Virus record (IMG/VR): IMGVR_UViG_3300028558_000016 | Span: 372,001 to 436,000 of that record | DNA: 64,000 bases | Strand: one strand, 5' to 3' | Shown: one piece after another, positions 1 to 64,000 of the stretch | How positions within the stretch are numbered: the first letter of the stretch is position 1 | How the letters are laid out: each line of letters begins with the position of its first letter | Notes under the pieces: generated by a model | Database searches by the model: none | Seen by the model: only the letters and a program-made list of their open reading frames with translations | Told to the model about the DNA's origin: nothing | Position numbers and translations under genes: made by a program

Positions 1-9210: not shown

Positions 9211-9708
9211 ATGGGGAAGATAAAGAAGTTCAAGGAATTCAACGAGAAGGAATCTGAGTATACCGTTTATTCAAATAAGAAAGGTGGAAAATTCTGGGGT
9301 GACCAGGGTGCTGGTGTTCTTCCCATTTGCAGAAAAACAGGAAGAATTCTTGTTGCCATGAGAGGTGAACAGGTAAATGAGCCTCACACGTGGGGAATTT
9401 TTGGAGGAGCGATGGACGAAGGAGAAACTCCAGAAGAATCTGCAAAAAGAGAATTAGTTGAAGAATCAGGATATACTGGAAAATTTGAAATCATTCCAGC
9501 TTTCATATATGTGTCTCTGGATCAAAAGTTCACATACAATAATTTCATAGGGATAGTCGACGAGGAATTCCAACCGGAATATGATTGGGAAACTGAATAT
9601 GCTAAATGGATGACTCTCGATGAATTGCTTAGTGCAAAGCCAAAACATTTCGGCTTAAAGAAGCTCTTGGACAAGAGCATGGATATAATCAAGAAATTTG
9701 CAAAGTAG
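9211..9708 (+). CDS. Nudix hydrolase
   Basis: GGAMDEGETPEESAKRELVEESG Nudix box; ends TAG-TAA. Confidence 0.9.
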   Translation: MGKIKKFKEFNEKESEYTVYSNKKGGKFWGDQGAGVLPICRKTGRILVAMRGEQVNEPHTWGIFGGAMDEGETPEESAKRELVEESGYTGKFEIIPAFIYVSLDQKFTYNNFIGIVDEEFQPEYDWETEYAKWMTLDELLSAKPKHFGLKKLLDKSMDIIKKFAK

Positions 9709-9719
9709 TAAAAACTATG

Positions 9720-10227
9720 AGCCGCCAGAACTTAAGATCGGTGATGAAAGTTTTTGTGGCGTTTCATAGACTTAGGTCATAGACTTGCGAAGAATCCCCT
9801 AAGGGCGTTAGTCTTGCAGAGGATTTCGACTTCCGCTAAGAAGTCCTCAGTCGTGCCAGTGTCAGTATACACTTAAAGCGTTCCATCAATCTCAAGCCTG
9901 ACGGCTCTCATTTTGATTCTTTTTCTTGGTTTGTGTTTGTTGTCGACACAGGTAGACAAACCTCGCTAAAAACCTACACTAATGGGTTCGTGCAGAACCA
10001 CGGAATTTTAATTTATGGCTCATAATGGTAAAAGCCTGATGCTGATCTTCCGCCAACAACTATCTGGTTTTTCTAACTCCAGAAAAATATCAGGTTTAAA
10101 GTCCCTGAGGGTGACTACAGGTTTTTATGCGCAAAGACCTTGTGTGAAAACAACGTCCGTATATCGGTCTACGGCAGACAGGCCACTCTATATGATCCTG
10201 AAGATCAGTCGGTGACGCGACATGGCT
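9720..10227 (-). ncRNA. candidate large structured ncRNA (about 510 nt)
   Basis: GC-richer gap with no credible ORF; long-range CTGATCTTC/GAAGATCAG pair; many hairpins; promoter-like TACTTTAG upstream on the minus strand. Confidence 0.5.
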
Positions 10228-10318
10228 AAAGTAATAATTTTTCTAATTCTGCTATAAAATAAATAAAAAATATTTTTAGTATATTTGAACTATTACCCAT
10301 ATCACTGATATAACTATC

Positions 10319-10726
10319 ATGAAGTTCAGAAGAAGAAGAAAATGGGTCATATTTAAGAAATGGCTTGCGAGCAAGTTTGATCCTGGTGAAACACTATTAA
10401 GTACGGAACAAGAAAAGGCATATAAAATAGCAAAGAAGTTAATCGTTGATGCTGATAGTGTTTTATATGCAGACGTGTCCGGTGAAGCAAGGTACATCAT
10501 CGTCAATGGAGAAAGATTTGTCAGGATGACAAGTGGCAAGATACGAATAATTGACGGCCCATACAAATATGACGTGACGTTTGATCCAAGAAGATTGGAT
10601 GAATTGAGACGCTTGTTTGCAAAAAATCTCGAACACAGGCACGATAGGTTAGAAGCTGAAATAGGAATGAGAGTGGAAAAAAGTTTGGATCATATTTTAA
10701 AAGAAATAGAAAATGATAACAATTGA
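10319..10726 (+). CDS. hypothetical protein
   Basis: ORF track; TATATTTG promoter upstream. Confidence 0.65.
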   Translation: MKFRRRRKWVIFKKWLASKFDPGETLLSTEQEKAYKIAKKLIVDADSVLYADVSGEARYIIVNGERFVRMTSGKIRIIDGPYKYDVTFDPRRLDELRRLFAKNLEHRHDRLEAEIGMRVEKSLDHILKEIENDNN

Positions 10727-11516
10727 TTTAGAAAAGAGCTTGGTCAGAAACAAAAGAAAGTTGTTGACCAACGAAGAAATCATGGTCCTCGATAAAATGG
10801 AAAAAATCGAGAACAACAAGGAGATAGAAGAACTCCGTTCAAAGCTTGGCATCTGGTCAGACAATGCTAAAACAGCAAGCAATGCTAAATCTAAAATTCT
10901 TATTTATAACAAGTATCCAGCTGACAGAATTTATTCTGAGTCTGACATCAGAAGCCTGTGTCTAAAATACGGCCTCAGATTTTTACCGAGCCATTATTTC
11001 AATGGTGAATTGGACACTGAACTTCCTGGAAAAATTAAACAATTTGAACAGAAATACCACCATGGTTGTTCAGGCGTGACAAAATACAATTCATTCATCG
11101 CAGCTCCGGCGGAAAGTTTTAAACTTCAAAAGAGACCTAAAGATCCTTTGTTCTTCGTTGAGGTGGAAAGAGTTGGATACATCTCTGAACAAAACGAGAA
11201 GCATTATTTCTTATTACATAAATGGGGAAATGATATTTCCATAACAAGATGGATCGCGAATCTCCCAATGAGAACCACTGCTTTGGCAAATGGGCTTTTA
11301 TTATCTCTTGGATTTTTGCTTGGAATGTTCACATCAATATTTTATAACAATCAACCGGTTGGTCTTTCTTTGATGTTTGGATTATTGGGAACAGTATTGA
11401 TGTTACTGGTTATCATGCTTGTTGGAATATTCTTAGACATGATAAGTGACGATTCGAGAATGGATATATTCGTCACAGGAAACGATGAAAAGTGGAACAG
11501 CCCATACATAAATTAA
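10713..11516 (+). CDS. membrane protein
   Basis: two C-terminal hydrophobic segments. Confidence 0.65.
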   Translation: MITIDLEKSLVRNKRKLLTNEEIMVLDKMEKIENNKEIEELRSKLGIWSDNAKTASNAKSKILIYNKYPADRIYSESDIRSLCLKYGLRFLPSHYFNGELDTELPGKIKQFEQKYHHGCSGVTKYNSFIAAPAESFKLQKRPKDPLFFVEVERVGYISEQNEKHYFLLHKWGNDISITRWIANLPMRTTALANGLLLSLGFLLGMFTSIFYNNQPVGLSLMFGLLGTVLMLLVIMLVGIFLDMISDDSRMDIFVTGNDEKWNSPYIN

Positions 11517-11517
11517 A

Positions 11518-11715
11518 ATGGAAAAATACAACGAGGCAAATTACTTCGCGATAAGTTTTTATAACGGAATCCTGTTCGGATTTTCGATAATAAAATATCC
11601 AGAGGAGAATCAGATGACTGAGCTTGCATTGCACATCATTCCCTTTGTGAAGATTTCTTGGATAAAACAGATGATGGATGATAAGGAGGCAGAAGAATTT
11701 TTAAACAAAGAATAA
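11518..11715 (+). CDS. hypothetical protein
   Basis: ORF track, tightly coupled. Confidence 0.55.
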   Translation: MEKYNEANYFAISFYNGILFGFSIIKYPEENQMTELALHIIPFVKISWIKQMMDDKEAEEFLNKE

Positions 11716-12227
11716 TGGAAAGAATACCATACGACAAAACCAAAGAAGAGAATTCAGTGGAAGTTCTCTTTGCGTCAAAATTTGAATCTCTTAAAAGACA
11801 CCCAATGACCGATGAGGTTGCAAAAATACTCATAACTCTTTCATTGGCACCAATTCCAGAAGATGACAAGGAAGCCAATGAGCAATTCCTTTGTAAAATT
11901 ATCGAGCAGCGTTTCAAGGCTCTTGGTTACACGATGGACATCAAGGGAAGAATATTTTTAGCATACATGACCAATTCTCCAGGAATGGCTGTTATGTATT
12001 GCCACTATCTTGCTTACTATTGCAAGAAAAACCACATCCTTAGTTTAACGTTTACGGACTTATGCATGGATGTTTTTCCATTTGGTTTTCCATCTGAGGA
12101 AGATCTTCATAAGCTTTGGGACGAACAGAAGGTTCACAGAGAACAAGATCAACCAGGAACTGACAATCTTCTTGATTATTTTGGAGCATCAAAATCCATA
12201 ATGGCTGTAACAGAAACAGATATATAA
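11715..12227 (+). CDS. hypothetical protein
   Basis: ORF track. Confidence 0.65.
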   Translation: MERIPYDKTKEENSVEVLFASKFESLKRHPMTDEVAKILITLSLAPIPEDDKEANEQFLCKIIEQRFKALGYTMDIKGRIFLAYMTNSPGMAVMYCHYLAYYCKKNHILSLTFTDLCMDVFPFGFPSEEDLHKLWDEQKVHREQDQPGTDNLLDYFGASKSIMAVTETDI

Positions 12228-12248
12228 AGAAAATATCGGTTTCAACCA

Positions 12249-12614
12249 ATGGCAAAGATTAAAGACTTCAAAGATTATTTAAACGAACAAAGCGAAGAAG
12301 ACCTTAAAAAGGAATGGCTTCCATCTGATTTTGATTTCAGACAATACGTAGATGATAATCTTCCAACATTAGCTAAGCGAGTATTGGTTCCCAACCAAAT
12401 AGATCACGTCGCACACCTTTTGGAAAGGCTTGCAAAAGCTTATTCAGGAGAAAAAGAAGACGATGATTTTCTCGAATTCATGATCCAAGAAAAATACGAT
12501 AAAGCTTTAATGACTGCAGATGACGTGAACAAGATAGCATTCTGTGTTTATGTTGTATTCCAGATCAACAAGGTTCCATTAATGCTAAGAGAGAAAAACA
12601 AGGTAGTTAATTGA
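12249..12614 (+). CDS. hypothetical protein with capsid-targeting-like N-terminus
   Basis: MAKIKDFKDYLNE. Confidence 0.6.
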   Translation: MAKIKDFKDYLNEQSEEDLKKEWLPSDFDFRQYVDDNLPTLAKRVLVPNQIDHVAHLLERLAKAYSGEKEDDDFLEFMIQEKYDKALMTADDVNKIAFCVYVVFQINKVPLMLREKNKVVN

Positions 12615-13283
12615 TTGAAGCATATTTCTCCATACTATCCGTTCGACGAGAACACATACAAGGATTTTTTTGAAAAAGAATATACCTGTCAGCTTGGAGC
12701 GGTCACGTTCGACGAGGCTAAAGTTATTTTCAATGGATTCAGATTGGTTCCAAAGAAGCTAATAAAGAAATTAATAAACATCATAGAGTTTGATCCGTCT
12801 CTTGGATCATCAAAAAAGTTTTATCCTAACCATGGAAGGTGGGAAGACAACTTCAGCACCATGTTTCTAAATAGAAGCGTTATAGACCTTGAACCAATGG
12901 AATCTGTTCATTTAATAATACATGAAATTGGTCATGCATTGGATCATAGACTTGGCGACATAACTAAAACACCAGATTGGTTGAACTTAAGCGGTTGGAC
13001 GTTAGACCCTCCAGGAATTAGTCAGGTTCAAAAAACAGATAAGAATTTCATTCATGGTGGAGAATATAGCAGATTGAAAATACAAGAAAAAGGAATGTAT
13101 TCTGTTTCAGATTGGTGGTACAAGGAAAATGCAAACTTCGTCAGATGGTATGCAAAAAGAAACCCACAGGAAGACTTTTGTGAGTCGTTCGCATATCTTG
13201 TAATGGAAGAAATTAACAGATTCAAAGGTTGTGAGGACAAGGCAAAGTTCATCAAGGACAATGTTTTGGTATACGGAAATTAA
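12615..13283 (+). CDS. zinc metallopeptidase-like protein
   Basis: HEIGH zincin motif and YAKRNPQEDFCES. Confidence 0.7.
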   Translation: MKHISPYYPFDENTYKDFFEKEYTCQLGAVTFDEAKVIFNGFRLVPKKLIKKLINIIEFDPSLGSSKKFYPNHGRWEDNFSTMFLNRSVIDLEPMESVHLIIHEIGHALDHRLGDITKTPDWLNLSGWTLDPPGISQVQKTDKNFIHGGEYSRLKIQEKGMYSVSDWWYKENANFVRWYAKRNPQEDFCESFAYLVMEEINRFKGCEDKAKFIKDNVLVYGN

Positions 13284-13293
13284 TATATAGAAT

Positions 13294-14010
13294 ATGAAAA
13301 ACTTCGACGAATTCTCAAACAGCATAAGGATCAATGAATCCGAAATCAAATTCTTAAATGAAGATGAAACAGAGCTTAATCAGCTTGGAATAGAACTTAC
13401 CAATTACATGGAAGATCAAGGAATTAAGTTTCCTGCATTCGACATTAAAAATGGAGTTCTTACATTAGATATGGCTGGAGAAGAGATTCACATAAAACCA
13501 GAACGTCAGGAATATAGCACTGGACATGGAACTCATCCAGGTTACGTTGTTTCAATGAAGCACAATCCCGATGAAAAGGTTGAAGACATTTTTGGATGGT
13601 TAGCAAGACACGTTTCTGCGTACCAACACGGTGAAGGAGAATATCATCACGAGACTTGGGTTGAAAAAATGAGAGACAAATTTGCAAGTCAGGCTGGAAT
13701 GGATGAAGGAATAGGATTGCTTCCAGATGAAGGACCATTCAAAGGAAAAACACCTGCAGAAAGAGTAAAGAACTATGCCAAGACATTGAACAAGAATAAG
13801 GTTGACAGAAAGGATGCAGAAGATTTTAATACTCTTTTGGGAATGATTGCTAAAAAAGATTCTGCAGCACAGGATTTCTTTTGGAATTTAGACACTTCGG
13901 TTAGGGATACTTTTGCGTCCGCTTATATTAATAGAGCAGATGGTAAGATCCTTGATATGGATGCCAAGAAAGAACTTTCTTCTTTATTAAAAGTAAGTAT
14001 TTCAAAATAA
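13294..14010 (+). CDS. hypothetical protein (possible internal virion protein)
   Basis: MKNFDEF...INES...LNE; ATATATAG upstream. Confidence 0.6.
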   Translation: MKNFDEFSNSIRINESEIKFLNEDETELNQLGIELTNYMEDQGIKFPAFDIKNGVLTLDMAGEEIHIKPERQEYSTGHGTHPGYVVSMKHNPDEKVEDIFGWLARHVSAYQHGEGEYHHETWVEKMRDKFASQAGMDEGIGLLPDEGPFKGKTPAERVKNYAKTLNKNKVDRKDAEDFNTLLGMIAKKDSAAQDFFWNLDTSVRDTFASAYINRADGKILDMDAKKELSSLLKVSISK

Positions 14011-14080
14011 ATTTTTTAGTTTCAAATATAGTGCCTATATTTGCATTGTAAATAAAACTGAAACAAAGAAAGATATATAG
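14008..14080 (+). promoter_or_regulatory. conserved operon promoter block
   Basis: TTTTTTAGTTTCAAATATAGTGCCTATATTTG...GAAACAAA..GATATATA. Confidence 0.65.
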
Positions 14081-14186
14081 AATAGAAGTAGAGATTGTGA
14101 CGCTACCCTTTGACAAATGATTAAGTAGAGTACGGGGTTTAATCTGAAAAAGCAAACCAATCGAAACTTCAAACATAATAACGAAC

Positions 14187-14276
14187 ATGAGATTTAATAA
14201 TAATAATCAGCAACAGTATCAACAGAATAATTATTCTGGTTGCGTGTTATTATTTTCTCCTGTCTCTGTTGATTGA
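14187..14276 (+). CDS. attenuator leader peptide, Asn/Gln/Tyr-rich (29 aa)
   Basis: MRFNNNNQQQYQQNNYSGCVLLFSPVSVD*. Confidence 0.85.
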   Translation: MRFNNNNQQQYQQNNYSGCVLLFSPVSVD

Positions 14277-14337
14277 CAGTTAAGATTTTAAGAGAATAAC
14301 ACGCAACCCGAACCGAAACGTTCGGGTTTTTTATTTT
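14238..14337 (+). terminator. attenuator: antiterminator and intrinsic terminator
   Basis: GGTTGCGTGTTATT(14238-51)/AATAACACGCAACC(14295-308), 14 bp, overlaps terminator AACCCGAAC-CGAAAC-GTTCGGGTT-TTTT. Confidence 0.85.
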
Positions 14338-14354
14338 CAAAAAAATCAAAAGTC

Positions 14355-14591
14355 ATGAAAACACCTCAGTGGTATAAACGAAAAATCAAGGAGGTCAAGA
14401 AACAGAAAAGAGAATTGACCTCTACAGAAATAGGCACGTTCTTCAATGGAGTAACCCTCACTAACAAGAGGAGGAAAGAAATGAAGGAAGATCTTAAGAA
14501 AGAAAAAAGATCTTACAAGCGTGCAGAAAAACAGGATCTCAAAAAGTCTATAGACGAAGAGATCCAAGATTGGAAAAGGAAGAAGCATTAA
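14355..14591 (+). CDS. small basic hypothetical protein
   Basis: ORF track, K/R-rich. Confidence 0.6.
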   Translation: MKTPQWYKRKIKEVKKQKRELTSTEIGTFFNGVTLTNKRRKEMKEDLKKEKRSYKRAEKQDLKKSIDEEIQDWKRKKH

Positions 14592-14604
14592 GCTTCTTCC
14601 ACAA

Positions 14605-14691
14605 GGGTAAGTTGCCGTAGTGGCCGAACGGTCCAGACTGTTAATCTGGTGAGAGCAATCTCCGTCGTGGGTTCGAATCCCACCTCGCCCT
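14605..14691 (+). tRNA. tRNA-Asn(GTT), long variable arm
   Basis: CCAGA-CTGTTAA-TCTGG; variable arm GAGAGCAATCTC. Confidence 0.8.
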
Positions 14692-14698
14692 CAACTTT

Positions 14699-14771
14699 TG
14701 GAGATTAGCTCAGTTGGTAGAGCTGCTGGTTGTTAGCCAGATGGTCGCGGGTTCGATCCCTGCATCTCCAG
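14699..14771 (+). tRNA. tRNA-Asn(GTT)
   Basis: CTGG-TTGTTAG-CCAG; TGGAGAT/ATCTCCA; G73. Confidence 0.85.
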
Positions 14772-14776
14772 CAAAT

Positions 14777-14848
14777 GCGCAAATAGCTCAGCGGTAGAGC
14801 AACCGGCTGTTAACCGGTAGGTCGCAGGTTCGATCCCTGCTTTGCGCG
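14777..14848 (+). tRNA. tRNA-Asn(GTT)
   Basis: ACCGG-CTGTTAA-CCGGT; GCGCAAA/TTTGCGC; G73. Confidence 0.92.
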
Positions 14849-14862
14849 CAAAAATAAAAGTA

Positions 14863-15111
14863 ATGGAAACAAAAACATTTGGTGAATGGTTAGAATTTCT
14901 GCCATCAGAACAATATCAAAGATTATCTTATGACGATAAGATGATTGCAACTATGAAATTGTTATTTGAGAAGGGTGAAAGAAACCCAAGTGCAATCACA
15001 GCAAAACTGTGGTACTTGGGATTCAAGGAAGGAAGATTCACTGACATAAGAAAACTTGCTGAGCATCAATTCAAATTGTACTCACAAGCACAAGCAGAGA
15101 AAGTAAGATAA
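14863..15111 (+). CDS. hypothetical protein
   Basis: METKTFGEWL..., start moved downstream of the tRNA. Confidence 0.6.
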   Translation: METKTFGEWLEFLPSEQYQRLSYDDKMIATMKLLFEKGERNPSAITAKLWYLGFKEGRFTDIRKLAEHQFKLYSQAQAEKVR

Positions 15112-15115
15112 AAAT

Positions 15116-15188
15116 TGTCCTGTGGTGTAACTGGCAACACGTGTGATTTTGGCTCATAAGAGTGCAGGTTCGAGCCCTGCCGGGACAA
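15116..15188 (+). tRNA. tRNA-Gln(TTG)
   Basis: TGTGA-TTTTGGC-TCATA; TGTCCTG/CGGGACA. Confidence 0.88.
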
Positions 15189-15208
15189 CAGTTGAAATGG
15201 AAATATAT

Positions 15209-15292
15209 TGGGGATCGCCGGAGTTGGAGAGCCGGGACAGTCTGTAAAACTGTTGACTTCGGTCTGAGTGGGTTCGAATCCCATGTCCCCAA
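15209..15292 (+). tRNA. tRNA-Tyr(GTA)
   Basis: ACAGT-CTGTAAA-ACTGT; long variable arm. Confidence 0.88.
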
Positions 15293-15315
15293 CAGTTCTT
15301 TGAAAATAAATTTAT

Positions 15316-15430
15316 GGGGAAGTAGCTCAGTTGGCAGAGCAATAGAAAAAAGCGTATTCTGCCCAAGAATATTTACAGCAACACAAAAGTAAATCTGTGT
15401 GCGGCCGTTCGAATCGGTCCTTCCCCACCA
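15316..15430 (+). ncRNA. tRNA scaffold with a large insert replacing the anticodon loop
   Basis: GGGGAAG/CTTCCCC+ACCA, intact D and T arms; insert contains GTATTCTG...GAATATTTACAGCAA. Confidence 0.7.
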
Positions 15431-15431
15431 T

Positions 15432-15505
15432 GGGACATTCCATACTAATTGGTAAGTCACTCGGTTGTAACCCGAGAAATGGGGGTTCGAGTCCCTCATG
15501 TCCCA
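15432..15505 (+). tRNA. tRNA-Tyr(GTA), short variable loop
   Basis: CTCGG-TTGTAAC-CCGAG; GGGACAT/ATGTCCC; irregular D region. Confidence 0.75.
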
Positions 15506-15506
15506 C

Positions 15507-15590
15507 TGTACAGTATGCAAATTGGCGAAGCGAACAGATTTTGGATCTGTTGGAGTAATCCCGCTGCAGGTTCGAGCCCTGCCTGTATAA
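15507..15590 (+). tRNA. tRNA-Gln(TTG), long variable arm
   Basis: ACAGA-TTTTGGA-TCTGT; TGTACAG/CTGTATA. Confidence 0.78.
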
Positions 15591-15604
15591 CTAAAATTAA
15601 AAAC

Positions 15605-16669
15605 ATGGAACAATTTCCACATAACGAAGAAGTAGACTTTAATAAAAAGTTGAATGTAAAATTTGGAATAGATCCAACTGCAGATAGATTGCATTTGGGA
15701 CATTTGATACCTTTGCGATTTGCGAAGAAGATGTTAGACAATGGACATAACCTTGACATAGTGTTAGGAACGTTCACTGCGCAGCTTGGAGATCCTTCTG
15801 GAAAAGATTCAATGAGACCTATATTGGACTCTGAAACTACTAAAGACAATGCAATTGCATTATTGCCTATCATCAGAAGGATTTTAAAGAAAGATTTTAA
15901 TCTTCATTTCAATCATGAATGGTTCAAAAGAATGAATGCGATTGATATGATCAACATTCTTTCTAAGTTTACAGCAAATCAATTGTTGTCGAGAGACTCT
16001 TTTCAAAAAAGAATTTCAAATGAAGATGGAATTGGTATGCATGAATTAACTGTTCCTATTTTGCAAGGATTTGATTCTGTTCATTTGAAAACAGATCTCG
16101 AAATAGGAGGCAACGATCAATTGTTTAACTTTAAAATAACAAGAGATCTGCAAAGAGCATTTAATCAAAAGCCGGAGATTTGCATGTTGATGCCAATAAT
16201 CAATGGAACTGATGGGAGAAAAATGAGCAAGACGTTTAAGAATTGCATTTTTCTCGATGACAGTCCCGTAGATGTTTTTGGGAAAACGATGTCCATATCT
16301 GATGAGTTGATGAAAGAATGGTTCATGGTTTTTATGGATGAATCAATAGGTCATCCAATGGAAGCAAAGAAAAAACTCGCATTTCAAATAACAAAAGAAG
16401 TGTGGGACGAAGATAATGCTAAAATTGCATTGGAACATTTTGAAAGAGTAATACAAAAGAAGAATGTACCGGTAGAAATTAAGGACATTAAAGACACAGA
16501 TATTTTAAAAGTCATTATGGAATTACGTAAATGTTCTGCCACAGAAGCAAGAAGATTATTGTCGCAAGGAGCAGTTAAAGTCAATGATGAAAAAGCATTA
16601 GAAGAAAAGACCTTATCATCTGGAGACATTGTAAAGGTTGGTAAGCTGAACTTTGCTAAGATAATGTAA
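15605..16669 (+). CDS. tyrS: tyrosyl-tRNA synthetase
   Basis: GIDPTADRLHLGH, GGNDQLFN, KMSKT, C-terminal S4 domain. Confidence 0.95.
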   Translation: MEQFPHNEEVDFNKKLNVKFGIDPTADRLHLGHLIPLRFAKKMLDNGHNLDIVLGTFTAQLGDPSGKDSMRPILDSETTKDNAIALLPIIRRILKKDFNLHFNHEWFKRMNAIDMINILSKFTANQLLSRDSFQKRISNEDGIGMHELTVPILQGFDSVHLKTDLEIGGNDQLFNFKITRDLQRAFNQKPEICMLMPIINGTDGRKMSKTFKNCIFLDDSPVDVFGKTMSISDELMKEWFMVFMDESIGHPMEAKKKLAFQITKEVWDEDNAKIALEHFERVIQKKNVPVEIKDIKDTDILKVIMELRKCSATEARRLLSQGAVKVNDEKALEEKTLSSGDIVKVGKLNFAKIM

Positions 16670-16689
16670 AAAGAATTTTGTATATTTAC

Positions 16690-16762
16690 TGTCTCGTAGC
16701 GCAACTGGCAGAGCGCCTGATTCTGGATCAGGAGGTTGGAGGTTCGAGCCCTCCCGAGACAA
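16690..16762 (+). tRNA. tRNA-Gln(CTG)
   Basis: CCTGA-TTCTGGA-TCAGG; TGTCTCG/CGAGACA. Confidence 0.92.
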
Positions 16763-16781
16763 CAATTAAAACATAAATAAT

Positions 16782-18341
16782 ATGTCAAGAAAAGTAAGAG
16801 TAAGATTTGCCCCGTCACCGACAGGGCCACTTCACATGGGTGGCGTAAGAACCGCCTTGTATAATTATCTCTTTGCTAAAAAGCACGGAGGTGATTTCAT
16901 TTTAAGAATAGAAGATACAGACAAAGACAGATTTGTTCCTGGCGCAGAAGCTTACATCATTGAAGCTTTGAATTGGTGTGGAATAACTCCTAACGAAGGA
17001 ATAGATGGAAATTCTGTTCTTGATACATACAAGCAATCAAAAAGAAATGAGGCTGGAATATACAATCCTTATGTTGCAAAATTAATTGCAGAAGGAAATG
17101 CATATTACGCATTTGATACTAAAGAAGATCTTGACGCATTGAGAACTTCTGTTTCTGAAAAAAGAAAAGCAGGATTAAAAGTAAGAGAATTCGCTTATGG
17201 TGTTTTCACAAGAGAATTATTGAACAACAGCTTGAACATGACTGCCGATGAATTGAAAGCAAGATTGGATGCTGGAATTCCTTATGTCATTCGTTTGAAG
17301 ATGCCTAAGGAAGTTGAAATTAAATTCGTTGATTTGATCAGAGGTGCTGTCACTGTAAAAAGTCACACCATCGATGATAAGGTTATATTCAAGAGCGATG
17401 GACTTCCAACATACCATTTGGCAAATGTTGTTGACGATCACTTGATGGACATTTCTCACGTCATTAGAGGTGAGGAGTGGTTGCCATCGGCACCGTTGCA
17501 CGTCATGCTATACAAGATGTTAGGTTGGGAAGATACCATGCCTGAGTTTGCACACCTTCCTTTGATCATGGGACCAAGCGGTAAATTGAGCAAGAGAGAT
17601 GGAGATACATTGGGATTTCCTGTATATCCTTTAAAGTATACAGATCCAAAAACATCTGAGACATCGAGCGGTTACCGTGAGAATGGTTTCTTGCCAAGTG
17701 CATTCAATAACATGGTTGCATTTCTTGGTTGGAATCCAGGTGGCACCGATGAGGTATTCACAATGGATGAAATGATCGATAAATTCTCTTTGGATAGAGT
17801 AGGAAAATCAGGAGCTAAATTCGATTTGAAGAAGGCTAATTGGTTCAATCACCAACACATGATGAAGTCTGATAATGATGACTTGGCAAAATTATGGATC
17901 AGCAATGGAGGATTATACAATGGAGCCATGGGTGTTTGGTCTACTGATGCGACAAAACAACGTGTTGATTCATTTGAATATGTTTCAAAGGTTTGTGGAT
18001 TGCTTAAAGAGAAGGTTTCTAACATCAATGATTTTTGGAATTCTGGAAAATATTTCTTTATTGCGCCTGAGCCAAGTCTTGGAACAGAACATTCTTCGTT
18101 CTTGGCAGAAGTAATTGCAAACATAACTAAGGATGAAGTGTTCAATCACGATTCTTTAAGAGCTGTGTTTGATGCTTCAGTTAAGGCAACCGGTGTTGAC
18201 GCAAGAGAGGCTGGAATGGTTTTAAGGATTGCTGTAACAGGAATGAAAGTTGGTCCACCTTTATTTGATGCAATGGAATTGATAGGTAAAAATGAATCAA
18301 TAAACAGAATAGCATCTAACGTGGTAGTCAATCATGAGTAA
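16782..18341 (+). CDS. gltX: glutamyl-tRNA synthetase
   Basis: RFAPSPTGPLHMGG, RIEDTD, HVIRGEEW, KLSKR. Confidence 0.96.
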   Translation: MSRKVRVRFAPSPTGPLHMGGVRTALYNYLFAKKHGGDFILRIEDTDKDRFVPGAEAYIIEALNWCGITPNEGIDGNSVLDTYKQSKRNEAGIYNPYVAKLIAEGNAYYAFDTKEDLDALRTSVSEKRKAGLKVREFAYGVFTRELLNNSLNMTADELKARLDAGIPYVIRLKMPKEVEIKFVDLIRGAVTVKSHTIDDKVIFKSDGLPTYHLANVVDDHLMDISHVIRGEEWLPSAPLHVMLYKMLGWEDTMPEFAHLPLIMGPSGKLSKRDGDTLGFPVYPLKYTDPKTSETSSGYRENGFLPSAFNNMVAFLGWNPGGTDEVFTMDEMIDKFSLDRVGKSGAKFDLKKANWFNHQHMMKSDNDDLAKLWISNGGLYNGAMGVWSTDATKQRVDSFEYVSKVCGLLKEKVSNINDFWNSGKYFFIAPEPSLGTEHSSFLAEVIANITKDEVFNHDSLRAVFDASVKATGVDAREAGMVLRIAVTGMKVGPPLFDAMELIGKNESINRIASNVVVNHE

Positions 18342-19398
18342 TATGCCAATAGGAATCCAAGCAATGGGTCCAGCCGAAGTAATAACGGAAATGTTTCTTC
18401 GTCCTGGATCCATTTCTGCTTATAGAGAGCAGATGGATCTGCTTGATAAAAACAAGGAACATATTTCTGTTCACGATGGATTTTCTATAATAACTTTCTG
18501 GGAACCTGCAACGAAGGCTTTCAATGCCGGCTGGAAGATGAGAGTTGTTTATGGCGAAGTAAAAGAAAAGAAATATTTTGTAAAAGATAATTGGAAAAAC
18601 AAAACAGTTTATTCTGGTGCAAGGCCTGAATGCGAAAAATACGTTCAGGGAAATAACACATATCAATTAAATTATTCTCGTTTGACAATCGAAATTAATT
18701 CAACTCTCGATGATAAGTTGGATGAATTAAAAAAGATTATTTCTGACTCAACAAAGCCAGATGAGAACGAATTGCGTTTTGCAAAGGCTACATCTAATTG
18801 GATCAAGGGTCCTGTCATGGGTTGGTTGAATGATAACAAGCTTGATTTCACCACTCGTTCTAAACCATCTCATCATAAATCATTAGTCACTGGAAATCTT
18901 TTCGACTATGAAAAATATTCTGCCATTGATGAAGAGAAGTGGTGGCCTAAAGATTCTCCTGATGCAAAACTTTATTTGCCTCTTCCTAAAGACGAATATC
19001 CTTACACAGTCGTGTATTCTGAAGAGGAGAGTAATTTTCCAATAAAATCTGAACATTTAAAAGAATTAATAAGCTTGGTTGAATTTACAGATCTTATTAG
19101 TTTCTCTACTGCTTCCAAAACTGTTTTTCCTGAGATGATCAAAAATCCAGATGAAAAACCTTGGGATATAATTCAAAGATTAAATTTGATGCAAAGCAAT
19201 GATGATGATGCCATCAAACAAATGGCCAAAGATGCTTTAGCAAAATATCCCGACAAGGTTGAAGAATATAGGAAAGGAAAGAAGGGAGTTCTCAGCCTGT
19301 TCATGGGCGAAGTAATGAAAGCCGGTAAAGGAAAAGTAAATCCGCAAATGGCTTCAGAAATAGTAAAAAATCTTTTGGAAGAAAAGGAGGGAGCATAA
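18334..19398 (+). CDS. protein with C-terminal GatB/YqeY domain
   Basis: VEEYRKGKKGVLSLFMGEVMKAGKGKVNP. Confidence 0.8.
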   Translation: MSNMPIGIQAMGPAEVITEMFLRPGSISAYREQMDLLDKNKEHISVHDGFSIITFWEPATKAFNAGWKMRVVYGEVKEKKYFVKDNWKNKTVYSGARPECEKYVQGNNTYQLNYSRLTIEINSTLDDKLDELKKIISDSTKPDENELRFAKATSNWIKGPVMGWLNDNKLDFTTRSKPSHHKSLVTGNLFDYEKYSAIDEEKWWPKDSPDAKLYLPLPKDEYPYTVVYSEEESNFPIKSEHLKELISLVEFTDLISFSTASKTVFPEMIKNPDEKPWDIIQRLNLMQSNDDDAIKQMAKDALAKYPDKVEEYRKGKKGVLSLFMGEVMKAGKGKVNPQMASEIVKNLLEEKEGA

Positions 19399-19413
19399 CT
19401 GCTCCCACTTTCT
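19386..19413. terminator. hairpin between convergent genes
   Basis: GGGAGCA-TAAC-TGCTCCC followed by T-rich tail. Confidence 0.5.
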
Positions 19414-19601
19414 TATTTAACTGTAGATGTTGCAACAACTGTAGGAGTTGCAATCACTGAAGCAGCTTCAACTGCTTTACAAGTATCAACACACGCTTTC
19501 GTTGTGTCACAAACTTCATTAACAACTTCAACTTCCGTTTTAGGAGTTCCACATGCAGCAAACATCGTCGTTGCAATAATTAAAAGTACAATCTTTTTCA
19601 T
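19413..19601 (-). CDS. small lipoprotein
   Basis: MKKIVLLIIATTMFAAC lipobox. Confidence 0.7.
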   Translation of the reverse strand: MKKIVLLIIATTMFAACGTPKTEVEVVNEVCDTTKACVDTCKAVEAASVIATPTVVATSTVK

Positions 19602-19716
19602 AGATTTTGTTGGGTTTTTAGTTTAGTTCCATATTAAACCGGGTCACGGTCAGGCTATATATAAATCACTGAGAAGTTAGTTTCAATCGATATATACAGC
19701 ACCACAATCATTTCCA

Positions 19717-19914
19717 TTGAAGCCAAAATTTAAAATCGGACAAACCATTTATTACATGTATCTCAATTGGATATGCAAATCTAAAGTGAAAAATCATTAT
19801 GAAAAAGATGGGAAGATCTTTTATTCTGATGACAGAAATGATGAAATATTAGAAAAATTCGTATTTGATAATAAGCCCGAACTGATTGATTTTCATATAA
19901 ATAGAACAAAATAA
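19717..19914 (+). CDS. hypothetical protein
   Basis: ORF track (KFKIGQ start). Confidence 0.55.
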   Translation: MKPKFKIGQTIYYMYLNWICKSKVKNHYEKDGKIFYSDDRNDEILEKFVFDNKPELIDFHINRTK

Positions 19915-19919
19915 ATAAA

Positions 19920-19960
19920 TAATTTTTCTGGTTTAAAAATAAGTGCCTATATTTGTATTC
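19920..19960 (+). promoter_or_regulatory. conserved operon promoter block
   Basis: TTTTTCTGGTTTAAAAATAAGTGCCTATATTTG. Confidence 0.6.
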
Positions 19961-19978
19961 AAGTTGAAAATCTTTAAG

Positions 19979-20032
19979 GGTTGCATTCAGCATAACAAAT
20001 CATCTACAAAATGAAACCAAAAGCAATCTGAA
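19979..20032 (+). ncRNA. CAGCA-motif structured element, copy A
   Basis: GGTTGC-ATTCAGCATAACAAA...GCAATC-TGAA. Confidence 0.55.
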
Positions 20033-20087
20033 GAATTTCAATGAAACAAAAAAGAAAAAAGATATATAACATAAGATATTAAAAAAA

Positions 20088-20142
20088 GGATGCGTTCAGC
20101 ATAACAAACTTACAATTGAAAAGTAAACCAAGGCATCCTGAA
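20088..20142 (+). ncRNA. CAGCA-motif structured element, copy B
   Basis: GGATGC-GTTCAGCATAACAAA...GCATCC-TGAA. Confidence 0.55.
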
Positions 20143-20155
20143 AAATTTTAAAGAA

Positions 20156-20248
20156 ATGAAAAAAGTAAATAACATAATCCCGCAGTTTCAGTTTGTGGTG
20201 CCGTTTAGCGGTTCCAACGGGCGTGTTATGTACTTTGACGATTTGTAA
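20156..20248 (+). CDS. attenuator leader peptide, Pro/Phe/Val-rich (30 aa)
   Basis: MKKVNNIIPQFQFVVPFSGSNGRVMYFDDL*. Confidence 0.8.
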   Translation: MKKVNNIIPQFQFVVPFSGSNGRVMYFDDL

Positions 20249-20298
20249 AAGAAAACGTTAGACAACAGAAAGCCCGGTGGAAACATCGGGCTTTTTTT
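20218..20298 (+). terminator. attenuator: antiterminator and intrinsic terminator
   Basis: CGGGC(20218-22) can pair GCCCG in the 5' arm of AAAGCCCGGTG-GAAA-CATCGGGCTTT-TTTT. Confidence 0.8.
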
Positions 20299-20311
20299 AT
20301 TTGCAAAATTT

Positions 20312-20384
20312 CGGGGTGTAGCGCAGTTGGTAGCGCGCGTGGTTTGGGGCCATGAGGTCGTCGGTTCGAGCCCGGCTACCCCGA
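20312..20384 (+). tRNA. tRNA-Pro(TGG)
   Basis: CGTGG-TTTGGGG-CCATG; CGGGGTG/TACCCCG. Confidence 0.9.
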
Positions 20385-20511
20385 CAGAAAAAGTCCTGTG
20401 ATTGACAAGAGTGTGTAAACCTTACAGGAAACGCACGGCTCCGCAGAGGAGTTAGAACTGGAATTGAGGGATACCAGATTGTTGATCGAATGGAAAATTG
20501 TTCTTTGAAAT

Positions 20512-20585
20512 GTGGGAGTAGCTGAGTTGGTTCAAGCGCCAGACTGAAAATCTGGAGTAGATCGGTTCGAGACCGATGTCTCACA
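20512..20585 (+). tRNA. tRNA-Phe(GAA)
   Basis: CCAGA-CTGAAAA-TCTGG. Confidence 0.88.
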
Positions 20586-20633
20586 CGAGTTTTGTTTTTC
20601 CAAGGTTTTGTTTTTCACAAATCAAAACCACCA

Positions 20634-20706
20634 CGAGGTGTGGCGAAGTTGGTATCGCGCCTGGTTTGGGACCAGGAGATCGCAGGTTCGAGCCCTGTCA
20701 CCTCGA
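20634..20706 (+). tRNA. tRNA-Pro(TGG)
   Basis: CCTGG-TTTGGGA-CCAGG; CGAGGTG/CACCTCG. Confidence 0.92.
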
Positions 20707-20717
20707 CAAATGGAAAT

Positions 20718-20790
20718 GTGGATGTAGCTCAGTTGGTAGAGCACTGCCCTGAAGAGGCAGGTGTCGGGGGTTCGAATCCCTCCATCCACA
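20718..20790 (+). tRNA. tRNA-Phe(GAA)
   Basis: CTGCC-CTGAAGA-GGCAG; GTGGATG/CATCCAC. Confidence 0.92.
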
Positions 20791-20796
20791 CGGCGC

Positions 20797-21030
20797 TGTC
20801 CCATGAGGGACTTTTCGTTGAGTATCTGCGGTTGAAATACCGATACAGTCAGACGTGACTTCAAGATGAAACTAAACAGAAAAATGGAAACACTACGGTA
20901 AAAGTCCGGGAGGCAGCGGCAGAATTAAATAGGAAACACCAACAACAGACTAAAAGTTGTTTTGTACGAAGCCCGCTTAAGAAGCGTCGTAGCAATGTCA
21001 AGGTGAGTTACAAAAGAGTCCGTGGGGACA
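20797..21030 (+). ncRNA. candidate structured ncRNA (about 235 nt)
   Basis: ends pair: TGTCCCATG-AGGGACTTTT / AAGAGTCC-GTGGGGACA; internal hairpins; no credible ORF. Confidence 0.5.
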
Positions 21031-21055
21031 CAAAAAACTTTTCCTATTTTAAAAT

Positions 21056-21130
21056 TGACGCATAGCTCAGTTGGTTCAGAGCATCTGCCTTACAAGCAGA
21101 GGGTCGGGGGTTCGAATCCCTCTGCGTCAA
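21056..21130 (+). tRNA. tRNA-Val(TAC)
   Basis: TCTGC-CTTACAA-GCAGA. Confidence 0.92.
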
Positions 21131-21131
21131 C

Positions 21132-21449
21132 ATGGAAAAGAAATTACAGGACAGCTTGGATGCCTTTAAAAATTTAATGGATAACATGTCTGAGGAAGAA
21201 TTAGCAGAAATAAAAGCAAAGTATTTCACAGAAGATGAAATACCAGAAGGCTGGGTTGACATTGAAGAACATTTGCCAATGGTTACATGTCAAGATTTTC
21301 TCGACAACGATGCAATAGTGAAATTCATCAAGGTCAAGGATAAAGACGGAAATATTTTTGATGATCAAGTTGGAGACCATCACATGTGGTACTACAGAGC
21401 AAAGGAAGCTGGAATAACACATTGGTGGAATGAAGTTGAAGAAGAATAA
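21132..21449 (+). CDS. hypothetical protein
   Basis: ORF track; W..I...LP...ITHW pattern. Confidence 0.65.
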   Translation: MEKKLQDSLDAFKNLMDNMSEEELAEIKAKYFTEDEIPEGWVDIEEHLPMVTCQDFLDNDAIVKFIKVKDKDGNIFDDQVGDHHMWYYRAKEAGITHWWNEVEEE

Positions 21450-21454
21450 AACAT

Positions 21455-21530
21455 TGCCCTATCGCTTAGTTGGTTTTAAAGCGTCTCGCTTACAACGAGA
21501 AGATCATCGGTTCGACTCCGGTTAGGGCAA
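21455..21530 (+). tRNA. tRNA-Val(TAC)
   Basis: TCTCG-CTTACAA-CGAGA; TGCCCTA/TAGGGCA. Confidence 0.9.
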
Positions 21531-21531
21531 C

Positions 21532-21789
21532 ATGAAAGATGAAAGTAAAATAACAACTCAGCAATTCAAATTTATTTCTGAATTGCTTTGGGGTGGAGTT
21601 CCCGTTGACCGGGTACAAGCTGAAGAGTCTGCGATGTTCAAAGCGAACGCGCCAAAAATATTAGAGGAATATCCTCTATTGGATAAATCATTTTTTGAAA
21701 AACATAGTAAAAACAAAGGTTATGAAATTGTCAAAAGTAAAAATATACAAGATGAACAAGGTAGGCAAGGAGAAATTGTCGACGGCTGA
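21532..21789 (+). CDS. hypothetical protein
   Basis: ORF track. Confidence 0.5.
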   Translation: MKDESKITTQQFKFISELLWGGVPVDRVQAEESAMFKANAPKILEEYPLLDKSFFEKHSKNKGYEIVKSKNIQDEQGRQGEIVDG

Positions 21790-22852
21790 TTTATTGGAAA
21801 GAACCGGCTACATAAAACAAGTCTCATCTGGATTGTTCGTTCAGATGCACTTTATGAAGTTGGTGATGAATAACATCGAAAAGATCGTTAGAGAAGAACT
21901 AAACAAAATAAGCGCCTTGGAAATTGGATTGAACCAGTTACAAGGCGCTGAAGTTTGGAAGCAAACCGGTCGCTATAATGATTATGGCGCTGAGATGTTC
22001 AAGCTCAAGGATCGTTCAGATAAGGAGATGGTGTTCACAGGAACAAACGAAGAACTCGTGACTGTTGTTGCAAGAGAATATGTGGAGTCATATAGAGATT
22101 TGTCTTTCACATTCTATCAGATAAACAATAAGTTCAGAGATGAAATTCGCTGTAACACAGGTCTGATTAGATGTAAAGAGTTTCTCATGATGGATGCATA
22201 TTCATTTCATGTTAACAAAGAAGATCTCGAAATTAGATATAATGAAATAAGAAATTGTTATATTGCCATATTCGATCGACTCAAACTGAAATACAGAATT
22301 GAAACTGCAGATTCAGGAGAGATTGGCGGATCTGTTTCAGAGGAATTCATAGTTGAAACAAGTGATGGAGATATTGAGATAGGACACATTTTCCAATTAG
22401 ACACAAAATACTCGTCCAAGCTTGAAGCACAATTCATAGATGAAAAAGGCGAAAAGCAGGACATAGTGATGGGATGTTATGGAATAGGAATTTCTCGATT
22501 GGCCCAGGTTCTTGCAGACATTAACAGAGATGGAAATAATCTCAATTGGTCAAGAGAACTTGCAGCATACAGTCATGCAATCATTGTGGCAGATGTGAGG
22601 AACGAAGAACAAATGAGGATTGCTGAAAAGATATACGATGAATTGAAAAGAAAAAAGAAGAACGTATATCTCGATGACAGAAATCTTCGTGTTGGCGAAA
22701 AGCTTACCGAAGCTGACATCCTTGGTTCTGCGAATAAAATTTTAATAGGTAAAAATATAAGTGAAAATAATTTTGAGGTGAAGAAAAATTCAAACGATGC
22801 ATGGGAAAAAATGTCCATGGAAAGCTTGGATTACTTCTTGGAACTTCAGTAA
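21722..22852 (+). CDS. proS: prolyl-tRNA synthetase lacking the INS editing domain
   Basis: WKQTGRY, TNEE, KFRDEIR, EFLMMDAYSF, EIGHIFQL, MGCYGIGISR, anticodon-binding domain. Confidence 0.93.
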   Translation: MKLSKVKIYKMNKVGKEKLSTADLLERTGYIKQVSSGLFVQMHFMKLVMNNIEKIVREELNKISALEIGLNQLQGAEVWKQTGRYNDYGAEMFKLKDRSDKEMVFTGTNEELVTVVAREYVESYRDLSFTFYQINNKFRDEIRCNTGLIRCKEFLMMDAYSFHVNKEDLEIRYNEIRNCYIAIFDRLKLKYRIETADSGEIGGSVSEEFIVETSDGDIEIGHIFQLDTKYSSKLEAQFIDEKGEKQDIVMGCYGIGISRLAQVLADINRDGNNLNWSRELAAYSHAIIVADVRNEEQMRIAEKIYDELKRKKKNVYLDDRNLRVGEKLTEADILGSANKILIGKNISENNFEVKKNSNDAWEKMSMESLDYFLELQ

Positions 22853-22864
22853 AAAGTAGAAATA

Positions 22865-23404
22865 ATGAAAGCAGTTTATATTGGCGAATACGTCAAAGAA
22901 AAAATGTTCGATAGGTTATTGAACGAAGTGGCCTGGGCCAATAAGGAAGCTCCAAGAGACGAATGCTTTATGGCATTGGAATCTTTGGAATATACTTATG
23001 GAAAAGGATTCACAAGAACGTACACTTCTTTAGAAATGCACGTTGAAGTGTTGGGCATCATGAAAAAGATGAACGACGAAATGGGAACCGAGTATAACGT
23101 TTGCTTCTTGAATTATTACAAGAGCGAAAAAGAACACTTAGGTTGGCATGCAGATGATTCTCCTGAAATGGATGAGACACACCCAATAGGTGTTGTATCA
23201 TTTGGAGCTGAGAGATACATTTGGACGAAAAATAAGGACTACAGGGGAAACATTCCTGATGAAGATAAGTATTTATTAGGGGATGGTTCTTTGTTTATCA
23301 TGCCTGCAGGTTTCCAAAAGGATAACTTGCACAAGATACCAAAGAATGACAAACCTTGTGGAGGAAGAATTAGTTTAACATTTAGAAAATTCATAAACAA
23401 ATGA
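22865..23404 (+). CDS. AlkB-family 2OG-Fe(II) dioxygenase
   Basis: NYY...GWHADD...H.IPK...RISLTFR. Confidence 0.9.
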   Translation: MKAVYIGEYVKEKMFDRLLNEVAWANKEAPRDECFMALESLEYTYGKGFTRTYTSLEMHVEVLGIMKKMNDEMGTEYNVCFLNYYKSEKEHLGWHADDSPEMDETHPIGVVSFGAERYIWTKNKDYRGNIPDEDKYLLGDGSLFIMPAGFQKDNLHKIPKNDKPCGGRISLTFRKFINK

Positions 23405-24045
23405 GAAGATTTAAAATAAAACAAACAGAAGACCAGCGGGTCTATTACACGTCGGACACCCATTATGCGCACGCGAATATGTGTCGCGGAGTTTCGCAAT
23501 GGGGCGACCTGGATAACAGCACGAGGAACTTCAAAACTCTAATAGAGATGAACAACGAACTTGTGAATGCGATCAATAGAACCGTTAGGCCCAAAGACAT
23601 ACTCTTCCATTGTGGAGACTGGTCGTTTGGAAACGTGAGCAACGTTGCGGAGTTCAGGAGAAGAATACATTGCGAGAATGTGCACATCATATACGGAAAC
23701 CATGATGATCACATAGAAGACGATGAGACCCTACATGGGCATTTCTCTTCTGTACAACATTACAAGGAATTGGCAATCGATGGAGATATGCTTTGCTTGT
23801 TTCACTACAAGCAGACTATATGGAATAAAAGTCATCGTGATGCTTATCACTTGTATGGTCACTCGCACGCAGGTGCTGAACACATGGTTAACGGAAGATC
23901 CATGGATGTTGGAGTTGACAACGCTTACAAGTTGCTTGGAGAATACAGACCTTTTTCTCACGAGGAAGTTTTGTACTTCTTGAAAGGAAGAAAACAGAAA
24001 GCCATAGATCACCATGGCGCTAAAGGTACTGAGTCACACAAATGA
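23401..24045 (+). CDS. calcineurin-like metallophosphoesterase
   Basis: SDTH, GD, GNHD, GHSH. Confidence 0.9.
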   Translation: MRRFKIKQTEDQRVYYTSDTHYAHANMCRGVSQWGDLDNSTRNFKTLIEMNNELVNAINRTVRPKDILFHCGDWSFGNVSNVAEFRRRIHCENVHIIYGNHDDHIEDDETLHGHFSSVQHYKELAIDGDMLCLFHYKQTIWNKSHRDAYHLYGHSHAGAEHMVNGRSMDVGVDNAYKLLGEYRPFSHEEVLYFLKGRKQKAIDHHGAKGTESHK

Positions 24046-24665
24046 AACAGTATCCGTCCATATCCCATTATGATGATTCGATGATCGGAACACCGATGCT
24101 CGCATTCAACAAGATTGACGGAAGCAATCTGCGGTTTGAGTGGAGCAAGAAGAAGGGATGGAATAAATTCGGAACAAGAAGAACCATACTAAATGAAAAA
24201 GATCCACTCTACATCGGAGTGGATCTTTTCTTATATAAATATGCTAACAAGCTTGAGGAGATATTCAAGGACGATAAAGATTTCAGAGGAATAAGAGAAG
24301 TTGTTGTATTCTGTGAGTTCTTTGGGCCAAACAGCTTTTATGGACAGCATGATTTCATTGACATGGATGTCGTCTTGTTGGACGTCAATCCAATGACAAA
24401 GGGATTCATAAATCCAAGAGAGTTCGTAAAGAAGTTTGGAAAGCTTGGAATTCCTGAAATAGTTTTTGACGGAATATTAACGGCTGAGATGGTTGATGAG
24501 ATCAGAAATTCTGATTTAAAAGAAGGTGTGGTGTGCAAGTGGAACAACAACAGACATCTGCATACGGCAAAGATCAAAACTTATAAATGGCTCAATGAAT
24601 TAAAAGCAAGATATGGGCAGGAAGCATTGGACGAAGAATTTGGAAACATTAAATTAATATCATGA
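24042..24665 (+). CDS. RNA ligase-like nucleotidyltransferase
   Basis: KIDGSN motif I, EFFG, EGVV, KIK. Confidence 0.75.
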   Translation: MKQYPSISHYDDSMIGTPMLAFNKIDGSNLRFEWSKKKGWNKFGTRRTILNEKDPLYIGVDLFLYKYANKLEEIFKDDKDFRGIREVVVFCEFFGPNSFYGQHDFIDMDVVLLDVNPMTKGFINPREFVKKFGKLGIPEIVFDGILTAEMVDEIRNSDLKEGVVCKWNNNRHLHTAKIKTYKWLNELKARYGQEALDEEFGNIKLIS

Positions 24666-25003
24666 CAAAAACTACAAAGAAGGTTAAATCAAAAACCAAA
24701 AAGAAAGCAACGAGAACTTTAAAATCTCATCCATTGGAAAAGAAGTCAGTTGTTAAGAAAGTGGAAAAAGTGATGAAAGATATAAAGAATGGATTGAAGG
24801 TAGGAGGAAAGATTGACATGGCATTTCACGGAGCTGGAGTCACCTCGCACGAAAATAAAACAATCGCAAATTACGATGACAATTTCATCTGGATTGATTG
24901 CGAGAACACAGAAGGTGAATTTTATAAGTTCAACAGAAAGACTGGTAAATGCGTCAATGACAATACATTCGGAGGTTTCTCGAGAACAATAAAACCTCAA
25001 TAA
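24662..25003 (+). CDS. hypothetical protein
   Basis: ORF track. Confidence 0.6.
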   Translation: MTKTTKKVKSKTKKKATRTLKSHPLEKKSVVKKVEKVMKDIKNGLKVGGKIDMAFHGAGVTSHENKTIANYDDNFIWIDCENTEGEFYKFNRKTGKCVNDNTFGGFSRTIKPQ

Positions 25004-25021
25004 TTTTGCGTATATTGCACT

Positions 25022-25188
25022 TGTCTCATTGAAAGATAGCACAACGTGGGAGCGGGCTTTAAAAAGCTCCTTTTCAGAAACGATCCATAAATTAGTGCGT
25101 CAATAGCAAGCCAATAAAGATTCGGATGCATGGACCGAAAGATTGGAGGTGGGGTGGAGAATCGGGAATCCCCCTTTCAATGAAGACA
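25022..25188 (+). ncRNA. candidate small RNA with long closing stem
   Basis: TGTCTCATTGAAAG/CTTTCAATGAAGACA; TATATTG promoter-like box immediately upstream. Confidence 0.5.
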
Positions 25189-25191
25189 CAA

Positions 25192-25265
25192 GACTGCGTA
25201 GCTCAGTTGGTTAGAGTGCTTCCTTGACATGGAAGAGGTCAGCGGTTCGAATCCGCTCGTGGTCA
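25192..25265 (+). tRNA. tRNA-Val(GAC)
   Basis: CTTCC-TTGACAT-GGAAG. Confidence 0.9.
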
Positions 25266-25279
25266 CTAAAATAAAAATA

Positions 25280-25741
25280 ATGTTTTGGTTTAATTTCGCT
25301 TTAACAGCATGGTTTACGTTGGTGCTCATCAACGCTTTATTTATTTTCGATGTTGACATCCTTTTCAAGTTTGTCTGGTCAGACAATCACGGGTTCATCC
25401 CCATAAGCAAAATAAGTGGAAAATTTGGACAAGGAATGATTGGACTTACCAATGAATATAAAGATTCAAAATACAGACTCAAACCATATTTAAGAATTCG
25501 TTGTAAACAAAGATATTATAGAGCAATAGAAAAGAGCAATAAGGATGAAATACTTATTATAAATACAATAGCTGGAAGAAAGGAATACAAAGGATATTCT
25601 GAATTATGGAAAGATTCTTCTTTTAAGGAAGCAAGTCACTCCGAGAGAATAGAAACATCTTATATAAATCCAAACTTTATTCAATTTACATTAACTTGGC
25701 CCAAATGGGAGGAAGATAAAACTCCTACTTTAGAAGAATAA
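25280..25741 (+). CDS. membrane-anchored hypothetical protein
   Basis: hydrophobic N-terminus; start placed after the tRNA. Confidence 0.6.
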   Translation: MFWFNFALTAWFTLVLINALFIFDVDILFKFVWSDNHGFIPISKISGKFGQGMIGLTNEYKDSKYRLKPYLRIRCKQRYYRAIEKSNKDEILIINTIAGRKEYKGYSELWKDSSFKEASHSERIETSYINPNFIQFTLTWPKWEEDKTPTLEE

Positions 25742-25836
25742 CGAATATTTTTCATTTTTGTTAACGAGATGGTGCTAATAACACCATTTTTATTTTATGA
25801 GAAAATTGATTATATTTGTAATAATGTAAATCTGAT

Positions 25837-26577
25837 ATGAGAGTCTTCATTCCAAAAGGTAAAAATGGTTTATTCATTTCTAATGAAATAATAACGGAAT
25901 GCACCTATGCAGCATTCTTTGGTTTTTCCACAATGGGATGGGAAGTGGAATTTTACGAAGGAGATCCTCCAACAGGTTTATCAAGAGATGACGTTGTCAT
26001 CGGTTGGATAACAGGAGTTAAGATGGCAGTTAAGAATTTAGGAATTGAACCTCCAACGGAAATAGATTATCCCGAAGAACTCAATGAATACCTTGGAAGA
26101 AAAATATGGCAGAGCAATCTCCATAAAGTTTATACAGATGATTCAATGTGGCCAGTGTTCGTTAAACCTGTAAAAGGAAAACAATTTGATGGAAAACTTG
26201 TAACAAGCCTAAAGGATTTAGTTGGCCTTGGTTCACAGGAAGACCGAAAGATTTGGTGTTCTGAACCTATTAAGTTTATTTCCGAGTGGAGATGCTTTGT
26301 ACGATATGGAAAAATGATCGACAGCAAAAACTACAAAGGTGATTTTAAAGTTCAACCAAACTTTCACATTATTGAAGCTTGCATAAAAGATTACGTTAGC
26401 CAGCCGGTAGCATTCACCATAGATTTTGGAGTTACCGATGATGGAAAAACTCTATTAATAGAAGTAAATGATGGTTATGCTTTCGGTACTTATGGATTAT
26501 CTCCATTAAACACTGCAAAAATGCTATCTGCTCGTTGGAGTGAGATGGTAGGAATTCCTGACCCTTGTCAATTTTAA
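25837..26577 (+). CDS. ATP-grasp domain protein (DUF4343/R2K-like)
   Basis: FVKP, SEWRCFV, IDFG, LIEVNDG. Confidence 0.8.
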   Translation: MRVFIPKGKNGLFISNEIITECTYAAFFGFSTMGWEVEFYEGDPPTGLSRDDVVIGWITGVKMAVKNLGIEPPTEIDYPEELNEYLGRKIWQSNLHKVYTDDSMWPVFVKPVKGKQFDGKLVTSLKDLVGLGSQEDRKIWCSEPIKFISEWRCFVRYGKMIDSKNYKGDFKVQPNFHIIEACIKDYVSQPVAFTIDFGVTDDGKTLLIEVNDGYAFGTYGLSPLNTAKMLSARWSEMVGIPDPCQF

Positions 26578-26578
26578 T

Positions 26579-27184
26579 ATGAAAAACTGGAAGAAAGTAG
26601 AAATACCTGAATTGATGAAAGATCTTCAGGTGGACAGAAGAGGATTTCCTGCTCCGTTCATTGTGCTGCGTGACAAGAATAATGTTCCGCAATTCATCAT
26701 GAATGATGACACTAAAGTGGAACAGTGCATAGCAGAAGATCTATGTTCTATTTGTGGAAAGAAGATGCATGATGACAAGTGGATGATAGGTGGACCGATG
26801 TCTGCATTCCATCCACAAGGAGCTTATGTCGATGTTCCAGTCCACAAGGTATGTGGAGAATATGCATTACAGGTTTGTCCATATCTTGCTGTTTCAGTTT
26901 ATAATGGAAAACAAACTATGGATGACATTGATGCTGGAAAATTCAGTGTTGATGATGACAAAAGAATGATATTTATAAATCCAACACAAAGTCAAGATAG
27001 AGTTCCATTCTTTGTGTTCAGTAAGATAACAGGATTTGATGTGCAAAGAAGAGGATTAAATCGTTACATTAAACCAACAAGGCCATATCTGGAAATAGAA
27101 TTCTGGAATGATGGAGAGAAGATAAGTGAGGAAGAAGCTATAAGGTTGGCAAAGGAAAAGAATTCAATTAAGTCGAACCAATAA
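26579..27184 (+). CDS. hypothetical protein
   Basis: ORF track; CSIC...H..C...CPYL. Confidence 0.65.
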   Translation: MKNWKKVEIPELMKDLQVDRRGFPAPFIVLRDKNNVPQFIMNDDTKVEQCIAEDLCSICGKKMHDDKWMIGGPMSAFHPQGAYVDVPVHKVCGEYALQVCPYLAVSVYNGKQTMDDIDAGKFSVDDDKRMIFINPTQSQDRVPFFVFSKITGFDVQRRGLNRYIKPTRPYLEIEFWNDGEKISEEEAIRLAKEKNSIKSNQ

Positions 27185-27323
27185 CAACACCATGAGAAAT
27201 GAGCAAATGGAAACTAATCCTCTTCGTGAAGAGGGTATGGGCGAAGATCCGCCCAAAGAAGGAAGCTTGCAGGGAGTATGTTCCAGAGGATCACCTCGGA
27301 ATATAGCCCTGGAAACGGCCCAG

Positions 27324-27372
27324 AAATGGCCCGGGATTGTCTCATAGCAAGACTTCCGGGCCATTTTTATTT
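27324..27372 (+). terminator. intrinsic terminator
   Basis: AAATGGCCCGGGA...TTCCGGGCCATTTTT. Confidence 0.65.
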
Positions 27373-27420
27373 TAGGTATATTATTAGTATATTTGTACTG
27401 AAAATATAACTAAACCAACC

Positions 27421-27840
27421 ATGAACGAATCAGTATTACAATTAGAATCGGAAATCGCATCATACGTGAATACCGACAATAAGAGCAACTGTACAATCCA
27501 TTTTGAATATGGAACAGAAACAGAGAGCAAAGGAACATTCAACAATCCTGTGCATGTTGCTTCAGCTTTCACAGTGAATCCTGTTTCAAGAGAAACTTTT
27601 CTTTTGAAGCAAGAAGAAGGAAAAACCAAAGAAGCCGCTCTCAAAAAAATTCTTGAATATGTAAAGAATAAGCTTGGACAAAGCTCATTCACTGTACTGT
27701 GGATGAAAAAAGGAGATGCAAAAATGAATACATCTTATTTCTACTGCCACGATGTATTAGATGTTGTGGAAAAATTCTTTCATGGAAAGAATATTCCAGA
27801 TTACACAGTGCATGAAATAAGATTAAATCCAATTGCATAA
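27421..27840 (+). CDS. hypothetical protein
   Basis: ORF track; TATATTTG upstream. Confidence 0.65.
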   Translation: MNESVLQLESEIASYVNTDNKSNCTIHFEYGTETESKGTFNNPVHVASAFTVNPVSRETFLLKQEEGKTKEAALKKILEYVKNKLGQSSFTVLWMKKGDAKMNTSYFYCHDVLDVVEKFFHGKNIPDYTVHEIRLNPIA

Positions 27841-27842
27841 TT

Positions 27843-28124
27843 ATGGAAACAAAATTATGCATACATTGCGGACAGCCAATTCCTGAGGGACGTTTGAAAG
27901 CTCTCAAAGGAAAAACCGACACTTGCACACCGTGTAGCACGGTTGATAAAGTTGCAGGACATCCATTGATTACTGGAAAGACTGAATATTCAGCCATTGA
28001 AATAGTTTCTGCTGAGACTGCAAAAAGATTGGCTAAAGCGCAGGACAGAAAAGGATATGGAGTCGCTGAAGGAGTTAAGTTTGACTCAGATAAAAAAGGA
28101 GAATCTAACGGATACGGATTATAA
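27843..28124 (+). CDS. DksA/TraR C4-type zinc-finger protein
   Basis: CIHCGQPIPEGRLKAL...CTPC. Confidence 0.75.
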   Translation: METKLCIHCGQPIPEGRLKALKGKTDTCTPCSTVDKVAGHPLITGKTEYSAIEIVSAETAKRLAKAQDRKGYGVAEGVKFDSDKKGESNGYGL

Positions 28125-28126
28125 CT

Positions 28127-28285
28127 ATGGAACTAATACAAGCAGTAATAGCATTGATTGGTCTTGGAGCTTATATGGAAGCACACCACCTCAACAAGAA
28201 CAACATTAGGCATGATGAAAGGATTTGGTATTTCATATCTGCTGCATGCTTGGTGGGATTGCTAATAACATTTTTGATAAAGTAA
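28127..28285 (+). CDS. small membrane protein (52 aa)
   Basis: MELIQAVIALIGLG..., read manually. Confidence 0.5.
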   Translation: MELIQAVIALIGLGAYMEAHHLNKNNIRHDERIWYFISAACLVGLLITFLIK

Positions 28286-29028
28286 TGGAACTTAAAACGG
28301 AATATATCAATGAGCTTAAAGCGAAACTCCCGAAGGAAAGCGGAAGCAGATTGAATATTCCCCAAAGAGAAGAACTTTCAAAGGAAAAAATAAGCAACCT
28401 TGTCAAGGCCAAAGGTTATAAATCAATCATAAGCAAAAAGGCTCTTGAATTTTTCATGAACAGGTCTTTCTCTTATGAACTTAAAAATGGAGATCTTTTT
28501 ATAGTGAAGGTGGATGAGGTGAAGAAAACTTCTCGCTCAATAGATGTCATCACATCAAACTGTTTGATTTATTCGTTCAAAACAAAAGGTGGTACGATAT
28601 ATGCAACCAAGAAACAAAGTGGAAATTACTTTTGTTGGACCGCACATTTCTTTGATCGCTACATTGCAAGAACTAAATTGAACATGACGAGAAAGGAAGC
28701 CATCAAGCATTATTTTAAAACATACTTGATGAATGGAAGTATATGCGACATCGATAAGCTTGACAAAGGAGTATTCAGACAAATAAACAAAGAAGGAGTT
28801 GACCTCGCTGAAATACACTCATTCGATGAAACATCCAGCTTAGATATAGTTTTGTTTAAAACGTTCATCGATAATTCAATGCTAAACTCAGAACAATTGA
28901 GAGCATTTAAGAAAAGCATTTTAGATGTAAAACAAAATATTGATCTGCCTGGAATGCAGAATGAGAAGAAGCTATTAAAGAGATTAATGGAAGATGATGA
29001 ATTTCAAGAACTATTGAAAATAAAATGA
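28285..29028 (+). CDS. hypothetical protein
   Basis: HFFDRY motif; TAATG coupling. Confidence 0.65.
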   Translation: MELKTEYINELKAKLPKESGSRLNIPQREELSKEKISNLVKAKGYKSIISKKALEFFMNRSFSYELKNGDLFIVKVDEVKKTSRSIDVITSNCLIYSFKTKGGTIYATKKQSGNYFCWTAHFFDRYIARTKLNMTRKEAIKHYFKTYLMNGSICDIDKLDKGVFRQINKEGVDLAEIHSFDETSSLDIVLFKTFIDNSMLNSEQLRAFKKSILDVKQNIDLPGMQNEKKLLKRLMEDDEFQELLKIK

Positions 29029-29441
29029 AGAACAAGACATTAATAAAATACGCGAGAACCCTTTTGAAAGAATTGCTTGCTAAATGCTCTGAGCCGCAAC
29101 AGTTGTTATTTAAGAGAATGTACAATCATAAGAATTTGGAAGCGCCAATCAATGAAGCAGTTGATCAGATGGAACCCGATAAACTGGATTGGGCTGTGAC
29201 TCAGGTAGAAGAAACGATTAAAAAGAACAATAGATTTTTAACTTGCAAAAAAGATTTGTTTAAATCAACATACCAATCTAATGCTTTCATAGATGGAAAA
29301 ATATATGAAGTTTCCTTTGATAAGAACTACGAGGAAAATGAAAATGAAATTTGGATAAAAGATGAAACAGGCAGACCGTTCACATTCACGAAAGTAAATT
29401 CATTTGGAATGTATAAAGTCGAAGATTATTTTGAATTATGA
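29025..29441 (+). CDS. hypothetical protein
   Basis: ORF track. Confidence 0.6.
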   Translation: MKNKTLIKYARTLLKELLAKCSEPQQLLFKRMYNHKNLEAPINEAVDQMEPDKLDWAVTQVEETIKKNNRFLTCKKDLFKSTYQSNAFIDGKIYEVSFDKNYEENENEIWIKDETGRPFTFTKVNSFGMYKVEDYFEL

Positions 29442-30844
29442 GTTACGATAAATACATATCAACAACACTTCCATACGCGAACTCTGTTCCGCACATGGGT
29501 CATGCTCTTGAACTAATTCAAGGGGATGCGCTCAAGCATTTTTTCGAATCTATAAAGAATGAAAAAGTATTCTTCAATATAGGTGTTGACGAACATGGAT
29601 TAAAGGTCTATACAAAGGCACAAGAACTTGGAATTGACACCAAGCTTTATTTGAATGAACTGACGCATAAATGGCAGGACTTTTGTAAGTTGTTCCAAAT
29701 TGATTATGACAACTTCTATAGAACAACGAGTCTTGTTCACATAGCAAGAACCCAAAGATTTTGGACTAAGTGTCTCGAGAGAGGAGATCTTTACAAGAAG
29801 AAGTATTCTGGAAAATATTGCGCTGGATGTGAATCATTTAAAACTGAAGCAGATCTCGTAGATGGAAAATGCCCAGACCATAATATCGAACCCTCTATAA
29901 TAGAAGAAGAGAATTGGTTCTTTAGAATTTCTAAGCATAAAGGATTATTATATGGATGGTTGAAGAGCAATCCTGATTTTTTATCGCCAAGGTCTAAAAC
30001 TTCCGAACTTGAAAACATAATACTTCAATCTGAAGATATTTCAGTTTCTCGTTTAAAGGTAAATGTTCCATGGGGAGTTGGAGTTCCAAATGATGAAGAT
30101 CAAGTCATTTATGTTTGGTTTGAAGCTCTTCTTAATTATATCTTCGCTGTGGATGATTTTAATGATCAATACTTCATACAAATATGTGGTCCAGACAATT
30201 TAAGATTTCAGGGATCATTATTCCAAAATATTTTGATTTCTGCAAATATTCCAAACACCAAGAAATTATTGGTTCATGGAACTGTTCTCGATGCCGAAGG
30301 TAAAAAGATGTCCAAGTCACTTGGTAACGTGGTTGATCCAATTGATCAATTAAACAAATATGGATTGGATGCTGTAAGATATTACACGCTTGCAGGTTTA
30401 TCCACCTATGGTGATGGAGCGTGGTCTGAAAAGGATTTAATAAAAACCTACAATTCTGAATTGGCAGATACTTATGGAAATTTATTGGCAAGGGTTCTTC
30501 ATTTGATAGACACCAAGAATGTTGATGTAATTCCACCAACAGCAGAACATAAGAGACACGTTGATTCAATAGTGTATTCAGTTCACACCAATTGGGAATT
30601 CTATGAAATCCAAAAAGCAATAAAGGAAACTGGCTGGATAATCAATTTCGGAAATAAGTACATGAATGATGAAAAACCGTGGGAAAAAGATAAAGATTAC
30701 GTGCAAATTCTAAGCAATCTGTACTATTCTTTATGTGAAGCAAATAAGTTATATTTACCTGTTTTATCATCTAAAACGTGGTCACTGATAGAAGAAGCAT
30801 TGAAGATAAAAAAGAAAGTAATAATATTTCAGAAAATAGTATAA
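29438..30844 (+). CDS. metG: methionyl-tRNA synthetase
   Basis: TTLPYANSVPHMGH, GVDEHG, YVWFEALLNY, KMSKSLGN. Confidence 0.95.
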   Translation: MSYDKYISTTLPYANSVPHMGHALELIQGDALKHFFESIKNEKVFFNIGVDEHGLKVYTKAQELGIDTKLYLNELTHKWQDFCKLFQIDYDNFYRTTSLVHIARTQRFWTKCLERGDLYKKKYSGKYCAGCESFKTEADLVDGKCPDHNIEPSIIEEENWFFRISKHKGLLYGWLKSNPDFLSPRSKTSELENIILQSEDISVSRLKVNVPWGVGVPNDEDQVIYVWFEALLNYIFAVDDFNDQYFIQICGPDNLRFQGSLFQNILISANIPNTKKLLVHGTVLDAEGKKMSKSLGNVVDPIDQLNKYGLDAVRYYTLAGLSTYGDGAWSEKDLIKTYNSELADTYGNLLARVLHLIDTKNVDVIPPTAEHKRHVDSIVYSVHTNWEFYEIQKAIKETGWIINFGNKYMNDEKPWEKDKDYVQILSNLYYSLCEANKLYLPVLSSKTWSLIEEALKIKKKVIIFQKIV

Positions 30845-31386
30845 TGGCAAAAAAACAAAACAATATGGCAAACGCAGAAGAAACAGCGATCAAATGGGGA
30901 AAGTATTTAGGAATTCCATTTGTGGTAATTTTATTCCTTGCACTAATGTTCAGATTATTATGTGTAACATTCATCGATAATTATGAATTCGGTTATAAAT
31001 ATGATTATGCTACGGGCGAAATGAAATCGGTAAACAGGCAAGGTTATATTATTGCTGCGCCATGGGTGAGCATTCACACAATTGATCTAAGACCAACACA
31101 AGTTTGCATAAATGCAAATTCAAGAGTTCTCAATTGTAAGCTTGTACAATTCGATACAACTGGATGGAGAACATTTGTCGCATGGCATGGAAGAGACAAC
31201 TACGAAAATTCAACATATCACTCAGAAGGTGGAGGTTCATCTTCTGGATTAAATGGAATTTTGTTAAGCTATGCGTATGATGGTTCCGGAAAAGCTTATC
31301 CTTTTCTGAAGGTCATACGAGAATTAAAACCTGACGATCAACCTAAAGTTACTCAATCAATAACTCCAACAGATACTACTAAATAA
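30844..31386 (+). CDS. membrane protein, SPFH-like, paralog 1
   Basis: N-terminal TM segment; PW...IDLRPTQVCI. Confidence 0.55.
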   Translation: MAKKQNNMANAEETAIKWGKYLGIPFVVILFLALMFRLLCVTFIDNYEFGYKYDYATGEMKSVNRQGYIIAAPWVSIHTIDLRPTQVCINANSRVLNCKLVQFDTTGWRTFVAWHGRDNYENSTYHSEGGGSSSGLNGILLSYAYDGSGKAYPFLKVIRELKPDDQPKVTQSITPTDTTK

Positions 31387-31916
31387 TGCCATTTGCTACT
31401 TGGATAAACGAAAGGACTGTTCCTAAAATAAATGCAGCAATAGATCGATTTAAGACGAAACTGTTGAACATGCCACGCTCCGTAAAAAGAATACTTTACG
31501 GAGCTTTGCTCATTAAGGTATTTTATTTTATGTGTGTTTATCATATAGAACCAAATGAAATGGGAATAGCGTGGAATCCATTTACTGGAAAATTAAGAGG
31601 AGATACCGTGTCTGGATTTTATATTTCTCCACCATGGGATTTTGTTAGCAACATCGATCTAAGACCAAAAAGAGTTTGCATAACATCAACAGCAAATAGT
31701 TACAGTTGTCTGCTTGTCACATTTGATAAAAGATATTGGAAAGAATTTGTGGATGTACAAGGATTTGGATATTATTGGTGGCGCAACAGGTTTTCATTTA
31801 ATTCAGGTTACAAAGAAGAATACAGAGGATTTAAAGATGTTATGCGCGGATATGCATTTGGAAATAAGAAATACAAGTTTATAGTAATAACTGAAGATTT
31901 ATCTACACAATACTAA
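31386..31916 (+). CDS. membrane protein, SPFH-like, paralog 2
   Basis: PW...IDLRPKRVCI; clear paralog of the upstream gene. Confidence 0.55.
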   Translation: MPFATWINERTVPKINAAIDRFKTKLLNMPRSVKRILYGALLIKVFYFMCVYHIEPNEMGIAWNPFTGKLRGDTVSGFYISPPWDFVSNIDLRPKRVCITSTANSYSCLLVTFDKRYWKEFVDVQGFGYYWWRNRFSFNSGYKEEYRGFKDVMRGYAFGNKKYKFIVITEDLSTQY

Positions 31917-32416
31917 TGATCATAAATGGAATAGAAAGAACCTTCATCGTTCATGATGAAAATAACATCAAGGGATTCTTTGGTGATTATCGCTATTTGT
32001 CTAACTTTGAAGTGTGCGATGTTTATTTTGAGGGAGTCAAATATGCTTCCACCGAAGCTGCATATCAAGCTGCAAAGAGTTTGGATCCTGAAGTTAGAGC
32101 ATCTTTCCATGGATTGACGCCTGGGGAAACAAAGAAGCTTGGAAGACAGATCAAGGTAAGAGAAGATTGGAAGGACGTCAAGTATGATGTCATGTCTTCA
32201 ATAGTGTTTGATAAATTCTACAGACACTTGCATTTAAGAAAAGCTTTATTGGACACCGGAGATAAGTACATCGAAGAAACCAATTATTGGAAGGACGTAT
32301 ATTGGGGAGTATGTGATGAAAAAGGAGAAAACAATCTTGGCAAGATATTGATGGCCATTAGAGAATTTTGGAAAGCCAAGGATAAAGGAAAAGATAAAGT
32401 AACACCATTATTTTAA
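31916..32416 (+). CDS. NADAR/YbiA family protein
   Basis: YLSNF, STEAAYQAAK, KKLGR, YWG...GENNLGKILM. Confidence 0.92.
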   Translation: MIINGIERTFIVHDENNIKGFFGDYRYLSNFEVCDVYFEGVKYASTEAAYQAAKSLDPEVRASFHGLTPGETKKLGRQIKVREDWKDVKYDVMSSIVFDKFYRHLHLRKALLDTGDKYIEETNYWKDVYWGVCDEKGENNLGKILMAIREFWKAKDKGKDKVTPLF

Positions 32417-32434
32417 AAACAAAAACAACATAAA

Positions 32435-33106
32435 ATGGAAACAGGCGAATATCAGATCGGAATAAATCCGAAAAAAGAAAGGACTGGCAAAGGAAACGCA
32501 GTCAGAATTATTAAAGTTAAAAGCGTGATCAAGGCTACCGAAGAACACGAAGAGGATCAGGATGTGAATCTCTTTTATGCTTTAGGGAAGAACATGCGAG
32601 TTTACAAGGTTGAAGAAAAAGATTTTCAAAAACCTGGATACAAGGATGAAACAGTTGAAGCTTTCAAAGCCAAGGGAGAAGGAAAAGGAAAGTATCAATC
32701 TTACCTTGGATATGATTTTGGCGAAATCATTCCAACAAATGTTAATGGTTACAAGAACATGGTGGCTGAGATAATCGGAGATAATCCAGAGGACATCAGC
32801 GATGAAACATTAGAAGAAGGACATCTCGTGTTTATGGGAATGGAACCTAACGAAGATGATCCTGATTCCGAAGAATTGGTTCGTATATGCTGGGTCCTTA
32901 AGGAAGAAGATTCAGATGCAAATCCAATGAGTGAAGAAGTTTTCTACAGACAGGATTTCGTGAAATACATGCTTGTTCCAATGGAAGCTCCAAAGAGAAT
33001 GACCATTCACTACATCAACAAAGAAGGTGAAAAAACAGAAATGGCAGTAAACAATGAGAGCGAGATCAAGGACATGGACCGTGAATTATACAGAATGAAT
33101 AACTAA
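32435..33106 (+). CDS. acidic hypothetical protein
   Basis: ORF track. Confidence 0.65.
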   Translation: METGEYQIGINPKKERTGKGNAVRIIKVKSVIKATEEHEEDQDVNLFYALGKNMRVYKVEEKDFQKPGYKDETVEAFKAKGEGKGKYQSYLGYDFGEIIPTNVNGYKNMVAEIIGDNPEDISDETLEEGHLVFMGMEPNEDDPDSEELVRICWVLKEEDSDANPMSEEVFYRQDFVKYMLVPMEAPKRMTIHYINKEGEKTEMAVNNESEIKDMDRELYRMNN

Positions 33107-33591
33107 TGAAAAAGGAATTCAATATAACATCGTATGAAAAATACGATAAGGACATCCTCGTTGAAGGCCCAAATGAACTACGGGTTAAAGTAGATTTTGA
33201 TGATGTGGACAGAACTTCCGTGGAAAAGGATATGAAGAAGATGATCAAAATATTAAATGATCATTGGAACGATCCTAAATATGCGGAGAATGCCCATGAC
33301 TTATTTCTGTTGAGCTTAGAAAAAGCTTTTGTTAAGATCTTCAACAAGGTAATGGAAGATGAAAGTAACGGAGAGAGCATAGATGAGATAGAAGTAAAAA
33401 TGAAAGGAAAAGACATTATCATCGAATATGCTGTCGATGGTGATGATTATGGAATTCATCGTGGAAATACTGTAACAATAAAAGAAAACGGCAAGATAAG
33501 TTATGGGTATACAGAATTCATGGAATCAAGAAGCGGCATTAGTGAATTGGAAGAAAAATTTGCAGAGTGGTTAAAAACAAATAAGAAATAA
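33106..33591 (+). CDS. hypothetical protein
   Basis: ORF track. Confidence 0.6.
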   Translation: MKKEFNITSYEKYDKDILVEGPNELRVKVDFDDVDRTSVEKDMKKMIKILNDHWNDPKYAENAHDLFLLSLEKAFVKIFNKVMEDESNGESIDEIEVKMKGKDIIIEYAVDGDDYGIHRGNTVTIKENGKISYGYTEFMESRSGISELEEKFAEWLKTNKK

Positions 33592-34013
33592 TGGAAAGAA
33601 TAAGCAAGCAGGTGATAGTGATGCGAAAGAAATTTGTCGTGGATGGCAAGGAAGTTTCTATGCGCAAAGGAAAGATGATTGCTCAAGGTTCACATGCTTG
33701 TTTGAAAGCTGTTTTAGATCTTATGGAAACTCAATATGACGATAACAATCAACGTGTGTTGCGTTTACCAAATGGTTCTGCTTTACAGGATTGGATAAAA
33801 GGAAGATTTACGAAGATTTGTGTTTCTGTCGACACAGAGGAAGAATTAATGGCAGTGTATAATAAAGCAAAAGAAAAAGGGCTGATTTGTTCTCTAATTA
33901 CGGATGCAGGCTTGACCGAGTTCAATGGAGTTCCAACAGTGACGTGCTGTGCGATAGGTCCCGCATGGTCGGATGATGTAGATGAAATAACTGGAAAATT
34001 ACAATTATTATGA
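33591..34013 (+). CDS. pth2: peptidyl-tRNA hydrolase 2
   Basis: KQVIVMR, GKMIAQGSHA, DAGLTEF, AIGP, ITGKLQLL. Confidence 0.93.
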   Translation: MERISKQVIVMRKKFVVDGKEVSMRKGKMIAQGSHACLKAVLDLMETQYDDNNQRVLRLPNGSALQDWIKGRFTKICVSVDTEEELMAVYNKAKEKGLICSLITDAGLTEFNGVPTVTCCAIGPAWSDDVDEITGKLQLL

Positions 34014-34663
34014 AAAAAACTGTAGAAAGCAAAAAACCAGCGAAGTCGGAAAGTCACAGTACAATCGCTGAATTGGAAGTACCAAAAAAATTAAATCAGA
34101 ATGCTGCTTCTGTAATTGAATCCTTAAATGAGGCAACAAGAAAGAAGAACAAAGAATTTAAAGAAATGTCTAAAATGGAAAAAAGAGTTTCTATTGCCAA
34201 AGACGTTATTGCATCTTTAAAATCAAAAAAATACATTGCCGAAGCTGGCATATATGTAAATCTTGTTAATGGAAAAAACGAAGATGAAGATATAGCCATC
34301 ACGCTTAGCAACATGATGAAAAAAGATGTGAAATGTGAAGTATGCGCTATAGGAAGTTTATTCTTGTCTAATTTAAAAAAATCAAAAACCAGGATAGGCG
34401 CTGATGATGATGACGACATGTGTGCATCTTTGAGTGATGTGTATACTGAAGAAGAATTGAGAATACTTGAATATTGTTTTGAAGGAGATGACATTTCATC
34501 TTCTTTTAATACTGACTCTTACAGAAACATGAGACGTGATGCCTGTGATTTTTATTCGGAGAATTCGGGATTCGGTTCGGATGATGATGCGAGATTAAAC
34601 GCAATTATGAAAAATATAATTAAACACGAAGGACGTTTTATACACAAAAGCATTAAAGTATAA
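34010..34663 (+). CDS. hypothetical protein
   Basis: ORF track; CEVCAIG. Confidence 0.65.
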   Translation: MKKTVESKKPAKSESHSTIAELEVPKKLNQNAASVIESLNEATRKKNKEFKEMSKMEKRVSIAKDVIASLKSKKYIAEAGIYVNLVNGKNEDEDIAITLSNMMKKDVKCEVCAIGSLFLSNLKKSKTRIGADDDDDMCASLSDVYTEEELRILEYCFEGDDISSSFNTDSYRNMRRDACDFYSENSGFGSDDDARLNAIMKNIIKHEGRFIHKSIKV

Positions 34664-34666
34664 CTT

Positions 34667-34981
34667 ATGAAACAACTTGGAGAAACAACAAAACCAATTA
34701 AGCAAGCTGGATACCTGCTTCCATGGGATAAAGAAAATGAGCAACCGTGCATGATCATGATTGAGAATGTTCGTTTCATTCCTGTATTTTCTGATAAGGA
34801 TAAGCTTGATGCTCATATACAATTCACTAACTATGGATTTAAACCGACAATAAAGGAAATAACAGACACAGATGATTTTCTCGATTCTGTTCAACCTTTT
34901 AGAGTTGCATTGGATCCACGACCTACGGAAAGAAACACAACACGTTTCACCGAATTATTTTTACAAAGCAAAAGGAACTAA
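34667..34981 (+). CDS. hypothetical protein
   Basis: ORF track. Confidence 0.6.
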   Translation: MKQLGETTKPIKQAGYLLPWDKENEQPCMIMIENVRFIPVFSDKDKLDAHIQFTNYGFKPTIKEITDTDDFLDSVQPFRVALDPRPTERNTTRFTELFLQSKRN

Positions 34982-35508
34982 TGAAAGAAAAGGAAGATAA
35001 AGAAGATTTCAGAATTGAACCTATTGATGGAGCTCCAATTTCCTTGAAGAAGGTTTCTGACCATCTATCTAAAGAAAAGAAGAGCTTGATCAATACTTAT
35101 GTTCTCATTGATGGAACAGGATCTGGATTTGTCAATGATCATCCAATGATGGCGAACATAACAATAGAGGAAAGAGAACGTCAAGCTGACTATTTCCTTG
35201 GATTAAATCTTCCAATGCCAGCATATCTTCGTCCATATTTGGAATTGATGTTCCCTGATGAAAACATCGATGGCTTGTATAAGTATGCAAAAACAAATGG
35301 TGAAATGAGACACATCATTGCTCTTGTTCAATTGTTTGGAGGAAGCTTAAATGTTGCTAAGAAGGAAAAGGTGGGAGTTAAGATTTACATAGAAGAACCT
35401 GAAACGAGAATGCACCCTAAGAGAGAAGCAAAAATGATGATGCTGATTGAGAAAATAAAAAAGGATTACGGCTTTAAAGAAGAAGAAAATGGAACAGACG
35501 AAAAATAA
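34981..35508 (+). CDS. ABC-type ATPase C-terminal half
   Basis: IYIEEPETRMHP (Walker B plus D-loop). Confidence 0.6.
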   Translation: MKEKEDKEDFRIEPIDGAPISLKKVSDHLSKEKKSLINTYVLIDGTGSGFVNDHPMMANITIEERERQADYFLGLNLPMPAYLRPYLELMFPDENIDGLYKYAKTNGEMRHIIALVQLFGGSLNVAKKEKVGVKIYIEEPETRMHPKREAKMMMLIEKIKKDYGFKEEENGTDEK

Positions 35509-36208
35509 AGAAGAGCATTTGGGTCAATTAAAAAATTTAAAGTTGAACATAGACAAACCTATGACTTTAAATTTTGACATGGAATACAACAAGCTAACTT
35601 TGCTTACCGGATTAAATGGAAGTGGAAAGTCTTTGATAATGAAACTCAATTGGGCTTTTGAAACCATCATGTCAATACTCATCCACAATCCTCCTTCAGC
35701 AGATGAGACAGTACAATACATCATGGATTCAACATTTGAGCAACAAGATTTCAACGGAGAAATAGAAGCATTCTTTCCAAAGGGATCTTTAAAAGCACAA
35801 TTTGACAATGGAAAAGTAAAACGAGTTGAGTACTTTGTAGATCCTGCTGTAAAAATCATAACTCCTTCTCTTTACATGTCTACCAATACAAGAACATTCA
35901 CGCAGATCAATCAATTCCTAAAGGTTGAAAAACTAATTAAAACAGAAGAAGAGATTCTTAGCATGTACAGATTGTATGATGTCGTCTTCGTTAATGTGCT
36001 AAAACAGAAATTGGGAAATGGATTAAAACCAACAAAAAATTTCAAGGATTCAATGGCAAATGAATTCAGCATGAAATATGATTTCGATACATTTGCCATT
36101 GAAAATGAATCTGTAGTGTTCATTGATAAAGATGGAAAAAGAACTGACCTGTCAACTTTATCGGCAGGAGAACAATCATTAATTAATATGAACTTAGCAG
36201 CGATGTAA
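35489..36208 (+). CDS. ABC-type ATPase N-terminal half
   Basis: GLNGSGKS Walker A; LSAGEQ signature at the C-terminus. Confidence 0.7.
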   Translation: MEQTKNKEEHLGQLKNLKLNIDKPMTLNFDMEYNKLTLLTGLNGSGKSLIMKLNWAFETIMSILIHNPPSADETVQYIMDSTFEQQDFNGEIEAFFPKGSLKAQFDNGKVKRVEYFVDPAVKIITPSLYMSTNTRTFTQINQFLKVEKLIKTEEEILSMYRLYDVVFVNVLKQKLGNGLKPTKNFKDSMANEFSMKYDFDTFAIENESVVFIDKDGKRTDLSTLSAGEQSLINMNLAAM

Positions 36209-36209
36209 T

Positions 36210-37193
36210 ATGATTTTAGAAATTGCAATAGGAGATGCGTACGGACGTCCATTTGAATTCAACACACCAGAATTCATAGCCAAACACAATGATGTTCTTG
36301 GTTATAAGCATCGTATTGGTGAAGAAGAAAATGGAATAGGAATTTATACAGATGACACTCAAATGTCTATTGGCGTTGCAGAACAAATGGGTTCAGACCT
36401 TCCTGGTACTCAAGTAAGATTTGCTGCACACTTTGTCACCTCTTATAAGAGAGACCCAAGAAAAGGATATAGCAAAAGAATAACGAAAGCTCTCGAGGAA
36501 TCAAAACCAAATCTTCCATTTGAATTTATATTGAAAGCTAAACAGGCAGGAATGTCGAGCAACGGAAGCGTAATGCGTTCTGTTCCTCTTGGCATGATGT
36601 CTGATCCAAAGGAAATAATGCACAGGAGCATTGTTCAAACATCAACATCACATGGACACATTGATGCCGTTAATTCTGCGGTTGTTGTTGCATTGACCGC
36701 ACATTTCTTTTATCACTTATATCCTCGATTGGAAGATTACATTCAATCGGATAAATTGATAATGTATAAGGAATGGATGAATGGACAAGTTGGTTCAGCT
36801 GTGTTTAACGATGTATATGACTCTTACATCTTTAAAAGGAAAAACGATAAGTTGCAATGTGATTCAAAAACAACTGCTTCATTGTCTATCAAATTAGCAT
36901 GGGGAGTTAAGATTAGTGGTGGAAATTTAAAGACATCCGCTAAACAAATATTAAAGAGAGCTGTTGATATTGGAGGAGACGTTGATTCGTCAGCATCGAT
37001 TGCAATGGGATTGTACAGCTTAAGGACTGATGCAATAATGGATCTCCCTGATGTGTTATATGAAAATCTCGAGAATGGACCTTTTGGTAGAGACTTCTTG
37101 GTTGACATGGATGTTCAAATGCAAAAGAAATTTCCAAGAAATGTAAGGGAAGAGAAAGCTGAGTCTGAAAAATTAACCGACATAATAATATAA
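36210..37193 (+). CDS. ADP-ribosylglycohydrolase (DraG/ARH family)
   Basis: AIGDAYG, YTDDTQM, NGSVMR, GGDVDS. Confidence 0.9.
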   Translation: MILEIAIGDAYGRPFEFNTPEFIAKHNDVLGYKHRIGEEENGIGIYTDDTQMSIGVAEQMGSDLPGTQVRFAAHFVTSYKRDPRKGYSKRITKALEESKPNLPFEFILKAKQAGMSSNGSVMRSVPLGMMSDPKEIMHRSIVQTSTSHGHIDAVNSAVVVALTAHFFYHLYPRLEDYIQSDKLIMYKEWMNGQVGSAVFNDVYDSYIFKRKNDKLQCDSKTTASLSIKLAWGVKISGGNLKTSAKQILKRAVDIGGDVDSSASIAMGLYSLRTDAIMDLPDVLYENLENGPFGRDFLVDMDVQMQKKFPRNVREEKAESEKLTDIII

Positions 37194-37196
37194 CAC

Positions 37197-37412
37197 ATGG
37201 GAAAAGAAAAAATAATATACGTTGGTCAATTAAAAAAGAAAGACGTATCAGTAGAAGATGGAGGTCAGGCAATGGTATCAGATCCTTTCAGCACTAACGG
37301 CGATAATGGAATGTTTGTGAGAATCCAATCTTGGGACGAAAATAAAAAGCATGAGGATTTTAAAAAATTCCAAGGAAGAAAAATAAAAGTTACTATTGAA
37401 ACTGTGGACTAA
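37197..37412 (+). CDS. hypothetical protein
   Basis: ORF track. Confidence 0.55.
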   Translation: MGKEKIIYVGQLKKKDVSVEDGGQAMVSDPFSTNGDNGMFVRIQSWDENKKHEDFKKFQGRKIKVTIETVD

Positions 37413-38080
37413 TGAAATATAAATTACGTGAAATAAAAGATGGAATATTCCTTGCCGAGTTCGATAATCATTACGACTTGGCAATGACCTTTTTAAGGTA
37501 TCAGGAATTTTATGAATCTGCTAATCCCAAATTCAAGGGAAGAAGATTCATCATACTTGATTACATGGAATGGTACAGCAAAAATCATAAAGGATTATTC
37601 ACATATCCTGCGGATTGGGCAGGGTTTAATATTCCAATGAGCGTGGTATTTGAAGTTCAATCCTCTTATCCTGGAATGGGACCTATAAAAGACTTCAACA
37701 AGTATGATGAGTTGATGAAGCAGATCGTTCTCAAGATAGAAAAGAAGAAGGAAAGAAAAAGCAACGGTTACCGTTCTATGGGAAAGAAATACATCATAGG
37801 AGCTTTGGAAGGAAAAAAATCAGTTATGAAGCACGAAATAGCTCATGGCTTGTATCATGTGTATCCTTATTATAAGATTGACATGGATAAGCTTTATTCA
37901 AAACTATCCAAGGAGAGCAAGAAGAAATTGGAAGTTGAATTTGAGTCAATGGGTTATCATAAATCAGTTTGGAAGGACGAAGCTCAGGCATATCTTTCAA
38001 CTGGAGATTATTTGACACCTGAAGAAAGAAAACCGTTTCAGGATTTATTAAAGAAGTTTTTAAAGGATGTCAAGCTCTGA
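37412..38080 (+). CDS. HExxH-motif protein
   Basis: HEIAH...DEAQAY. Confidence 0.6.
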   Translation: MKYKLREIKDGIFLAEFDNHYDLAMTFLRYQEFYESANPKFKGRRFIILDYMEWYSKNHKGLFTYPADWAGFNIPMSVVFEVQSSYPGMGPIKDFNKYDELMKQIVLKIEKKKERKSNGYRSMGKKYIIGALEGKKSVMKHEIAHGLYHVYPYYKIDMDKLYSKLSKESKKKLEVEFESMGYHKSVWKDEAQAYLSTGDYLTPEERKPFQDLLKKFLKDVKL

Positions 38081-38756
38081 AAAATATAATTTTTTTCCAT
38101 TTAATATACGTGACAAGAAGTATAAGAAAGTCACTTATAAAAATAGGTGCGTTCTTGTTCCGCTTGAAGGAAATAAAGATTATCTCAGACATTTATGTGG
38201 TTATGCAGTGTTTAAGAAAACTGACATTCCAAAAGATTGGTGGGGAAATTATAACGCACCTGGATTGCAAGAATTAAATGTGCATGGTGGAATAACATAT
38301 TGCAGACAATTTAAAGTTCCAAACCAAGCTAAGATAGAAAAGAAATTTCATGATCAAATTGATGCGTTATATGACATCTCAAACAGAGAAACTTATGACC
38401 ATGAAAAAGTTTCTAAAAGGATGAAAGAAGTGAAGAGGCTGGAAAAAGAATGCAACGATGAATTGTCAAAGAGCGATGAAGGATATATTGTGTTTGGTTT
38501 TGACTGTGGACATTATAGGGATGCAGAGAATCCAAATCTAAAAGATCCTAACCATGTAATGATATTGACCGAGCAGATGGATACGCTGCTCAAAAAATTT
38601 AAGGAAAGTTACGAGGATTATAGAGATGCGGATGGAGTGACAAAACATGTAGTTAGAAAATCCATCATGGCAAACGTAAACAGAGAAGCAGAAATTCAAT
38701 GTGAGTTAGGTTTTGGCGGACTTATTAATTTGCTTTCAGGAGAAACAGAAGATTAA
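38067..38756 (+). CDS. hypothetical phage protein
   Basis: CGY...VHGGITY...GFDCGH motifs. Confidence 0.65.
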   Translation: MSSSEKYNFFPFNIRDKKYKKVTYKNRCVLVPLEGNKDYLRHLCGYAVFKKTDIPKDWWGNYNAPGLQELNVHGGITYCRQFKVPNQAKIEKKFHDQIDALYDISNRETYDHEKVSKRMKEVKRLEKECNDELSKSDEGYIVFGFDCGHYRDAENPNLKDPNHVMILTEQMDTLLKKFKESYEDYRDADGVTKHVVRKSIMANVNREAEIQCELGFGGLINLLSGETED

Positions 38757-38773
38757 CAAATAAAATAAATAAC

Positions 38774-40069
38774 ATGAAAAAAACAGTAATCATTATTGGA
38801 GGTGGAACAGTATCTCACGTCAGATCACATCTCGCCTTAGCTGCAGTTGCGTATGGAACTACAGCAAGACATTTAAAAGCAATTTGCGAAAGCCATTCGG
38901 ATAAATTGGACGTCAAATTACATCTAACCAAAATGGCCGAAGGTTGGGCAACAAAGGATGGAATGGAAACAGCCGAAGATGTTGCAGCCTTAGTTCAAAA
39001 ATTAAAAGCTGATGTGAATGTGAAGATCATATTCTTTAATCCCGCCTTGGTGGATTTTTCTGGAGAAGTTACCGGACATGCTGCTTATAATACTAATGAC
39101 TCTTTCACTAAAATTGAAAGCGGAAAGTATTCTAAACGTTTAAACAGCAGAACTGGAAAAACAAGCATTGAGTTGTCTCCAAAAGAAAAGATCATAAAAG
39201 AAATACGCAACGGAAGAAAAGACATCTTCCTTGTTGGGTTTAAAACAACATGTGGTGCAACACAAGATGAACAATACATAGCAGGATTAAATCTTTTGAA
39301 AGAATCGAGTTGCAATCTTGTTCTTGCCAATGATACCAAAACGAGATTGAACATGATCATAACTCCAGAAGAAGCGAGATACCATGTAACAAAAAACAGG
39401 GATGAAGTTTTGGAGATGCTTGTTGAAATGGCATACTTAAGAAGCCATTTGTCTTTCACTCATAGCACAGTGATTGCCGGTGAAGCTATTCCATGGAAAT
39501 CAGAATTAGTTCCAGACTCATTAAGAAAAGCAGTTGATTATTGCATTGAGAAAGGTGCATACAAAGAATTCAGAGGTTCTACTGTTGGTCACTTTGCTTG
39601 CAAGATAGATGAGAAAACCTTCTTGACGTCTAAACGTAAAACAAACTTCAATGACCTTGAGAAGAATGGTCTTGTTAAAGTTGTCGTTAATGGCAAGGAC
39701 ACTGTTATTGCGTATGGAGCAAAACCTTCCGTTGGTGGACAATCACAGAGAATAATATTCTCTGAACATAATGATTATGATTGCATCGTACATTTCCATT
39801 GTCCTAAAAAAATAAATTCACCAGTTCCTTCTGTATCACAAAGAGAATATGAATGTGGAAGCCATGAGTGTGGCAAAAACACTTCTAATGGTTTGAAACG
39901 CTTTGGTAATCTTTCTGCTGTTATGTTAGACAATCACGGGCCAAACATTGTATTCAATCATACTATTGATCCGCAGGAAGTAATTGATTTCATTGAAGCC
40001 AATTTTGACCTTGCTGGAAAAACCGGTGGTCCAGTTAAACTTGAACAAACATTACAAACTTCGTTATGA
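38774..40069 (+). CDS. CoaB-like domain fused to class II aldolase/adducin-like domain
   Basis: GGGT, LVGFKTT, LVLAND; KPS, IVHFH, NHG. Confidence 0.7.
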   Translation: MKKTVIIIGGGTVSHVRSHLALAAVAYGTTARHLKAICESHSDKLDVKLHLTKMAEGWATKDGMETAEDVAALVQKLKADVNVKIIFFNPALVDFSGEVTGHAAYNTNDSFTKIESGKYSKRLNSRTGKTSIELSPKEKIIKEIRNGRKDIFLVGFKTTCGATQDEQYIAGLNLLKESSCNLVLANDTKTRLNMIITPEEARYHVTKNRDEVLEMLVEMAYLRSHLSFTHSTVIAGEAIPWKSELVPDSLRKAVDYCIEKGAYKEFRGSTVGHFACKIDEKTFLTSKRKTNFNDLEKNGLVKVVVNGKDTVIAYGAKPSVGGQSQRIIFSEHNDYDCIVHFHCPKKINSPVPSVSQREYECGSHECGKNTSNGLKRFGNLSAVMLDNHGPNIVFNHTIDPQEVIDFIEANFDLAGKTGGPVKLEQTLQTSL

Positions 40070-40284
40070 AAAAAATAATAACATGCATCCTACTTGGAGC
40101 CGCATTGTTTTCAAGCTGTGGTCCATCTGCTGAAGAATTAGCAGTAGGCAGAAAGAAAAAACAAGACAGCTTGACATTAGAAATTCTTAAAGTACAATTA
40201 CGTACTCTTGATTTGATTGGAAATCTAAACAAGAAAGTTGATGCAGTAGACAAGGATCTACAGGATCATTGTAAAAATAAATGA
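40066..40284 (+). CDS. small lipoprotein
   Basis: LFSSC lipobox. Confidence 0.65.
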   Translation: MKKIITCILLGAALFSSCGPSAEELAVGRKKKQDSLTLEILKVQLRTLDLIGNLNKKVDAVDKDLQDHCKNK

Positions 40285-40889
40285 CTCTCGAAGAAGCCAT
40301 AAAATCTGCAGACTCTCGTTCGAGGAACATGAACCTTCATTGGTTTGTGTGTGAGTGGAATGATGGTTACATCATCCATTCTTCCTCGCACATGATAAGA
40401 TTTCCTGACACAAAGTATGTGTGGAGTACAGGAGAACTTCAATCGTGGAAGGTGATTTACGATGAGGAAGAAAGAAAATTTAAACATGTTGTAAAGAAAT
40501 TAAAAATGGAAAAAGAAGAAGCTTTAGAAATAGCAAAACAATTCATCGACGGAGAAAAATTGTTCATGCAAATGTCAAACGCAGTTCCTGCTATAATAAC
40601 CCACAGAGGAAAGCAATTGCTTGGATCTGTTTCAAGCATAATTCCAGCGGATCCTGAGATTGTGTTATGCGCACATACCAGCTTTCCAGTTGGACAGGAG
40701 ATCATAGATGCCGTAAAAGAAATATCTCCAGACAGATTGTTGTTATCGATAGACGATGAACTCGATTTGGCGCCTCGTCAGGATGTTATGAGATTGGTTG
40801 GAACTAATCTAACGAAGATGACTCCGTCCCAAACTAAAGTGGCGCAAGAGGAATTAAAAGGAAAAGACATCATTGAGATCAATGGCTGA
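40281..40889 (+). CDS. hypothetical protein
   Basis: ORF track. Confidence 0.55.
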   Translation: MTLEEAIKSADSRSRNMNLHWFVCEWNDGYIIHSSSHMIRFPDTKYVWSTGELQSWKVIYDEEERKFKHVVKKLKMEKEEALEIAKQFIDGEKLFMQMSNAVPAIITHRGKQLLGSVSSIIPADPEIVLCAHTSFPVGQEIIDAVKEISPDRLLLSIDDELDLAPRQDVMRLVGTNLTKMTPSQTKVAQEELKGKDIIEING

Positions 40890-41121
40890 TTATTACTGTG
40901 ATAATAAAAGACATCTTGTTTGCATTCCATATTCAGTGGAGAATTTACATGAGATGGCAAAGGATCTTGAAATAAAAAAATGTTGGTATTCAATCAAGCC
41001 TTGGCCGCATTACGATATTCCATTAAGACGAATTGATGAGATACAAAGTAAATGCAATGTTGTTAATTTCAGAGACATAGTCAACATTAAAAGAGGCACT
41101 TTTAAAAATGAGAATAAATGA
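40882..41121 (+). CDS. DUF4031-like small protein
   Basis: HL...LHEMA..L...W...PHYDI. Confidence 0.6.
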   Translation: MADYYCDNKRHLVCIPYSVENLHEMAKDLEIKKCWYSIKPWPHYDIPLRRIDEIQSKCNVVNFRDIVNIKRGTFKNENK

Positions 41122-41542
41122 AGGTGACATATTAGTATGCAAGCCTGGATATTGGGGACATGAAGATAATCCAGCAAAATCAGATAATGTAAGACCAAAA
41201 GAAAATCCAACTTATGGTGGAGCAGGGTACATAGATGGATTAATGCAAAAAGCATCATCAAGCTATAATGGTGAAGATCCATTTGATCTTCACGTTTTTT
41301 GGAAATTTCACAATGAAGCTGGAGTATTTTCAAGAGCTGTAAGACTTGCAAACGAAGAAGAAAAGAAAGCGTATAAAGAAGGAATAAGAAATGCTAAAGA
41401 TATTCAACGAACAACTTTCAAAATATCATACGTTTCCATTGATGGTGAAAACAAGAATGTTGAAGTAGAAGCTTTTTATGAAACTGCCGCAGTAAGCTCC
41501 ATAAAAGATTTAAAACGAGTCAATTATGTCATTTCTGGTTAA
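41108..41542 (+). CDS. hypothetical protein with shared C-terminal F.I.Y module
   Basis: FKISYVSIDGENKNVEVEA...IKDLKRVNY. Confidence 0.6.
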   Translation: MRINEGDILVCKPGYWGHEDNPAKSDNVRPKENPTYGGAGYIDGLMQKASSSYNGEDPFDLHVFWKFHNEAGVFSRAVRLANEEEKKAYKEGIRNAKDIQRTTFKISYVSIDGENKNVEVEAFYETAAVSSIKDLKRVNYVISG

Positions 41543-41551
41543 TAGAGAAAA

Positions 41552-41631
41552 TAAATTTTTTAGTTTCAGAAATAGTTCCTATATTTGCAGATATAAACAT
41601 TGAAACAATTTTAAAAAGAAAAGGTATATAG
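41552..41631 (+). promoter_or_regulatory. conserved operon promoter block
   Basis: TTTTTTAGTTTCAGAAATAGTTCCTATATTTG...GAAACAA...GGTATATAG. Confidence 0.65.
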
Positions 41632-41638
41632 TTTAGAA

Positions 41639-41745
41639 GATTGCTTACAGCAAAACAAAATGGTTAAAGAATCACCGAAAGGTGGTTTTTTCGGTTCGAT
41701 CCCGAAGCTCTGAGATTACATCAATGAGTTTTAAGGCAATCTGAA
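41639..41745 (+). ncRNA. CAGCA-motif element enclosing a tRNA-like core, copy C
   Basis: GATTGC-TTACAGCAAAACAAA...TGGTTAAAG...GGTTCGATCCC...GCAATC-TGAA. Confidence 0.55.
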
Positions 41746-41766
41746 AGACATTAGAATAACAATACA

Positions 41767-41850
41767 ATGAAGAACAGGAATCACATACACAAGCATCAGA
41801 TATGGCATAGAGATATGTCGGGCTTGGGTGTTACCTGTACTTTGAAGTAA
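41767..41850 (+). CDS. attenuator leader peptide, His/Trp (27 aa)
   Basis: MKNRNHIHKHQIWHRDMSGLGVTCTLK*. Confidence 0.85.
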   Translation: MKNRNHIHKHQIWHRDMSGLGVTCTLK

Positions 41851-41906
41851 GTATTGGTTATTTACGAAAGTAAAACCTCAAGGCCTAAAACCTTGAGGTT
41901 TTTTTT
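41823..41906 (+). terminator. attenuator: antiterminator and intrinsic terminator
   Basis: CTTGGGTGTT can pair AACCTCAAG; terminator AAAACCTCAAGG-CCTAAAA-CCTTGAGGTTTT-TTTT. Confidence 0.82.
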
Positions 41907-41914
41907 ATTTACAT

Positions 41915-41997
41915 ACGTCGGTGTCCGAGCGGTCAAAGGTAGCGGTCTCCAAAACCGCGGAGTTTCTCCATCGTGGGTTCGAATCCTACCCGGCGTG
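41915..41997 (+). tRNA. tRNA-Trp(CCA), long variable arm
   Basis: GCGGT-CTCCAAA-ACCGC; G73; GGAGTTTCTCC arm. Confidence 0.88.
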
Positions 41998-42018
41998 CAA
42001 AAATTAAAAGAAGAAAAC

Positions 42019-42363
42019 ATGAATGCAACAGATGTGAAGAAAGAGCTTTACAAAAGCAAAGTGACAGCAAAGTTAACAGACATTGTTAATGGAACAATGT
42101 TTTATTCTGTTCAATTGGAAGATGGCTTATATCGTTTCCCAATAGTTCAGGTGAAAGAAGTTGGTGGACCATTATACAGGCTTGAGGCAAAAACACAAAC
42201 AAGCCCAACAGTTTCTTTGACGTACACGAAACTCGAAGAGAAATGTTATTCACTTTCTTCTGATCTCGGAAGCACTCCTTTCTATCCTGAAATGAAAGCT
42301 TCTGAATTAAACAGGTGGATTGAAAAGGCAATAAAGGATGGAGAGTTTGTGAAGTTGTATTAA
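42019..42363 (+). CDS. hypothetical protein
   Basis: MNATDVKKELYKSK..., start placed after the tRNA. Confidence 0.65.
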   Translation: MNATDVKKELYKSKVTAKLTDIVNGTMFYSVQLEDGLYRFPIVQVKEVGGPLYRLEAKTQTSPTVSLTYTKLEEKCYSLSSDLGSTPFYPEMKASELNRWIEKAIKDGEFVKLY

Positions 42364-42373
42364 TGGAAATTAT

Positions 42374-42463
42374 GGTGCAGGTATCCAAGGGGTTGAAGGG
42401 ACCAGGCTGTGGACCTGGTTGAAGCGAAAGCTGAACACGCGAGTTCGAATCTCGTCTTGCACC
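42374..42463 (+). tRNA. tRNA-His(GTG), long variable arm
   Basis: G-1:C73; CCAGG-CTGTGGA-CCTGG; AGCGAAAGCT arm. Confidence 0.85.
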
Positions 42464-42468
42464 CACAT

Positions 42469-42543
42469 GTGGATTGTAGCTCAATGGTAGAGCGCTGGTT
42501 TGTGGAACCAGATATGCGGGTTCGATCCCCGTCTTTCCAACCA
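42469..42543 (+). tRNA. tRNA-His(GTG)
   Basis: CTGGT-TTGTGGA-ACCAG; G-1, A73; two U.U mismatches in the acceptor stem. Confidence 0.8.
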
Positions 42544-42552
42544 AAAGAAGCA

Positions 42553-43185
42553 ATGATGAAAGAGTTAAAGTTAGATAGCACGTACAAAGGAACGAGAATT
42601 CTTGTAGGAAACGAGAAGCGTGGAATGATCAATGACATGGTCATGATTTTATTGAATCAAGGCTTCACTGAGATTTCCATTCCGATCATTCAGTTGCAAG
42701 AAACATTTGCAGGAAAGGTTGGAGAAGAAAATAACAATCTAATGTTCAATTTTAAAGATCGTGGAGAAAGGAATGTTTGCTTGGCTCCTGAATACACAGC
42801 AGTGATTCAACAATTGGCAAAGACGAAATACAAACAAGAAAAGGACGTAAAGCTTTTCTATGTGCAAGAATGTTTTAGAGGAGAAAAGCCTCAAGCAGGA
42901 AGATACAGACAGTTTACTCAATTTGGAGTTGAAATTTTAAATCCAAAGAAAGAAACTATGGAAGGATTAAAAGAATTAGCCGTCAGCCTTTTGTCCGGTT
43001 ATGATTTCAAATTCAACGTCAACAGTGATGTGACGAGAGGTTTGGATTATTACAAGGACGGAAAAGGATTTGAGATCACATGCGATGAGCTTGGATCAAG
43101 CAAACAGATTTGTGGTGGAGGTTCTTATGAAGGTGGAATGGGTTTTGCAATTGGAATTGATAGGATATTAAAAACACAGTCATGA
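42553..43185 (+). CDS. hisS: minimal histidyl-tRNA synthetase (catalytic core only)
   Basis: LAPEYTA, FRGEKPQAGRYRQFTQFGVE, RGLDYY, GGGSY, GFAIGIDRI. Confidence 0.9.
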   Translation: MMKELKLDSTYKGTRILVGNEKRGMINDMVMILLNQGFTEISIPIIQLQETFAGKVGEENNNLMFNFKDRGERNVCLAPEYTAVIQQLAKTKYKQEKDVKLFYVQECFRGEKPQAGRYRQFTQFGVEILNPKKETMEGLKELAVSLLSGYDFKFNVNSDVTRGLDYYKDGKGFEITCDELGSSKQICGGGSYEGGMGFAIGIDRILKTQS

Positions 43186-43913
43186 AATATTTAGTAGGAA
43201 TACAGCCAACAGGAAAGATCCATATTGGAAACTATATGGGTTGCTTAGCAAAGGGGTTGAGATACCAGGAGCAGGGACACGAAGTAACGTTTCTCATTGC
43301 CAACTATCACAGCATGACGACAGACTCATACTCTGATGTGACTGAGAAGGAATTGAGAATGCTTGGATGCAAGAACATTGTGCACCAGACTCCGGCTTAC
43401 ACTGAATTGTTCTTCAAGCTTTGTTGCAAGATGAACCTTGGAGTTTTGCAGAAGATGCCTCAGTACAAGGATAAAAAGGAAAGTGTTGATTTCGATATGG
43501 GGATTCTTTTATATCCAGTTCTAATGGCAGCAGACATCATCATGAATGATCCTGATGTTGTGTTGGTTGGAAGAGACCAGGTTCCACACATGGAATTGAC
43601 GAACGATATTGCAAAAAGAGTTGGAGTAACAAAGAGGTTTGAATACGAGCTTGGGGATGTTGAAAAGGTGATGTCGTTAATTGATCCAACAATGAAGATG
43701 TCAAAGTCATCTGGCGAAGCTCACGTGCTTTACCTATTTGACGAGGATTACAGTAACAAATTGAAAAGAGCAAACATGAACGGAGAAGGACTCATTAATA
43801 TACAAAAGATAGGAGACTTCTTTGGAATAGAAAGAAACGATATGAATTCCATATACAAAGAAAATATAGCAATAAAACTGTCATCGGTGTTCGGCACCGT
43901 CCCGGTGACTTAA
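43182..43913 (+). CDS. trpS: compact tryptophanyl-tRNA synthetase
   Basis: GIQPTGKIHIGNY, YPVLMAADI, VGRDQ, KMSKS. Confidence 0.93.
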   Translation: MKYLVGIQPTGKIHIGNYMGCLAKGLRYQEQGHEVTFLIANYHSMTTDSYSDVTEKELRMLGCKNIVHQTPAYTELFFKLCCKMNLGVLQKMPQYKDKKESVDFDMGILLYPVLMAADIIMNDPDVVLVGRDQVPHMELTNDIAKRVGVTKRFEYELGDVEKVMSLIDPTMKMSKSSGEAHVLYLFDEDYSNKLKRANMNGEGLINIQKIGDFFGIERNDMNSIYKENIAIKLSSVFGTVPVT

Positions 43914-43935
43914 ATAAAACCGGTGCCGTCCAAAT

Positions 43936-44020
43936 GGGCGTGTACCGGTGGAATCTTATACATTCTATACCCGTAGTCTGGTCGTTGAAAACGGGGGTTC
44001 AAATCCCTCCACGCCTACCA
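43936..44020 (+). ncRNA. D-arm-less rearranged tRNA-like RNA, anticodon TAT (Ile)
   Basis: GGGCGTG/CACGCCT+ACCA; GGAAT-CTTATAC-ATTCT directly after the acceptor strand. Confidence 0.6.
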
Positions 44021-44052
44021 AATTTAGCTTCATGAATTATGATATATAGTTC

Positions 44053-44589
44053 ATGAAGCATTTACAGACATATCAGCAGCTTAACGAGAGCATGATAGAT
44101 TCCAATTTGAAGAAGGAATTTGCATTTACCCTAAAACAAATGGATGAAATTTCCAATGCAATACTCAATGCAAAAGATTTCAAGAACAGGGTAAAGCTTA
44201 TGAAGAAAGAAAACCCAGATATTGGAAAAGCTATGGGAGATTACAAAGAATATCTTGATCTCGCCACCAAGGTGCAAAAAATAGTAAAACAAATTAGATC
44301 AAAAGGACTTTCTTCAGACAGAAGAAAAGCGACTAAACAATTGAGAGCCATCCAGGGGTTTTCTGGTACACTTAAAACAGTTTTCGATAATTTGAATAAG
44401 TTTGATAAAAAAACCAAAAAGGGTTTTGAAAGCAACGAAGGAATAGCAACCATCATTGGAAATACATTAAGAAATATATTGACTGGTCAGTTCATAGTTA
44501 ACATATTAAAAACCATAAAAGGAAATTTAATGGATTCACAAGCAGAACTAACTACTGTGCAAGATGTATTTGATATAAAAGATTATTAA
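44053..44589 (+). CDS. hypothetical protein with capsid-targeting-like N-terminus
   Basis: MKHLQTYQQLNES; GATATATAG upstream. Confidence 0.6.
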   Translation: MKHLQTYQQLNESMIDSNLKKEFAFTLKQMDEISNAILNAKDFKNRVKLMKKENPDIGKAMGDYKEYLDLATKVQKIVKQIRSKGLSSDRRKATKQLRAIQGFSGTLKTVFDNLNKFDKKTKKGFESNEGIATIIGNTLRNILTGQFIVNILKTIKGNLMDSQAELTTVQDVFDIKDY

Positions 44590-44590
44590 T

Positions 44591-44830
44591 ATGCAAAAGA
44601 TTAAGGACGCTTTAAAATGGATGGTTTGTACCAAGCTTGGATGGTTGATAATATCATTCTTATGGATTGGTGTGTTCATGATAATAAACGATAACATAGA
44701 ATCTGGATGGGCCTTTTGGGTTGCAATTCCAGGATTCGCATACATCATAGGTTTATTCCTTGTCATGATGTTTTATGCGGTAAAGAATACGATAGGAGAC
44801 ATAAAAGAAAATAGAAATGAAAAATCTTAA
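44591..44830 (+). CDS. small membrane protein
   Basis: two TM segments. Confidence 0.6.
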   Translation: MQKIKDALKWMVCTKLGWLIISFLWIGVFMIINDNIESGWAFWVAIPGFAYIIGLFLVMMFYAVKNTIGDIKENRNEKS

Positions 44831-45113
44831 AAAGTTCGGTGAGTTAAACGAGGGTGGATTAGGTTATGAAAACAACAAAACGCTTCCTCCATCTGGGACA
44901 CACATAAAATATGTTGCTGACACAACAGATCCAAAGACCAAAAAAATTCTCAAGATTATTTGGAATTCATGGGACGAGGCAAAAAGGAAACAGATGCTTA
45001 ACAAAATGGGACACAGCGAAAAGTATTTTGATGCTTCTTTTGAAGACCTGACAGGAGAGATCCAAGGAAAGATCGTAATGCTTGATGCCTCATTGCCAGA
45101 AAACAAGCGATAA
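44817..45113 (+). CDS. hypothetical protein with capsid-targeting-like N-terminus
   Basis: MKNLKKFGELNEG. Confidence 0.6.
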   Translation: MKNLKKFGELNEGGLGYENNKTLPPSGTHIKYVADTTDPKTKKILKIIWNSWDEAKRKQMLNKMGHSEKYFDASFEDLTGEIQGKIVMLDASLPENKR

Positions 45114-45115
45114 AA

Positions 45116-45190
45116 TAAATTTTTTAGTTTCAAATATAATACCTATATTTGTAAAAGATTAAGAAACAAAGAAAACCGCAAGGTATATAA
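45116..45190 (+). promoter_or_regulatory. conserved operon promoter block
   Basis: TTTTTTAGTTTCAAATATAATACCTATATTTG...GAAACAAA...GGTATATAAG. Confidence 0.65.
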
Positions 45191-45197
45191 GATACAA

Positions 45198-45281
45198 ATG
45201 ATGAATACAGTAAATATTACCCGAATTATTAGGATTAGACGCAGATCAGCGACTCGCCTGGGTAGTATTATTTTATCATGA
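45198..45281 (+). CDS. attenuator leader peptide, Ile/Arg-rich (27 aa)
   Basis: MMNTVNITRIIRIRRRSATRLGSIILS*. Confidence 0.85.
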   Translation: MMNTVNITRIIRIRRRSATRLGSIILS

Positions 45282-45345
45282 AAGTTTTAAGGATTTAGAA
45301 AACTATGAATGGAATAAGCCCAGGACGAAAGTTCTGGGCTTTTTT
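45257..45345 (+). terminator. attenuator: antiterminator and intrinsic terminator
   Basis: CCTGGGT(45257-63) can pair GCCCAGG(45318-24) of AAGCCCAGGAC-GAAA-GTTCTGGGCTT-TTTT. Confidence 0.85.
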
Positions 45346-45395
45346 CATTTTAAAAATATCGAAAATGAAATGGTTTAAGAAATTACAGGAAATAA

Positions 45396-45479
45396 CGGCA
45401 CGTACTCAGACCATCCTGATAAGATGGATAACTTGTAGCGGTGTTGCAAACGTGGGTTCAAATCCCTCCGTGCCGACCA
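45396..45479 (+). ncRNA. D-arm-less rearranged tRNA-like RNA, anticodon GAT (Ile)
   Basis: CGGCACG/CGTGCCG+ACCA; CCATC-CTGATAA-GATGG 8 nt after the acceptor strand. Confidence 0.65.
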
Positions 45480-45760
45480 TGAAAAATATGTTGTATAAAA
45501 CCGCAAGAAGGTCGTTGTCAAAAAAGACAAACAGACATTTGAGACAAACCACGTTTCTCTACGAGATGTGTGGAAATGATTTTCAAAAGCTGTTAAAGGT
45601 GGAAGAGAGATTGAAAAATTATTTTCTCTTTTATTGTCCAGGCGATCCTGAAGAAGTGGAAAAAGTTTTGGCATTGCCTGAAAAATTTTTATTGAACGAT
45701 AAGAAGTGGCAAGATGGATCAAAATATTTTTGCTTAGAAGAATTTTACGACGGAATGTAG
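45479..45760 (+). CDS. hypothetical protein
   Basis: MKNMLYKT...; stop TAG lies inside the next tRNA. Confidence 0.55.
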   Translation: MKNMLYKTARRSLSKKTNRHLRQTTFLYEMCGNDFQKLLKVEERLKNYFLFYCPGDPEEVEKVLALPEKFLLNDKKWQDGSKYFCLEEFYDGM

Positions 45761-45824
45761 CTCAGTTGGTTAGAGCACCCGCCTGATACGCGGTAGGTCG
45801 GCAGTTCGAATCTGCCCATTCCGA
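45751..45824 (+). tRNA. tRNA-Ile(GAT)
   Basis: CCGC-CTGATAC-GCGG; CGGAATG/CATTCCG. Confidence 0.9.
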
Positions 45825-45827
45825 CAG

Positions 45828-45973
45828 ATGTCCTTAGCTCAGTGGTTAGAGTATTATGCTGATAAAAGGTTTTAGATCTTGTAATGGAAAAATATCACGG
45901 CTCATAACCGTGGTACCAAAACAAAAATTTAAAATGCACATAAGGGTCGGTGGTTCGAATCCATCAGGACATG
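45828..45973 (+). tRNA. tRNA (GAT) with about 73-nt insert carrying a nested CAT anticodon arm
   Basis: ATGTCCT/AGGACAT; TTATG-CTGATA[insert with CACGG-CTCATAA-CCGTG]A-CATAA. Confidence 0.65.
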
Positions 45974-45982
45974 CATAAAAAT

Positions 45983-46056
45983 GCCCGCGTAGCTCAACTG
46001 GATAGAGCACCTGACTACGGATCAGGAGGTTTAGAGTTCGAATCTCTACGTGGGTA
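45983..46056 (+). tRNA. tRNA-Arg(ACG)
   Basis: CCTGA-CTACGGA-TCAGG. Confidence 0.92.
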
Positions 46057-46060
46057 CATT

Positions 46061-46134
46061 GGTTTTGTAGCTCAATTGGATAGAGCAATTCCGTCCTAAG
46101 GAAAAGGTTATAGGTTCGAGTCCTATCAAGATCA
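46061..46134 (+). tRNA. tRNA-Arg(CCT)
   Basis: TTCC-GTCCTAA-GGAA. Confidence 0.85.
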
Positions 46135-46139
46135 CAAAT

Positions 46140-46212
46140 GCCTGCGTAGCTCAGTGGACAGAGCGCCGGTCTTCGGAACCGGGCGTCGGGAGTTCGAATC
46201 TCTCCGTGGGTA
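46140..46212 (+). tRNA. tRNA-Arg(TCG)
   Basis: CCGGT-CTTCGGA-ACCGG. Confidence 0.9.
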
Positions 46213-46236
46213 CTGAAGTAAAATGGAATTAAATAT

Positions 46237-46326
46237 GCCCGTGTAGCCGAGGAAGTTTTCTAAACTTTTATCCGTAATTGGAGCTGCGTCTCACGACTAA
46301 TGGGGGTTCGAATCCCTCCACGGGTA
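46237..46326 (+). ncRNA. D-arm-less rearranged tRNA-like RNA, anticodon TCT (Arg)
   Basis: GCCCGTG/CACGGGT; GAAGT-TTTCTAA-ACTTT right after the acceptor strand. Confidence 0.62.
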
Positions 46327-46341
46327 CTTAAAATTAAAGTT

Positions 46342-47505
46342 ATGAAAATTGATATTGATAAAATAAAACAGATCCCCAAAGAGATTTCGGAAGAATTTGG
46401 GATGTGCGTCTATGGACCAATCTCAGATGAGATTAAGGCATGGATGGAATTCCATGGTATGCAATCGCAAAACATGGGAAATTATACAAACATCTATACA
46501 GATAAAAACATTATTGATCTGTTCAATAAACCAGAACCATTTGAATACATCGATGGGTTCAGTCCAAACCTAAACAAGAATCTTCACATTGGACACTTCT
46601 CAAATTTAGTTCTTGCAAAGGCTTTCGTCTCTCTTGGAATAGCAAAGAAGACTGTGGCAATATTGGGAGACACGTTAGAAGGGGATGTTTCAAAGGAAGA
46701 TGCGTTGAACAACTACAATGAGATATGTGAGAAATTCTCATACCCCGTAGATAAGATGTTCATGGCTTCTGAAATGGAATCTGATTACAACCTCGTGGAT
46801 GGTGTTCATGAATATGAAGGAACCAAAGTGTTCTATCTTGATACGCCATTAGTTGGAATCAAAAGCGATGGGTCAACAACATATTTCTATCAGGACGTTG
46901 CATTGGCACAAAAATTAAATGCTCCAACATTATATCTTACAGGAAGCGAACAGAACGGACATTTCAACAGCTTAAAGGAAATGTTTCCTAAAATAAAGCA
47001 CATTGGACTTGGACTTGTAAAAGCAAAAGGAGGAAAGATGTCAAGCAGACTCGGAAATGTTATTTGGATGCAAGATGTCATCGATGAAATGATGAGCAAC
47101 TTTCAAGACGAAAAAGTGTGCTATAATGTTTTTGCAGGATTTATTTTGAAATCAACTCCTAAGTCTGAAAAGAACATAGACATATATCAATTGGACAATC
47201 CATTGAATTCACCTGGATTGTACTTAAGCTATACGTTAGCAAAACTAAAAAGCGCTGGAGTGAAATGTGAAGGAAAAACATTCACCTCTCAAGATCTTCA
47301 ATTCAAATACATGAAGGCCTTGAACTCTCTTTCTCCAAATATTTTGCTTGAAGGTTTAATTGATCATGCAAAGAAGATAAGCGGTTTATACATCACTCAC
47401 AAGATAAAAGATAATGCGGTGAACCAGTCCATGTTTGAAATATTGGGTTCAGATTTATTATTAGGAATGAGCCTCCTGGGTTTATTTGATGTTGACAAGG
47501 TTTAA
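46342..47505 (+). CDS. argS: compact arginyl-tRNA synthetase
   Basis: FSPNLNKNLHIGH, KSDGSTTYFYQDVA, EQNGHF, KMSSRLGN, YLSYTLAK. Confidence 0.9.
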   Translation: MKIDIDKIKQIPKEISEEFGMCVYGPISDEIKAWMEFHGMQSQNMGNYTNIYTDKNIIDLFNKPEPFEYIDGFSPNLNKNLHIGHFSNLVLAKAFVSLGIAKKTVAILGDTLEGDVSKEDALNNYNEICEKFSYPVDKMFMASEMESDYNLVDGVHEYEGTKVFYLDTPLVGIKSDGSTTYFYQDVALAQKLNAPTLYLTGSEQNGHFNSLKEMFPKIKHIGLGLVKAKGGKMSSRLGNVIWMQDVIDEMMSNFQDEKVCYNVFAGFILKSTPKSEKNIDIYQLDNPLNSPGLYLSYTLAKLKSAGVKCEGKTFTSQDLQFKYMKALNSLSPNILLEGLIDHAKKISGLYITHKIKDNAVNQSMFEILGSDLLLGMSLLGLFDVDKV

Positions 47506-47562
47506 TTAATTTTTCGTAAATTAGTCTTGCGCATCTATTTATAAACTGATAATCTAAATCAA

Positions 47563-48519
47563 ATGGCAACCAAAACATCTAAAGCCGCAACAGGAACCGT
47601 GAAAGCACGAACAGCAGGAAGAAAAGCAACGACATCAACAAAGACACCAATGAAAGCAGAAACTACATTGGAACCAAAAAAGGCCTCGAAGATTAAAATA
47701 AGTGGAAAAGAAGTTACATTGAACGGGTATTTTAAAATTGAATTGGGAACCTTTTCGATTTTAAAGCACAACATCCGAAACAACATAAGCACTCTTTTAA
47801 TAGGTCCAACAGGACTTGGAAAAACAGATGTCGCAGTTAACATTGCGTCTGTGCTCGATGTTCCTATAACCATATTTGATATGGGAACGATGACTGACCC
47901 CATCATGGGACTTGTTGGAACTCACGTCATAGAGGTTAAAGATGGAAAAACATATTCTGAATTCAAGAAAAGCAGATTCTCTGACGTCATCCAAAAACCA
48001 GGAATAGTTTTATTGGATGAGGTCAATCGTGCTGCATCAGCCGCTAACAACTTATTATTTCCTTGTTTAGATTTCAGAAGAGAGCTTCCAATGGAATATT
48101 CGTTTGGAGATACTAAGCCAATTCCAATTCATCCTAAATGTGTTTTCTTTGCAACGGCAAATATAGGATCTCAGTATACCGGAACTCACAAGCTTGACAG
48201 AGCATTAATCGATAGGTTCATGATTATTGCAGTTGATAGTCTCAACACTCAACAAATTATGTCCACGTTAGAAGTGACTCATTCTAAATTAAGTGAGACT
48301 GACAGAAAAAAGATTGTTGACATTTACAACAAGATAAACAAAGAGCATGACGATTTCAAAATAGGTTTCAATTTGTCAATACGACATTTGAAAACTGTTG
48401 CGACACTTGTGCAAAACAAGTTCACGATATATGATGCGTATTATGCAATATGCAAAGGACTTGGTGGACCAGAAGGATTAAAAGCTATTGAATCGATCTT
48501 AAGCACCTCTAAAAAATGA
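47563..48519 (+). CDS. MoxR/CbbQ-like AAA+ ATPase
   Basis: GPTGLGKT, LLDEVNR, ATAN, LDRALIDRF. Confidence 0.9.
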   Translation: MATKTSKAATGTVKARTAGRKATTSTKTPMKAETTLEPKKASKIKISGKEVTLNGYFKIELGTFSILKHNIRNNISTLLIGPTGLGKTDVAVNIASVLDVPITIFDMGTMTDPIMGLVGTHVIEVKDGKTYSEFKKSRFSDVIQKPGIVLLDEVNRAASAANNLLFPCLDFRRELPMEYSFGDTKPIPIHPKCVFFATANIGSQYTGTHKLDRALIDRFMIIAVDSLNTQQIMSTLEVTHSKLSETDRKKIVDIYNKINKEHDDFKIGFNLSIRHLKTVATLVQNKFTIYDAYYAICKGLGGPEGLKAIESILSTSKK

Positions 48520-50255
48520 TAGGATTTGATATTACAGGAAAGAAATCAAAAAGCGTAACTAAATGGGAAGACTCATTGTTTGGAGGCTATTACAGAACTG
48601 TAATGGATTACCCGGACGTGAAAGTTCACAGCAACGTTGATTTTGATTTTGGAACCATAGCGTATGGAAGTTACTTTTTAAAAGAGAAGATCTTGAAGAT
48701 TTTCTTATCTAAGGTTAAAACACACGGTTACACTACAAAGCTTTTGGATAACTGTACTGTCGAAAGAAAACGAGATGCATGGGGTGATGAAATCACTGAG
48801 GCCACCGTAGATAATAACAGCAAGCTCAGTACAATAAGAGCTGTGATTGCAAGAGAACCAGAGTTTGCTCCTATGTTTTCCCATTATATGAAGTTTATAA
48901 TGGACACCAGAATTTACTTTTACAAAAGCAATTCTAAAGCTCCAAGCAATGGGACTGGTTCTTCAGACGACGATTTTGAAGAATTTAAGGATGAAAACGA
49001 AAATGACGAATCATCCGGAAAATCAGAAGAAGAAAAATCTAAAAACGGAAACTCCGGTAAAGGCAAAGAGAAAGAGAAAGAAGAAGAGAAACCAGAAGAA
49101 ACCAAGGATGAAAGCTCTGGTGATGGAGAAGGAGAAGAAAAAGAGGAGCCAGAAAATTCCGAATCTGATGGTTCAAATTCTGAAGAAGAAAAGGAAGAAG
49201 AAAAAGGAGATGGAGAAGGAGAAGGAGAAGAAAAATCTCCAGAGGATAAGGCGTTGGAAGATAAATTAGAAAAAGAACTTGAGAAAAGGAAACAGGAAAT
49301 AGAAGAACGAGAACAGAAGGCAAAACAAAAACCTGTCAAAAAATTAACTCAGGCTGAAATAAATCAAATCCAAGAATCTTTCAAAAAGGCCATTCAAAGT
49401 ATAGTTGAAGAGTCCATTGTTCATAGCTACATTTCAGGATTTAAAAAACCTGTTAAAGTAATTTTTGAACGACCAAATGTTAGAGACACTGAGTTTAATT
49501 ACGAAGACAAAAGAATAGCCGAGAATCTCGTTAAGATGCTCGACATTTCATTTGACCCAGCGAAAGAAATAGTAAAGAACTTGCGTCTTGGCAAATTGGA
49601 CATATCAAAGATTGCAGAGGTTCCAGCCGGAAATATTGCCATATACAAGCAGGATGTGGAAAATCAAACGACTAAACCATTTAGCATTGTAATATTATGT
49701 GATGAGTCAGGAAGCATGGGTTCTGGACATGAATACAAAGGACGTGGCGATAAATTGTATTCGCAATATAGAATAGTCAAACAATTGTACTTGGCATTTT
49801 CTGACATCATTCCACAGAATAAACTCTATGTGTATGGACATTCGGGATCAGAAGAACCTGAGCTTTATGTTTATCAAGATTCTTATCGTCCAAATTTTAC
49901 CAAGACGATTGATCACATGATCCACAACCATAATCACCATTCCAATTATGATGGACCTGCAATAGAAGAAGTTTACAATCAGGTAAGAAATTCCACCGAT
50001 GATAGAATAATTTTTATTTGTCTTTCTGATGGTCAACCTGCTGGAAATAATTATGGAGGTCACGATGATCAATTGAAAATGAAACAAATAATTGAAAAAT
50101 GTAAGAGGGATGAATTCGTGACTGTTGGTGTTGGAATTCAATATTTCACCGTAAAGAATCTTTATCAATACAGCACGGTGGTAACTGATCTGGATGAAAT
50201 GGCTAAGAAAGTGAGTCACATAGTCAATCACGTGGTCAAAAGTGAGTTTCAATAA
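48516..50255 (+). CDS. VWA-domain partner protein with acidic linker
   Basis: DESGSM MIDAS, LSDGQP; E/K/G-rich linker. Confidence 0.85.
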   Translation: MIGFDITGKKSKSVTKWEDSLFGGYYRTVMDYPDVKVHSNVDFDFGTIAYGSYFLKEKILKIFLSKVKTHGYTTKLLDNCTVERKRDAWGDEITEATVDNNSKLSTIRAVIAREPEFAPMFSHYMKFIMDTRIYFYKSNSKAPSNGTGSSDDDFEEFKDENENDESSGKSEEEKSKNGNSGKGKEKEKEEEKPEETKDESSGDGEGEEKEEPENSESDGSNSEEEKEEEKGDGEGEGEEKSPEDKALEDKLEKELEKRKQEIEEREQKAKQKPVKKLTQAEINQIQESFKKAIQSIVEESIVHSYISGFKKPVKVIFERPNVRDTEFNYEDKRIAENLVKMLDISFDPAKEIVKNLRLGKLDISKIAEVPAGNIAIYKQDVENQTTKPFSIVILCDESGSMGSGHEYKGRGDKLYSQYRIVKQLYLAFSDIIPQNKLYVYGHSGSEEPELYVYQDSYRPNFTKTIDHMIHNHNHHSNYDGPAIEEVYNQVRNSTDDRIIFICLSDGQPAGNNYGGHDDQLKMKQIIEKCKRDEFVTVGVGIQYFTVKNLYQYSTVVTDLDEMAKKVSHIVNHVVKSEFQ

Positions 50256-50272
50256 TTTTTTGTATATTAGCT

Positions 50273-50545
50273 ATGTTCTTTGACACGATACAAAATATTC
50301 TTCTCGCAAAGAGAAAGAGAAAAGAGTATGGATATACAGCAGTAGGAGAATTGCTTAGAAATGTTCATGGAACTGAAGCAAAAATAATAGATGTTATTTT
50401 TAATCCGGCTGGATCCATTATAAAATTTGCTTACGATGATGACATGTTCTATTATACAACAATAGAGAAGCTCCAGACAAAATATTTTAAGATGATTGAA
50501 TATTCTTCTGGTAGAATGTCAAATGAAGAATATGGAAATGAATAG
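50273..50545 (+). CDS. hypothetical protein
   Basis: ORF track. Confidence 0.55.
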   Translation: MFFDTIQNILLAKRKRKEYGYTAVGELLRNVHGTEAKIIDVIFNPAGSIIKFAYDDDMFYYTTIEKLQTKYFKMIEYSSGRMSNEEYGNE

Positions 50546-50618
50546 GTCCCGTAGCTCAGCTGGATAGAGCACAGGTTTTCTAAACCTGCGGTCCTTGGTT
50601 CGAATCCAAGCGGGATCA
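50545..50618 (+). tRNA. tRNA-Arg(TCT)
   Basis: CAGGT-TTTCTAA-ACCTG; GGTCCCG/CGGGATC. Confidence 0.92.
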
Positions 50619-50622
50619 CAAA

Positions 50623-50862
50623 ATGGAGAAATTTTTTAGCGACATACAGAAACACATCCTAATCGTCAGAAAAGGAAAGATGATGGGAAAGGAACTCAGC
50701 GATAAAATAAAAGATTTATCCTCAGTTACTGACAAAATGAGAAAAAATTTGTTGAACGATCTTGAAACAAAATTTGGAATAAGGATTGAAGCAATGACAA
50801 CAGTGACATTCGATAAAAATGGAAAAGTTAAAACGGAAAGAATAATAGATTTTAAGGAATAA
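50623..50862 (+). CDS. hypothetical protein
   Basis: ORF track. Confidence 0.55.
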   Translation: MEKFFSDIQKHILIVRKGKMMGKELSDKIKDLSSVTDKMRKNLLNDLETKFGIRIEAMTTVTFDKNGKVKTERIIDFKE

Positions 50863-51203
50863 TGGAAATAATAATGTTTATACTTGGAGCAGCCACGGTG
50901 CTGTTCATTCAGTTTTTAATGAAGAACAATTCTACAAAGAAGGTGATGAAAACTATTTATAACCCAATAGTTGAAGCCACTTATGAGAAAGGAATTATGA
51001 CTGTGAAATATCACAATGGACAAGTTTCTCGATACCAGGGAAGTTCCACAGTGTGGCATTCATATCCATTGATGCACAGGATAGGAACTTTGGGAGAAGG
51101 AAGATTGTGTGATATTTACCAATACATTAAAACTCATGGAAATCCTTATCCAACAGCACACAAGAAATTAGAAGAAGAAAAGAAAAACGCGTTTTACGAA
51201 TAA
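50862..51203 (+). CDS. membrane-anchored hypothetical protein
   Basis: N-terminal TM segment. Confidence 0.6.
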   Translation: MEIIMFILGAATVLFIQFLMKNNSTKKVMKTIYNPIVEATYEKGIMTVKYHNGQVSRYQGSSTVWHSYPLMHRIGTLGEGRLCDIYQYIKTHGNPYPTAHKKLEEEKKNAFYE

Positions 51204-51574
51204 TGTTCATGTACGGATTATATGCAAATGATGAAACCATGCGACAGTATGTGGAATTCATCTGTGCTCAAATAAGCACACGCTGTGGAGCATCCGTTAA
51301 TGCGACCAGCGGTTTTCCTATGAAAGGCTATTACGTTCCCGTTAAGTTGGAAATAAAAGAAAAGCTTTCAAGATCTGCTGAAATGAAAATGACCGTGTTT
51401 GGATATGAAAAAGAATTCATATTCTTCATGAGCAGACACAAGAGTCCTGATTCATTGTTGCATGAGCTCCAAAGAAAGATCGATGAATTGACTTTGGAAG
51501 TAATAAAAGAAAATAACATGGACCAAGACAAAATATACAATGACCATCATCCTTTAAAAAATTTAAAATTATAA
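51203..51574 (+). CDS. hypothetical protein
   Basis: ORF track. Confidence 0.6.
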   Translation: MFMYGLYANDETMRQYVEFICAQISTRCGASVNATSGFPMKGYYVPVKLEIKEKLSRSAEMKMTVFGYEKEFIFFMSRHKSPDSLLHELQRKIDELTLEVIKENNMDQDKIYNDHHPLKNLKL

Positions 51575-51575
51575 T

Positions 51576-52268
51576 ATGTCAGCATTTAATTTAGCAGTTC
51601 CACCACATCCACTATCCTCGTTATTACTAAGAGCAATTAACTGGGCACAGCCTGATGATCCTGAAAAGAAATATCCTATTCTTGGAAGAATGAGATATGT
51701 TTGGATCGATGAAGAGAAAAATATTAAGATTCTGGTTAGAGATGCTCCTGACTCATGGTCAGAGGAAAAGGACGAAGTGATGAAACAAATCAAAGGTCAT
51801 GAAACTTTTGTGAGTGTTGAAGTTTCTGAAAAAGATTCTACACATCTAATTGCCACATTCAAGCCTGTAATGGAAACTTCTTATGACAGAAGCATTCCAA
51901 TGGATGAATTCCTCGATAACATCCACATATTTGATGAGGGTGCTCAATCTAAAGGTTGGCCGTCTCTTCTTGTTGGACCATGGGAATTATTTGATATTGC
52001 TATGGAGAAAATGAAAAATGGAGAGATGAGTCCCAAGATGGAGAGATTTGGTGAGCAATTAAAAGAAATGCTAAATGAGTCGGAAGCGGAAGACAAGCTT
52101 GAAGAGATGACAAAGGAAGCTGGTATTGATGGATTTGAAACTAAGAAAATAAAAGTGATGACAGTCGACAGAGTAGGAAATTTGAGTGATGAGACTGAAA
52201 GATTCATGAAAGAAAATGACAATGGAAAAACTCCTGGACAAGATACAAGCCAAGATACTCGTTCTTAA
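51576..52268 (+). CDS. hypothetical protein
   Basis: ORF track. Confidence 0.65.
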   Translation: MSAFNLAVPPHPLSSLLLRAINWAQPDDPEKKYPILGRMRYVWIDEEKNIKILVRDAPDSWSEEKDEVMKQIKGHETFVSVEVSEKDSTHLIATFKPVMETSYDRSIPMDEFLDNIHIFDEGAQSKGWPSLLVGPWELFDIAMEKMKNGEMSPKMERFGEQLKEMLNESEAEDKLEEMTKEAGIDGFETKKIKVMTVDRVGNLSDETERFMKENDNGKTPGQDTSQDTRS

Positions 52269-52373
52269 GCGAAAGAAACTGGCTAACATTGCAGTTTATT
52301 CAAAAGCTGTAAATGAAAGGTTTTATGGAAACATTACGGTGAAAACATTCACAATTGAATTAAAAATAAAGGA

Positions 52374-52703
52374 ATGAAAATAATTGAAAAGGAAAATAAA
52401 GAGGTAAACGTATTAAAGGATGTCATCTGCGACTGCTGTGGGAAAAGCTGTAACATATTCTTGGAAAAAGATCACCTTGTATCAAATTTCGAGTGCATGA
52501 CACTCAAAGCCAATTGGGGATATGGCACTAAGAAGGATATGGAAAGATGGACTGCTCAAATATGCGAAAAATGCGTGGATGAAAAATTAGTTCCATTAAT
52601 TAAGTTTAAAAAGGAAGATCTCGATTTCAATACCGTTATAGGAACTCAATCAGATTATGGAAATAGATTAGAAGAAGGTCCATATCCAGGAATAGAAGAC
52701 TAA
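52374..52703 (+). CDS. zinc-binding hypothetical protein
   Basis: CDCC...WGYG...ICEKC. Confidence 0.65.
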   Translation: MKIIEKENKEVNVLKDVICDCCGKSCNIFLEKDHLVSNFECMTLKANWGYGTKKDMERWTAQICEKCVDEKLVPLIKFKKEDLDFNTVIGTQSDYGNRLEEGPYPGIED

Positions 52704-52996
52704 TGGAAAAATTTGCAAATAAAATAACCGAATTGCTCGTTTTAAAGAGAAAAAATAACAAAATCTTTAAAAACGTTTCAGGAATGGAATTTATTTGGGA
52801 AATGGCAGCAAATTTTGGAATCCATAATATACAAACTGTTTCTATAATAGCAGAAAAAGATTTTATGACGCCGATGGTAGTTATAAATGGATTGGTTGTC
52901 GGAAACATATCGCGTGAAATGCTTCAGGATATTAAATCTAAAGGTTCACCGCCGGCATGTTGGAATGAGGAAATAATGGAAATAATGGTCCCTTAG
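52703..52996 (+). CDS. hypothetical protein
   Basis: ORF track; TAG stop lies inside the tRNA. Confidence 0.55.
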   Translation: MEKFANKITELLVLKRKNNKIFKNVSGMEFIWEMAANFGIHNIQTVSIIAEKDFMTPMVVINGLVVGNISREMLQDIKSKGSPPACWNEEIMEIMVP

Positions 52997-53060
52997 CTCA
53001 GTTGGTTAGAGCGCCTGACTCATAATCAGAGGGTCGCAGGTTCAAATCCTGCAGGGACCA
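52987..53060 (+). tRNA. tRNA(CAT), elongator Met or Ile2
   Basis: CTGA-CTCATAA-TCAG; GGTCCCT/AGGGACC. Confidence 0.88.
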
Positions 53061-53061
53061 C

Positions 53062-53649
53062 ATGATAACAATTGGTATAGCTGGTGGAATGGGTTCTGGT
53101 AAGAGCCACATAAGCAAAGCATTTGCAAAGAATGGAATTCCTGTTTATGACTGTGATAGCCAAACTAAGGATTTGTTAAACAGGAATGAAAGATTAAAAT
53201 CCAACATGATTTCCGCGTTTGGAGAAGGATGTTATGTTAACGGAAAATACAGCAGAGATTACATAGTCGAATTGGCATCTAAAAATCCTAATGTGGTAGA
53301 TGATACTGGAAAAATAATAGGTCCGTATCTTATTGAAGACTTCAAAACATTTAAAGAAATTAATGAGTCTTTCCATACTCCATTCATTGCTATAGAATCT
53401 GCGATACTTACTAAATCAAAAAAGCTTATGAATGAAATCAATAAGCTTCTTGTGGTGACTGCCCCATTTGAAATAAGAATGGATAGAATTAAAAAGAGAG
53501 ATCCATTTAGAACTGACGATGAAATCAAATTGTTATTAAGCAAACAGCCTGAGATCAAATTGTGTGAAATAGATTTTCTTATAGATAATGATGGAACTAA
53601 AAATGTGGATGATGCCGTTGTGACAATTATTAATGGACTTATTCCTTAA
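53062..53649 (+). CDS. coaE: dephospho-CoA kinase
   Basis: IGIAGGMGSGKS, VYDCD, ESAIL, R...RD, IDNDG. Confidence 0.88.
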   Translation: MITIGIAGGMGSGKSHISKAFAKNGIPVYDCDSQTKDLLNRNERLKSNMISAFGEGCYVNGKYSRDYIVELASKNPNVVDDTGKIIGPYLIEDFKTFKEINESFHTPFIAIESAILTKSKKLMNEINKLLVVTAPFEIRMDRIKKRDPFRTDDEIKLLLSKQPEIKLCEIDFLIDNDGTKNVDDAVVTIINGLIP

Positions 53650-54178
53650 CTATCTGAATGCACTTAGGATTGAAAACGATATAGCTATAAATGTCATCTC
53701 CTTTTAAAACTGTTGCTCCATCATATTTTATGTGAACCATGTTCTTGGCAAATAAATCAGGTTTCCCTTCGTAAAATTCATCAGCTAAAATCTTATAACA
53801 GTTGTGAGCACTTCCACCATTCATGATGTGATCAATGGCTTTGAAATATGCTTCCCTTGCATTGTGATCAAACTTCTTTAATGTCTCATCCTTGTCTGGC
53901 GCATAAGACAACATGTAAACGACGTCATCTCTTTTTGGAGGTCCTTGGTCAGAAACCATTCTTCCTAATTTAAGTTGTGCTTTGGTAACATAGGCTCCAT
54001 GTTTTCTTGCATCATTTTCCTTGGACAAAAATAATATTCCAGACACCTCATCTTTGTGTTCAAACATGTTATCAAACGTGAATCCTTTTTTCACTTCAAT
54101 TCCACCATGATAGCCCACGATCATTTCAGGTCCTACCTTGTCAGGAAATCTTTCTTTGAAACGTTGAATGTATCCCAT
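53639..54178 (-). CDS. ADP-ribosyltransferase-fold-like protein
   Basis: YHG...LFLS...A..HG...YDG...YIVFNP..I pattern. Confidence 0.5.
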   Translation of the reverse strand: MGYIQRFKERFPDKVGPEMIVGYHGGIEVKKGFTFDNMFEHKDEVSGILFLSKENDARKHGAYVTKAQLKLGRMVSDQGPPKRDDVVYMLSYAPDKDETLKKFDHNAREAYFKAIDHIMNGGSAHNCYKILADEFYEGKPDLFAKNMVHIKYDGATVLKGDDIYSYIVFNPKCIQIVKE

Positions 54179-54495
54179 TACTTTTTAAATAATTTCTTTA
54201 AATCATTGATGCAAATCCTCTTCCATACCATGGCGTGCAATTTCAATTTTTTGAAAAAAGACTTCTCGCCAACTTTCTTAATTCTCATCCTTCTTACAAG
54301 CATTCGCTTCTCATTCAAAAGAGCATTCGACATTTCATATTCTTCAAACTGTGTGCAGCTTTTAATCCATCTGTTCAGTAATAAAATCTTTTGATTGTCG
54401 TTTAGCTTTTTTCTTTCAGCAGAGTACCAGGCAAGAATGAATTTAACTTTGTTGCGGCTATTATTTCTATCGTTATTGTTGCTCACGTTATCCAT
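54178..54495 (-). CDS. hypothetical protein
   Basis: ORF track; EEYE motif. Confidence 0.55.
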   Translation of the reverse strand: MDNVSNNNDRNNSRNKVKFILAWYSAERKKLNDNQKILLLNRWIKSCTQFEEYEMSNALLNEKRMLVRRMRIKKVGEKSFFKKLKLHAMVWKRICINDLKKLFKK

Positions 54496-54674
54496 CTATT
54501 CTATATATTCGTGATTTTACGAAGTATTTTTCTATTATGAATATCATTTATTGAATGGAAATTTGCATGGAAATGTCATTTTGTAACTATTTGATAATCA
54601 ATAAGTTACGCAATCATTTTTATATATGGAAAATAGTTAGTATATTTACATTGTAAATCAAAACCAACCAAAAA

Positions 54675-54935
54675 ATGAGTGCAACCAAAGCGTACTATGA
54701 ACAGTTCTTCCAGGAAGAACATCATGATTTTGTAGATGAATCCTCTTATGAAGATTTTCTTCGTATGGAAAGAGAACATCAACAACAAGAATTAAATCTT
54801 CTTGAAATGAGCGTCGAAGAACATGATGAAGAAATCATCGTTCAAAGAAGTCCAAAAACCCAAATAAATTGGGAAGAAAAAGCCAATGAGTTTTTGGCAG
54901 GAAGCAAAACTCCAATTCGTGACTTACCATTTTAA
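54675..54935 (+). CDS. acidic protein ending in DLPF (SSB-tail-like)
   Basis: E-rich, C-terminal RDLPF; follows a strong promoter. Confidence 0.55.
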   Translation: MSATKAYYEQFFQEEHHDFVDESSYEDFLRMEREHQQQELNLLEMSVEEHDEEIIVQRSPKTQINWEEKANEFLAGSKTPIRDLPF

Positions 54936-54945
54936 AATTTAAAAC

Positions 54946-64000: not shown

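What the first reader, a model, noticed from the sequence alone, without database searches (positions are those of the whole stretch)
42553..47505. Minimal synthetases: about 210-aa HisRS without anticodon domain, 243-aa TrpRS, 387-aa ArgRS
HisRS keeps motifs 2 and 3 and RGLDYY but ends right after motif 3. TrpRS and ArgRS are much shorter than cellular enzymes, and ProRS (21722) lacks its editing insert. Catalytic motifs are intact and the cognate tRNAs are adjacent. Acceptor-end recognition (G-1 is encoded in both tRNA-His) could suffice, making these natural urzyme-like enzymes.
Basis: partly seen in the sequence, partly recalled or inferred. Interest (0 to 1): 0.66.

Follow-up and report, generated by a model that had tools for sequence, protein, structure and literature searches.

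The report
Streamlined tRNA synthetases in huge phage
A 482-kb soil phage carries unusually small but strongly conserved versions of the enzymes that load histidine, tryptophan and arginine onto tRNA; the 210-residue histidine enzyme has lost the part that normally reads the anticodon, so it is a candidate natural "minimal" synthetase that can now be tested.

Summary
Window 42553-43185, 43182-43913 and 46342-47505 encode 210-aa HisRS-like, 243-aa TrpRS-like and 387-aa ArgRS-like proteins, each beside cognate tRNA genes, in a 482-kb phage genome from rhizosphere metagenomes.

They are not fragments or assembly or genetic-code artefacts. Each belongs to a family of about 700-1,700 length-matched proteins on huge-phage contigs. 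dN/dS against a syntenic relative is 0.04-0.12. Independent metagenome contigs reproduce the ORF junctions exactly.

- **Mini-HisRS:** a complete class II catalytic core with motifs 1-3 and RGLDYY invariant. It lacks both the roughly 100-aa insertion domain and the C-terminal anticodon-binding domain. It is predicted to homodimerise.
- **TrpRS:** keeps HIGN, GxDQ and KMSKS. About half of its C-terminal helical domain is gone.
- **ArgRS:** not truncated in kind. Its model aligns end to end with yeast ArgRS, so all three modules are kept in compact form.

"Urzyme-like" is therefore too strong, but anticodon-independent, acceptor-end (G-1) recognition by the HisRS is the best-supported mechanism. 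Activity is untested. I found no paper describing this architecture. A cultured Sinorhizobium phage carries a 196-aa homologue, which makes experiments feasible.

The parts
41915..41998 (+). tRNA-Trp(CCA), 84 nt, with a long variable arm, A1:U72 and G73
   Evidence: ARAGORN and Rfam; fold
42374..42464 (+). tRNA-His(GUG), 90 nt, with a long variable arm; encoded G-1 (42374) pairs with C73 to give an 8-bp acceptor stem
   Evidence: long tRNA-His recurs in related phages with different V-arm stems
42469..42543 (+). Second tRNA-His(GUG), 74 nt; G at -1, A73, two U.U mismatches in the acceptor stem, CCA encoded
42553..43185 (+). Mini-HisRS, 210 aa: a class II catalytic core without the insertion domain or the anticodon-binding domain
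   Evidence: NCBIfam hisS 2.2e-41 in two stretches; PDB mapping; AF2 pLDDT 93 and Foldseek TMq 0.83 to E. coli HisRS; 72 invariant columns in 32 homologues; dN/dS 0.12; dimer score 0.88 against 0.01 for the best control
43182..43913 (+). Mini-TrpRS, 243 aa: Rossmann fold with HIGN, GxDQ and KMSKS; the C-terminal helical domain is cut to about 67 aa after KMSKS
   Evidence: trpS 5.7e-38, profile 6-224 of 328; PDB mapping 5-209 to 6-232 of a 328-aa TrpRS; family alignment; dN/dS 0.043
43936..44017 (+). tRNA-like RNA with a reduced D-arm, anticodon loop CUUAUAC (UAU), a long variable region and encoded CCA
   Evidence: Rfam tRNA 33.8 bits; 81 of 82 nt identical in an 88%-identical relative; fold
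45983..46213 (+). Three tRNA-Arg genes (ACG, CCU, UCG) upstream of the ArgRS
46237..46326 (+). tRNA-like RNA with a reduced D-arm, anticodon loop UUUCUAA (UCU) and a roughly 30-nt variable region, ending 15 nt before the ArgRS start
   Evidence: Rfam tRNA 34.7 bits; 89 of 90 nt identical in the relative
46342..47505 (+). Compact ArgRS, 387 aa: short N-terminal domain (about 1-62), Rossmann core with HIGH (H82-H85) and KMSSR (232-236), helical anticodon-binding domain
   Evidence: argS 5e-13; AF2 pLDDT 92; VIA Z 29.4 to 1f7u over model 1-387; family alignment; dN/dS 0.064
21695..22852 (+).
   Evidence: two-stretch matches to 559-579-aa ProRS

Best explanation
These are working, phage-specific, size-reduced aminoacyl-tRNA synthetases of a huge (482-kb) phage. 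With the roughly 55 phage tRNAs and the other phage synthetases, they would keep tRNA(His), tRNA(Trp) and tRNA(Arg) charged during infection.

**Mini-HisRS.** It is a homodimeric class II catalytic core that activates histidine with the canonical residues. It has neither an insertion domain nor an anticodon-binding domain. I infer that it selects tRNA(His) from the acceptor end only, through the extra G-1 and the discriminator base read by the motif 2 loop.

**Mini-TrpRS.** It uses the normal class I chemistry with a shortened helical domain.

**ArgRS.** It is a trimmed enzyme that keeps all three modules.

Shown here: the gene models, conservation, purifying selection, domain content, predicted folds and predicted dimer. 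Inferred: catalytic activity, tRNA specificity and the role in infection.
For: - **Real genes.** The families are large and length-constant. HisRS: 1,728 hits, the best 120 mostly 204-220 aa, and IMG/VR loci mostly 196-229 aa, with three shorter (145-152 aa) and two incomplete, with TAA/TAG/TGA stops. TrpRS: 1,636 hits, mostly about 240 aa. ArgRS: 728 hits of about 390 aa. Contigs reach 726 kb.
- **Selection.** dN/dS is 0.12, 0.043 and 0.064 against a syntenic relative.
- **Assembly.** Contigs from four other metagenome runs cover the ORF junctions with no differences.
- **Catalytic residues.** For HisRS, E80/T82, R109, E111, R117, R119, Q123, E127, R162-Y167, Y192 and R204 are invariant, and most of these (E80-Y192) align with E. 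coli E83/T85, R113, E115, R121, R123, Q127, E131, R259-Y264 and Y288. For TrpRS, HIGN, D132-Q133 and KMSKS are conserved. For ArgRS, H82/G84/H85, the Y183-D185 block and K232 are invariant; M233-S235 are nearly invariant, and position 236 is R or S among members.
- **Folds.** HisRS has pLDDT 93 and its best matches are HisRS catalytic domains, TMq 0.83. ArgRS has pLDDT 92 and Z 29.4 to yeast ArgRS.
- **Dimer.** ipSAE is 0.88 against a best control of 0.01. That mark was reached by 20 of 30 solved homodimers and 1 of 23 monomers. The interface runs through residues 14-20 and 39-48, around the motif 1 proline P44.
- **tRNA context.** Cognate tRNAs are adjacent. All 17 tRNA-His genes found near mini-HisRS genes have G at -1.
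- **No substitutes in the genome.** There is no second HisRS, TrpRS or ArgRS and no stand-alone HisRS-type anticodon domain.
- **Family history.** Mini-HisRS forms one split against full-length HisRS, SH-aLRT 100.
- **Precedent.** A viral mini-AlaRS that targets only the acceptor stem is active (PMC10036535).
Against: - No activity, expression or structure data exist. No RNA run holds the locus.
- All three score below NCBIfam's curated cut-offs: 142 against 287, 131 against 177, and 48 against 262 bits.
- The HisB motif reads GGG[S/E]Y rather than GGRYD.
- From memory, an engineered E. coli HisRS catalytic fragment was monomeric and a poor aminoacylation catalyst (Augustine & Francklyn 1997). 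Loss of the domains may therefore cost activity unless it is compensated.
- The dimer pass may only reflect likeness to solved HisRS dimers.
- Adjacency to tRNA-His holds in only 14 of 65 related loci within 6 kb.
Confidence: 0.68

Rival explanations
1. Synthetase-like paralogues with a non-translational job. The cores would activate the amino acid but transfer it to something other than tRNA's 3' end (a carrier protein, a modified base as GluQRS does, a metabolite or DNA), or would act as regulators as HisZ does.
For: Truncated aaRS cores that lost their anticodon-binding domains often have such roles (GluQRS/YadB and HisZ, cited in PMC9437257). All three proteins fall below the curated equivalog cut-offs. 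Other class-II-core-like proteins of about 185-222 aa and unknown function exist in cultured phages.
Against: - hisS outscores hisZ, 142 against 80 bits.
- The ATP- and histidine-binding residues and the motif 2 loop are invariant.
- The genome has no hisG.
- The genes sit in tRNA arrays beside cognate tRNAs whose identity elements are intact.
- The ArgRS keeps an anticodon-binding domain.
Confidence: 0.14
2. Split enzymes. The catalytic cores need a separately encoded RNA-binding partner, from the phage or the host, that supplies anticodon or elbow recognition in trans.
For: The missing domains must otherwise be compensated for. Huge phages encode many unknown proteins. The GatB/YqeY-like protein at 18334-19398 shows that stand-alone tRNA-binding modules exist in this window.
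Against: No HisRS-type anticodon domain occurs elsewhere in the genome; the only hit lies inside the ProRS. No neighbouring gene is conserved across 47 mini-HisRS loci; the most widespread occurs in 6. A partner of unrelated fold encoded elsewhere is not excluded.
Confidence: 0.1
3. Interference proteins. The mini-HisRS keeps the dimer interface so that it can form heterodimers with the host HisRS and so alter or poison host charging.
For: The predicted interface is the canonical motif 1 interface.
Against: A pure poison would not need every catalytic residue to be invariant across a family that diverges to about 32-36% identity. This was not tested directly.
Confidence: 0.04
4. Decaying gene fragments, or artefacts of assembly, gene calling or an alternative genetic code.
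For: The sizes are short, and the genome holds three tRNA(CUA) genes that could suppress TAG.
Against: dN/dS is 0.04-0.12. There are thousands of length-matched homologues. Independent contigs are identical. The stops are TGA, TAA and TAA, each followed soon by a further in-frame stop.
Confidence: 0.02

Closest known systems
Bacterial class IIa histidyl-tRNA synthetase (e.g. E. coli HisRS, PDB 1KMM/1KMN)
   Same: The catalytic-domain fold matches (TMq 0.83). Motifs 1, 2 and 3, the RGLDYY histidine loop and the motif 2 loop residues are present, and a homodimer through motif 1 is predicted.
   Different: It lacks the roughly 100-aa insertion domain and the whole C-terminal anticodon-binding domain, so it has about half the length (210 against about 420 aa). 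HisB reads GGG[S/E]Y. It scores below the NCBIfam cut-off.
HisZ (ATP phosphoribosyltransferase regulatory subunit)
   Same: It is a HisRS paralogue without the anticodon-binding domain.
   Different: As I recall it, HisZ keeps the insertion domain, has lost its catalytic residues and works with HisG. Here the catalytic residues are invariant, the insertion domain is absent and the genome has no hisG.
Tupanvirus mini-AlaRS (PMC10036535)
   Same: It is a virus-encoded synthetase that lost accessory tRNA-binding domains, and it was shown to charge tRNA through the acceptor stem alone.
   Different: It differs in amino acid and domain set, comes from a eukaryotic giant virus and is much larger. 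It has been tested by experiment, whereas the phage enzymes have not.
CysRS* lacking the anticodon-binding domain, paired with selC* tRNA(Cys) in Desulfobacterales (PMC5389517)
   Same: It is a natural aaRS copy without an anticodon-binding domain, encoded beside an unusual dedicated tRNA.
   Different: It is a class I bacterial enzyme and a second copy beside a normal CysRS. Here the host's enzyme is the normal copy and the family is specific to phages.
Designed and genomic aaRS urzymes (HisCA, TrpAC, LeuAC, GlyCA; PMC11602164, PMC9026127)
   Same: They are reduced catalytic cores that keep amino-acid activation and rely on the acceptor stem.
   Different: Urzymes are excerpts of about 80-130 aa, mostly designed. 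The phage proteins have 210-387 aa, are complete catalytic domains and are maintained by natural selection.
PylRS catalytic domains without the N-terminal domain (e.g. M. alvus PylRS, about 275 aa)
   Same: They are compact class II cores that ignore the anticodon. They are the second-best structural and sequence matches.
   Different: Their amino-acid pocket and tRNA differ. The mini-HisRS is clearly of HisRS descent.
Canonical ArgRS (yeast 1F7U, E. coli 5YYM) and bacterial TrpRS (B. stearothermophilus 1I6K)
   Same: The ArgRS shares the same three modules in the same order, with Z 29.4. The TrpRS shares the Rossmann fold and signature motifs.
   Different: The ArgRS is about 190-220 aa shorter through trimmed insertions and a half-size N-terminal domain. 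The TrpRS is about 85 aa shorter, mostly in the C-terminal helical domain.

Membership tests
Histidyl-tRNA synthetase (class IIa) | Class II catalytic fold with motif 2 (fRxE...R) and motif 3 (GxGxGxxR) arginines | tested here: met
   R109, E111 and R204 are invariant in 32 homologues. The fold matches HisRS with TMq 0.83.
Histidyl-tRNA synthetase (class IIa) | Histidine-specific motifs HisA (RGLDYY) and HisB (GGRYD) | tested here: inconclusive
   RGLDYY is invariant. HisB reads GGG-x-Y, with S, E or another residue in place of the Arg, while the cultured phage homologue has GGGRY.
Histidyl-tRNA synthetase (class IIa) | Motif 1 homodimer | tested here: met
   This is a prediction only. ipSAE is 0.88 against a best control of 0.01, and the interface includes residues 39-48 with P44.
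Histidyl-tRNA synthetase (class IIa) | Insertion domain between motif 2 and HisA | tested here: not met
   The query jumps from residue 137 to 146 where solved HisRS runs from 140 to 241.
Histidyl-tRNA synthetase (class IIa) | C-terminal alpha/beta anticodon-binding domain | tested here: not met
   The protein ends 6 residues after motif 3. The only HisRS-type anticodon-domain hit in the genome lies inside the ProRS.
Histidyl-tRNA synthetase (class IIa) | NCBIfam TIGR00442 equivalog cut-off | tested here: not met
   142.2 bits against a cut-off of 286.75.
Histidyl-tRNA synthetase (class IIa) | Histidylation of tRNA(His) | not testable with these tools
   This needs ATP-PPi exchange and aminoacylation assays.
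HisZ | Degenerate catalytic residues and partnership with HisG | tested here: not met
   The catalytic residues are invariant. hisZ scores 80 bits against a cut-off of 272. The genome has no hisG.
Tryptophanyl-tRNA synthetase (class Ic) | HIGH-type and KMSKS signatures and the GxDQ aspartate | tested here: met
   HIGN 14-17, D132-Q133 and KMSKS 172-176 are present. Their core residues (G16, N17, D132, Q133, KMSKS) are invariant in 30 homologues, and position 14 is H in most, T or S in a few.
Tryptophanyl-tRNA synthetase (class Ic) | Complete C-terminal helical (anticodon-binding) domain | tested here: not met
   The alignment to a 328-aa TrpRS ends at residue 229-232. Only about 35 further residues follow, against about 96 in the solved enzyme. 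No 3D model was made.
Tryptophanyl-tRNA synthetase (class Ic) | NCBIfam TIGR00233 cut-off | tested here: not met
   131 bits against a cut-off of 176.75.
Arginyl-tRNA synthetase (class Ia) | N-terminal domain, Rossmann core with HIGH, and C-terminal helical anticodon-binding domain | tested here: met
   Model residues 1-387 align to 1f7u residues 17-607, Z 29.4, 365 residues aligned. The N-terminal part aligns with most ArgRS chains and with no CysRS or MetRS chain. H82/G84/H85 are invariant.
Arginyl-tRNA synthetase (class Ia) | NCBIfam TIGR00456 cut-off | tested here: not met
   48.2 bits against a cut-off of 261.65, and no PDB hit by sequence.
aaRS urzyme | Minimal core of about 120-130 aa without insertion or CP1 and without an anticodon-binding domain | tested here: not met
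   The sizes are 210, 243 and 387 aa. The TrpRS aligns through the Rossmann-fold region that includes CP1, and the ArgRS keeps its anticodon-binding domain.

The most novel reading that the evidence does not exclude
The roughly 208-aa HisRS and roughly 240-aa TrpRS may be the smallest natural stand-alone aminoacyl-tRNA synthetases. On this reading the HisRS enforces histidine identity purely through the acceptor-stem 'operational code' (G-1/N73). With the phage's own unusual tRNAs, they would form a phage-private charging system partly insulated from the host. Those tRNAs include long-variable-arm tRNA-His, Trp, Asn, Lys, Glu, Gln and Met, and D-arm-poor tRNA-like RNAs beside the TrpRS and ArgRS genes.
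Probability: 0.3. Interest if true: 0.85.

Novelty: new variant of a known kind. Interest (0 to 1): 0.62.

Why it matters
If active, these enzymes show how far natural selection can strip a modern synthetase while keeping it useful.

- **Evolution.** They would be a natural test of the idea that acceptor-stem recognition alone can specify an amino acid, which is the operational RNA code and urzyme debate.
- **Engineering.** They would offer very compact scaffolds for engineered translation systems.
- **Phage biology.** The finding refines the picture of huge-phage biology. The synthetases reported in these phages (PMC7162821) are not simply copies of host genes. They include phage-restricted, monophyletic, miniaturised families.
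- **Tractability.** A homologue in a cultured Sinorhizobium phage makes the question open to experiment.

Tried and rejected
- **Genetic-code artefact: rejected.** The stops are TGA, TAA and TAA, each followed soon by another in-frame stop. The family uses all three stop codons.
- **Assembly error: rejected.** Contigs from four other runs are identical over the junctions.
- **HisZ role: disfavoured**.
- **Missing HisRS domains encoded elsewhere: none found.** The only anticodon-domain hit lies inside the ProRS. A weak ArgRS N-terminal-like hit at G000:C1:168860-169099 (E 0.004, with a stop inside) was judged to be noise.
- **Conserved neighbour as a trans partner: none** in 47 loci.
- **HisRS-TrpRS gene pairing as a conserved unit: no.** TrpRS lies within 6 kb in only 5 related loci.
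- **Long-arm tRNAs existing exactly for the amino acids with a phage synthetase: does not hold.** Long-arm tRNA-Lys exists but no LysRS does. ProRS exists but no long-arm tRNA-Pro does.
- **Expression evidence: none available.** No RNA run holds the stretch, so this is no evidence of silence.
- **PHROGs:** no family for the mini-HisRS.
- **Literature:** ten searches found no paper describing this architecture. Subscription journals are largely outside that library.
- **TrpRS and ArgRS homologues in the cultured phage Phosso: not found**.

Full report
**Context.** The window is bases 372001-436000 of a single-contig virus record of 482,156 bp, rated complete by CheckV. Its nearest DNA relatives are 634-735-kb 'uncultured phage' records. 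From memory, these are the largest genomes reported in the huge-phage survey PMC7162821. The stretch occurs almost word for word in several rhizosphere metagenomes. The genome encodes 55 tRNAs by ARAGORN. It also encodes at least nine synthetase-like genes:
- In the window: TyrRS, GluRS, ProRS, MetRS, HisRS, TrpRS and ArgRS.
- Just upstream of the window: a 300-aa GlyRS-like core followed by IF-3.
- At genome position 126613-127827: a 425-aa Asx-type enzyme.

**The observation.** The HisRS-like protein (42553-43185, 210 aa) matches solved HisRS in two blocks only. Residues 26-137 align with 23-140, and residues 146-196 align with 241-293 of S. aureus HisRS. The protein stops six residues after the motif 3 arginine.

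The TrpRS-like protein (43182-43913, 243 aa) aligns from residue 5 to about 209 with residues 6-232 of a 328-aa TrpRS. About 67 residues follow KMSKS, where the canonical enzyme has about 130.

The ArgRS-like protein (46342-47505, 387 aa) has no PDB hit by sequence and only a local argS match.

**Are they real genes?** Yes, on several independent lines of evidence.
- **Family size and length.** Length-restricted searches gave 1,728, 1,636 and 728 homologues. The best 120 of each cluster mostly at about 204-220, 237-250 and 389-400 aa. They sit on contigs of up to 726 kb.
- **Unrestricted search.** An exhaustive search without a length limit placed about 50 clusters of roughly 210-aa, single-stretch proteins, down to about 32-36% identity, ahead of or among full-length HisRS of about 420 aa that match in two stretches.
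- **Related loci.** In 65 IMG/VR loci with a usable match (of 66 returned), 60 of the 63 complete ORFs have 196-229 aa; three are shorter (145-152 aa) and two are incomplete. They end in TAA (50), TAG (7) or TGA (7).
- **Selection.** Against a syntenic contig with 88% nucleotide identity, dN/dS is 0.12 (His), 0.043 (Trp) and 0.064 (Arg).
- **Assembly.** Contigs from four other metagenome runs cover the HisRS/TrpRS overlap, the TrpRS stop and both ArgRS ends with no differences or indels.
- **Genetic code.** None of the three genes ends in TAG, so the genome's three tRNA(CUA) genes are irrelevant to their length.

**Domain content and catalytic residues: HisRS.** Thirty-two mini-HisRS sequences share 72 invariant columns. 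Through the alignment to E. coli HisRS, the invariant residues correspond as follows.

| Mini-HisRS | E. coli HisRS |
|---|---|
| E80 / T82 | E83 / T85 |
| R109, E111 | R113, E115 |
| K112 | R116 |
| Q114 | Q118 |
| R117, R119 | R121, R123 |
| Q123, E127 | Q127, E131 |
| R162-Y167 | R259-Y264 |
| Y192 | Y288 |
| R204 | the motif 3 arginine, placed by motif only: it lies beyond the E. coli alignment |

K112 is the only listed position that is not invariant in the family. The residue that aligns with E. coli R287 is S or E in the family. The AlphaFold2 model (pLDDT 93) matches HisRS catalytic domains best, with TMq 0.83. Compact PylRS cores come next.

A two-copy prediction passed its controls. 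The score was 0.88 against a best control of 0.01. That mark was reached by 20 of 30 solved homodimers and 1 of 23 monomers. The partner's pLDDT was at least 87, and the runs agreed in at least 98% of contacts. The interface runs through residues 14-20 and 39-48 around the motif 1 proline. This shows likeness to the class II dimer, not proof of binding.

**Domain content and catalytic residues: TrpRS and ArgRS.** In the mini-TrpRS family, the core residues of the HIGN, GxDQ (D132-Q133) and KMSKS signatures are invariant.

The ArgRS model (pLDDT 92) aligns over residues 1-387 with yeast ArgRS residues 17-607: Z 29.4, rmsd 3.6 A, 365 residues aligned. CysRS and MetRS align only from residue 59-67 onward and score lower, with Z of 23.5 or less. 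The ArgRS is thus a compacted but complete enzyme with three parts:
- a half-size N-terminal domain;
- a core with HIGH (H82-H85), the Y183-D185 block and KMSSR;
- a helical anticodon-binding domain.

**tRNA context.** tRNA-Trp and two tRNA-His genes lie directly upstream of the HisRS-TrpRS pair, and three tRNA-Arg genes lie upstream of the ArgRS. The 90-nt tRNA-His has an encoded G-1 that pairs with C73, giving an 8-bp acceptor stem. The 74-nt copy has G at -1, A73 and two U.U mismatches. All 17 tRNA-His genes found within 6 kb of mini-HisRS genes, here and in related phages, have G at -1; 14 have C73 and 3 have A73. The tRNA-Trp has A1:U72 and G73. From memory, these are the bacterial Trp identity elements.

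**Mechanism.** The best-supported reading is that these are active synthetases. The HisRS has no anticodon-binding module of its own. The genome holds no stand-alone HisRS-type anticodon domain, and no neighbouring gene is conserved across 47 loci. It keeps the motif 2 loop residues that, as I recall from the literature, read G-1:C73 in E. coli HisRS. I therefore infer anticodon-independent, acceptor-end recognition. That inference fits the classical finding, cited from memory (Francklyn & Schimmel 1990), that a G-1:C73 microhelix is a HisRS substrate. It also fits the experimentally active, acceptor-stem-only mini-AlaRS of Tupanvirus (PMC10036535). A further parallel is the CysRS* without an anticodon-binding domain that is paired with a special tRNA(Cys) (PMC5389517).

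The steps that remain inferred are catalysis, tRNA specificity and the benefit to the phage, which would plausibly be to sustain charging of phage tRNAs during infection.

**Rivals.**
- **HisZ-like or other non-translational role.** This is disfavoured by the profile scores (hisS 142 bits against hisZ 80), the invariant catalytic residues, the absence of hisG and the tRNA context.
- **Trans-acting partner of unrelated fold.** Not excluded.
- **Poisoning of the host HisRS by heterodimerisation.** Conceivable, but it does not explain the invariant active site.
- **Pseudogenes or artefacts.** Excluded.

**Distribution and origin.** Mini-HisRS sequences form one split against 70 full-length HisRS representatives (SH-aLRT 100, quick IQ-TREE search). 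Among one genome for each of 185,579 prokaryotic species, only two MAG contigs carry a close mini-HisRS. They come from a Saccharibacteria bin and an Omnitrophota bin, and I suspect they are mis-binned phage DNA. All other hits are full-length enzymes at 42% identity or less. Atlas clusters of the mini-TrpRS are 92-97% viral. Among deposited phage genomes, the mini-HisRS occurs in two of the metagenomic giant genomes. At 42% identity it also occurs as an annotated 196-aa 'histidyl-tRNA synthetase' with tRNA-His 276 nt upstream in the cultured 469-kb Sinorhizobium phage Phosso.

[quoted passage not shown] Ten full-text searches found no description of them. JGI annotations already name these proteins HisRS, TrpRS and ArgRS. 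So the genes are known, while the miniaturised, phage-restricted architecture appears undescribed. I class it as a new variant of a known kind.

**Limits.**
- There are no biochemical or expression data.
- The dimer and fold results are predictions.
- The literature library omits most subscription journals.

Noticed in passing
window 41915-41998, 42375-42464, 14605-14692, 15507-15591; genome-wide G000:C1 5778-5869, 6974-7059, 7373-7464, 124757-124843: The phage encodes long-variable-arm (84-92 nt) tRNAs for Trp, His, Asn, Gln, Met, Lys and Glu, usually next to a normal-length copy. Such arms are normally confined to Leu, Ser and Tyr. The long tRNA-His recurs in related phages with different V-arm stem sequences, which suggests a conserved structure.
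   Followed up: partly
window 43936-44017 and 46237-46326: Two tRNA-like RNAs, found by Rfam only, have a reduced D-arm and a long variable region. Their anticodon loops give UAU and UCU. One lies just after the TrpRS stop and the other ends 15 nt before the ArgRS start. Each differs by a single base from its copy in a relative whose flanks are only about 88% identical, so both are under strong constraint. They could be unusual tRNAs or tRNA-mimic regulators.
   Followed up: partly
window 45828-45973: A tRNA gene (anticodon loop CUGAUA, GAU) carries a 74-nt insert in the anticodon loop. It is also present in the relative at L076 4461-4607.
   Followed up: no
window 2278-2351; G000:C1 358020-358092 and 368276-368349: The genome has three tRNA genes with anticodon CUA, which are amber suppressors that ARAGORN labels Pyl. 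The ORFs in the window read through normally under the standard code, and the three synthetase genes do not end in TAG.
   Followed up: partly
G000:C1:364549-365451 (L003:1069-1971), about 6.5 kb upstream of the window: A 300-aa GlyRS-like class II core is a fourth reduced synthetase; normal dimeric GlyRS has about 450-565 aa. An IF-3 gene follows it.
   Followed up: partly
window 18334-19398: A 354-aa protein has a C-terminal GatB/YqeY-like tRNA-binding domain. It lies directly after the GluRS and near tRNA-Gln genes, and may be part of a Glu/Gln charging route.
   Followed up: no
BFVD hits to the mini-HisRS model: Cultured and uncultured phages encode other class-II-core-like proteins of about 185-222 aa and unknown function, e.g. 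K7QJG2 of Escherichia phage phAPEC8. They match with TM 0.6-0.7 at 11-19% identity.
   Followed up: no
L160 (Sinorhizobium phage Phosso, PV764938.1) 3746-4686: A cultured 469-kb phage has tRNA-His followed by a 196-aa annotated histidyl-tRNA synthetase that is 42% identical to the window's protein. This offers a tractable experimental system. No TrpRS or ArgRS homologues were found in it.
   Followed up: partly
window 38774-40069 and 47563-50255: Two other genes in the window drew my attention. One is a 431-aa protein with a weak N-terminal match to phosphopantothenate-cysteine ligase. The other is an AAA+ (GvpN/CobS-like) ATPase followed by a 579-aa acidic protein, directly after the ArgRS.
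   Followed up: no

What the first reader, a model, noticed from the sequence alone, without database searches (positions are those of the whole stretch)
43936..46326. Three tRNA-like RNAs with rearranged architecture: no D arm before the anticodon, D-loop-like sequence after it
43936 (TAT), 45396 (GAT) and 46237 (TCT) each have a 7-bp acceptor stem, a linker of about 8 nt, a 5-bp/7-nt anticodon arm, then a 24-35-nt segment with a D-loop-like TAG..GG/TAATTGG, then a normal T arm. Their anticodons (Ile, Ile, Arg) match the Ile/Arg module, which argues against random decay. They may be non-canonical functional tRNAs or decoys for anticodon nucleases.
Basis: partly seen in the sequence, partly recalled or inferred. 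Interest (0 to 1): 0.72.

Follow-up and report, generated by a model that had tools for sequence, protein, structure and literature searches.

The report
Phage tRNAs with a rewired D arm
The three odd RNAs are real members of a large, mostly unannotated family of phage isoleucine and arginine tRNAs in which the anticodon arm sits inside a D-stem-like helix and the D-loop follows it; no such tRNA architecture was found described for bacteria or their viruses.

Summary
Window 43936-44020 (anticodon UAU), 45396-45479 (GAU) and 46237-46326 (UCU) each have a 7-bp acceptor stem, no D hairpin, a 5-bp/7-nt anticodon arm, a D-loop-like stretch after it, and a normal T arm. They are not decay products. 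All are Arg (UCU, ACG, UCG, CCU, GCG) or Ile (UAU, GAU, CAU). Unannotated copies lie in cultured phages such as Pseudomonas phages PA11 and TC6.

Covariation shows that nt 9/10-14/15 pair with two stretches 3' of the anticodon arm. These two stretches are separated by a conserved bulge, U-A-R-Y-N-G-G-(A in Arg, U in Ile). The R of the bulge covaries with the last base before the T stem, like the Levitt pair R15:Y48 (194 of 196).

The features known to matter for charging are kept, and the anticodons match codons the phages use heavily. The best reading is working elongator tRNAs with a re-wired core (about 0.75). Expression, charging and the reason for the architecture are untested. I found no prior description.

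The parts
43936..44020 (+). c1: non-canonical tRNA-Ile(UAU) gene, with discriminator A and encoded CCA
   Evidence: 84.7 bits with family model R3, which was built without it. Coordinates checked. Missed by ARAGORN.
43944..43948 (+). c1: 5' strand of the enclosing helix. A9 and C10 form X; C11, G12 and G13 form Y.
   Evidence: Pairs with 43984-43985 (X3') and 43971-43973 (Y3'). These columns covary in the family.
43950..43966 (+). c1: anticodon arm, 5 bp with a 7-nt loop; anticodon TAT at 43957-43959
43974..43983 (+). c1: D-loop-like bulge, TAGTCTGGTC. G43976 is the R15 analogue and pairs in the family pattern with C43992, the Y48 analogue.
   Evidence: R:Y covariation in 194 of 196 family members. 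MI scan.
43986..43992 (+). c1: A-rich variable-loop-like connector, TGAAAAC
   Evidence: Conserved tail UUGAAAAY in the Ile type
43993..44009 (+). c1: T arm, GGGGG/CCCTC with loop TTCAAAT
45396..45479 (+). c2: non-canonical tRNA-Ile(GAU) gene, with discriminator A and encoded CCA
   Evidence: Rfam tRNA 37.4 bits with the D arm deleted. 69.7 bits with R3.
45404..45409 (+). c2: 5' strand of the enclosing helix. A9 and C10 form X; T11 is unpaired; C12, A13 and G14 form Y.
   Evidence: X3' is GT at 45443-45444. Y3' lies within CTTG at 45432-45435, with one bulged T. Same register as the 8-nt-linker GAU subclass.
45411..45427 (+). c2: anticodon arm CCATC/GATGG with loop CTGATAA; anticodon GAT at 45418-45420
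45436..45442 (+). c2: D-loop-like bulge, TAGCGGT. G45438 is the R15 analogue and pairs in the family pattern with C45451.
45452..45468 (+). c2: T arm. The second pair of the stem is a U-U mismatch.
46237..46326 (+). c3: non-canonical tRNA-Arg(UCU) gene. Position 1:72 is G.U; the discriminator is A; no CCA is encoded.
   Evidence: Rfam 34.7 bits. 68.8 bits with R2, which was built without it.
46244..46251 (+). c3: 5' strand of the enclosing helix. TAGC forms X and CGAG forms Y.
   Evidence: X3' is GCTG at 46283-46286. Y3' is TCCG at 46271-46274. Family columns 10:48, 11:47 and 13:37 covary.
46252..46268 (+). c3: anticodon arm GAAGT/ACTTT with loop TTTCTAA; anticodon TCT at 46259-46261
46275..46282 (+). 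c3: D-loop-like bulge, TAATTGGA. It has the same AAYUGGA core as the D-loop of the canonical tRNA-Arg at 45983-46057. A46277 is the R15 analogue and pairs in the family pattern with T46301.
46287..46301 (+). c3: variable-region analogue carrying an extra small hairpin, GTC-TCAC-GAC, at 46288-46297
   Evidence: Most relatives have only AAAAU here, and a few others carry hairpin inserts at the same place.
46302..46318 (+). c3: T arm
45751..45825 (+). Context: canonical tRNA-Ile(GAU)
45983..46213 (+). Context: three canonical tRNA-Arg genes (ACG, CCU, UCG) directly upstream of c3
46342..47505 (+). Context: compact ArgRS-like ORF of 387 aa with HIGH and KMSSR motifs, directly downstream of c3
   Evidence: PF00750 at 33 bits and TIGR00456 at 48 bits, the latter far below its cut-off. 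Weak match to PDB ArgRS chains.

Best explanation
c1, c2 and c3 are genes for elongator tRNAs that decode AUA (Ile, UAU), AUY (Ile, GAU) and AGR (Arg, UCU). They belong to a widespread phage-borne tRNA family with a re-wired core.

Architecture, 5' to 3':
1. A 7-bp acceptor stem, followed by U8 and A9.
2. Nucleotides 9/10-14/15, which form the 5' strand of a helix.
3. The anticodon arm, nested inside that helix.
4. The first half of the helix's 3' strand, called Y here.
5. A conserved 7-10-nt bulge with a D-loop sequence, U-A-R-Y-N-G-G-A/U.
6. The second half of the 3' strand, called X here.
7. A 5-8-nt A-rich, variable-loop-like connector ending in Y.
8. A standard T arm and the acceptor 3' strand.

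In effect the anticodon arm has moved from between positions 26 and 44 into the 5' half of the D arm.

Shown here:
- The helices X and Y.
- A Levitt-type R15:Y48 covariation between the bulge and the connector.
- Restriction of the family to Arg and Ile.
- Wide distribution in phages.

Inferred:
- The transposed D-loop still builds an elbow with the T loop, so that the molecule keeps a usable distance between anticodon and CCA end.
- It is processed, and charged by IleRS or ArgRS. That would be the host's enzyme, or for Arg possibly the compact ArgRS-like enzyme encoded next to c3.
- It works on the ribosome to supply codons that the AT-rich phages use heavily.

Why the core is re-wired is unknown.
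For: Family size and spread:
- Homologs of each type occur in related huge phages LR756502 and LR745206.

Structure:
- On gapless alignments not fitted to any structure, X pair 10:48 is GC 25, AU 13, CG 2, UA 1, and 11:47 is CG 30, AU 3, UA 3, UG 3.
- Y pair 13:37 is GC 35, AU 3, CG 2. In the Ile type 12:37 is AU 12, GC 11, and 13:36 is GC 12, UA 6, AU 4.
- 93-96% of cells are paired, against 64-68% in shuffles and about 40% when partners are slid.
- A structure-blind mutual-information scan ranks these pairs among the stem pairs.
- The R15:Y48-like pair is A-U 144, G-C 50, with 2 exceptions (Fisher 2e-44). In the subset not constrained by my search pattern, Ile has 69 of 69 paired.

Features that fit charging and decoding:
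- The discriminator is A in 69 of 69 Ile members.
- The base after GG, the A20 position that is an ArgRS identity element by established knowledge, is A in 31 of 32 unbiased Arg members and U in 58 of 69 Ile members.
- The anticodon loops are canonical, with U33 and R37. CCA is encoded in 82 of 196.

Use in the genomes:
- Models built without the window's sequences score the three at 69-85 bits. They are the only members in the 482-kb genome.
- This genome uses AUA for 38% of Ile codons and AGA for 68% of Arg codons.
- Phage PA11 (45% GC; its relative TC6 is 45% GC against 66% for the host, PMC6209634) uses AGR for 38% of Arg codons. A family member with anticodon UCU is the only tRNA-like gene found in it.
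- In 164 of 196 cases no canonical tRNA with the same anticodon lies in the fetched locus. The members sit in tRNA arrays, with a median of 9 other tRNAs per locus.
Against: - There is no evidence of expression, end maturation or aminoacylation. No RNA run could be listed.
- X and Y are short. RNAalifold predicts only the three classical helices on the same alignment. Single-sequence folds are no more stable than shuffles, with z from -0.65 to -1.2.
- The 3D fold is not modelled. The bulge leaves and re-enters the helix at the same level, so reaching the T loop needs a geometry unlike that of canonical tRNA.
- In this genome GAU and UCU also have canonical copies (45751-45825 and 50545-50619), so c2 and c3 are redundant here.
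- Some relatives look damaged, for example LR745206 387977-388055, which has an aberrant T arm.
- Collection was by motifs taken from Arg and Ile members, which biases the family's apparent limits. A motif-free parser still found almost only Arg and Ile.
Confidence: 0.75

Rival explanations
1. The RNAs are made but are not used for decoding. They act as decoys, sponges or inhibitors for host tRNA-targeting nucleases, synthetases or modification enzymes.
For: - The architecture departs strongly from what the bacterial translation apparatus is known to accept. PMC11551756 states that all known bacterial tRNAs are canonical.
- c2 and c3 have canonical isoacceptors in the same genome.
- The restriction to two amino acids could mirror specific nucleases.
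Against: - Acceptor and T arms, the discriminator A73, the A20-like base and encoded CCA are all conserved. A decoy for an anticodon nuclease would not need these.
- The member is usually the only gene with that anticodon in the fetched stretch.
- It is the sole tRNA-like gene in PA11, whose AGR use is high.
- No nuclease or other partner was identified.
Confidence: 0.13
2. The genes are precursors that are cut and rejoined into a canonical cloverleaf tRNA, through an intron, a permuted gene or a split gene.
For: - A neighbouring tRNA gene (45828-45973) carries a 74-nt insert in its anticodon loop.
- Some phages with members encode RNA ligases, for example Boevelstad, where the ligase gene lies next to the tRNA gene.
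Against: - Removing any single contiguous segment does not give the canonical order. The anticodon arm would have to be moved past the D-loop segment.
- Positions 10-15 covary with both flanks of the D-loop-like bulge, which shows selection on the structure as encoded.
- The acceptor strands are already at the two ends.
Confidence: 0.03
3. The secondary structure is the one that the reader and the Rfam alignment imply: a D-armless tRNA with an unpaired 8-nt connector, as in mitochondrial tRNA-Ser, and a long unstructured or hairpin variable region.
For: - The Rfam tRNA alignment takes this form.
- The minimum-free-energy fold of c2 draws a 7-bp hairpin in the 3' segment.
- RNAalifold gives no X or Y helix.
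Against: - The connector covaries with the 3' segment at four or five positions.
- The c2 hairpin is not conserved in relatives.
Confidence: 0.04
4. The three loci are decaying tRNA pseudogenes, or chance tRNA-like sequence.
For: - ARAGORN does not call them.
- Single-sequence folding energies are unremarkable.
Against: - There are hundreds of homologs, with compensatory changes in all five helices and in a tertiary pair.
- The sequence is identical in contigs from other sequencing runs of rhizosphere samples.
Confidence: 0.02

Closest known systems
Metazoan mitochondrial D-armless tRNAs (tRNA-Ser(AGY/UCU) of mammals and nematodes; armless tRNAs of Romanomermis); reviewed in PMC7609411, structures in PMC9427863
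   Same: There is no D hairpin between the acceptor and anticodon stems. The molecule is a three-way rather than a four-way junction. It probably needs a non-standard angle between its arms.
   Different: In the mitochondrial tRNAs the D arm is replaced by a short unpaired connector, the D-loop/T-loop elements are lost, and dedicated mitochondrial factors have co-evolved. Here the connector is base-paired. A full D-loop sequence, the GG and a Levitt-type pair are kept but transposed 3' of the anticodon arm. The T arm is fully canonical, and the setting is bacterial translation in phage-infected cells.
Canonical bacterial and phage tRNA-Arg and tRNA-Ile (Rfam RF00005)
   Same: 7-bp acceptor stem, 5/7/5 anticodon arm, 5/7/5 T arm with a UUCRAAU loop, U8 and A9, the D-loop sequence A-A-Y-U-G-G-A, R15:Y48-type covariation, a 5-nt variable-like connector, and A73 in Ile.
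   Different: The order of the elements differs. The anticodon arm lies between D-stem positions 11 and 14. D-stem pairs 12:23 and 13:22 are replaced by the Y helix that leads to the anticodon arm. Nothing sits between the analogues of positions 26 and 44.
Type II tRNAs (Leu, Ser, bacterial Tyr) with a long variable arm
   Same: Length of 80-90 nt. c3 and a few relatives carry an extra hairpin just before the T arm.
   Different: Type II tRNAs have a normal D arm, and the extra arm is the only addition. In this family the long 3' segment is mostly the transposed D-loop plus helix strands.
tRNA-Sec, tRNA-Pyl and allo-tRNAs (non-canonical cloverleaves in bacteria; PMC7609411)
   Same: Bacterial-world tRNAs that depart from the standard cloverleaf and still function.
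   Different: Those change stem lengths (8/5, 9/4, 6-bp D stem) or loop sizes but keep the order of the arms.
Permuted, split and intron-containing tRNA genes of archaea and red algae
   Same: The order of tRNA parts in the gene is rearranged.
   Different: There the mature tRNA is canonical after processing. Here covariation acts on the rearranged order itself.
Phage tRNAs proposed to escape host anticodon nucleases through altered anticodon loops (T5-like phages; recalled from my own knowledge, not read here)
   Same: A phage tRNA differs from the host's and may serve counter-defence.
   Different: Those are canonical cloverleaves with point changes. No link to defence is shown for the present family.

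Membership tests
tRNA (Rfam RF00005, canonical cloverleaf) | 7-bp acceptor stem closing the molecule, with a discriminator base | tested here: met
   All three have it. In the family, 99-100% of cells are paired and all 7 pairs covary.
tRNA (Rfam RF00005, canonical cloverleaf) | D hairpin (stem 10-13:22-25 closed by the D loop) between positions 9 and 26 | tested here: not met
   The Rfam alignment deletes the D arm. Positions 10-15 pair with segments that lie 3' of the anticodon arm.
tRNA (Rfam RF00005, canonical cloverleaf) | Anticodon arm of 5 bp with a 7-nt loop, U33 and purine 37 | tested here: met
tRNA (Rfam RF00005, canonical cloverleaf) | T arm of 5 bp with a UUCRAAU loop, abutting the acceptor 3' strand | tested here: met
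tRNA (Rfam RF00005, canonical cloverleaf) | Tertiary Levitt pair R15:Y48 | tested here: met
   The analogue is present: the bulge R and the last connector base co-vary in 194 of 196 members. The geometry was not tested.
tRNA (Rfam RF00005, canonical cloverleaf) | Score at or above the Rfam gathering threshold of 29 bits | tested here: inconclusive
   c2 scores 37.4 and c3 34.7, so both pass. c1 gives no tRNA match. Relatives score 33-40 bits, against 45-75 for canonical neighbours.
tRNA (functional definition) | Aminoacylated and used on the ribosome | not testable with these tools
   No RNA run was listed. Support is indirect only: identity nucleotides and codon usage.
Mitochondrial-type D-armless tRNA | D arm replaced by a short unpaired connector, with loss of the D-loop/T-loop elements | tested here: not met
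   The connector is paired. The D-loop-like GG bulge and the canonical T loop are retained.
Type II (long variable arm) tRNA | Normal D arm plus a base-paired extra arm between positions 44 and 48 | tested here: not met
   There is no D hairpin. Only c3 and a few relatives have a small hairpin in the connector.
Intron-containing or permuted tRNA gene | Removing one segment, or circular permutation, restores the canonical order | tested here: not met
   By inspection of the order of elements. Covariation supports the structure as encoded.

The most novel reading that the evidence does not exclude
The re-wired core is an adaptation, not a neutral oddity. By removing the canonical D hairpin while keeping the identity nucleotides for ArgRS and IleRS, phages make Arg and Ile decoders that escape enzymes which recognise the standard D-arm and elbow shape. 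Such enzymes would be host, or the phage's own, tRNA-cleaving or tRNA-inactivating enzymes. Translation of AGR-rich and AUA-rich phage genes could then continue when cellular tRNAs are attacked. It would also mean that bacterial ribosomes, EF-Tu, RNase P and two class I synthetases naturally accept a tRNA whose arms are in a different order.
Probability: 0.3. Interest if true: 0.92.

Novelty: new variant of a known kind. Interest (0 to 1): 0.86.

Why it matters
- **Challenge to a textbook view.** Every tRNA of bacteria and their viruses is held to be a canonical cloverleaf. PMC11551756 says so explicitly. The 2020 review of non-canonical tRNAs (PMC7609411) lists D-armless tRNAs only for mitochondria and never mentions phages.
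- **Scale of the exception.** This family has hundreds of members with a different order of arms, conserved by covariation.
- **Missed by annotation.** ARAGORN overlaps only 15 of the 196 members. GenBank records of cultured phages leave the locus unannotated or place a protein ORF over it. The paper on phage TC6 reports "no intact tRNA genes" (PMC6209634). tRNA counts and codon-supply analyses of phage genomes are therefore systematically short for Arg and Ile.
- **Directly testable.** Members exist in cultured lytic Pseudomonas phages, so expression, charging, structure and fitness effects can be measured.
- **Wider uses.** A naturally accepted alternative tRNA scaffold would interest work on synthetase recognition, ribosome tolerance and orthogonal-tRNA engineering.

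Tried and rejected
- **Synteny through the downstream ORF.** My first call used the wrong frame. The corrected search found no close relative in IMG/VR.
- **MAFFT alignment of the first three or four sequences.** It misaligned the anticodon arms. I replaced it with a single-sequence covariance model and later with gapless length classes.
- **My first pairing idea for the Ile type.** I proposed that ACC of the linker pairs with the GGU of the bulge. I dropped it because position 10 covaries with the base four nucleotides before the AAAAY tail, not with the GG.
- **A T-loop pseudoknot, UUGAA with UUCAA.** I considered it and dropped it. The T-loop variant (UUCAAAU or UUCGAAU) does not track the presence of the UUGAA tail, and the connecting loops would be too short. 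This is inference only.
- **RNAalifold on the 42-sequence alignment.** It returned only the three classical helices.
- **RNA evidence.** No RNA run was listed for the region, so transcripts are untested.
- **A link between the family and the compact ArgRS-like gene.** Homologs turned up near Arg tRNA genes in only 2 other loci, and one of those has canonical Arg tRNAs. There is no general association.
- **Cellular origin.** A scan of 185,579 species' genomes gave only 36 loci. Most are MAG contigs, and the loci I examined lie inside 13-25-gene tRNA arrays.
- **Literature.** Seven searches found no description of this architecture.
- **Not attempted.** 3D modelling and complex prediction, because no tool here returns an RNA tertiary model.


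Full report
**What is in the window.** The window is part of a 482,156-bp single-contig phage genome with 36.8% GC. It is distantly related to the 634-735-kb uncultured phages LR756501-4 and LR745206, and the sequence occurs in rhizosphere metagenomes. ARAGORN finds 55 tRNAs in the genome and 25 in the window, but none at the three sites. Each has a 7-bp acceptor stem and 7-8 nt in place of a D arm. A 5-bp/7-nt anticodon arm follows (UAU, GAU, UCU), then 24-33 nt containing UAG..GG or UAAUUGG, then a normal T arm. c1 and c2 encode CCA. The Rfam tRNA model aligns c2 and c3 in this way, with the D arm deleted, at 37.4 and 34.7 bits. c1 gives only a weak tmRNA-3'-end match. Contigs from four other sequencing runs carry identical DNA over all three genes.

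**Relatives.** A single-sequence covariance model of c2 found clear homologs in LR756502 and LR745206. A tRNA-Arg(UCG) of the same build had already turned up in LR745206. A parser that needs only an acceptor stem, an anticodon hairpin 6-9 nt after it, a segment of at least 19 nt and a T arm extracted 196 distinct members from 147 loci. By anticodon they are UCU 59, ACG 38, UAU 36, GAU 31, UCG 23, CCU 5, CAU 2 and GCG 2. A parser with no sequence motifs, applied to everything ARAGORN does not call, still gave almost only Arg and Ile. Its exceptions were two tRNA-Tyr(GUA)-like genes of a different rearranged type and one family member with anticodon UCA.

**Cultured phages and cellular genomes.** Members also occur in cultured phages: Pseudomonas phages PA11, TC6, IME180, PSA11 and Boevelstad, and Maribacter phage Panino. 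In those records the locus is unannotated or lies under a protein ORF. The TC6 paper states that no intact tRNA gene was predicted (PMC6209634). Only 36 loci matched among 185,579 species' genomes. Most are on MAG contigs, and the three loci I scanned lie inside arrays of 13-25 tRNA genes.

**The real secondary structure.** The "linker" is not single-stranded. I used gapless alignments of equal-length members, which are not fitted to any structure.
- *Arg type, 42 sequences.* Positions 10 and 11 covary with the two bases that follow the GG-containing stretch. Pair 10:48 is GC 25, AU 13, CG 2, UA 1. Pair 11:47 is CG 30, AU 3, UA 3, UG 3.
- *Arg type, continued.* Positions 12-14 pair with the bases just 5' of the conserved U-A-R. 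Pair 12:38 is invariant C-G, and 13:37 is GC 35, AU 3, CG 2, GU 1.
- *Ile type, 23 sequences.* Pair 12:37 is AU 12, GC 11. Pair 13:36 is GC 12, UA 6, AU 4. Pair 10:48 is CG 20, AU 1, UA 1.
- *Controls.* Overall 93-96% of cells are paired, against 64-68% in shuffles and about 40% when partners are slid by 1-3 columns.
- *Blind check.* A mutual-information scan that knows no structure ranks 10:48, 13:37, 11:47 and 14:36 among the classical stem pairs.

**Order of the parts.** The anticodon arm is therefore nested inside a helix. The helix's 5' strand is nt 9/10-15. Its 3' strand is split by a bulge of 7-10 nt with the consensus U-A-R-Y-N-G-G-(A/U). In the Arg type the bulge has the same AAYUGGA core as the D loop of the window's canonical tRNA-Arg. 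After the helix comes UG plus AAAAU in Arg, or UUG plus AAAAY in Ile, and then the T arm. c3 and a few relatives carry an extra small hairpin there, as a variable arm would.

**A conserved tertiary pair.** The R of the bulge, the position-15 analogue, covaries with the last base before the T stem, the position-48 analogue. The counts are A-U 144, G-C 50, with 2 exceptions (Fisher 2e-44). In the 101 sequences not constrained by my third search pattern, Ile shows G-C 44 and A-U 25 with no exception. This is the signature of the Levitt pair. It argues that the transposed D-loop still takes part in a tRNA-like tertiary core. The three window genes obey all of these rules. Under models built without them they score 84.7, 69.7 and 68.8 bits, well above canonical tRNAs at 36 bits or less. 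They are the only members in this genome.

**What they most likely do.** The parts known to matter for processing, charging and elongation are kept.
- The acceptor and T arms are canonical.
- The anticodon loops have U33 and a purine at 37.
- The discriminator is A in all 69 Ile members.
- The base after GG is A in 31 of 32 unbiased Arg members and U in 58 of 69 Ile members. A20 is the classical ArgRS identity element, which I take from established knowledge.
- The use of ACG rather than GCG for CGN codons matches bacterial practice, which is an inference.

Codon use also fits. This genome uses AUA for 38% of Ile codons and AGA for 68% of Arg codons. PA11 has 45% GC and uses AGR for 38% of Arg codons, and the family member is its only tRNA-like gene. 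In 164 of 196 cases no canonical gene with the same anticodon lies in the fetched stretch. I therefore rate "working elongator tRNAs with a re-wired core" at about 0.75. A non-decoding role (decoy or sponge) is about 0.13, and the other rivals are a few percent each.

**What is not shown.** Expression, charging and the 3D fold are untested. The bulge leaves and re-enters the helix at one level. Contact with the T loop would therefore need the long arm to lean towards the T arm. A rough estimate suggests an angle that could still give an anticodon-to-CCA distance of about 75 Å, but that is inference only. Why only Arg and Ile occur, and why the fold exists at all, is open. Escape from tRNA-targeting enzymes is an attractive idea with no evidence here.

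**Comparison with known kinds.** The nearest analogues are mitochondrial D-armless tRNAs. Those have an unpaired connector and have lost the D-loop/T-loop elements, so the defining feature is not met (membership table). tRNA-Sec, tRNA-Pyl, allo-tRNAs and type II tRNAs keep the order of the arms. Permuted and split genes yield canonical mature tRNAs. Seven literature searches and two reviews gave no description of this arrangement. A 2024 paper states that all known bacterial tRNAs are canonical (PMC11551756). The searched library lacks most subscription journals, so a prior report cannot be excluded.

**Verdict.** The feature is real and strongly conserved. It is a new structural variant of tRNA, widespread in phages and largely missed by annotation. 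Interest is 0.86.

Noticed in passing
window 45828-45973 (+): This is a tRNA-Ile(GAU)-like gene with normal acceptor, D and T arms (Rfam 48.7 bits). It carries a 74-nt insert after position 37 of the anticodon loop. The insert folds into a long hairpin capped by a second anticodon-like loop, CUCAUAA. It is too short for a group I intron, and no copy was found in the other fetched loci.
   Followed up: partly
window 14605-14692, 15507-15591, 41915-41998, 42375-42464; also G000 5778-5869(-), 6974-7059(-), 7373-7464(-), 124757-124843: Eight tRNAs for amino acids that normally have short variable loops (Asn, Gln, Trp, His, Asn, Met, Lys, Glu) are 84-92 nt long, with type-II-like extra arms. Most lie next to a canonical isoacceptor. 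This looks like a second class of expanded tRNAs in the same genome.
   Followed up: partly
window 46342-47505 (+): A 387-aa ArgRS-like ORF lies directly after c3. It has HIGH (LHIGH) and KMSSR motifs, but only the catalytic core is recognisable (PF00750 at 33 bits; TIGR00456 at 48 bits against a cut-off of 262). No D-loop-binding N-terminal domain and no DALR anticodon-binding domain were detected by sequence. Homologs of 48-53% identity lie next to Arg tRNA genes in LR756504 (L003) and in IMG/VR locus L239.
   Followed up: partly
window 29438-30844 (+); G000 321206-322213 (+): The genome also encodes a MetRS-like protein of 468 aa (PF09334, 246 bits). A second class I synthetase-like ORF of about 504 aa abuts the Leu/Ser tRNA cluster.
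   Followed up: no
window 2278-2351 (+); G000 358020-358092 (-), 368276-368349 (+): There are three tRNAs with anticodon CUA, which would act as amber suppressors, in one phage genome. This hints at reading of TAG in some genes. I did not examine it, and I assumed no alternative code.
   Followed up: no
G000 5549-5634 (-), about 126300-126400 (+), 8318-8377 (-), 7775-7863 (-); window about 15432-15505: Several further tRNA-like genes are missed by ARAGORN. One is a tRNA-Gly(UCC) with a GCGAAAGC hairpin inserted in its D loop. Another is a tRNA-Cys(GCA) with an enlarged D loop. There is also a short-variable-loop GUA (Tyr-like) gene.
   Followed up: no
L027 (- strand, parser start 1491) and L084 (+ strand, start 4913): Two related tRNA-Tyr(GUA)-like genes lack a 5' D hairpin. 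Their 10-nt connector contains GUCAC, which is complementary to a GUGAC 3' of the anticodon arm. They differ by compensatory changes in the acceptor and anticodon stems. This may be a second, independent arm-order rearrangement.
   Followed up: no
L249 (+ strand, start 440): This family member has the Arg-type bulge (UAAUUGGA) but the anticodon UCA, so it is a possible UGA-reading derivative.
   Followed up: no
NC_007808.1 (PA11) about 47672-47751; TC6 MG676466.1 44630-44702: The annotated HNH/homing-endonuclease ORFs overlap the non-canonical tRNA-Arg(UCU) gene at their 3' ends. The ORF ends or the gene map in these records may need revision.
   Followed up: partly
L257, L263, L267, L270, L281, L283, L285 (Blastocatellia MAGs); L268, L278 (Methyloligellaceae): Conserved arrays of tRNA genes in MAGs of two bacterial lineages include a family member: Arg UCU in the Blastocatellia and Arg ACG in the Methyloligellaceae. 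The three loci I scanned hold 13-25 tRNA genes each. One array sits on a 4.2-Mb chromosome contig. Whether these arrays are prophage, plasmid or cellular was not resolved.
   Followed up: partly

What the first reader, a model, noticed from the sequence alone, without database searches (positions are those of the whole stretch)
45198..45345. Attenuator 4: Ile/Arg leader samples every Arg isoacceptor the phage encodes
ITRIIRIRRR uses CGA, AGG, AGA and CGC. These correspond to tRNA-Arg UCG, CCU, UCU and ACG found downstream (46140, 46061, 46237/50545, 45983), while ATT matches tRNA-Ile(GAU); ArgRS follows. This diversity of Arg codons in an AT-rich genome suggests sensing of individual isoacceptors rather than the amino acid alone. 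That favours a tRNA-damage sensor (inference).
Basis: partly seen in the sequence, partly recalled or inferred. Interest (0 to 1): 0.9.

Follow-up and report, generated by a model that had tools for sequence, protein, structure and literature searches.

The report
Phage attenuator gating tRNA-Arg/Ile and ArgRS operon
A huge phage places a trp-operon-style leader peptide and terminator switch in front of its own tRNA-Ile, tRNA-Arg and arginyl-tRNA synthetase genes, so it probably makes more of them only when ribosomes slow down at Ile or Arg codons.

Summary
ORF 45198-45281 has an Ile/Arg run using ATT and CGA, AGG, AGA, CGC. A strong intrinsic terminator follows (45316-45345). Next come tRNA-Ile(GAU) x2, tRNA-Arg ACG/CCU/UCG, a tRNA-like UCU element and a compact ArgRS.

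Folding gives three mutually exclusive hairpins (1:2, 2:3, 3:4). The antiterminator can form only while a ribosome sits at or before the last Arg codon.

This is one of four such switches in the window. An automated rule found 19 in related huge phages. In these, 182 of 286 regulatory codons match downstream tRNAs against 52 expected.

It is therefore a classical ribosome-mediated attenuator, here controlling tRNA and synthetase genes. I found no published description.

The isoacceptor claim is only partly supported:
- The Arg codon mixture alone has P about 0.05-0.09.
- It is conserved in a diverged homolog (L179) and shifts with the tRNA set in another (L178, CGG with tRNA-CCG).
- Outside this one leader lineage, and for other amino acids, coverage is not significant.
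- Some of the codons also pair inside the 1:2 hairpin.

The "tRNA-damage sensor" reading is untested. A supply homeostat explains the data equally well.

The parts
45144..45151 (+). TAnnTTTG motif (TATATTTG), candidate Bacteroidota-type -7 promoter element upstream of the leader
   Evidence: Read. The same motif lies within 130 nt upstream of 10 of 19 leaders, against a background of 0.53 per kb. Its promoter function is inferred.
45183..45189 (+). GTATATA motif 8 nt before the leader ATG. Candidate phage promoter or initiation signal; the leader mRNA may be nearly leaderless.
   Evidence: TATATA lies within 130 nt upstream of 12 of 20 leaders, against 0.12 expected per site. It also sits 4-8 nt before other gene starts in the window. 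There is no Shine-Dalgarno sequence. Function is inferred.
45198..45281 (+). Leader peptide ORF (27 codons; N-terminal half M-M-N-T-V-N-I-T-R-I-I-R-I-R-R-R)
   Evidence: All 18 leading codons are identical in L047, although only 70% of conserved ArgRS residues keep the same codon. The peptide pattern M.NT...RIIR.RR is kept in L178 and L179.
45216..45245 (+). Regulatory codon run: ATT ACC CGA ATT ATT AGG ATT AGA CGC AGA
   Evidence: Ribosome-mask folding shows the antiterminator forms for every A-site position up to codon 16 (AGA at 45243) and is lost 1-3 codons later.
45198..45280 (+). Hairpin 1:2 (start-codon region and Arg codons paired with 45249-45280). Default anti-antiterminator and probable pause hairpin.
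   Evidence: dG -20.4, z -2.8, with 2 of 200 shuffles as stable. AGG pairs with CCU 45257-59 and CGC pairs with GCG 45249-51.
45254..45328 (+). Antiterminator 2:3. Region 2 (CUCGCCUGGGU plus an AU-rich tail, inside the ORF) pairs with the terminator's 5' arm.
   Evidence: dG -24.4, z -4.5, with 0 of 200 shuffles as stable. Compensatory changes are seen: window CCUGGG:CCCAGG, L178 GUCCGGG:CCCGGAC, L179 GUCUUGGA:UCCAAGAC.
45307..45350 (+). Intrinsic terminator 3:4 (core stem 45316-45341, U-tract 45340-45345)
   Evidence: dG -26.2, z -7.3. It is one of only six '+' strand terminators found in 64 kb, and four of them sit just upstream of tRNA clusters.
45396..45476 (+). tRNA-like gene with a GAU (Ile) anticodon loop, no D arm and a long variable region. 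First gene after the terminator.
   Evidence: Rfam tRNA 37.4 bits; not recovered in the narrower. It is conserved after the homologous attenuators in L047, L178 and L179, with 8 of 17 pairs showing double changes.
45479..45760 (+). 93-aa ORF of unknown function
   Evidence: no Pfam hit. A gene is called at the same place in L047.
45751..45825 (+). tRNA-Ile(GAU)
45828..45974 (+). tRNA-Ile(GAU) with a 73-nt intron after position 37
   Evidence: ARAGORN with introns allowed; Rfam 48.7 bits.
45983..46057 (+). tRNA-Arg(ACG)
46061..46135 (+). tRNA-Arg(CCU)
46140..46213 (+). tRNA-Arg(UCG)
46237..46326 (+). Divergent tRNA-like gene with a UCU anticodon loop, vestigial D arm and 30-nt variable insert
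   Evidence: Rfam 34.7 bits, with alignment shown. It aligns poorly with canonical tRNA-Arg(UCU).
46342..47505 (+). Compact (387 aa) arginyl-tRNA synthetase-like gene
   Evidence: Pfam PF00750, E = 3.6e-8. A PDB profile search hits only ArgRS. 728 homologs with E <= 0.001, several of the best 120 on 100-727 kb contigs.
50545..50619 (+). Canonical tRNA-Arg(UCU). No '+' terminator was found between it and the attenuator.
14187..14326 (+). Sister attenuator A1. The Asn/Gln/Tyr leader plus terminator precede tRNA-Asn x3, Gln x3, Tyr, then TyrRS, a GlnRS-like gene and a GatB/YqeY-like gene.
20156..20291 (+). Sister attenuator A2. The Pro/Phe/Val leader plus terminator precede tRNA-Pro x2, Phe x2, Val x2, then a ProRS-like gene.
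41767..41898 (+). Sister attenuator A3. The His/Trp leader plus terminator precede tRNA-Trp, His x2, then a HisRS-like gene and TrpRS.

Best explanation
This is a classical ribosome-mediated transcription attenuator that gates a phage operon of translation-supply genes.

Proposed mechanism:
1. Transcription starts in the 84-nt spacer upstream (inferred).
2. A ribosome translates the 27-codon leader while RNA polymerase proceeds.
3. If Ile-tRNA(GAU) and every Arg-tRNA needed for CGA, AGG, AGA and CGC are plentiful, the ribosome runs on towards the stop codon. It then covers region 2 (45254-45280). The terminator 45307-45350 forms and transcription ends at the U-tract.
4. If any of those charged tRNAs is scarce, the ribosome stalls within codons 7-16. 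Region 2 stays free and pairs with the terminator's 5' arm (antiterminator 45254-45328).
5. The polymerase then reads through into tRNA-Ile, four tRNA-Arg species and ArgRS. These restore decoding capacity and shut the switch again (negative feedback).
6. With no translation at all, hairpin 1:2 sequesters region 2 and termination is the default.

Because the products are tRNAs and a synthetase, not biosynthetic enzymes, the loop regulates decoding capacity for particular codons rather than amino-acid supply. The mixed Arg codons probably let shortage of any one isoacceptor open the switch.

Shown here: the anatomy, the alternative structures, the codon/tRNA correspondence and conservation. Inferred: leader translation, transcription-translation coupling, the promoter and the regulatory outcome.
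For: Anatomy:
- The leader ORF, terminator and downstream genes are as described.
- The three hairpins are mutually exclusive and each more stable than shuffles: z -2.8, -4.5 and -7.3. The whole leader has z -5.5.
- With a ribosome mask (A-site plus 12 nt) on the nascent transcript, the antiterminator forms for stalls up to codon 16, the last Arg of the run, and not beyond.

Generality:
- Only six '+' terminators were found in 64 kb. Four lie directly before tRNA clusters, each preceded by a short ORF naming the downstream tRNAs and synthetases: N/Q/Y, P/F/V, H/W and I/R.
- In A2 and A3 the first tRNA starts 17-21 nt after the terminator stem (within about 10-15 nt of the T-tract), leaving no room for a separate promoter.
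- An automated rule on 103 non-redundant related loci (1.2 Mb) found 21 terminator-then-tRNA sites. Twenty have an upstream ORF. Nineteen show both the antiterminator boundary and a cognate leader. The one without cognate codons also lacks an antiterminator.
- Cognate codons number 182 of 286 against 52.5 expected (z = 21). Permuting the leader/operon pairing gives P < 5e-5.

Conservation:
- The leader is nucleotide-identical in L047 through codon 18, while only 70% of conserved ArgRS residues keep their codon.
- L178 and L179 keep the peptide pattern and the same stall boundary. They show compensatory changes between region 2 and the terminator arm.

Codon level:
- L179 keeps CGA-ATT-ATT-AGG and AGA-CGY-AGA although synonymous sites in ArgRS are saturated (0.48 identical against 0.43 random).
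- L178 switches to CGG where the phage has tRNA-Arg(CCG) instead of UCG.
- Arg isoacceptor coverage is 20/22 against 15.3 expected, P = 0.006.
- Leader codons are readable by the operon's own tRNAs in 51 of 66 informative cases against about 40 expected (P 0.0005-0.006 under strict wobble).
Against: - There are no expression data. Leader translation, the promoter and coupling are inferred.
- There is no Shine-Dalgarno sequence.
- In the full-length thermodynamic fold the terminator wins in most masked states, so the model depends on co-transcriptional kinetics.
- The codon-level signal is fragile. The A4 mixture alone has P 0.05-0.09.
- The Arg test loses significance without the three homologous leaders, P = 0.40.
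- Readability falls to P 0.09-0.19 if U34 reads A, G and U in four-codon boxes. Isoacceptor coverage over all amino acids has P 0.09-0.6.
- AGG and CGC pair within hairpin 1:2, and L047 extends that stem. Structure could therefore drive the codon choice.
- One or two codons per isoacceptor give low sensitivity in the standard attenuation model (PMC1183508).
- The host is unknown.
Confidence: 0.8

Rival explanations
1. Same attenuator, but it senses Ile and Arg only at the amino-acid or bulk-tRNA level. On this view the mixture of Arg codons has no sensing role. It reflects chance plus the need for G/C-rich triplets to build hairpin 1:2 in an AT-rich genome.
For: - The mixture alone has P 0.05-0.09.
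- AGG:CCU and CGC:GCG pair in hairpin 1:2, and L047 lengthens that stem.
- There is no excess of distinct synonymous codons, and no significant isoacceptor coverage, across 14-19 modules.
- The Arg signal vanishes outside one leader lineage.
Against: - CGA-ATT-ATT lies in a predicted loop in both the window and L179, yet is codon-identical despite saturated synonymous sites.
- Leader codon sets track the tRNA repertoire: CGG with CCG in L178, AGA-only with UCU-only in L002, and CGT plus AGA with ACG plus UCU in L134.
- Amino-acid-sensing leaders classically use one biased codon, not a mixture (PMC1183508).
Confidence: 0.4
2. One reading: the leader is a dedicated sensor of tRNA damage, for example cleavage of particular isoacceptors by host anticodon nucleases. 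It would switch on replacement tRNAs when a host defence attacks the pool.
For: - Per-isoacceptor codon sampling, as far as it holds.
- Phage tRNAs are known to rescue infection from tRNA-cleaving defences (PMC10264068, PMC11464382).
- RNA-repair-like genes (AlkB-like oxygenase, metallophosphoesterase, RNA ligase) lie downstream of sister operon A2, with no '+' terminator between.
- Conserved aberrant tRNA-like genes with the same anticodons sit in the operon.
Against: - A stalled ribosome cannot tell cleaved tRNA from absent, uncharged or simply scarce tRNA.
- The same design would serve codon-usage mismatch with the host, or decay of host tRNA late in infection.
- The leaders cover nearly all amino acids for which the phages carry tRNAs, not a nuclease-typical subset.
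- No defence or host data are available.
Confidence: 0.2
3. An RNA-only switch (T-box-like or another tRNA- or ligand-binding leader), with the short ORF untranslated.
For: The products (tRNAs and a synthetase) are what T-boxes control in Firmicutes. There is no Shine-Dalgarno sequence before the ORF.
Against: - No T-box or other riboswitch was hit, even at E <= 1. The only weak hit is Thr_leader, itself a peptide-leader family.
- The reading frame and the cognate residues are conserved while the nucleotides change.
- The stall boundary coincides with the end of the cognate codons in 19 modules.
- One leader names up to seven or more amino acids, which a single specifier cannot do.
Confidence: 0.04
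4. An ordinary terminator ending the upstream gene (44817-45113), with a chance ORF in the spacer.
For: The terminator lies 205 nt after the upstream stop codon.
Against: - Ile/Arg enrichment has P = 1.3e-5.
- Four such sites occur in the window and 19 in relatives, with z = 21.
- The antiterminator has z -4.5.
- The tRNAs immediately downstream have no room for their own promoter in A2 and A3.
Confidence: 0.02

Closest known systems
Leader-peptide attenuators of aminoacyl-tRNA synthetase genes (E. coli pheST with leader pheM; predicted or RNA-seq-supported ones before Streptomyces trpS, leuS, alaS, thrS; PMC1262725, PMC8079986)
   Same: A short ORF rich in the cognate codon, with alternative antiterminator and terminator hairpins and a synthetase as the regulated product. 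The output responds to charged tRNA. Some Streptomyces leaders are transcribed leaderless, as may be the case here.
   Different: Here the first regulated products are tRNA genes, followed by the synthetase. One leader reports two amino acids, and up to seven or more in relatives. The Arg codons are mixed rather than uniform. The element is viral and repeated modularly, four times in 64 kb.
Amino-acid biosynthetic attenuators (trp, his, leu, thr, pheA, and the multivalent ilvGMEDA leader; from textbook knowledge and PMC1183508, PMC3082878)
   Same: The 1:2 / 2:3 / 3:4 architecture and the placement of regulatory codons relative to region 2. The ilv leader is a precedent for several amino acids in one leader.
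   Different: The products do not make amino acids. Classical leaders favour a single, selectively sensitive synonymous codon, whereas this one uses four Arg codons. There is no sequence-family membership (Thr_leader 25 bits against a 55-bit cut-off).
T-box riboswitches
   Same: The same regulatory logic: shortage of charged tRNA switches on synthetase genes through antitermination.
   Different: A T-box binds uncharged tRNA directly and needs no translation. No T-box was detected. Here the sensor is a translating ribosome.
Phage tRNA sets as supplements or counter-defence (PMC10264068, PMC11464382)
   Same: Phage-encoded tRNAs replace or supplement host tRNAs.
   Different: Those studies concern what the tRNAs do. 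Here the new point is a demand-driven switch controlling when they are made.

Membership tests
Classical ribosome-mediated transcription attenuator | A short leader ORF with start and stop codons upstream of the regulated genes | tested here: met
   ORF 45198-45281. The frame is conserved in L047, L178 and L179.
Classical ribosome-mediated transcription attenuator | Regulatory codons cognate to the operon's product, clustered in the leader | tested here: met
   9 of 16 codons are Ile or Arg, P = 1.3e-5. Family-wide the count is 182/286 against 52.5 expected.
Classical ribosome-mediated transcription attenuator | A Rho-independent terminator between the leader and the structural genes | tested here: met
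Classical ribosome-mediated transcription attenuator | An antiterminator that excludes the terminator, and whose 5' strand is masked by a ribosome at the stop codon but free when the ribosome stalls at the regulatory codons | tested here: met
   Compensatory changes are seen in L178 and L179. This is in silico only.
Classical ribosome-mediated transcription attenuator | An upstream 1:2 hairpin (anti-antiterminator or pause site) | tested here: inconclusive
   It is predicted at -20.4 kcal/mol with z -2.8, and 2 of 200 shuffles are as stable. It is also present in L047, L178 and L179 folds. Pausing is not testable here.
Classical ribosome-mediated transcription attenuator | The leader is translated, and read-through rises when the cognate charged tRNA is limiting | not testable with these tools
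   Needs a reporter, Term-seq or an in-vitro coupled system.
Rfam peptide-leader families (Thr_leader and others) | A score at or above the family's gathering threshold | tested here: not met
   The best hit is Thr_leader at 25.1 bits against 55. There was nothing at the gathering threshold.
T-box riboswitch | A specifier loop plus the conserved T-box sequence (Rfam T-box model) | tested here: not met
   No hit at E <= 1 in 45100-45500, nor at the gathering threshold in the whole window.
   Arg coverage is 20/22 against 15.3 expected (P = 0.006), but P = 0.40 without the homologous Ile/Arg leaders. Over all amino acids P is 0.09-0.6.

The most novel reading that the evidence does not exclude
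Huge phages may run a modular 'decoding check-list'. Each tRNA/synthetase operon would be fronted by a leader peptide that spells out, codon by codon, the isoacceptors it supplies. Loss of any single tRNA species, including cleavage by host anticodon nucleases, would then be detected by one stalled ribosome. The response would be replacement tRNAs, aberrant decoy-like tRNAs, cognate synthetases and, in one operon, RNA-repair enzymes.
Probability: 0.2. Interest if true: 0.9.

Novelty: new variant of a known kind. Interest (0 to 1): 0.75.

Why it matters
Why phages carry tRNAs and synthetases, and when they use them, has been debated for decades. The main ideas are codon compensation, host tRNA decay and escape from tRNA-cleaving defences.

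A demand-driven switch in front of these genes would mean the phage measures decoding capacity in real time and tops it up per amino acid, and perhaps per codon. That makes the question directly testable, because the leader states which codons the phage regards as limiting.

It would also extend leader-peptide attenuation in three directions:
- from amino-acid biosynthesis and a few bacterial synthetase genes to tRNA genes themselves;
- to viruses;
- to probable Bacteroidota-type hosts without Shine-Dalgarno sequences.

The short, portable leaders could also serve as natural sensors of the charging of specific tRNAs.

Tried and rejected
- Rfam at gathering threshold on the whole window, and at E <= 1 on 45100-45500, found only tRNAs and a weak Thr_leader-like hit. 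There was no T-box or riboswitch.
- BLASTN of 44800-47600 against GenBank phages gave only tRNA-level hits, plus one 68% match in the ArgRS gene of the 636-kb uncultured phage LR756504.1.
- A single-protein locus search returned only the source contig. The first attempt used the wrong frame.
- Contigs of the 71-75% ArgRS relatives (L048-L051, L177, L180) are cut before the leader. L177 keeps only the identical terminator.
- A MAFFT alignment of the four homologous leaders is unreliable in the 3' half. I did not use it for pair counting and read covariation from the individual folds instead.
- General tests for 'more distinct synonymous codons than expected' and for isoacceptor coverage over all amino acids were negative.
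- Stop-codon recoding was checked because of the suppressor tRNA. There is no clear sign in this window.
- Seven literature searches found no description of attenuators before phage tRNA or synthetase genes. Subscription-only papers were not searchable.
- I recalled a possible leader-like sequence before E. coli tRNA-Phe genes but could not verify it.

Full report
**What is there**

The window is part of a 482-kb viral contig, IMGVR_UViG_3300028558_000016. It has 36% G+C and carries 25-28 tRNA genes.

At the reported place, ORF 45198-45281 encodes 27 residues. Codons 7-16 read ATT ACC CGA ATT ATT AGG ATT AGA CGC AGA. A strong intrinsic terminator follows, with its stem at 45316-45341 and a T-tract after it.

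Downstream, in order, lie:
- a tRNA-like gene with a GAU loop;
- a 93-aa ORF;
- tRNA-Ile(GAU);
- a second tRNA-Ile(GAU) with a 73-nt intron;
- tRNA-Arg ACG, CCU and UCG;
- a divergent tRNA-like gene with a UCU loop;
- a 387-aa ArgRS-like gene.

A canonical tRNA-Arg(UCU) lies at 50545. The one nuance is that 46237-46326 is an aberrant tRNA-like element, not a standard tRNA.

**Structure**

The leader folds far better than shuffles, with z -5.5. Three mutually exclusive hairpins can be drawn:
- 1:2 spans 45198-45280, at -20.4 kcal/mol and z -2.8.
- 2:3 is the antiterminator, 45254-45328, at -24.4 kcal/mol and z -4.5.
- 3:4 is the terminator, 45307-45350, at -26.2 kcal/mol and z -7.3.

I folded the nascent transcript, before the 3' terminator arm exists, with a ribosome masking everything up to 12 nt past its A-site. 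The antiterminator forms for every stall position up to codon 16, the last Arg of the run. It weakens at codon 17 and is gone from codon 18. With the ribosome at the stop codon, or with no ribosome, the terminator forms. This is the geometry of the trp and his attenuators.

**It is not alone**

A simple scan finds only six '+' strand terminators in 64 kb. Four of them lie directly before tRNA clusters. Each of those four is preceded by a short ORF that names what follows:

| Leader content | Downstream genes |
|---|---|
| Asn/Gln/Tyr | tRNA-Asn, Gln, Tyr; TyrRS; GlnRS-like; GatB-like |
| Pro/Phe/Val | tRNA-Pro, Phe, Val; ProRS-like |
| His/Trp | tRNA-Trp, His; HisRS-like; TrpRS |
| Ile/Arg | this finding |

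In two of them the first tRNA begins 17-21 nt after the terminator stem, only about 10-15 nt beyond the T-tract. These tRNAs can therefore only be transcribed through the terminator.

**Relatives**

The ArgRS has 728 homologs with E <= 0.001, several of the best 120 on contigs of 100-727 kb. I collected about 130 loci.

I then applied a fixed rule to 103 non-redundant loci (1.2 Mb). The rule required a terminator, a tRNA within 450 nt, and an ATG ORF of 10-45 codons ending 5-100 nt upstream.
- It returned 21 sites, 20 of them with an ORF.
- Nineteen show an antiterminator whose permissive zone ends at the last cognate codon.
- The single ORF without cognate codons also lacks an antiterminator.
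- In the regulatory zones, 182 of 286 codons encode amino acids of the downstream tRNAs, against 52.5 expected (z = 21).
- Permuting leaders against operons gives P < 5e-5.
- Examples include a Gly/Thr/Glu leader before tRNA-Gly, Thr and Glu, a Pro/Asp/Gln leader before those tRNAs, and a Gln6 leader before five tRNA-Gln.

Many leaders have a TAnnTTTG motif and/or a TATATA motif just upstream, and none has a Shine-Dalgarno sequence. This hints at Bacteroidota-type hosts and perhaps nearly leaderless leader mRNAs. That is inference only.

**Homologs of this particular leader**

- L047 (ArgRS 92% identical) has the same leader with identical codons through codon 18. In the ArgRS gene, by contrast, only 70% of conserved residues keep their codon.
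- L179 (64%) has a leader with the pattern M-K-N-T-I-I-I-R-R-I-I-R-R-R-R. Its Arg codons are AGA CGA AGG AGA CGT AGA, and its tRNA-Arg set is ACG, CCU, UCG, UCU.
- L178 (62%, 49% G+C) has the pattern M-N-T-M-V-N-I-N-R-I-I-R-R-R-R. Its Arg codons are CGG AGA AGG CGC CGA, then CGT, and its tRNA-Arg set is ACG, GCG, UCU, CCU, CCG.
- Both L178 and L179 keep the stall boundary at codon 16.
- Both have different terminator arms matched by compensatory changes in region 2.

**The isoacceptor question**

Taken alone, the window's Arg mixture is only suggestive, at P 0.05-0.09.

In favour of isoacceptor sampling:
- L179 keeps CGA-ATT-ATT-AGG and AGA-CGY-AGA although synonymous sites in the adjacent gene are saturated (0.48 identical against 0.43 random). 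Part of that stretch lies in a predicted loop.
- L178 replaces CGA by CGG where tRNA-Arg(CCG) replaces UCG.
- A leader followed only by tRNA-Arg(UCU) uses AGA three times. One followed by ACG plus UCU uses CGT and AGA.
- A leader followed by tRNA-Ile(UAU) uses ATA, while this one uses ATT with GAU.
- Over eight Arg-containing modules, 20 of 22 isoacceptors are covered against 15.3 expected, P = 0.006.
- Leader codons are readable by the operon's own tRNAs more often than synonymous usage predicts, 51/66 against about 40.

Against it:
- The Arg result rests on the three homologous Ile/Arg leaders. Without them P = 0.40.
- Coverage over all amino acids is not significant, and there is no excess of distinct codons.
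- The readability result fades under a broader wobble rule.
- AGG and CGC pair inside hairpin 1:2.

Classical amino-acid-sensing leaders favour one codon (PMC1183508), so a mixture fits tRNA-level sensing. The case is nevertheless not closed.

**Mechanism and meaning**

The best reading is a negative-feedback homeostat for decoding capacity. Slow decoding of Ile or Arg codons opens the switch, and the operon's tRNAs and ArgRS close it again.

Nothing in the sequence tells whether the usual trigger is a codon-usage mismatch with the host, decay of host tRNAs during infection, or cleavage by defence nucleases. The last idea has contextual support only. Phage tRNAs are known to counter such defences (PMC10264068, PMC11464382). 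RNA-repair-like genes lie downstream of sister operon A2. Conserved aberrant tRNA-like genes also sit in the operon.

**Known or new**

Leader-peptide attenuators before synthetase genes are known or predicted in bacteria: pheST, and Streptomyces trpS, leuS, alaS and thrS (PMC1262725, PMC8079986). Seven full-text searches found no report of such switches before tRNA gene clusters or in phages.

I therefore rate this a new variant of a known kind. All functional steps remain to be shown experimentally.

Noticed in passing
window 45396-45476; L047 ~2455-2537; L178 ~5388-5470; L179 ~522-600: A conserved tRNA-like gene is the first gene after the Ile/Arg attenuator. It has a 7-bp acceptor stem, an anticodon stem with an invariant CUGAUAA loop (GAU), a T arm, no D arm and a roughly 25-nt variable region. 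Eight of 17 pairs show compensatory changes across four phages. ARAGORN does not call it. Rfam called it in one run (37 bits) and not in a narrower one.
   Followed up: partly
window 46237-46326: A second D-arm-poor tRNA-like gene with a UCU anticodon loop and a 30-nt variable insert. The close relative L047 has a normal tRNA-Arg(UCU) at that position.
   Followed up: partly
window 45828-45974: tRNA-Ile(GAU) interrupted by a 73-nt intron after position 37. It lies next to an intron-less copy.
   Followed up: partly
window 22865-24665: An AlkB-like 2OG-Fe(II) oxygenase, a metallophosphoesterase and an RNA ligase lie in a row, forming an RNA (tRNA?) repair-like set. They are downstream of the Pro/Phe/Val attenuator operon, with no '+' strand terminator in between.
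   Followed up: partly
window 2278-2351 (also tRNA-like stretches near 2001-2140 and 2190-2275): An amber-suppressor-type tRNA (anticodon CUA). However, TAG ends only 4 of 69 long ORFs, and reading TAG as sense adds little coding length, so there is no clear recoding in this window. Neighbouring stretches look like further aberrant or intron-bearing tRNAs.
   Followed up: partly
window 813, 9199, 13282, 44041, 45183 (4-8 nt before ATG starts); 14072, 20061, 41624 (90-145 nt before leaders A1-A3): A recurrent [AG][AT]TATATA[ACG] motif at gene and leader starts, with no Shine-Dalgarno sequences. It may be a phage promoter giving short or absent 5' UTRs, or an initiation signal.
   Followed up: partly
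window 12615-13283: A 222-aa ORF with only a sub-threshold Pfam match (23.1 bits against a 27.4-bit cut-off) to a zinc-metallopeptidase-type family named after a listed toxin, plus a weak metallopeptidase hit. This is most likely a generic metallopeptidase-like fold. I did not pursue it.
   Followed up: no
window 47563-50255: A MoxR-like AAA+ ATPase and a VWA-domain protein with a long acidic Glu/Lys/Ser-rich linker follow ArgRS. The same pair follows ArgRS in several relatives (L048, L049, L180).
   Followed up: no
L037 4822-4869, L039 4866-4907, L097 2672-2719, L107 4853-4915, L110 436-483: In other relatives a short Asn/Arg leader plus terminator sits directly before ArgRS, with no tRNA in between. 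L107 has four consecutive Arg codons, AGA CGT AGG AGA.
   Followed up: partly

What the first reader, a model, noticed from the sequence alone, without database searches (positions are those of the whole stretch)
45828..45973. tRNA with a second anticodon arm nested inside its anticodon loop
The outer arm TTATG-CTGATA..A-CATAA (Ile GAU) is interrupted at about position 37/38 by a roughly 73-nt hairpin capped with a perfect CACGG-CTCATAA-CCGTG (CAU) anticodon arm. It is too short for a group I intron. It could be an intron needing a nuclease plus ligase (an RNA ligase is at 24042) or a two-anticodon decoy.
Basis: partly seen in the sequence, partly recalled or inferred. Interest (0 to 1): 0.7.

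Follow-up and report, generated by a model that had tools for sequence, protein, structure and literature searches.

The report
Phage tRNA-Ile gene with hairpin intron
A 482-kb soil phage carries a second, well-formed tRNA-Ile gene whose anticodon loop is split by a conserved 73-base hairpin tipped with a copy of a methionine-tRNA anticodon arm, a new example of the unexplained "introns" already reported in giant-phage tRNAs.

Summary
Window 45828-45973 (+) matches the Rfam tRNA model at 48.7 bits, with a 73/74-nt insertion after position 37 of a CUGAUA|A (Ile-GAU) anticodon loop. The insert alone folds into one long hairpin (z -3.7) capped by CACGG-CUCAUAA-CCGUG.

It is real and under constraint:
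- It occurs in five metagenome runs and in a related phage contig.
- In that relative, neighbouring third codon positions are 76% identical, but the insert is 70/73 identical.
- The exon changes fall only at variable tRNA positions.

Closer relatives by the ArgRS-like marker gene carry an insert-free tRNA-Ile(GAU) at the same place in the array. A distant relative has an unrelated 72-nt hairpin at the same site, without a CAU loop.

It is not any of the following:
- an archaeal bulge-helix-bulge intron (no such motif; the phage has no EndA or RtcB);
- a group I intron or any other Rfam family;
- a repeat within the genome.

Giant-phage tRNA "introns" of unknown mechanism are already published (Lak megaphages, 2019; a jumbo-phage survey, 2026), so this is a new member of a known, unexplained kind.

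My best reading, inferred and not shown, is a protein-spliced intron resealed by the phage RNA ligase. An unspliced tRNA-like decoy remains a serious rival.

The parts
45828..45864 (+). 5' exon of the interrupted tRNA-Ile(GAU): acceptor 5' strand, D arm, anticodon stem 5' strand UUAUG, and half-loop CUGAUA (tRNA positions 1-37).
   Evidence: Rfam alignment; ARAGORN -i. U8, A14, G18G19 and the G15:C48 partner are present, read directly from the sequence.
45865..45937 (+). 73-nt intervening hairpin. Going outward to inward, the helices are 9, 4, 3 and 8 bp, and the loop is 7 nt.
   Evidence: Fold of the insert alone: z -3.74, 0/200 shuffles. It is 70/73 identical in L034, against 76% at third codon positions. 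There is no second copy in the genome.
45896..45912 (+). Nested anticodon-arm look-alike, CACGG-CUCAUAA-CCGUG.
   Evidence: Exact loop by chance about 1e-5. It differs by one flipped base pair from the arm of the phage's own initiator-like tRNA. It is identical to the arms of real tRNA(CAU) genes in Acidobacteria, SAR116 and other bacteria.
45938..45973 (+). 3' exon: A38, anticodon stem 3' strand CAUAA, variable loop GGGUC, T arm, acceptor 3' strand and discriminator G.
   Evidence: Rfam alignment. The 21-nt T arm is identical to that of the initiator-like tRNA at G000 8552-8624.
45751..45825 (+). Ordinary, uninterrupted tRNA-Ile(GAU), 2 nt upstream of the interrupted copy.
   Evidence: ARAGORN; Rfam 70.4 bits; 100% identical in L034.
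45396..45476 (+). Third Ile(GAU)-type tRNA-like. It has a perfect acceptor stem, a reduced D arm, the arm CCAUC-CUGAUAA-GAUGG, a 24-nt variable region and an encoded ACCA end.
   Evidence: Rfam tRNA 37.4 bits in the whole-genome search; sequence read. It lies downstream of a strong terminator at 45316-45341, so ORF 45305-45760 is probably not a gene.
15316..15427 (+). Second insert-bearing tRNA in the window. The cloverleaf is perfect, but 47 nt stand where the 7-nt anticodon loop should be. It sits directly after tRNA-Tyr(GUA).
   Evidence: My own scanner; Rfam tRNA 46.0 bits, E 3e-9, with a 47-nt insertion.
24042..24665 (+). Candidate sealing enzyme: RNA ligase (nucleotidyltransferase domain only, 207 aa).
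   Evidence: PF09414, E 1.3e-10; PHROG 548 'RNA ligase'. No PDB sequence relative. Its link to this tRNA is inferred only.
23401..24045 (+). Candidate end-healing enzyme: a metallophosphoesterase overlapping the start of the ligase gene.
   Evidence: PF12850; PHROG 547 'phosphoesterase', E 2e-37.
46300..47505 (+). Short ArgRS-like gene just downstream of the tRNA array. I used it as the marker to find related huge phages.
   Evidence: PF00750. 694 homologues on contigs up to 727 kb. 37 related IMG/VR loci.

Best explanation
**Shown.** This is a real, selectively maintained paralogue of tRNA-Ile(GAU) in a 482-kb rhizosphere phage. A 73-nt structured hairpin interrupts it between positions 37 and 38 of the anticodon loop.

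**Inferred.**
- The hairpin is an intervening sequence. The pre-tRNA folds into a normal L-shape with the hairpin stacked on the anticodon stem.
- A protein endonuclease, not identified and either phage- or host-encoded, cuts in the single-stranded A-rich segments at the base of the hairpin.
- The two halves stay paired through the acceptor and anticodon stems. The phage's healing and sealing enzymes (phosphoesterase, P-loop kinase, RNA ligase) rejoin them into a 73-nt tRNA-Ile with the loop CUGAUAA.
- The nested CAU arm is not a second working anticodon. It is a captured or copied tRNA-Met/initiator anticodon arm, specific to this lineage, and may serve as a recognition handle.

The element belongs with the 'enigmatic introns' already described in megaphage tRNAs.
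For: **It is a well-formed tRNA**
- Full-length tRNA model match with the insert at 37/38.
- Removing the insert restores a canonical 7-nt loop, and all tertiary-interaction nucleotides are present (sequence).

**It is under purifying selection against L034**
- The TrpRS-like gene is 90.4% identical, and 75.8% at third codon positions. The insert is 70/73 identical.
- The two substitutions in the distal stem keep pairing (G-C to G-U, U-G to U-A). The third lies in a bulge.
- The exon changes are one D-loop indel and one substitution at T-loop position 59.

**The outer Ile identity is the ancestral one**
- L107, L108 and L110 have an uninterrupted tRNA-Ile(GAU) at the array position occupied here by the interrupted copy, just before tRNA-Arg(ACG).
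- The exons are closest to the interrupted tRNA-Ile of G029 (69%) and to the insert-free one of L110 (66%).
- G029 (ArgRS-like 48% identical) has a 72-nt hairpin after CUGAUA at the same site. It has a similar order of helices but no anticodon-like tip.

**Enzymes and precedent**
- Ligase and phosphoesterase are adjacent at 23401-24665. P-loop AAA_33 kinases lie elsewhere in the genome.
- Conserved non-group-I tRNA introns are published for Lak megaphages (PMC6784885) and for jumbo phages generally (PMC13037316).
Against: - There is no RNA evidence of any kind. No RNA run was listed.
- No endonuclease was identified. The phage has no EndA, RtcB or RNase III, and no bulge-helix-bulge motif brackets the junctions.
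- Passively removed protein-spliced introns usually evolve fast. This one is nearly as conserved as the exons, which suggests the insert RNA itself does something.
- An intact tRNA-Ile(GAU) sits 2 nt upstream, so the spliced product would be redundant.
- The discriminator is G. The other tRNA-Ile genes examined here have A.
- Another insert-bearing tRNA in the same window (15316-15427) would not give a canonical U33 loop after any simple excision.
- The homology between this insert and the G029 insert rests on position, length and helix order, not on sequence.
Confidence: 0.45

Rival explanations
1. The insert is never removed. The 146-nt RNA would be a stable tRNA-shaped molecule with a roughly 30-bp extended anticodon arm. 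That arm displays a tRNA-Met-type CAU loop at its tip and an Ile half-loop in an internal loop. It would act as a decoy, sponge or regulator for a tRNA-binding protein: an anticodon nuclease of a host defence system, MetRS, TilS or IleRS.
For: - The whole insert is almost as conserved as the exons.
- The nested arm is letter-for-letter a natural tRNA(CAU) arm, found for example in soil Acidobacteria. It is one flipped pair away from the phage's own initiator-like arm.
- The genome makes many other aberrant tRNA-likes that may not decode: D-armless Ile and Arg forms, and a 47-nt 'loop' tRNA.
- An intact isoacceptor lies next door.
- No splicing endonuclease was found.
- The phage encodes a MetRS-like protein at window 29438-30844.
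Against: - The anticodon-like tip is absent from the same-site insert in G029, while CUGAUA is kept.
- In L034 one of the two G-C pairs next to the loop is already G-U.
- An extended anticodon arm has no known binding partner.
- The only binding test attempted (MetRS-like protein plus insert RNA) was not folded by the tool and gives no evidence either way.
Confidence: 0.28
2. It is a decaying duplicate. Under this view a redundant tRNA-Ile copy was hit by an illegitimate recombination or insertion that brought in part of a tRNA-Met/initiator gene, and it has no function. Its apparent conservation would reflect recent shared ancestry or gene conversion within tRNA arrays.
For: - It is redundant with the upstream copy.
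- It looks chimeric: the T arm is identical to the initiator-like tRNA and the nested arm resembles it.
- Its distribution is patchy. It is absent at the syntenic position in relatives whose ArgRS-like gene is 62-71% identical.
- The discriminator G is unusual.
- The interrupted gene shows 5 differences over 147 nt, whereas the three orthologous neighbour tRNAs compared (tRNA-Ile(GAU), Arg-ACG, Arg-UCG) are 100% identical; tRNA-Arg(CCU) is only 57% identical, apparently replaced.
Against: - With 24% divergence at third codon positions, about 17 changes are expected in 73 nt. Three are seen, two of them pair-preserving.
- The exon changes avoid all conserved tRNA positions.
- The short spacers flanking the gene differ by several indels and substitutions, while the insert does not.
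- A same-site insert of the same length is kept in a distant lineage.
Confidence: 0.12
3. It is excised by general bacterial RNA-processing enzymes, or by the RNA itself, rather than by a dedicated splicing endonuclease. One route would be RNase P/RNase Z-type or RNase E/III-type cuts that leave 3'-OH and 5'-phosphate ends, which an ATP-dependent ligase can seal directly. Another would be a new small self-cleaving motif.
For: - Published megaphage tRNA introns often contain tRNA-like parts (PMC6784885; PMC13037316). One relative here has a T-arm-like hairpin inside its insert (L055). This would suit excision by tRNA end-processing enzymes.
- The ligase is of the ATP-dependent type, which needs 3'-OH and 5'-phosphate ends.
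- High insert conservation fits an RNA with its own activity or a precise recognition shape.
Against: - This insert has an anticodon-arm look-alike only, with no acceptor/T-arm mimic.
- No known ribozyme family matches, even at E <= 1.
- RNase III cuts would not give exact junctions, and the phage has no RNase III.
Confidence: 0.1

Closest known systems
'Enigmatic' tRNA introns of Lak megaphages (Devoto et al. 2019, PMC6784885) and intronic sequences in jumbo-phage tRNAs (PMC13037316, 2026)
   Same: - A huge phage genome.
- A tRNA gene much longer than expected, because of a tens-to-100-nt insertion in the anticodon loop right after the anticodon (for example Lak tRNA-Tyr, intron 37-129).
- Not group I.
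- The insert sequence is almost invariant among related phages.
- The insert contains part of another tRNA.
- The mechanism is unknown.
   Different: - The phage clade and habitat differ: rhizosphere or soil, 36% GC.
- This genome is essentially standard-coded. The 2026 survey reported its introns in alternatively coded phages.
- The isotype here is Ile(GAU).
- Only an anticodon arm is nested, not a whole tRNA or T arm.
Archaeal/eukaryal protein-spliced tRNA introns (bulge-helix-bulge motif; EndA/Sen endonuclease plus RtcB or Trl1 ligase)
   Same: Canonical 37/38 position, short length, a hairpin that stacks on the anticodon stem, and a need for an endonuclease plus a ligase.
   Different: - No bulge-helix-bulge motif brackets the junctions.
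- The phage has no EndA or RtcB.
- The tRNA set looks bacterial: the initiator-like tRNA has a 1-72 mismatch.
- The insert sequence is strongly conserved.
Bacterial group I introns in tRNA anticodon loops (tRNA-Leu UAA, tRNA-fMet, Azoarcus tRNA-Ile CAU)
   Same: An intron inside the anticodon loop of a bacterial-type tRNA gene, with patchy, mobile-like distribution.
   Different: By established knowledge, those introns are about 200 nt or longer with a P3-P9 ribozyme core. This insert is a 73-nt simple hairpin with no match to the Rfam group I model.
T4 anticodon-loop break-and-repair (PrrC nuclease; Pnkp plus Rnl1)
   Same: A phage-encoded healing and sealing set that rejoins tRNA halves broken in the anticodon loop. 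This phage has a phosphoesterase, a P-loop kinase and an RNA ligase.
   Different: The T4 system repairs a single host-inflicted cut and removes nothing. Here two cuts and the loss of 73 nt would be needed. The ligase has only an Rnl2-like nucleotidyltransferase domain (207 aa).
Anticodon-arm mimicry in regulatory RNAs (E. coli thrS operator binding ThrRS)
   Same: A hairpin that copies a tRNA anticodon arm outside a decoding context.
   Different: The thrS operator is an mRNA leader with proven synthetase binding. Here the mimic sits inside a tRNA gene and no binding has been tested.

Membership tests
tRNA (Rfam RF00005) | Full cloverleaf match above the curated score | tested here: met
   48.7 bits against a gathering score of 29, model positions 1-71, with the insertion in the anticodon loop. 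ARAGORN -i calls Ile(GAU).
Megaphage-type 'enigmatic' tRNA introns (Devoto 2019) | Encoded by a huge phage, with a non-group-I insertion of tens to about 100 nt directly after the anticodon | tested here: met
   The virus record is 482,156 bp. The 73-nt insert lies at 37/38. No group I match.
Megaphage-type 'enigmatic' tRNA introns (Devoto 2019) | Insert sequence nearly invariant among related phages, and insert-free alleles exist | tested here: met
   The insert is 70/73 identical in L034, against 75.8% at third codon positions. It shows 0-1 change across five runs. Insert-free genes occupy the same position in L107, L108 and L110.
Megaphage-type 'enigmatic' tRNA introns (Devoto 2019) | Removed from the RNA (true intron) | not testable with these tools
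   No RNA run was listed. As far as the papers read here say, this was not shown for Lak phages either.
Archaeal-type BHB tRNA intron | Bulge-helix-bulge motif (3-nt bulge, 4-bp helix, 3-nt bulge) bracketing both splice sites | tested here: not met
   An exhaustive script found none at the junctions in this tRNA, the G029 one or the second genomic one. A positive control was found.
Archaeal-type BHB tRNA intron | Splicing endonuclease EndA (PF01974) and RtcB ligase (PF01139) available | tested here: not met
   Neither is present in the phage genome at E <= 1. The host is unknown, so host enzymes cannot be excluded.
Group I intron | Conserved ribozyme core, length about 200 nt or more | tested here: not met
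   The insert is 73 nt. There is no RF00028 or other ribozyme match in the window at gathering score, nor in 45700-46400 at E <= 1.
RNase III-excised intervening sequence (rRNA IVS type) | A long, near-perfect double-stranded stem as the RNase III substrate, with fragments left unligated | tested here: inconclusive
   The stem has 24 bp in four helices broken by bulges. There is no phage RNase III. Host RNase III and the actual cleavage were not testable.
Bacterial Y RNA-like (YrlA, RF02553) | Match to the family model | tested here: not met
   21.8 bits against a gathering score of 69. The match rests on the T arm plus the next tRNA.
Miniature mobile repeat (MITE/REP-like) | Multiple copies in the genome | tested here: not met
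   The only other match in the 482-kb genome is the 21-nt T arm. A structured pattern scan of the metagenome collection found only the phage's own contig plus one chance hit.

The most novel reading that the evidence does not exclude
The hairpin would be a working mimic of the anticodon arm of a methionine-type tRNA, either the host's elongator tRNA-Met or the initiator. It would be displayed on a tRNA scaffold, or released as a 73-nt RNA after excision. It would titrate or misdirect a CAU-specific factor, such as a host anticodon nuclease used in anti-phage defence, MetRS or TilS. One gene would then yield both a tRNA-Ile and an anti-defence or regulatory RNA, through a bacterial or phage splicing route that does not use any known tRNA-splicing endonuclease.
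Probability: 0.12. Interest if true: 0.8.

Novelty: new member of a known kind. Interest (0 to 1): 0.55.

Why it matters
Short, non-self-splicing introns in bacterial-type tRNA genes have no known removal pathway. Their repeated appearance in giant phages has been noted since 2019 but never explained.

This locus is a compact case that could be tested directly:
- The insert is 73 nt, the exons look fully functional, and there is clear purifying selection.
- Natural insert-free relatives exist for comparison.
- A phage ligase/phosphoesterase pair is available to test.

If the insert is spliced, that would reveal a new tRNA-splicing route in bacteria or phages. If it is not, giant phages are making structured tRNA decoys.

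The surrounding genome adds to the picture. It carries long-variable-arm versions of normally short tRNAs, D-armless tRNA-likes and truncated synthetase genes next to their cognate tRNAs. This suggests a wider remodelling of tRNA architecture in this phage clade.

Tried and rejected
**Searches for relatives that led nowhere**
- An exact 16-mer from the 5' exon, scanned in IMG/VR, gave 31 hits, all chance matches in coding DNA.
- A single-protein search for close relatives of the ArgRS-like gene in IMG/VR found none. An alignment-based search was needed.
- A structured pattern (CTGATAA..GGCTCATAAC..GGTTCGA) found nothing in IMG/VR. In the metagenome collection it found only the phage's own contig and one chance hit in an unrelated tRNA array.
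- The pattern CTGATA..RGGTCGGTRGTTCGA found only the G029 case again. The other hits were pairs of adjacent tRNAs.
- A whole-record Rfam tRNA search of 18 relatives was cut off at the best 150 rows, so the lower-scoring insert-bearing genes were not listed.

**Data that could not be obtained**
- No RNA sequencing run was listed.
- DNA contigs showed no insert-free allele. The 'joints' reported there come from unrelated tRNAs of other organisms.
- The complex prediction of the MetRS-like protein with the insert RNA was not folded by the tool and gives no evidence.

**Ideas considered and rejected**
- Group I reading with a U at -1 and a terminal G: the shifted junctions would put C at position 37, and 73 nt cannot hold the core.
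- Eukaryote-style anticodon-intron pair: C32-G109 is possible only with a 2-nt bulge, so it is not convincing.
- A shared AUGGAA motif occurs in three inserts (this one, the second genomic one, and G029 twice) but is absent from the other inserts. I treat it as a lead only.
- ARAGORN's 1271-nt 'intron' in a tRNA-Gly at window 40350-41714 has a poor acceptor stem and is probably false.
- Several ARAGORN intron calls in relatives at odd positions look like forced fits.

Full report
**What is in the sequence.** Window 45828-45973 (+) is a complete tRNA cloverleaf interrupted in its anticodon loop.
- Rfam's tRNA model matches it end to end at 48.7 bits (gathering score 29). A 74-nt stretch is skipped after CUGAUA.
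- ARAGORN with intron search calls tRNA-Ile(GAU) with a 73-nt intron at 37/38.
- The junction can slide by one A without changing the joined product, whose loop is CUGAUAA.
- The exons carry the usual tertiary-interaction nucleotides: U8, A14, G18G19, G15:C48, G46, G53:C61 and the T-loop UUCGAAU (sequence).
- The insert on its own folds into one hairpin of four helices (9, 4, 3 and 8 bp). The MFE structure is 50% of the ensemble, z is -3.74, and no shuffle out of 200 folds as well.
- The tip is CACGG-CUCAUAA-CCGUG at 45896-45912. In 200,000 shuffles, an anticodon-like hairpin arose in 0.44% and this exact loop in 0.001%.

**Where it sits.**
- The window is bases 372001-436000 of a 482,156-bp IMG/VR virus record from a rhizosphere metagenome.
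- The phage encodes about 60 tRNAs covering all 20 amino acids. They are grouped next to short synthetase-like genes for the same amino acids:
  - ProRS 21695-22852
  - MetRS-like 29438-30844
  - HisRS-like 42553-43185
  - TrpRS-like 43182-43913
  - ArgRS-like 46300-47505
- The local array runs: ordinary tRNA-Ile(GAU) 45751-45825, the interrupted copy 2 nt later, then tRNA-Arg ACG, CCU and UCG, and a D-armless Arg(UCU)-like RNA.
- A strong terminator at 45316-45341 closes the upstream operon, so ORF 45305-45760 is probably spurious.
- Reading TAG as sense adds little open reading frame, so the genome is essentially standard-coded despite three tRNA-CUA genes.

**It is real and constrained.**
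- Contigs from five sequencing runs span the insert with 0-1 change, and no insert-free allele was seen.
- A contig from a related phage, L034 (ArgRS-like 92% identical), has the same gene.
- Between the two phages the coding genes are 87-91% identical, and the TrpRS-like gene is 75.8% identical at third codon positions. The insert is 70/73 identical.
- Two of the three insert changes lie in the distal stem and keep pairing (G-C to G-U, U-G to U-A). The third is in a bulge.
- The exon changes are one D-loop indel and T-loop position 59, both variable positions.
- The short flanking spacers differ more than the insert does.

A neutral relic is therefore unlikely.

**Comparative picture.** The ArgRS-like protein has 694 homologues on huge-phage contigs.
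- Three relatives, L107, L108 and L110 (ArgRS-like 71, 64 and 62% identical), have an uninterrupted tRNA-Ile(GAU) at the array position occupied here by the interrupted copy, just before tRNA-Arg(ACG).
- I built a covariance model of the interrupted gene and searched 37 related IMG/VR records. One clear parallel came up in G029 (ArgRS-like 48% identical). It is a tRNA-Ile(GAU) with a 72-nt hairpin after CUGAUA: the same site, nearly the same length and a similar order of helices. Its sequence is unrelated and its tip is a 5-nt loop, not anticodon-like.
- Its exons are the closest to ours (69%), followed by the insert-free L110 gene (66%).
- The outer Ile identity is thus ancestral. The insert is patchily distributed, and the nested CAU arm is specific to this lineage.

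**Not an isolated oddity.**
- The same genome holds two more tRNAs with structured inserts in place of the anticodon loop. One is window 15316-15427 (47 nt; Rfam 46 bits). The other is G000 7775-7880(-) (33 nt with a GAAA-capped hairpin; Rfam 51.3 bits).
- Relatives carry others, including one with a T-arm-like hairpin inside the insert (L055) and a conserved ~165-nt insert.

**What it is not.**
- No bulge-helix-bulge motif brackets the junctions, and the control motif was detected.
- The phage has no EndA, RtcB or RNase III.
- No group I or other ribozyme family matches, even at E <= 1.
- The insert is single-copy in the genome.
- Pattern scans found it in no other record of the metagenome collection.

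**The nested arm.**
- It differs by one flipped base pair from the arm of the phage's own initiator-like tRNA (CAGGG-CUCAUAA-CCCUG). That tRNA also shares its 21-nt T arm with the interrupted gene.
- The exact 17-mer is the anticodon arm of genuine tRNA(CAU) genes in many bacteria. These include probable elongator tRNA-Met of soil Acidobacteria and SAR116 alphaproteobacteria.
- The arm therefore derives from, or mimics, a real methionine-type anticodon arm. It is not a chance hairpin.

**Prior knowledge.**
- Devoto et al. 2019 (PMC6784885) reported tRNAs with 'enigmatic', highly conserved introns in Lak megaphages. Examples are tRNA-Tyr with an intron at 37-129 and a tRNA-Thr whose intron may encode a tRNA. 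They stated that introns in phage tRNAs had not been reported before.
- A 2026 survey (PMC13037316) found intronic sequences in tRNAs of 262 alternatively coded jumbo phages and noted that they 'could encode another tRNA'.
- I found no paper giving a mechanism.

**Mechanism.** Three things are shown: a real, selected tRNA-Ile paralogue with a structured insert at 37/38; insert-free genes at the same position in relatives; and healing and sealing enzymes in the genome (phosphoesterase 23401-24045, RNA ligase 24042-24665, AAA_33 kinases).

The rest is inferred. I think the insert is cut out by an unidentified protein endonuclease and the halves are resealed by the phage ligase. I give this 0.45.
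- *For it:* the canonical site, the intact exons, and CUGAUA kept in two distant interrupted genes.
- *Against it:* no endonuclease or recognisable motif, unusually high insert conservation, redundancy with the neighbouring copy, and a G discriminator.

The rivals are:
- an unspliced tRNA-shaped decoy or regulator (0.28);
- a decaying chimeric duplicate (0.12);
- excision by general RNases or by the RNA itself (0.10).

**Limits.** There are no RNA data. Only two sequence-related copies of this particular insert exist, so covariation cannot be tested. The homology with the G029 insert is not proven, and the host is unknown.

Noticed in passing
window 14605-14692, 15507-15591, 41915-41998, 42375-42464; G000 5778-5869, 6974-7059, 7373-7464, 124757-124843: tRNAs for Asn, Gln, Trp, His, Met, Lys and Glu occur in versions of 84-92 nt, most with a base-paired extra (variable) arm in ARAGORN's drawings, although these are normally short class I tRNAs. 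Most sit next to a normal-length copy with the same anticodon. The only tRNA-Trp in the genome is of the long type.
   Followed up: partly
window 46237-46326 and 45396-45476: These are tRNA-like genes with a reduced or absent D arm and a 24-30-nt variable region. They carry normal-looking anticodon arms, UCU (Arg) and GAU (Ile). The Ile one has an encoded ACCA end.
   Followed up: partly
window 43850-44020: A partial match to the 3' domain of tmRNA (19.2 bits, E 3.8e-6, below the gathering score) ends in a T arm and ACCA, and the Rfam tRNA model also matches 43936-44017 at 33.8 bits. ARAGORN finds no tmRNA there. It could be a phage tmRNA-like gene or another tRNA-like RNA.
   Followed up: no
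window 21695-22852, 29438-30844, 42553-43185, 43182-43913, 46300-47505: Short synthetase-like genes (ProRS, MetRS, HisRS, TrpRS/TyrRS and ArgRS families, several clearly truncated) each sit beside tRNAs for the same amino acid, except the MetRS-like gene. The ~390-aa ArgRS-like protein has about 700 homologues on huge-phage contigs.
   Followed up: partly
window 2278-2351; G000 358020-358092, 368276-368349: The genome has three tRNAs with anticodon CUA (amber suppressor type). Even so, reading TAG as sense barely lengthens its open reading frames, so it does not look TAG-recoded.
   Followed up: partly
L034:3905-4137 and L132 (G029 record), the tRNA-like that begins CCTCTGA: A conserved structured insert of about 165 nt sits inside a tRNA-like scaffold. 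It is shared by two phages that are only distantly related, and in L034 it lies between the two tRNA-Ile genes. No Rfam family matches it at gathering score.
   Followed up: partly
L116:3870-4165 (G003, 675-kb phage): A tRNA-Leu(UAA) carries a 208-nt insert within the anticodon, the classical site of the cyanobacterial group I intron. No Rfam group I match reached the gathering score.
   Followed up: no
L132 (G029), the tRNA-like that begins CCTCGCG: A tRNA with the arm CCAUC-CUAAUAC-GAUGG (anticodon AAU) carries about 100 extra nt between the anticodon arm and the T arm.
   Followed up: no
L090:1479-1573 (-): A tRNA(CAU) gene carries a 22-nt tandem duplication of its D-arm segment (GTAGCTCAAGTGGTTAGAGC twice).
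   Followed up: no
window 22865-23404 and 25837-26577: An AlkB-like 2OG-Fe(II) oxygenase and an R2K-clade ATP-grasp protein flank the phosphoesterase/RNA-ligase pair. Together they may form an RNA repair or modification cluster.
   Followed up: no
window 40350-41714: ARAGORN calls a tRNA-Gly(UCC) with a 1271-nt intron here. The acceptor stem has two mismatches and the 'intron' holds ORFs, so the call is probably false.
   Followed up: no
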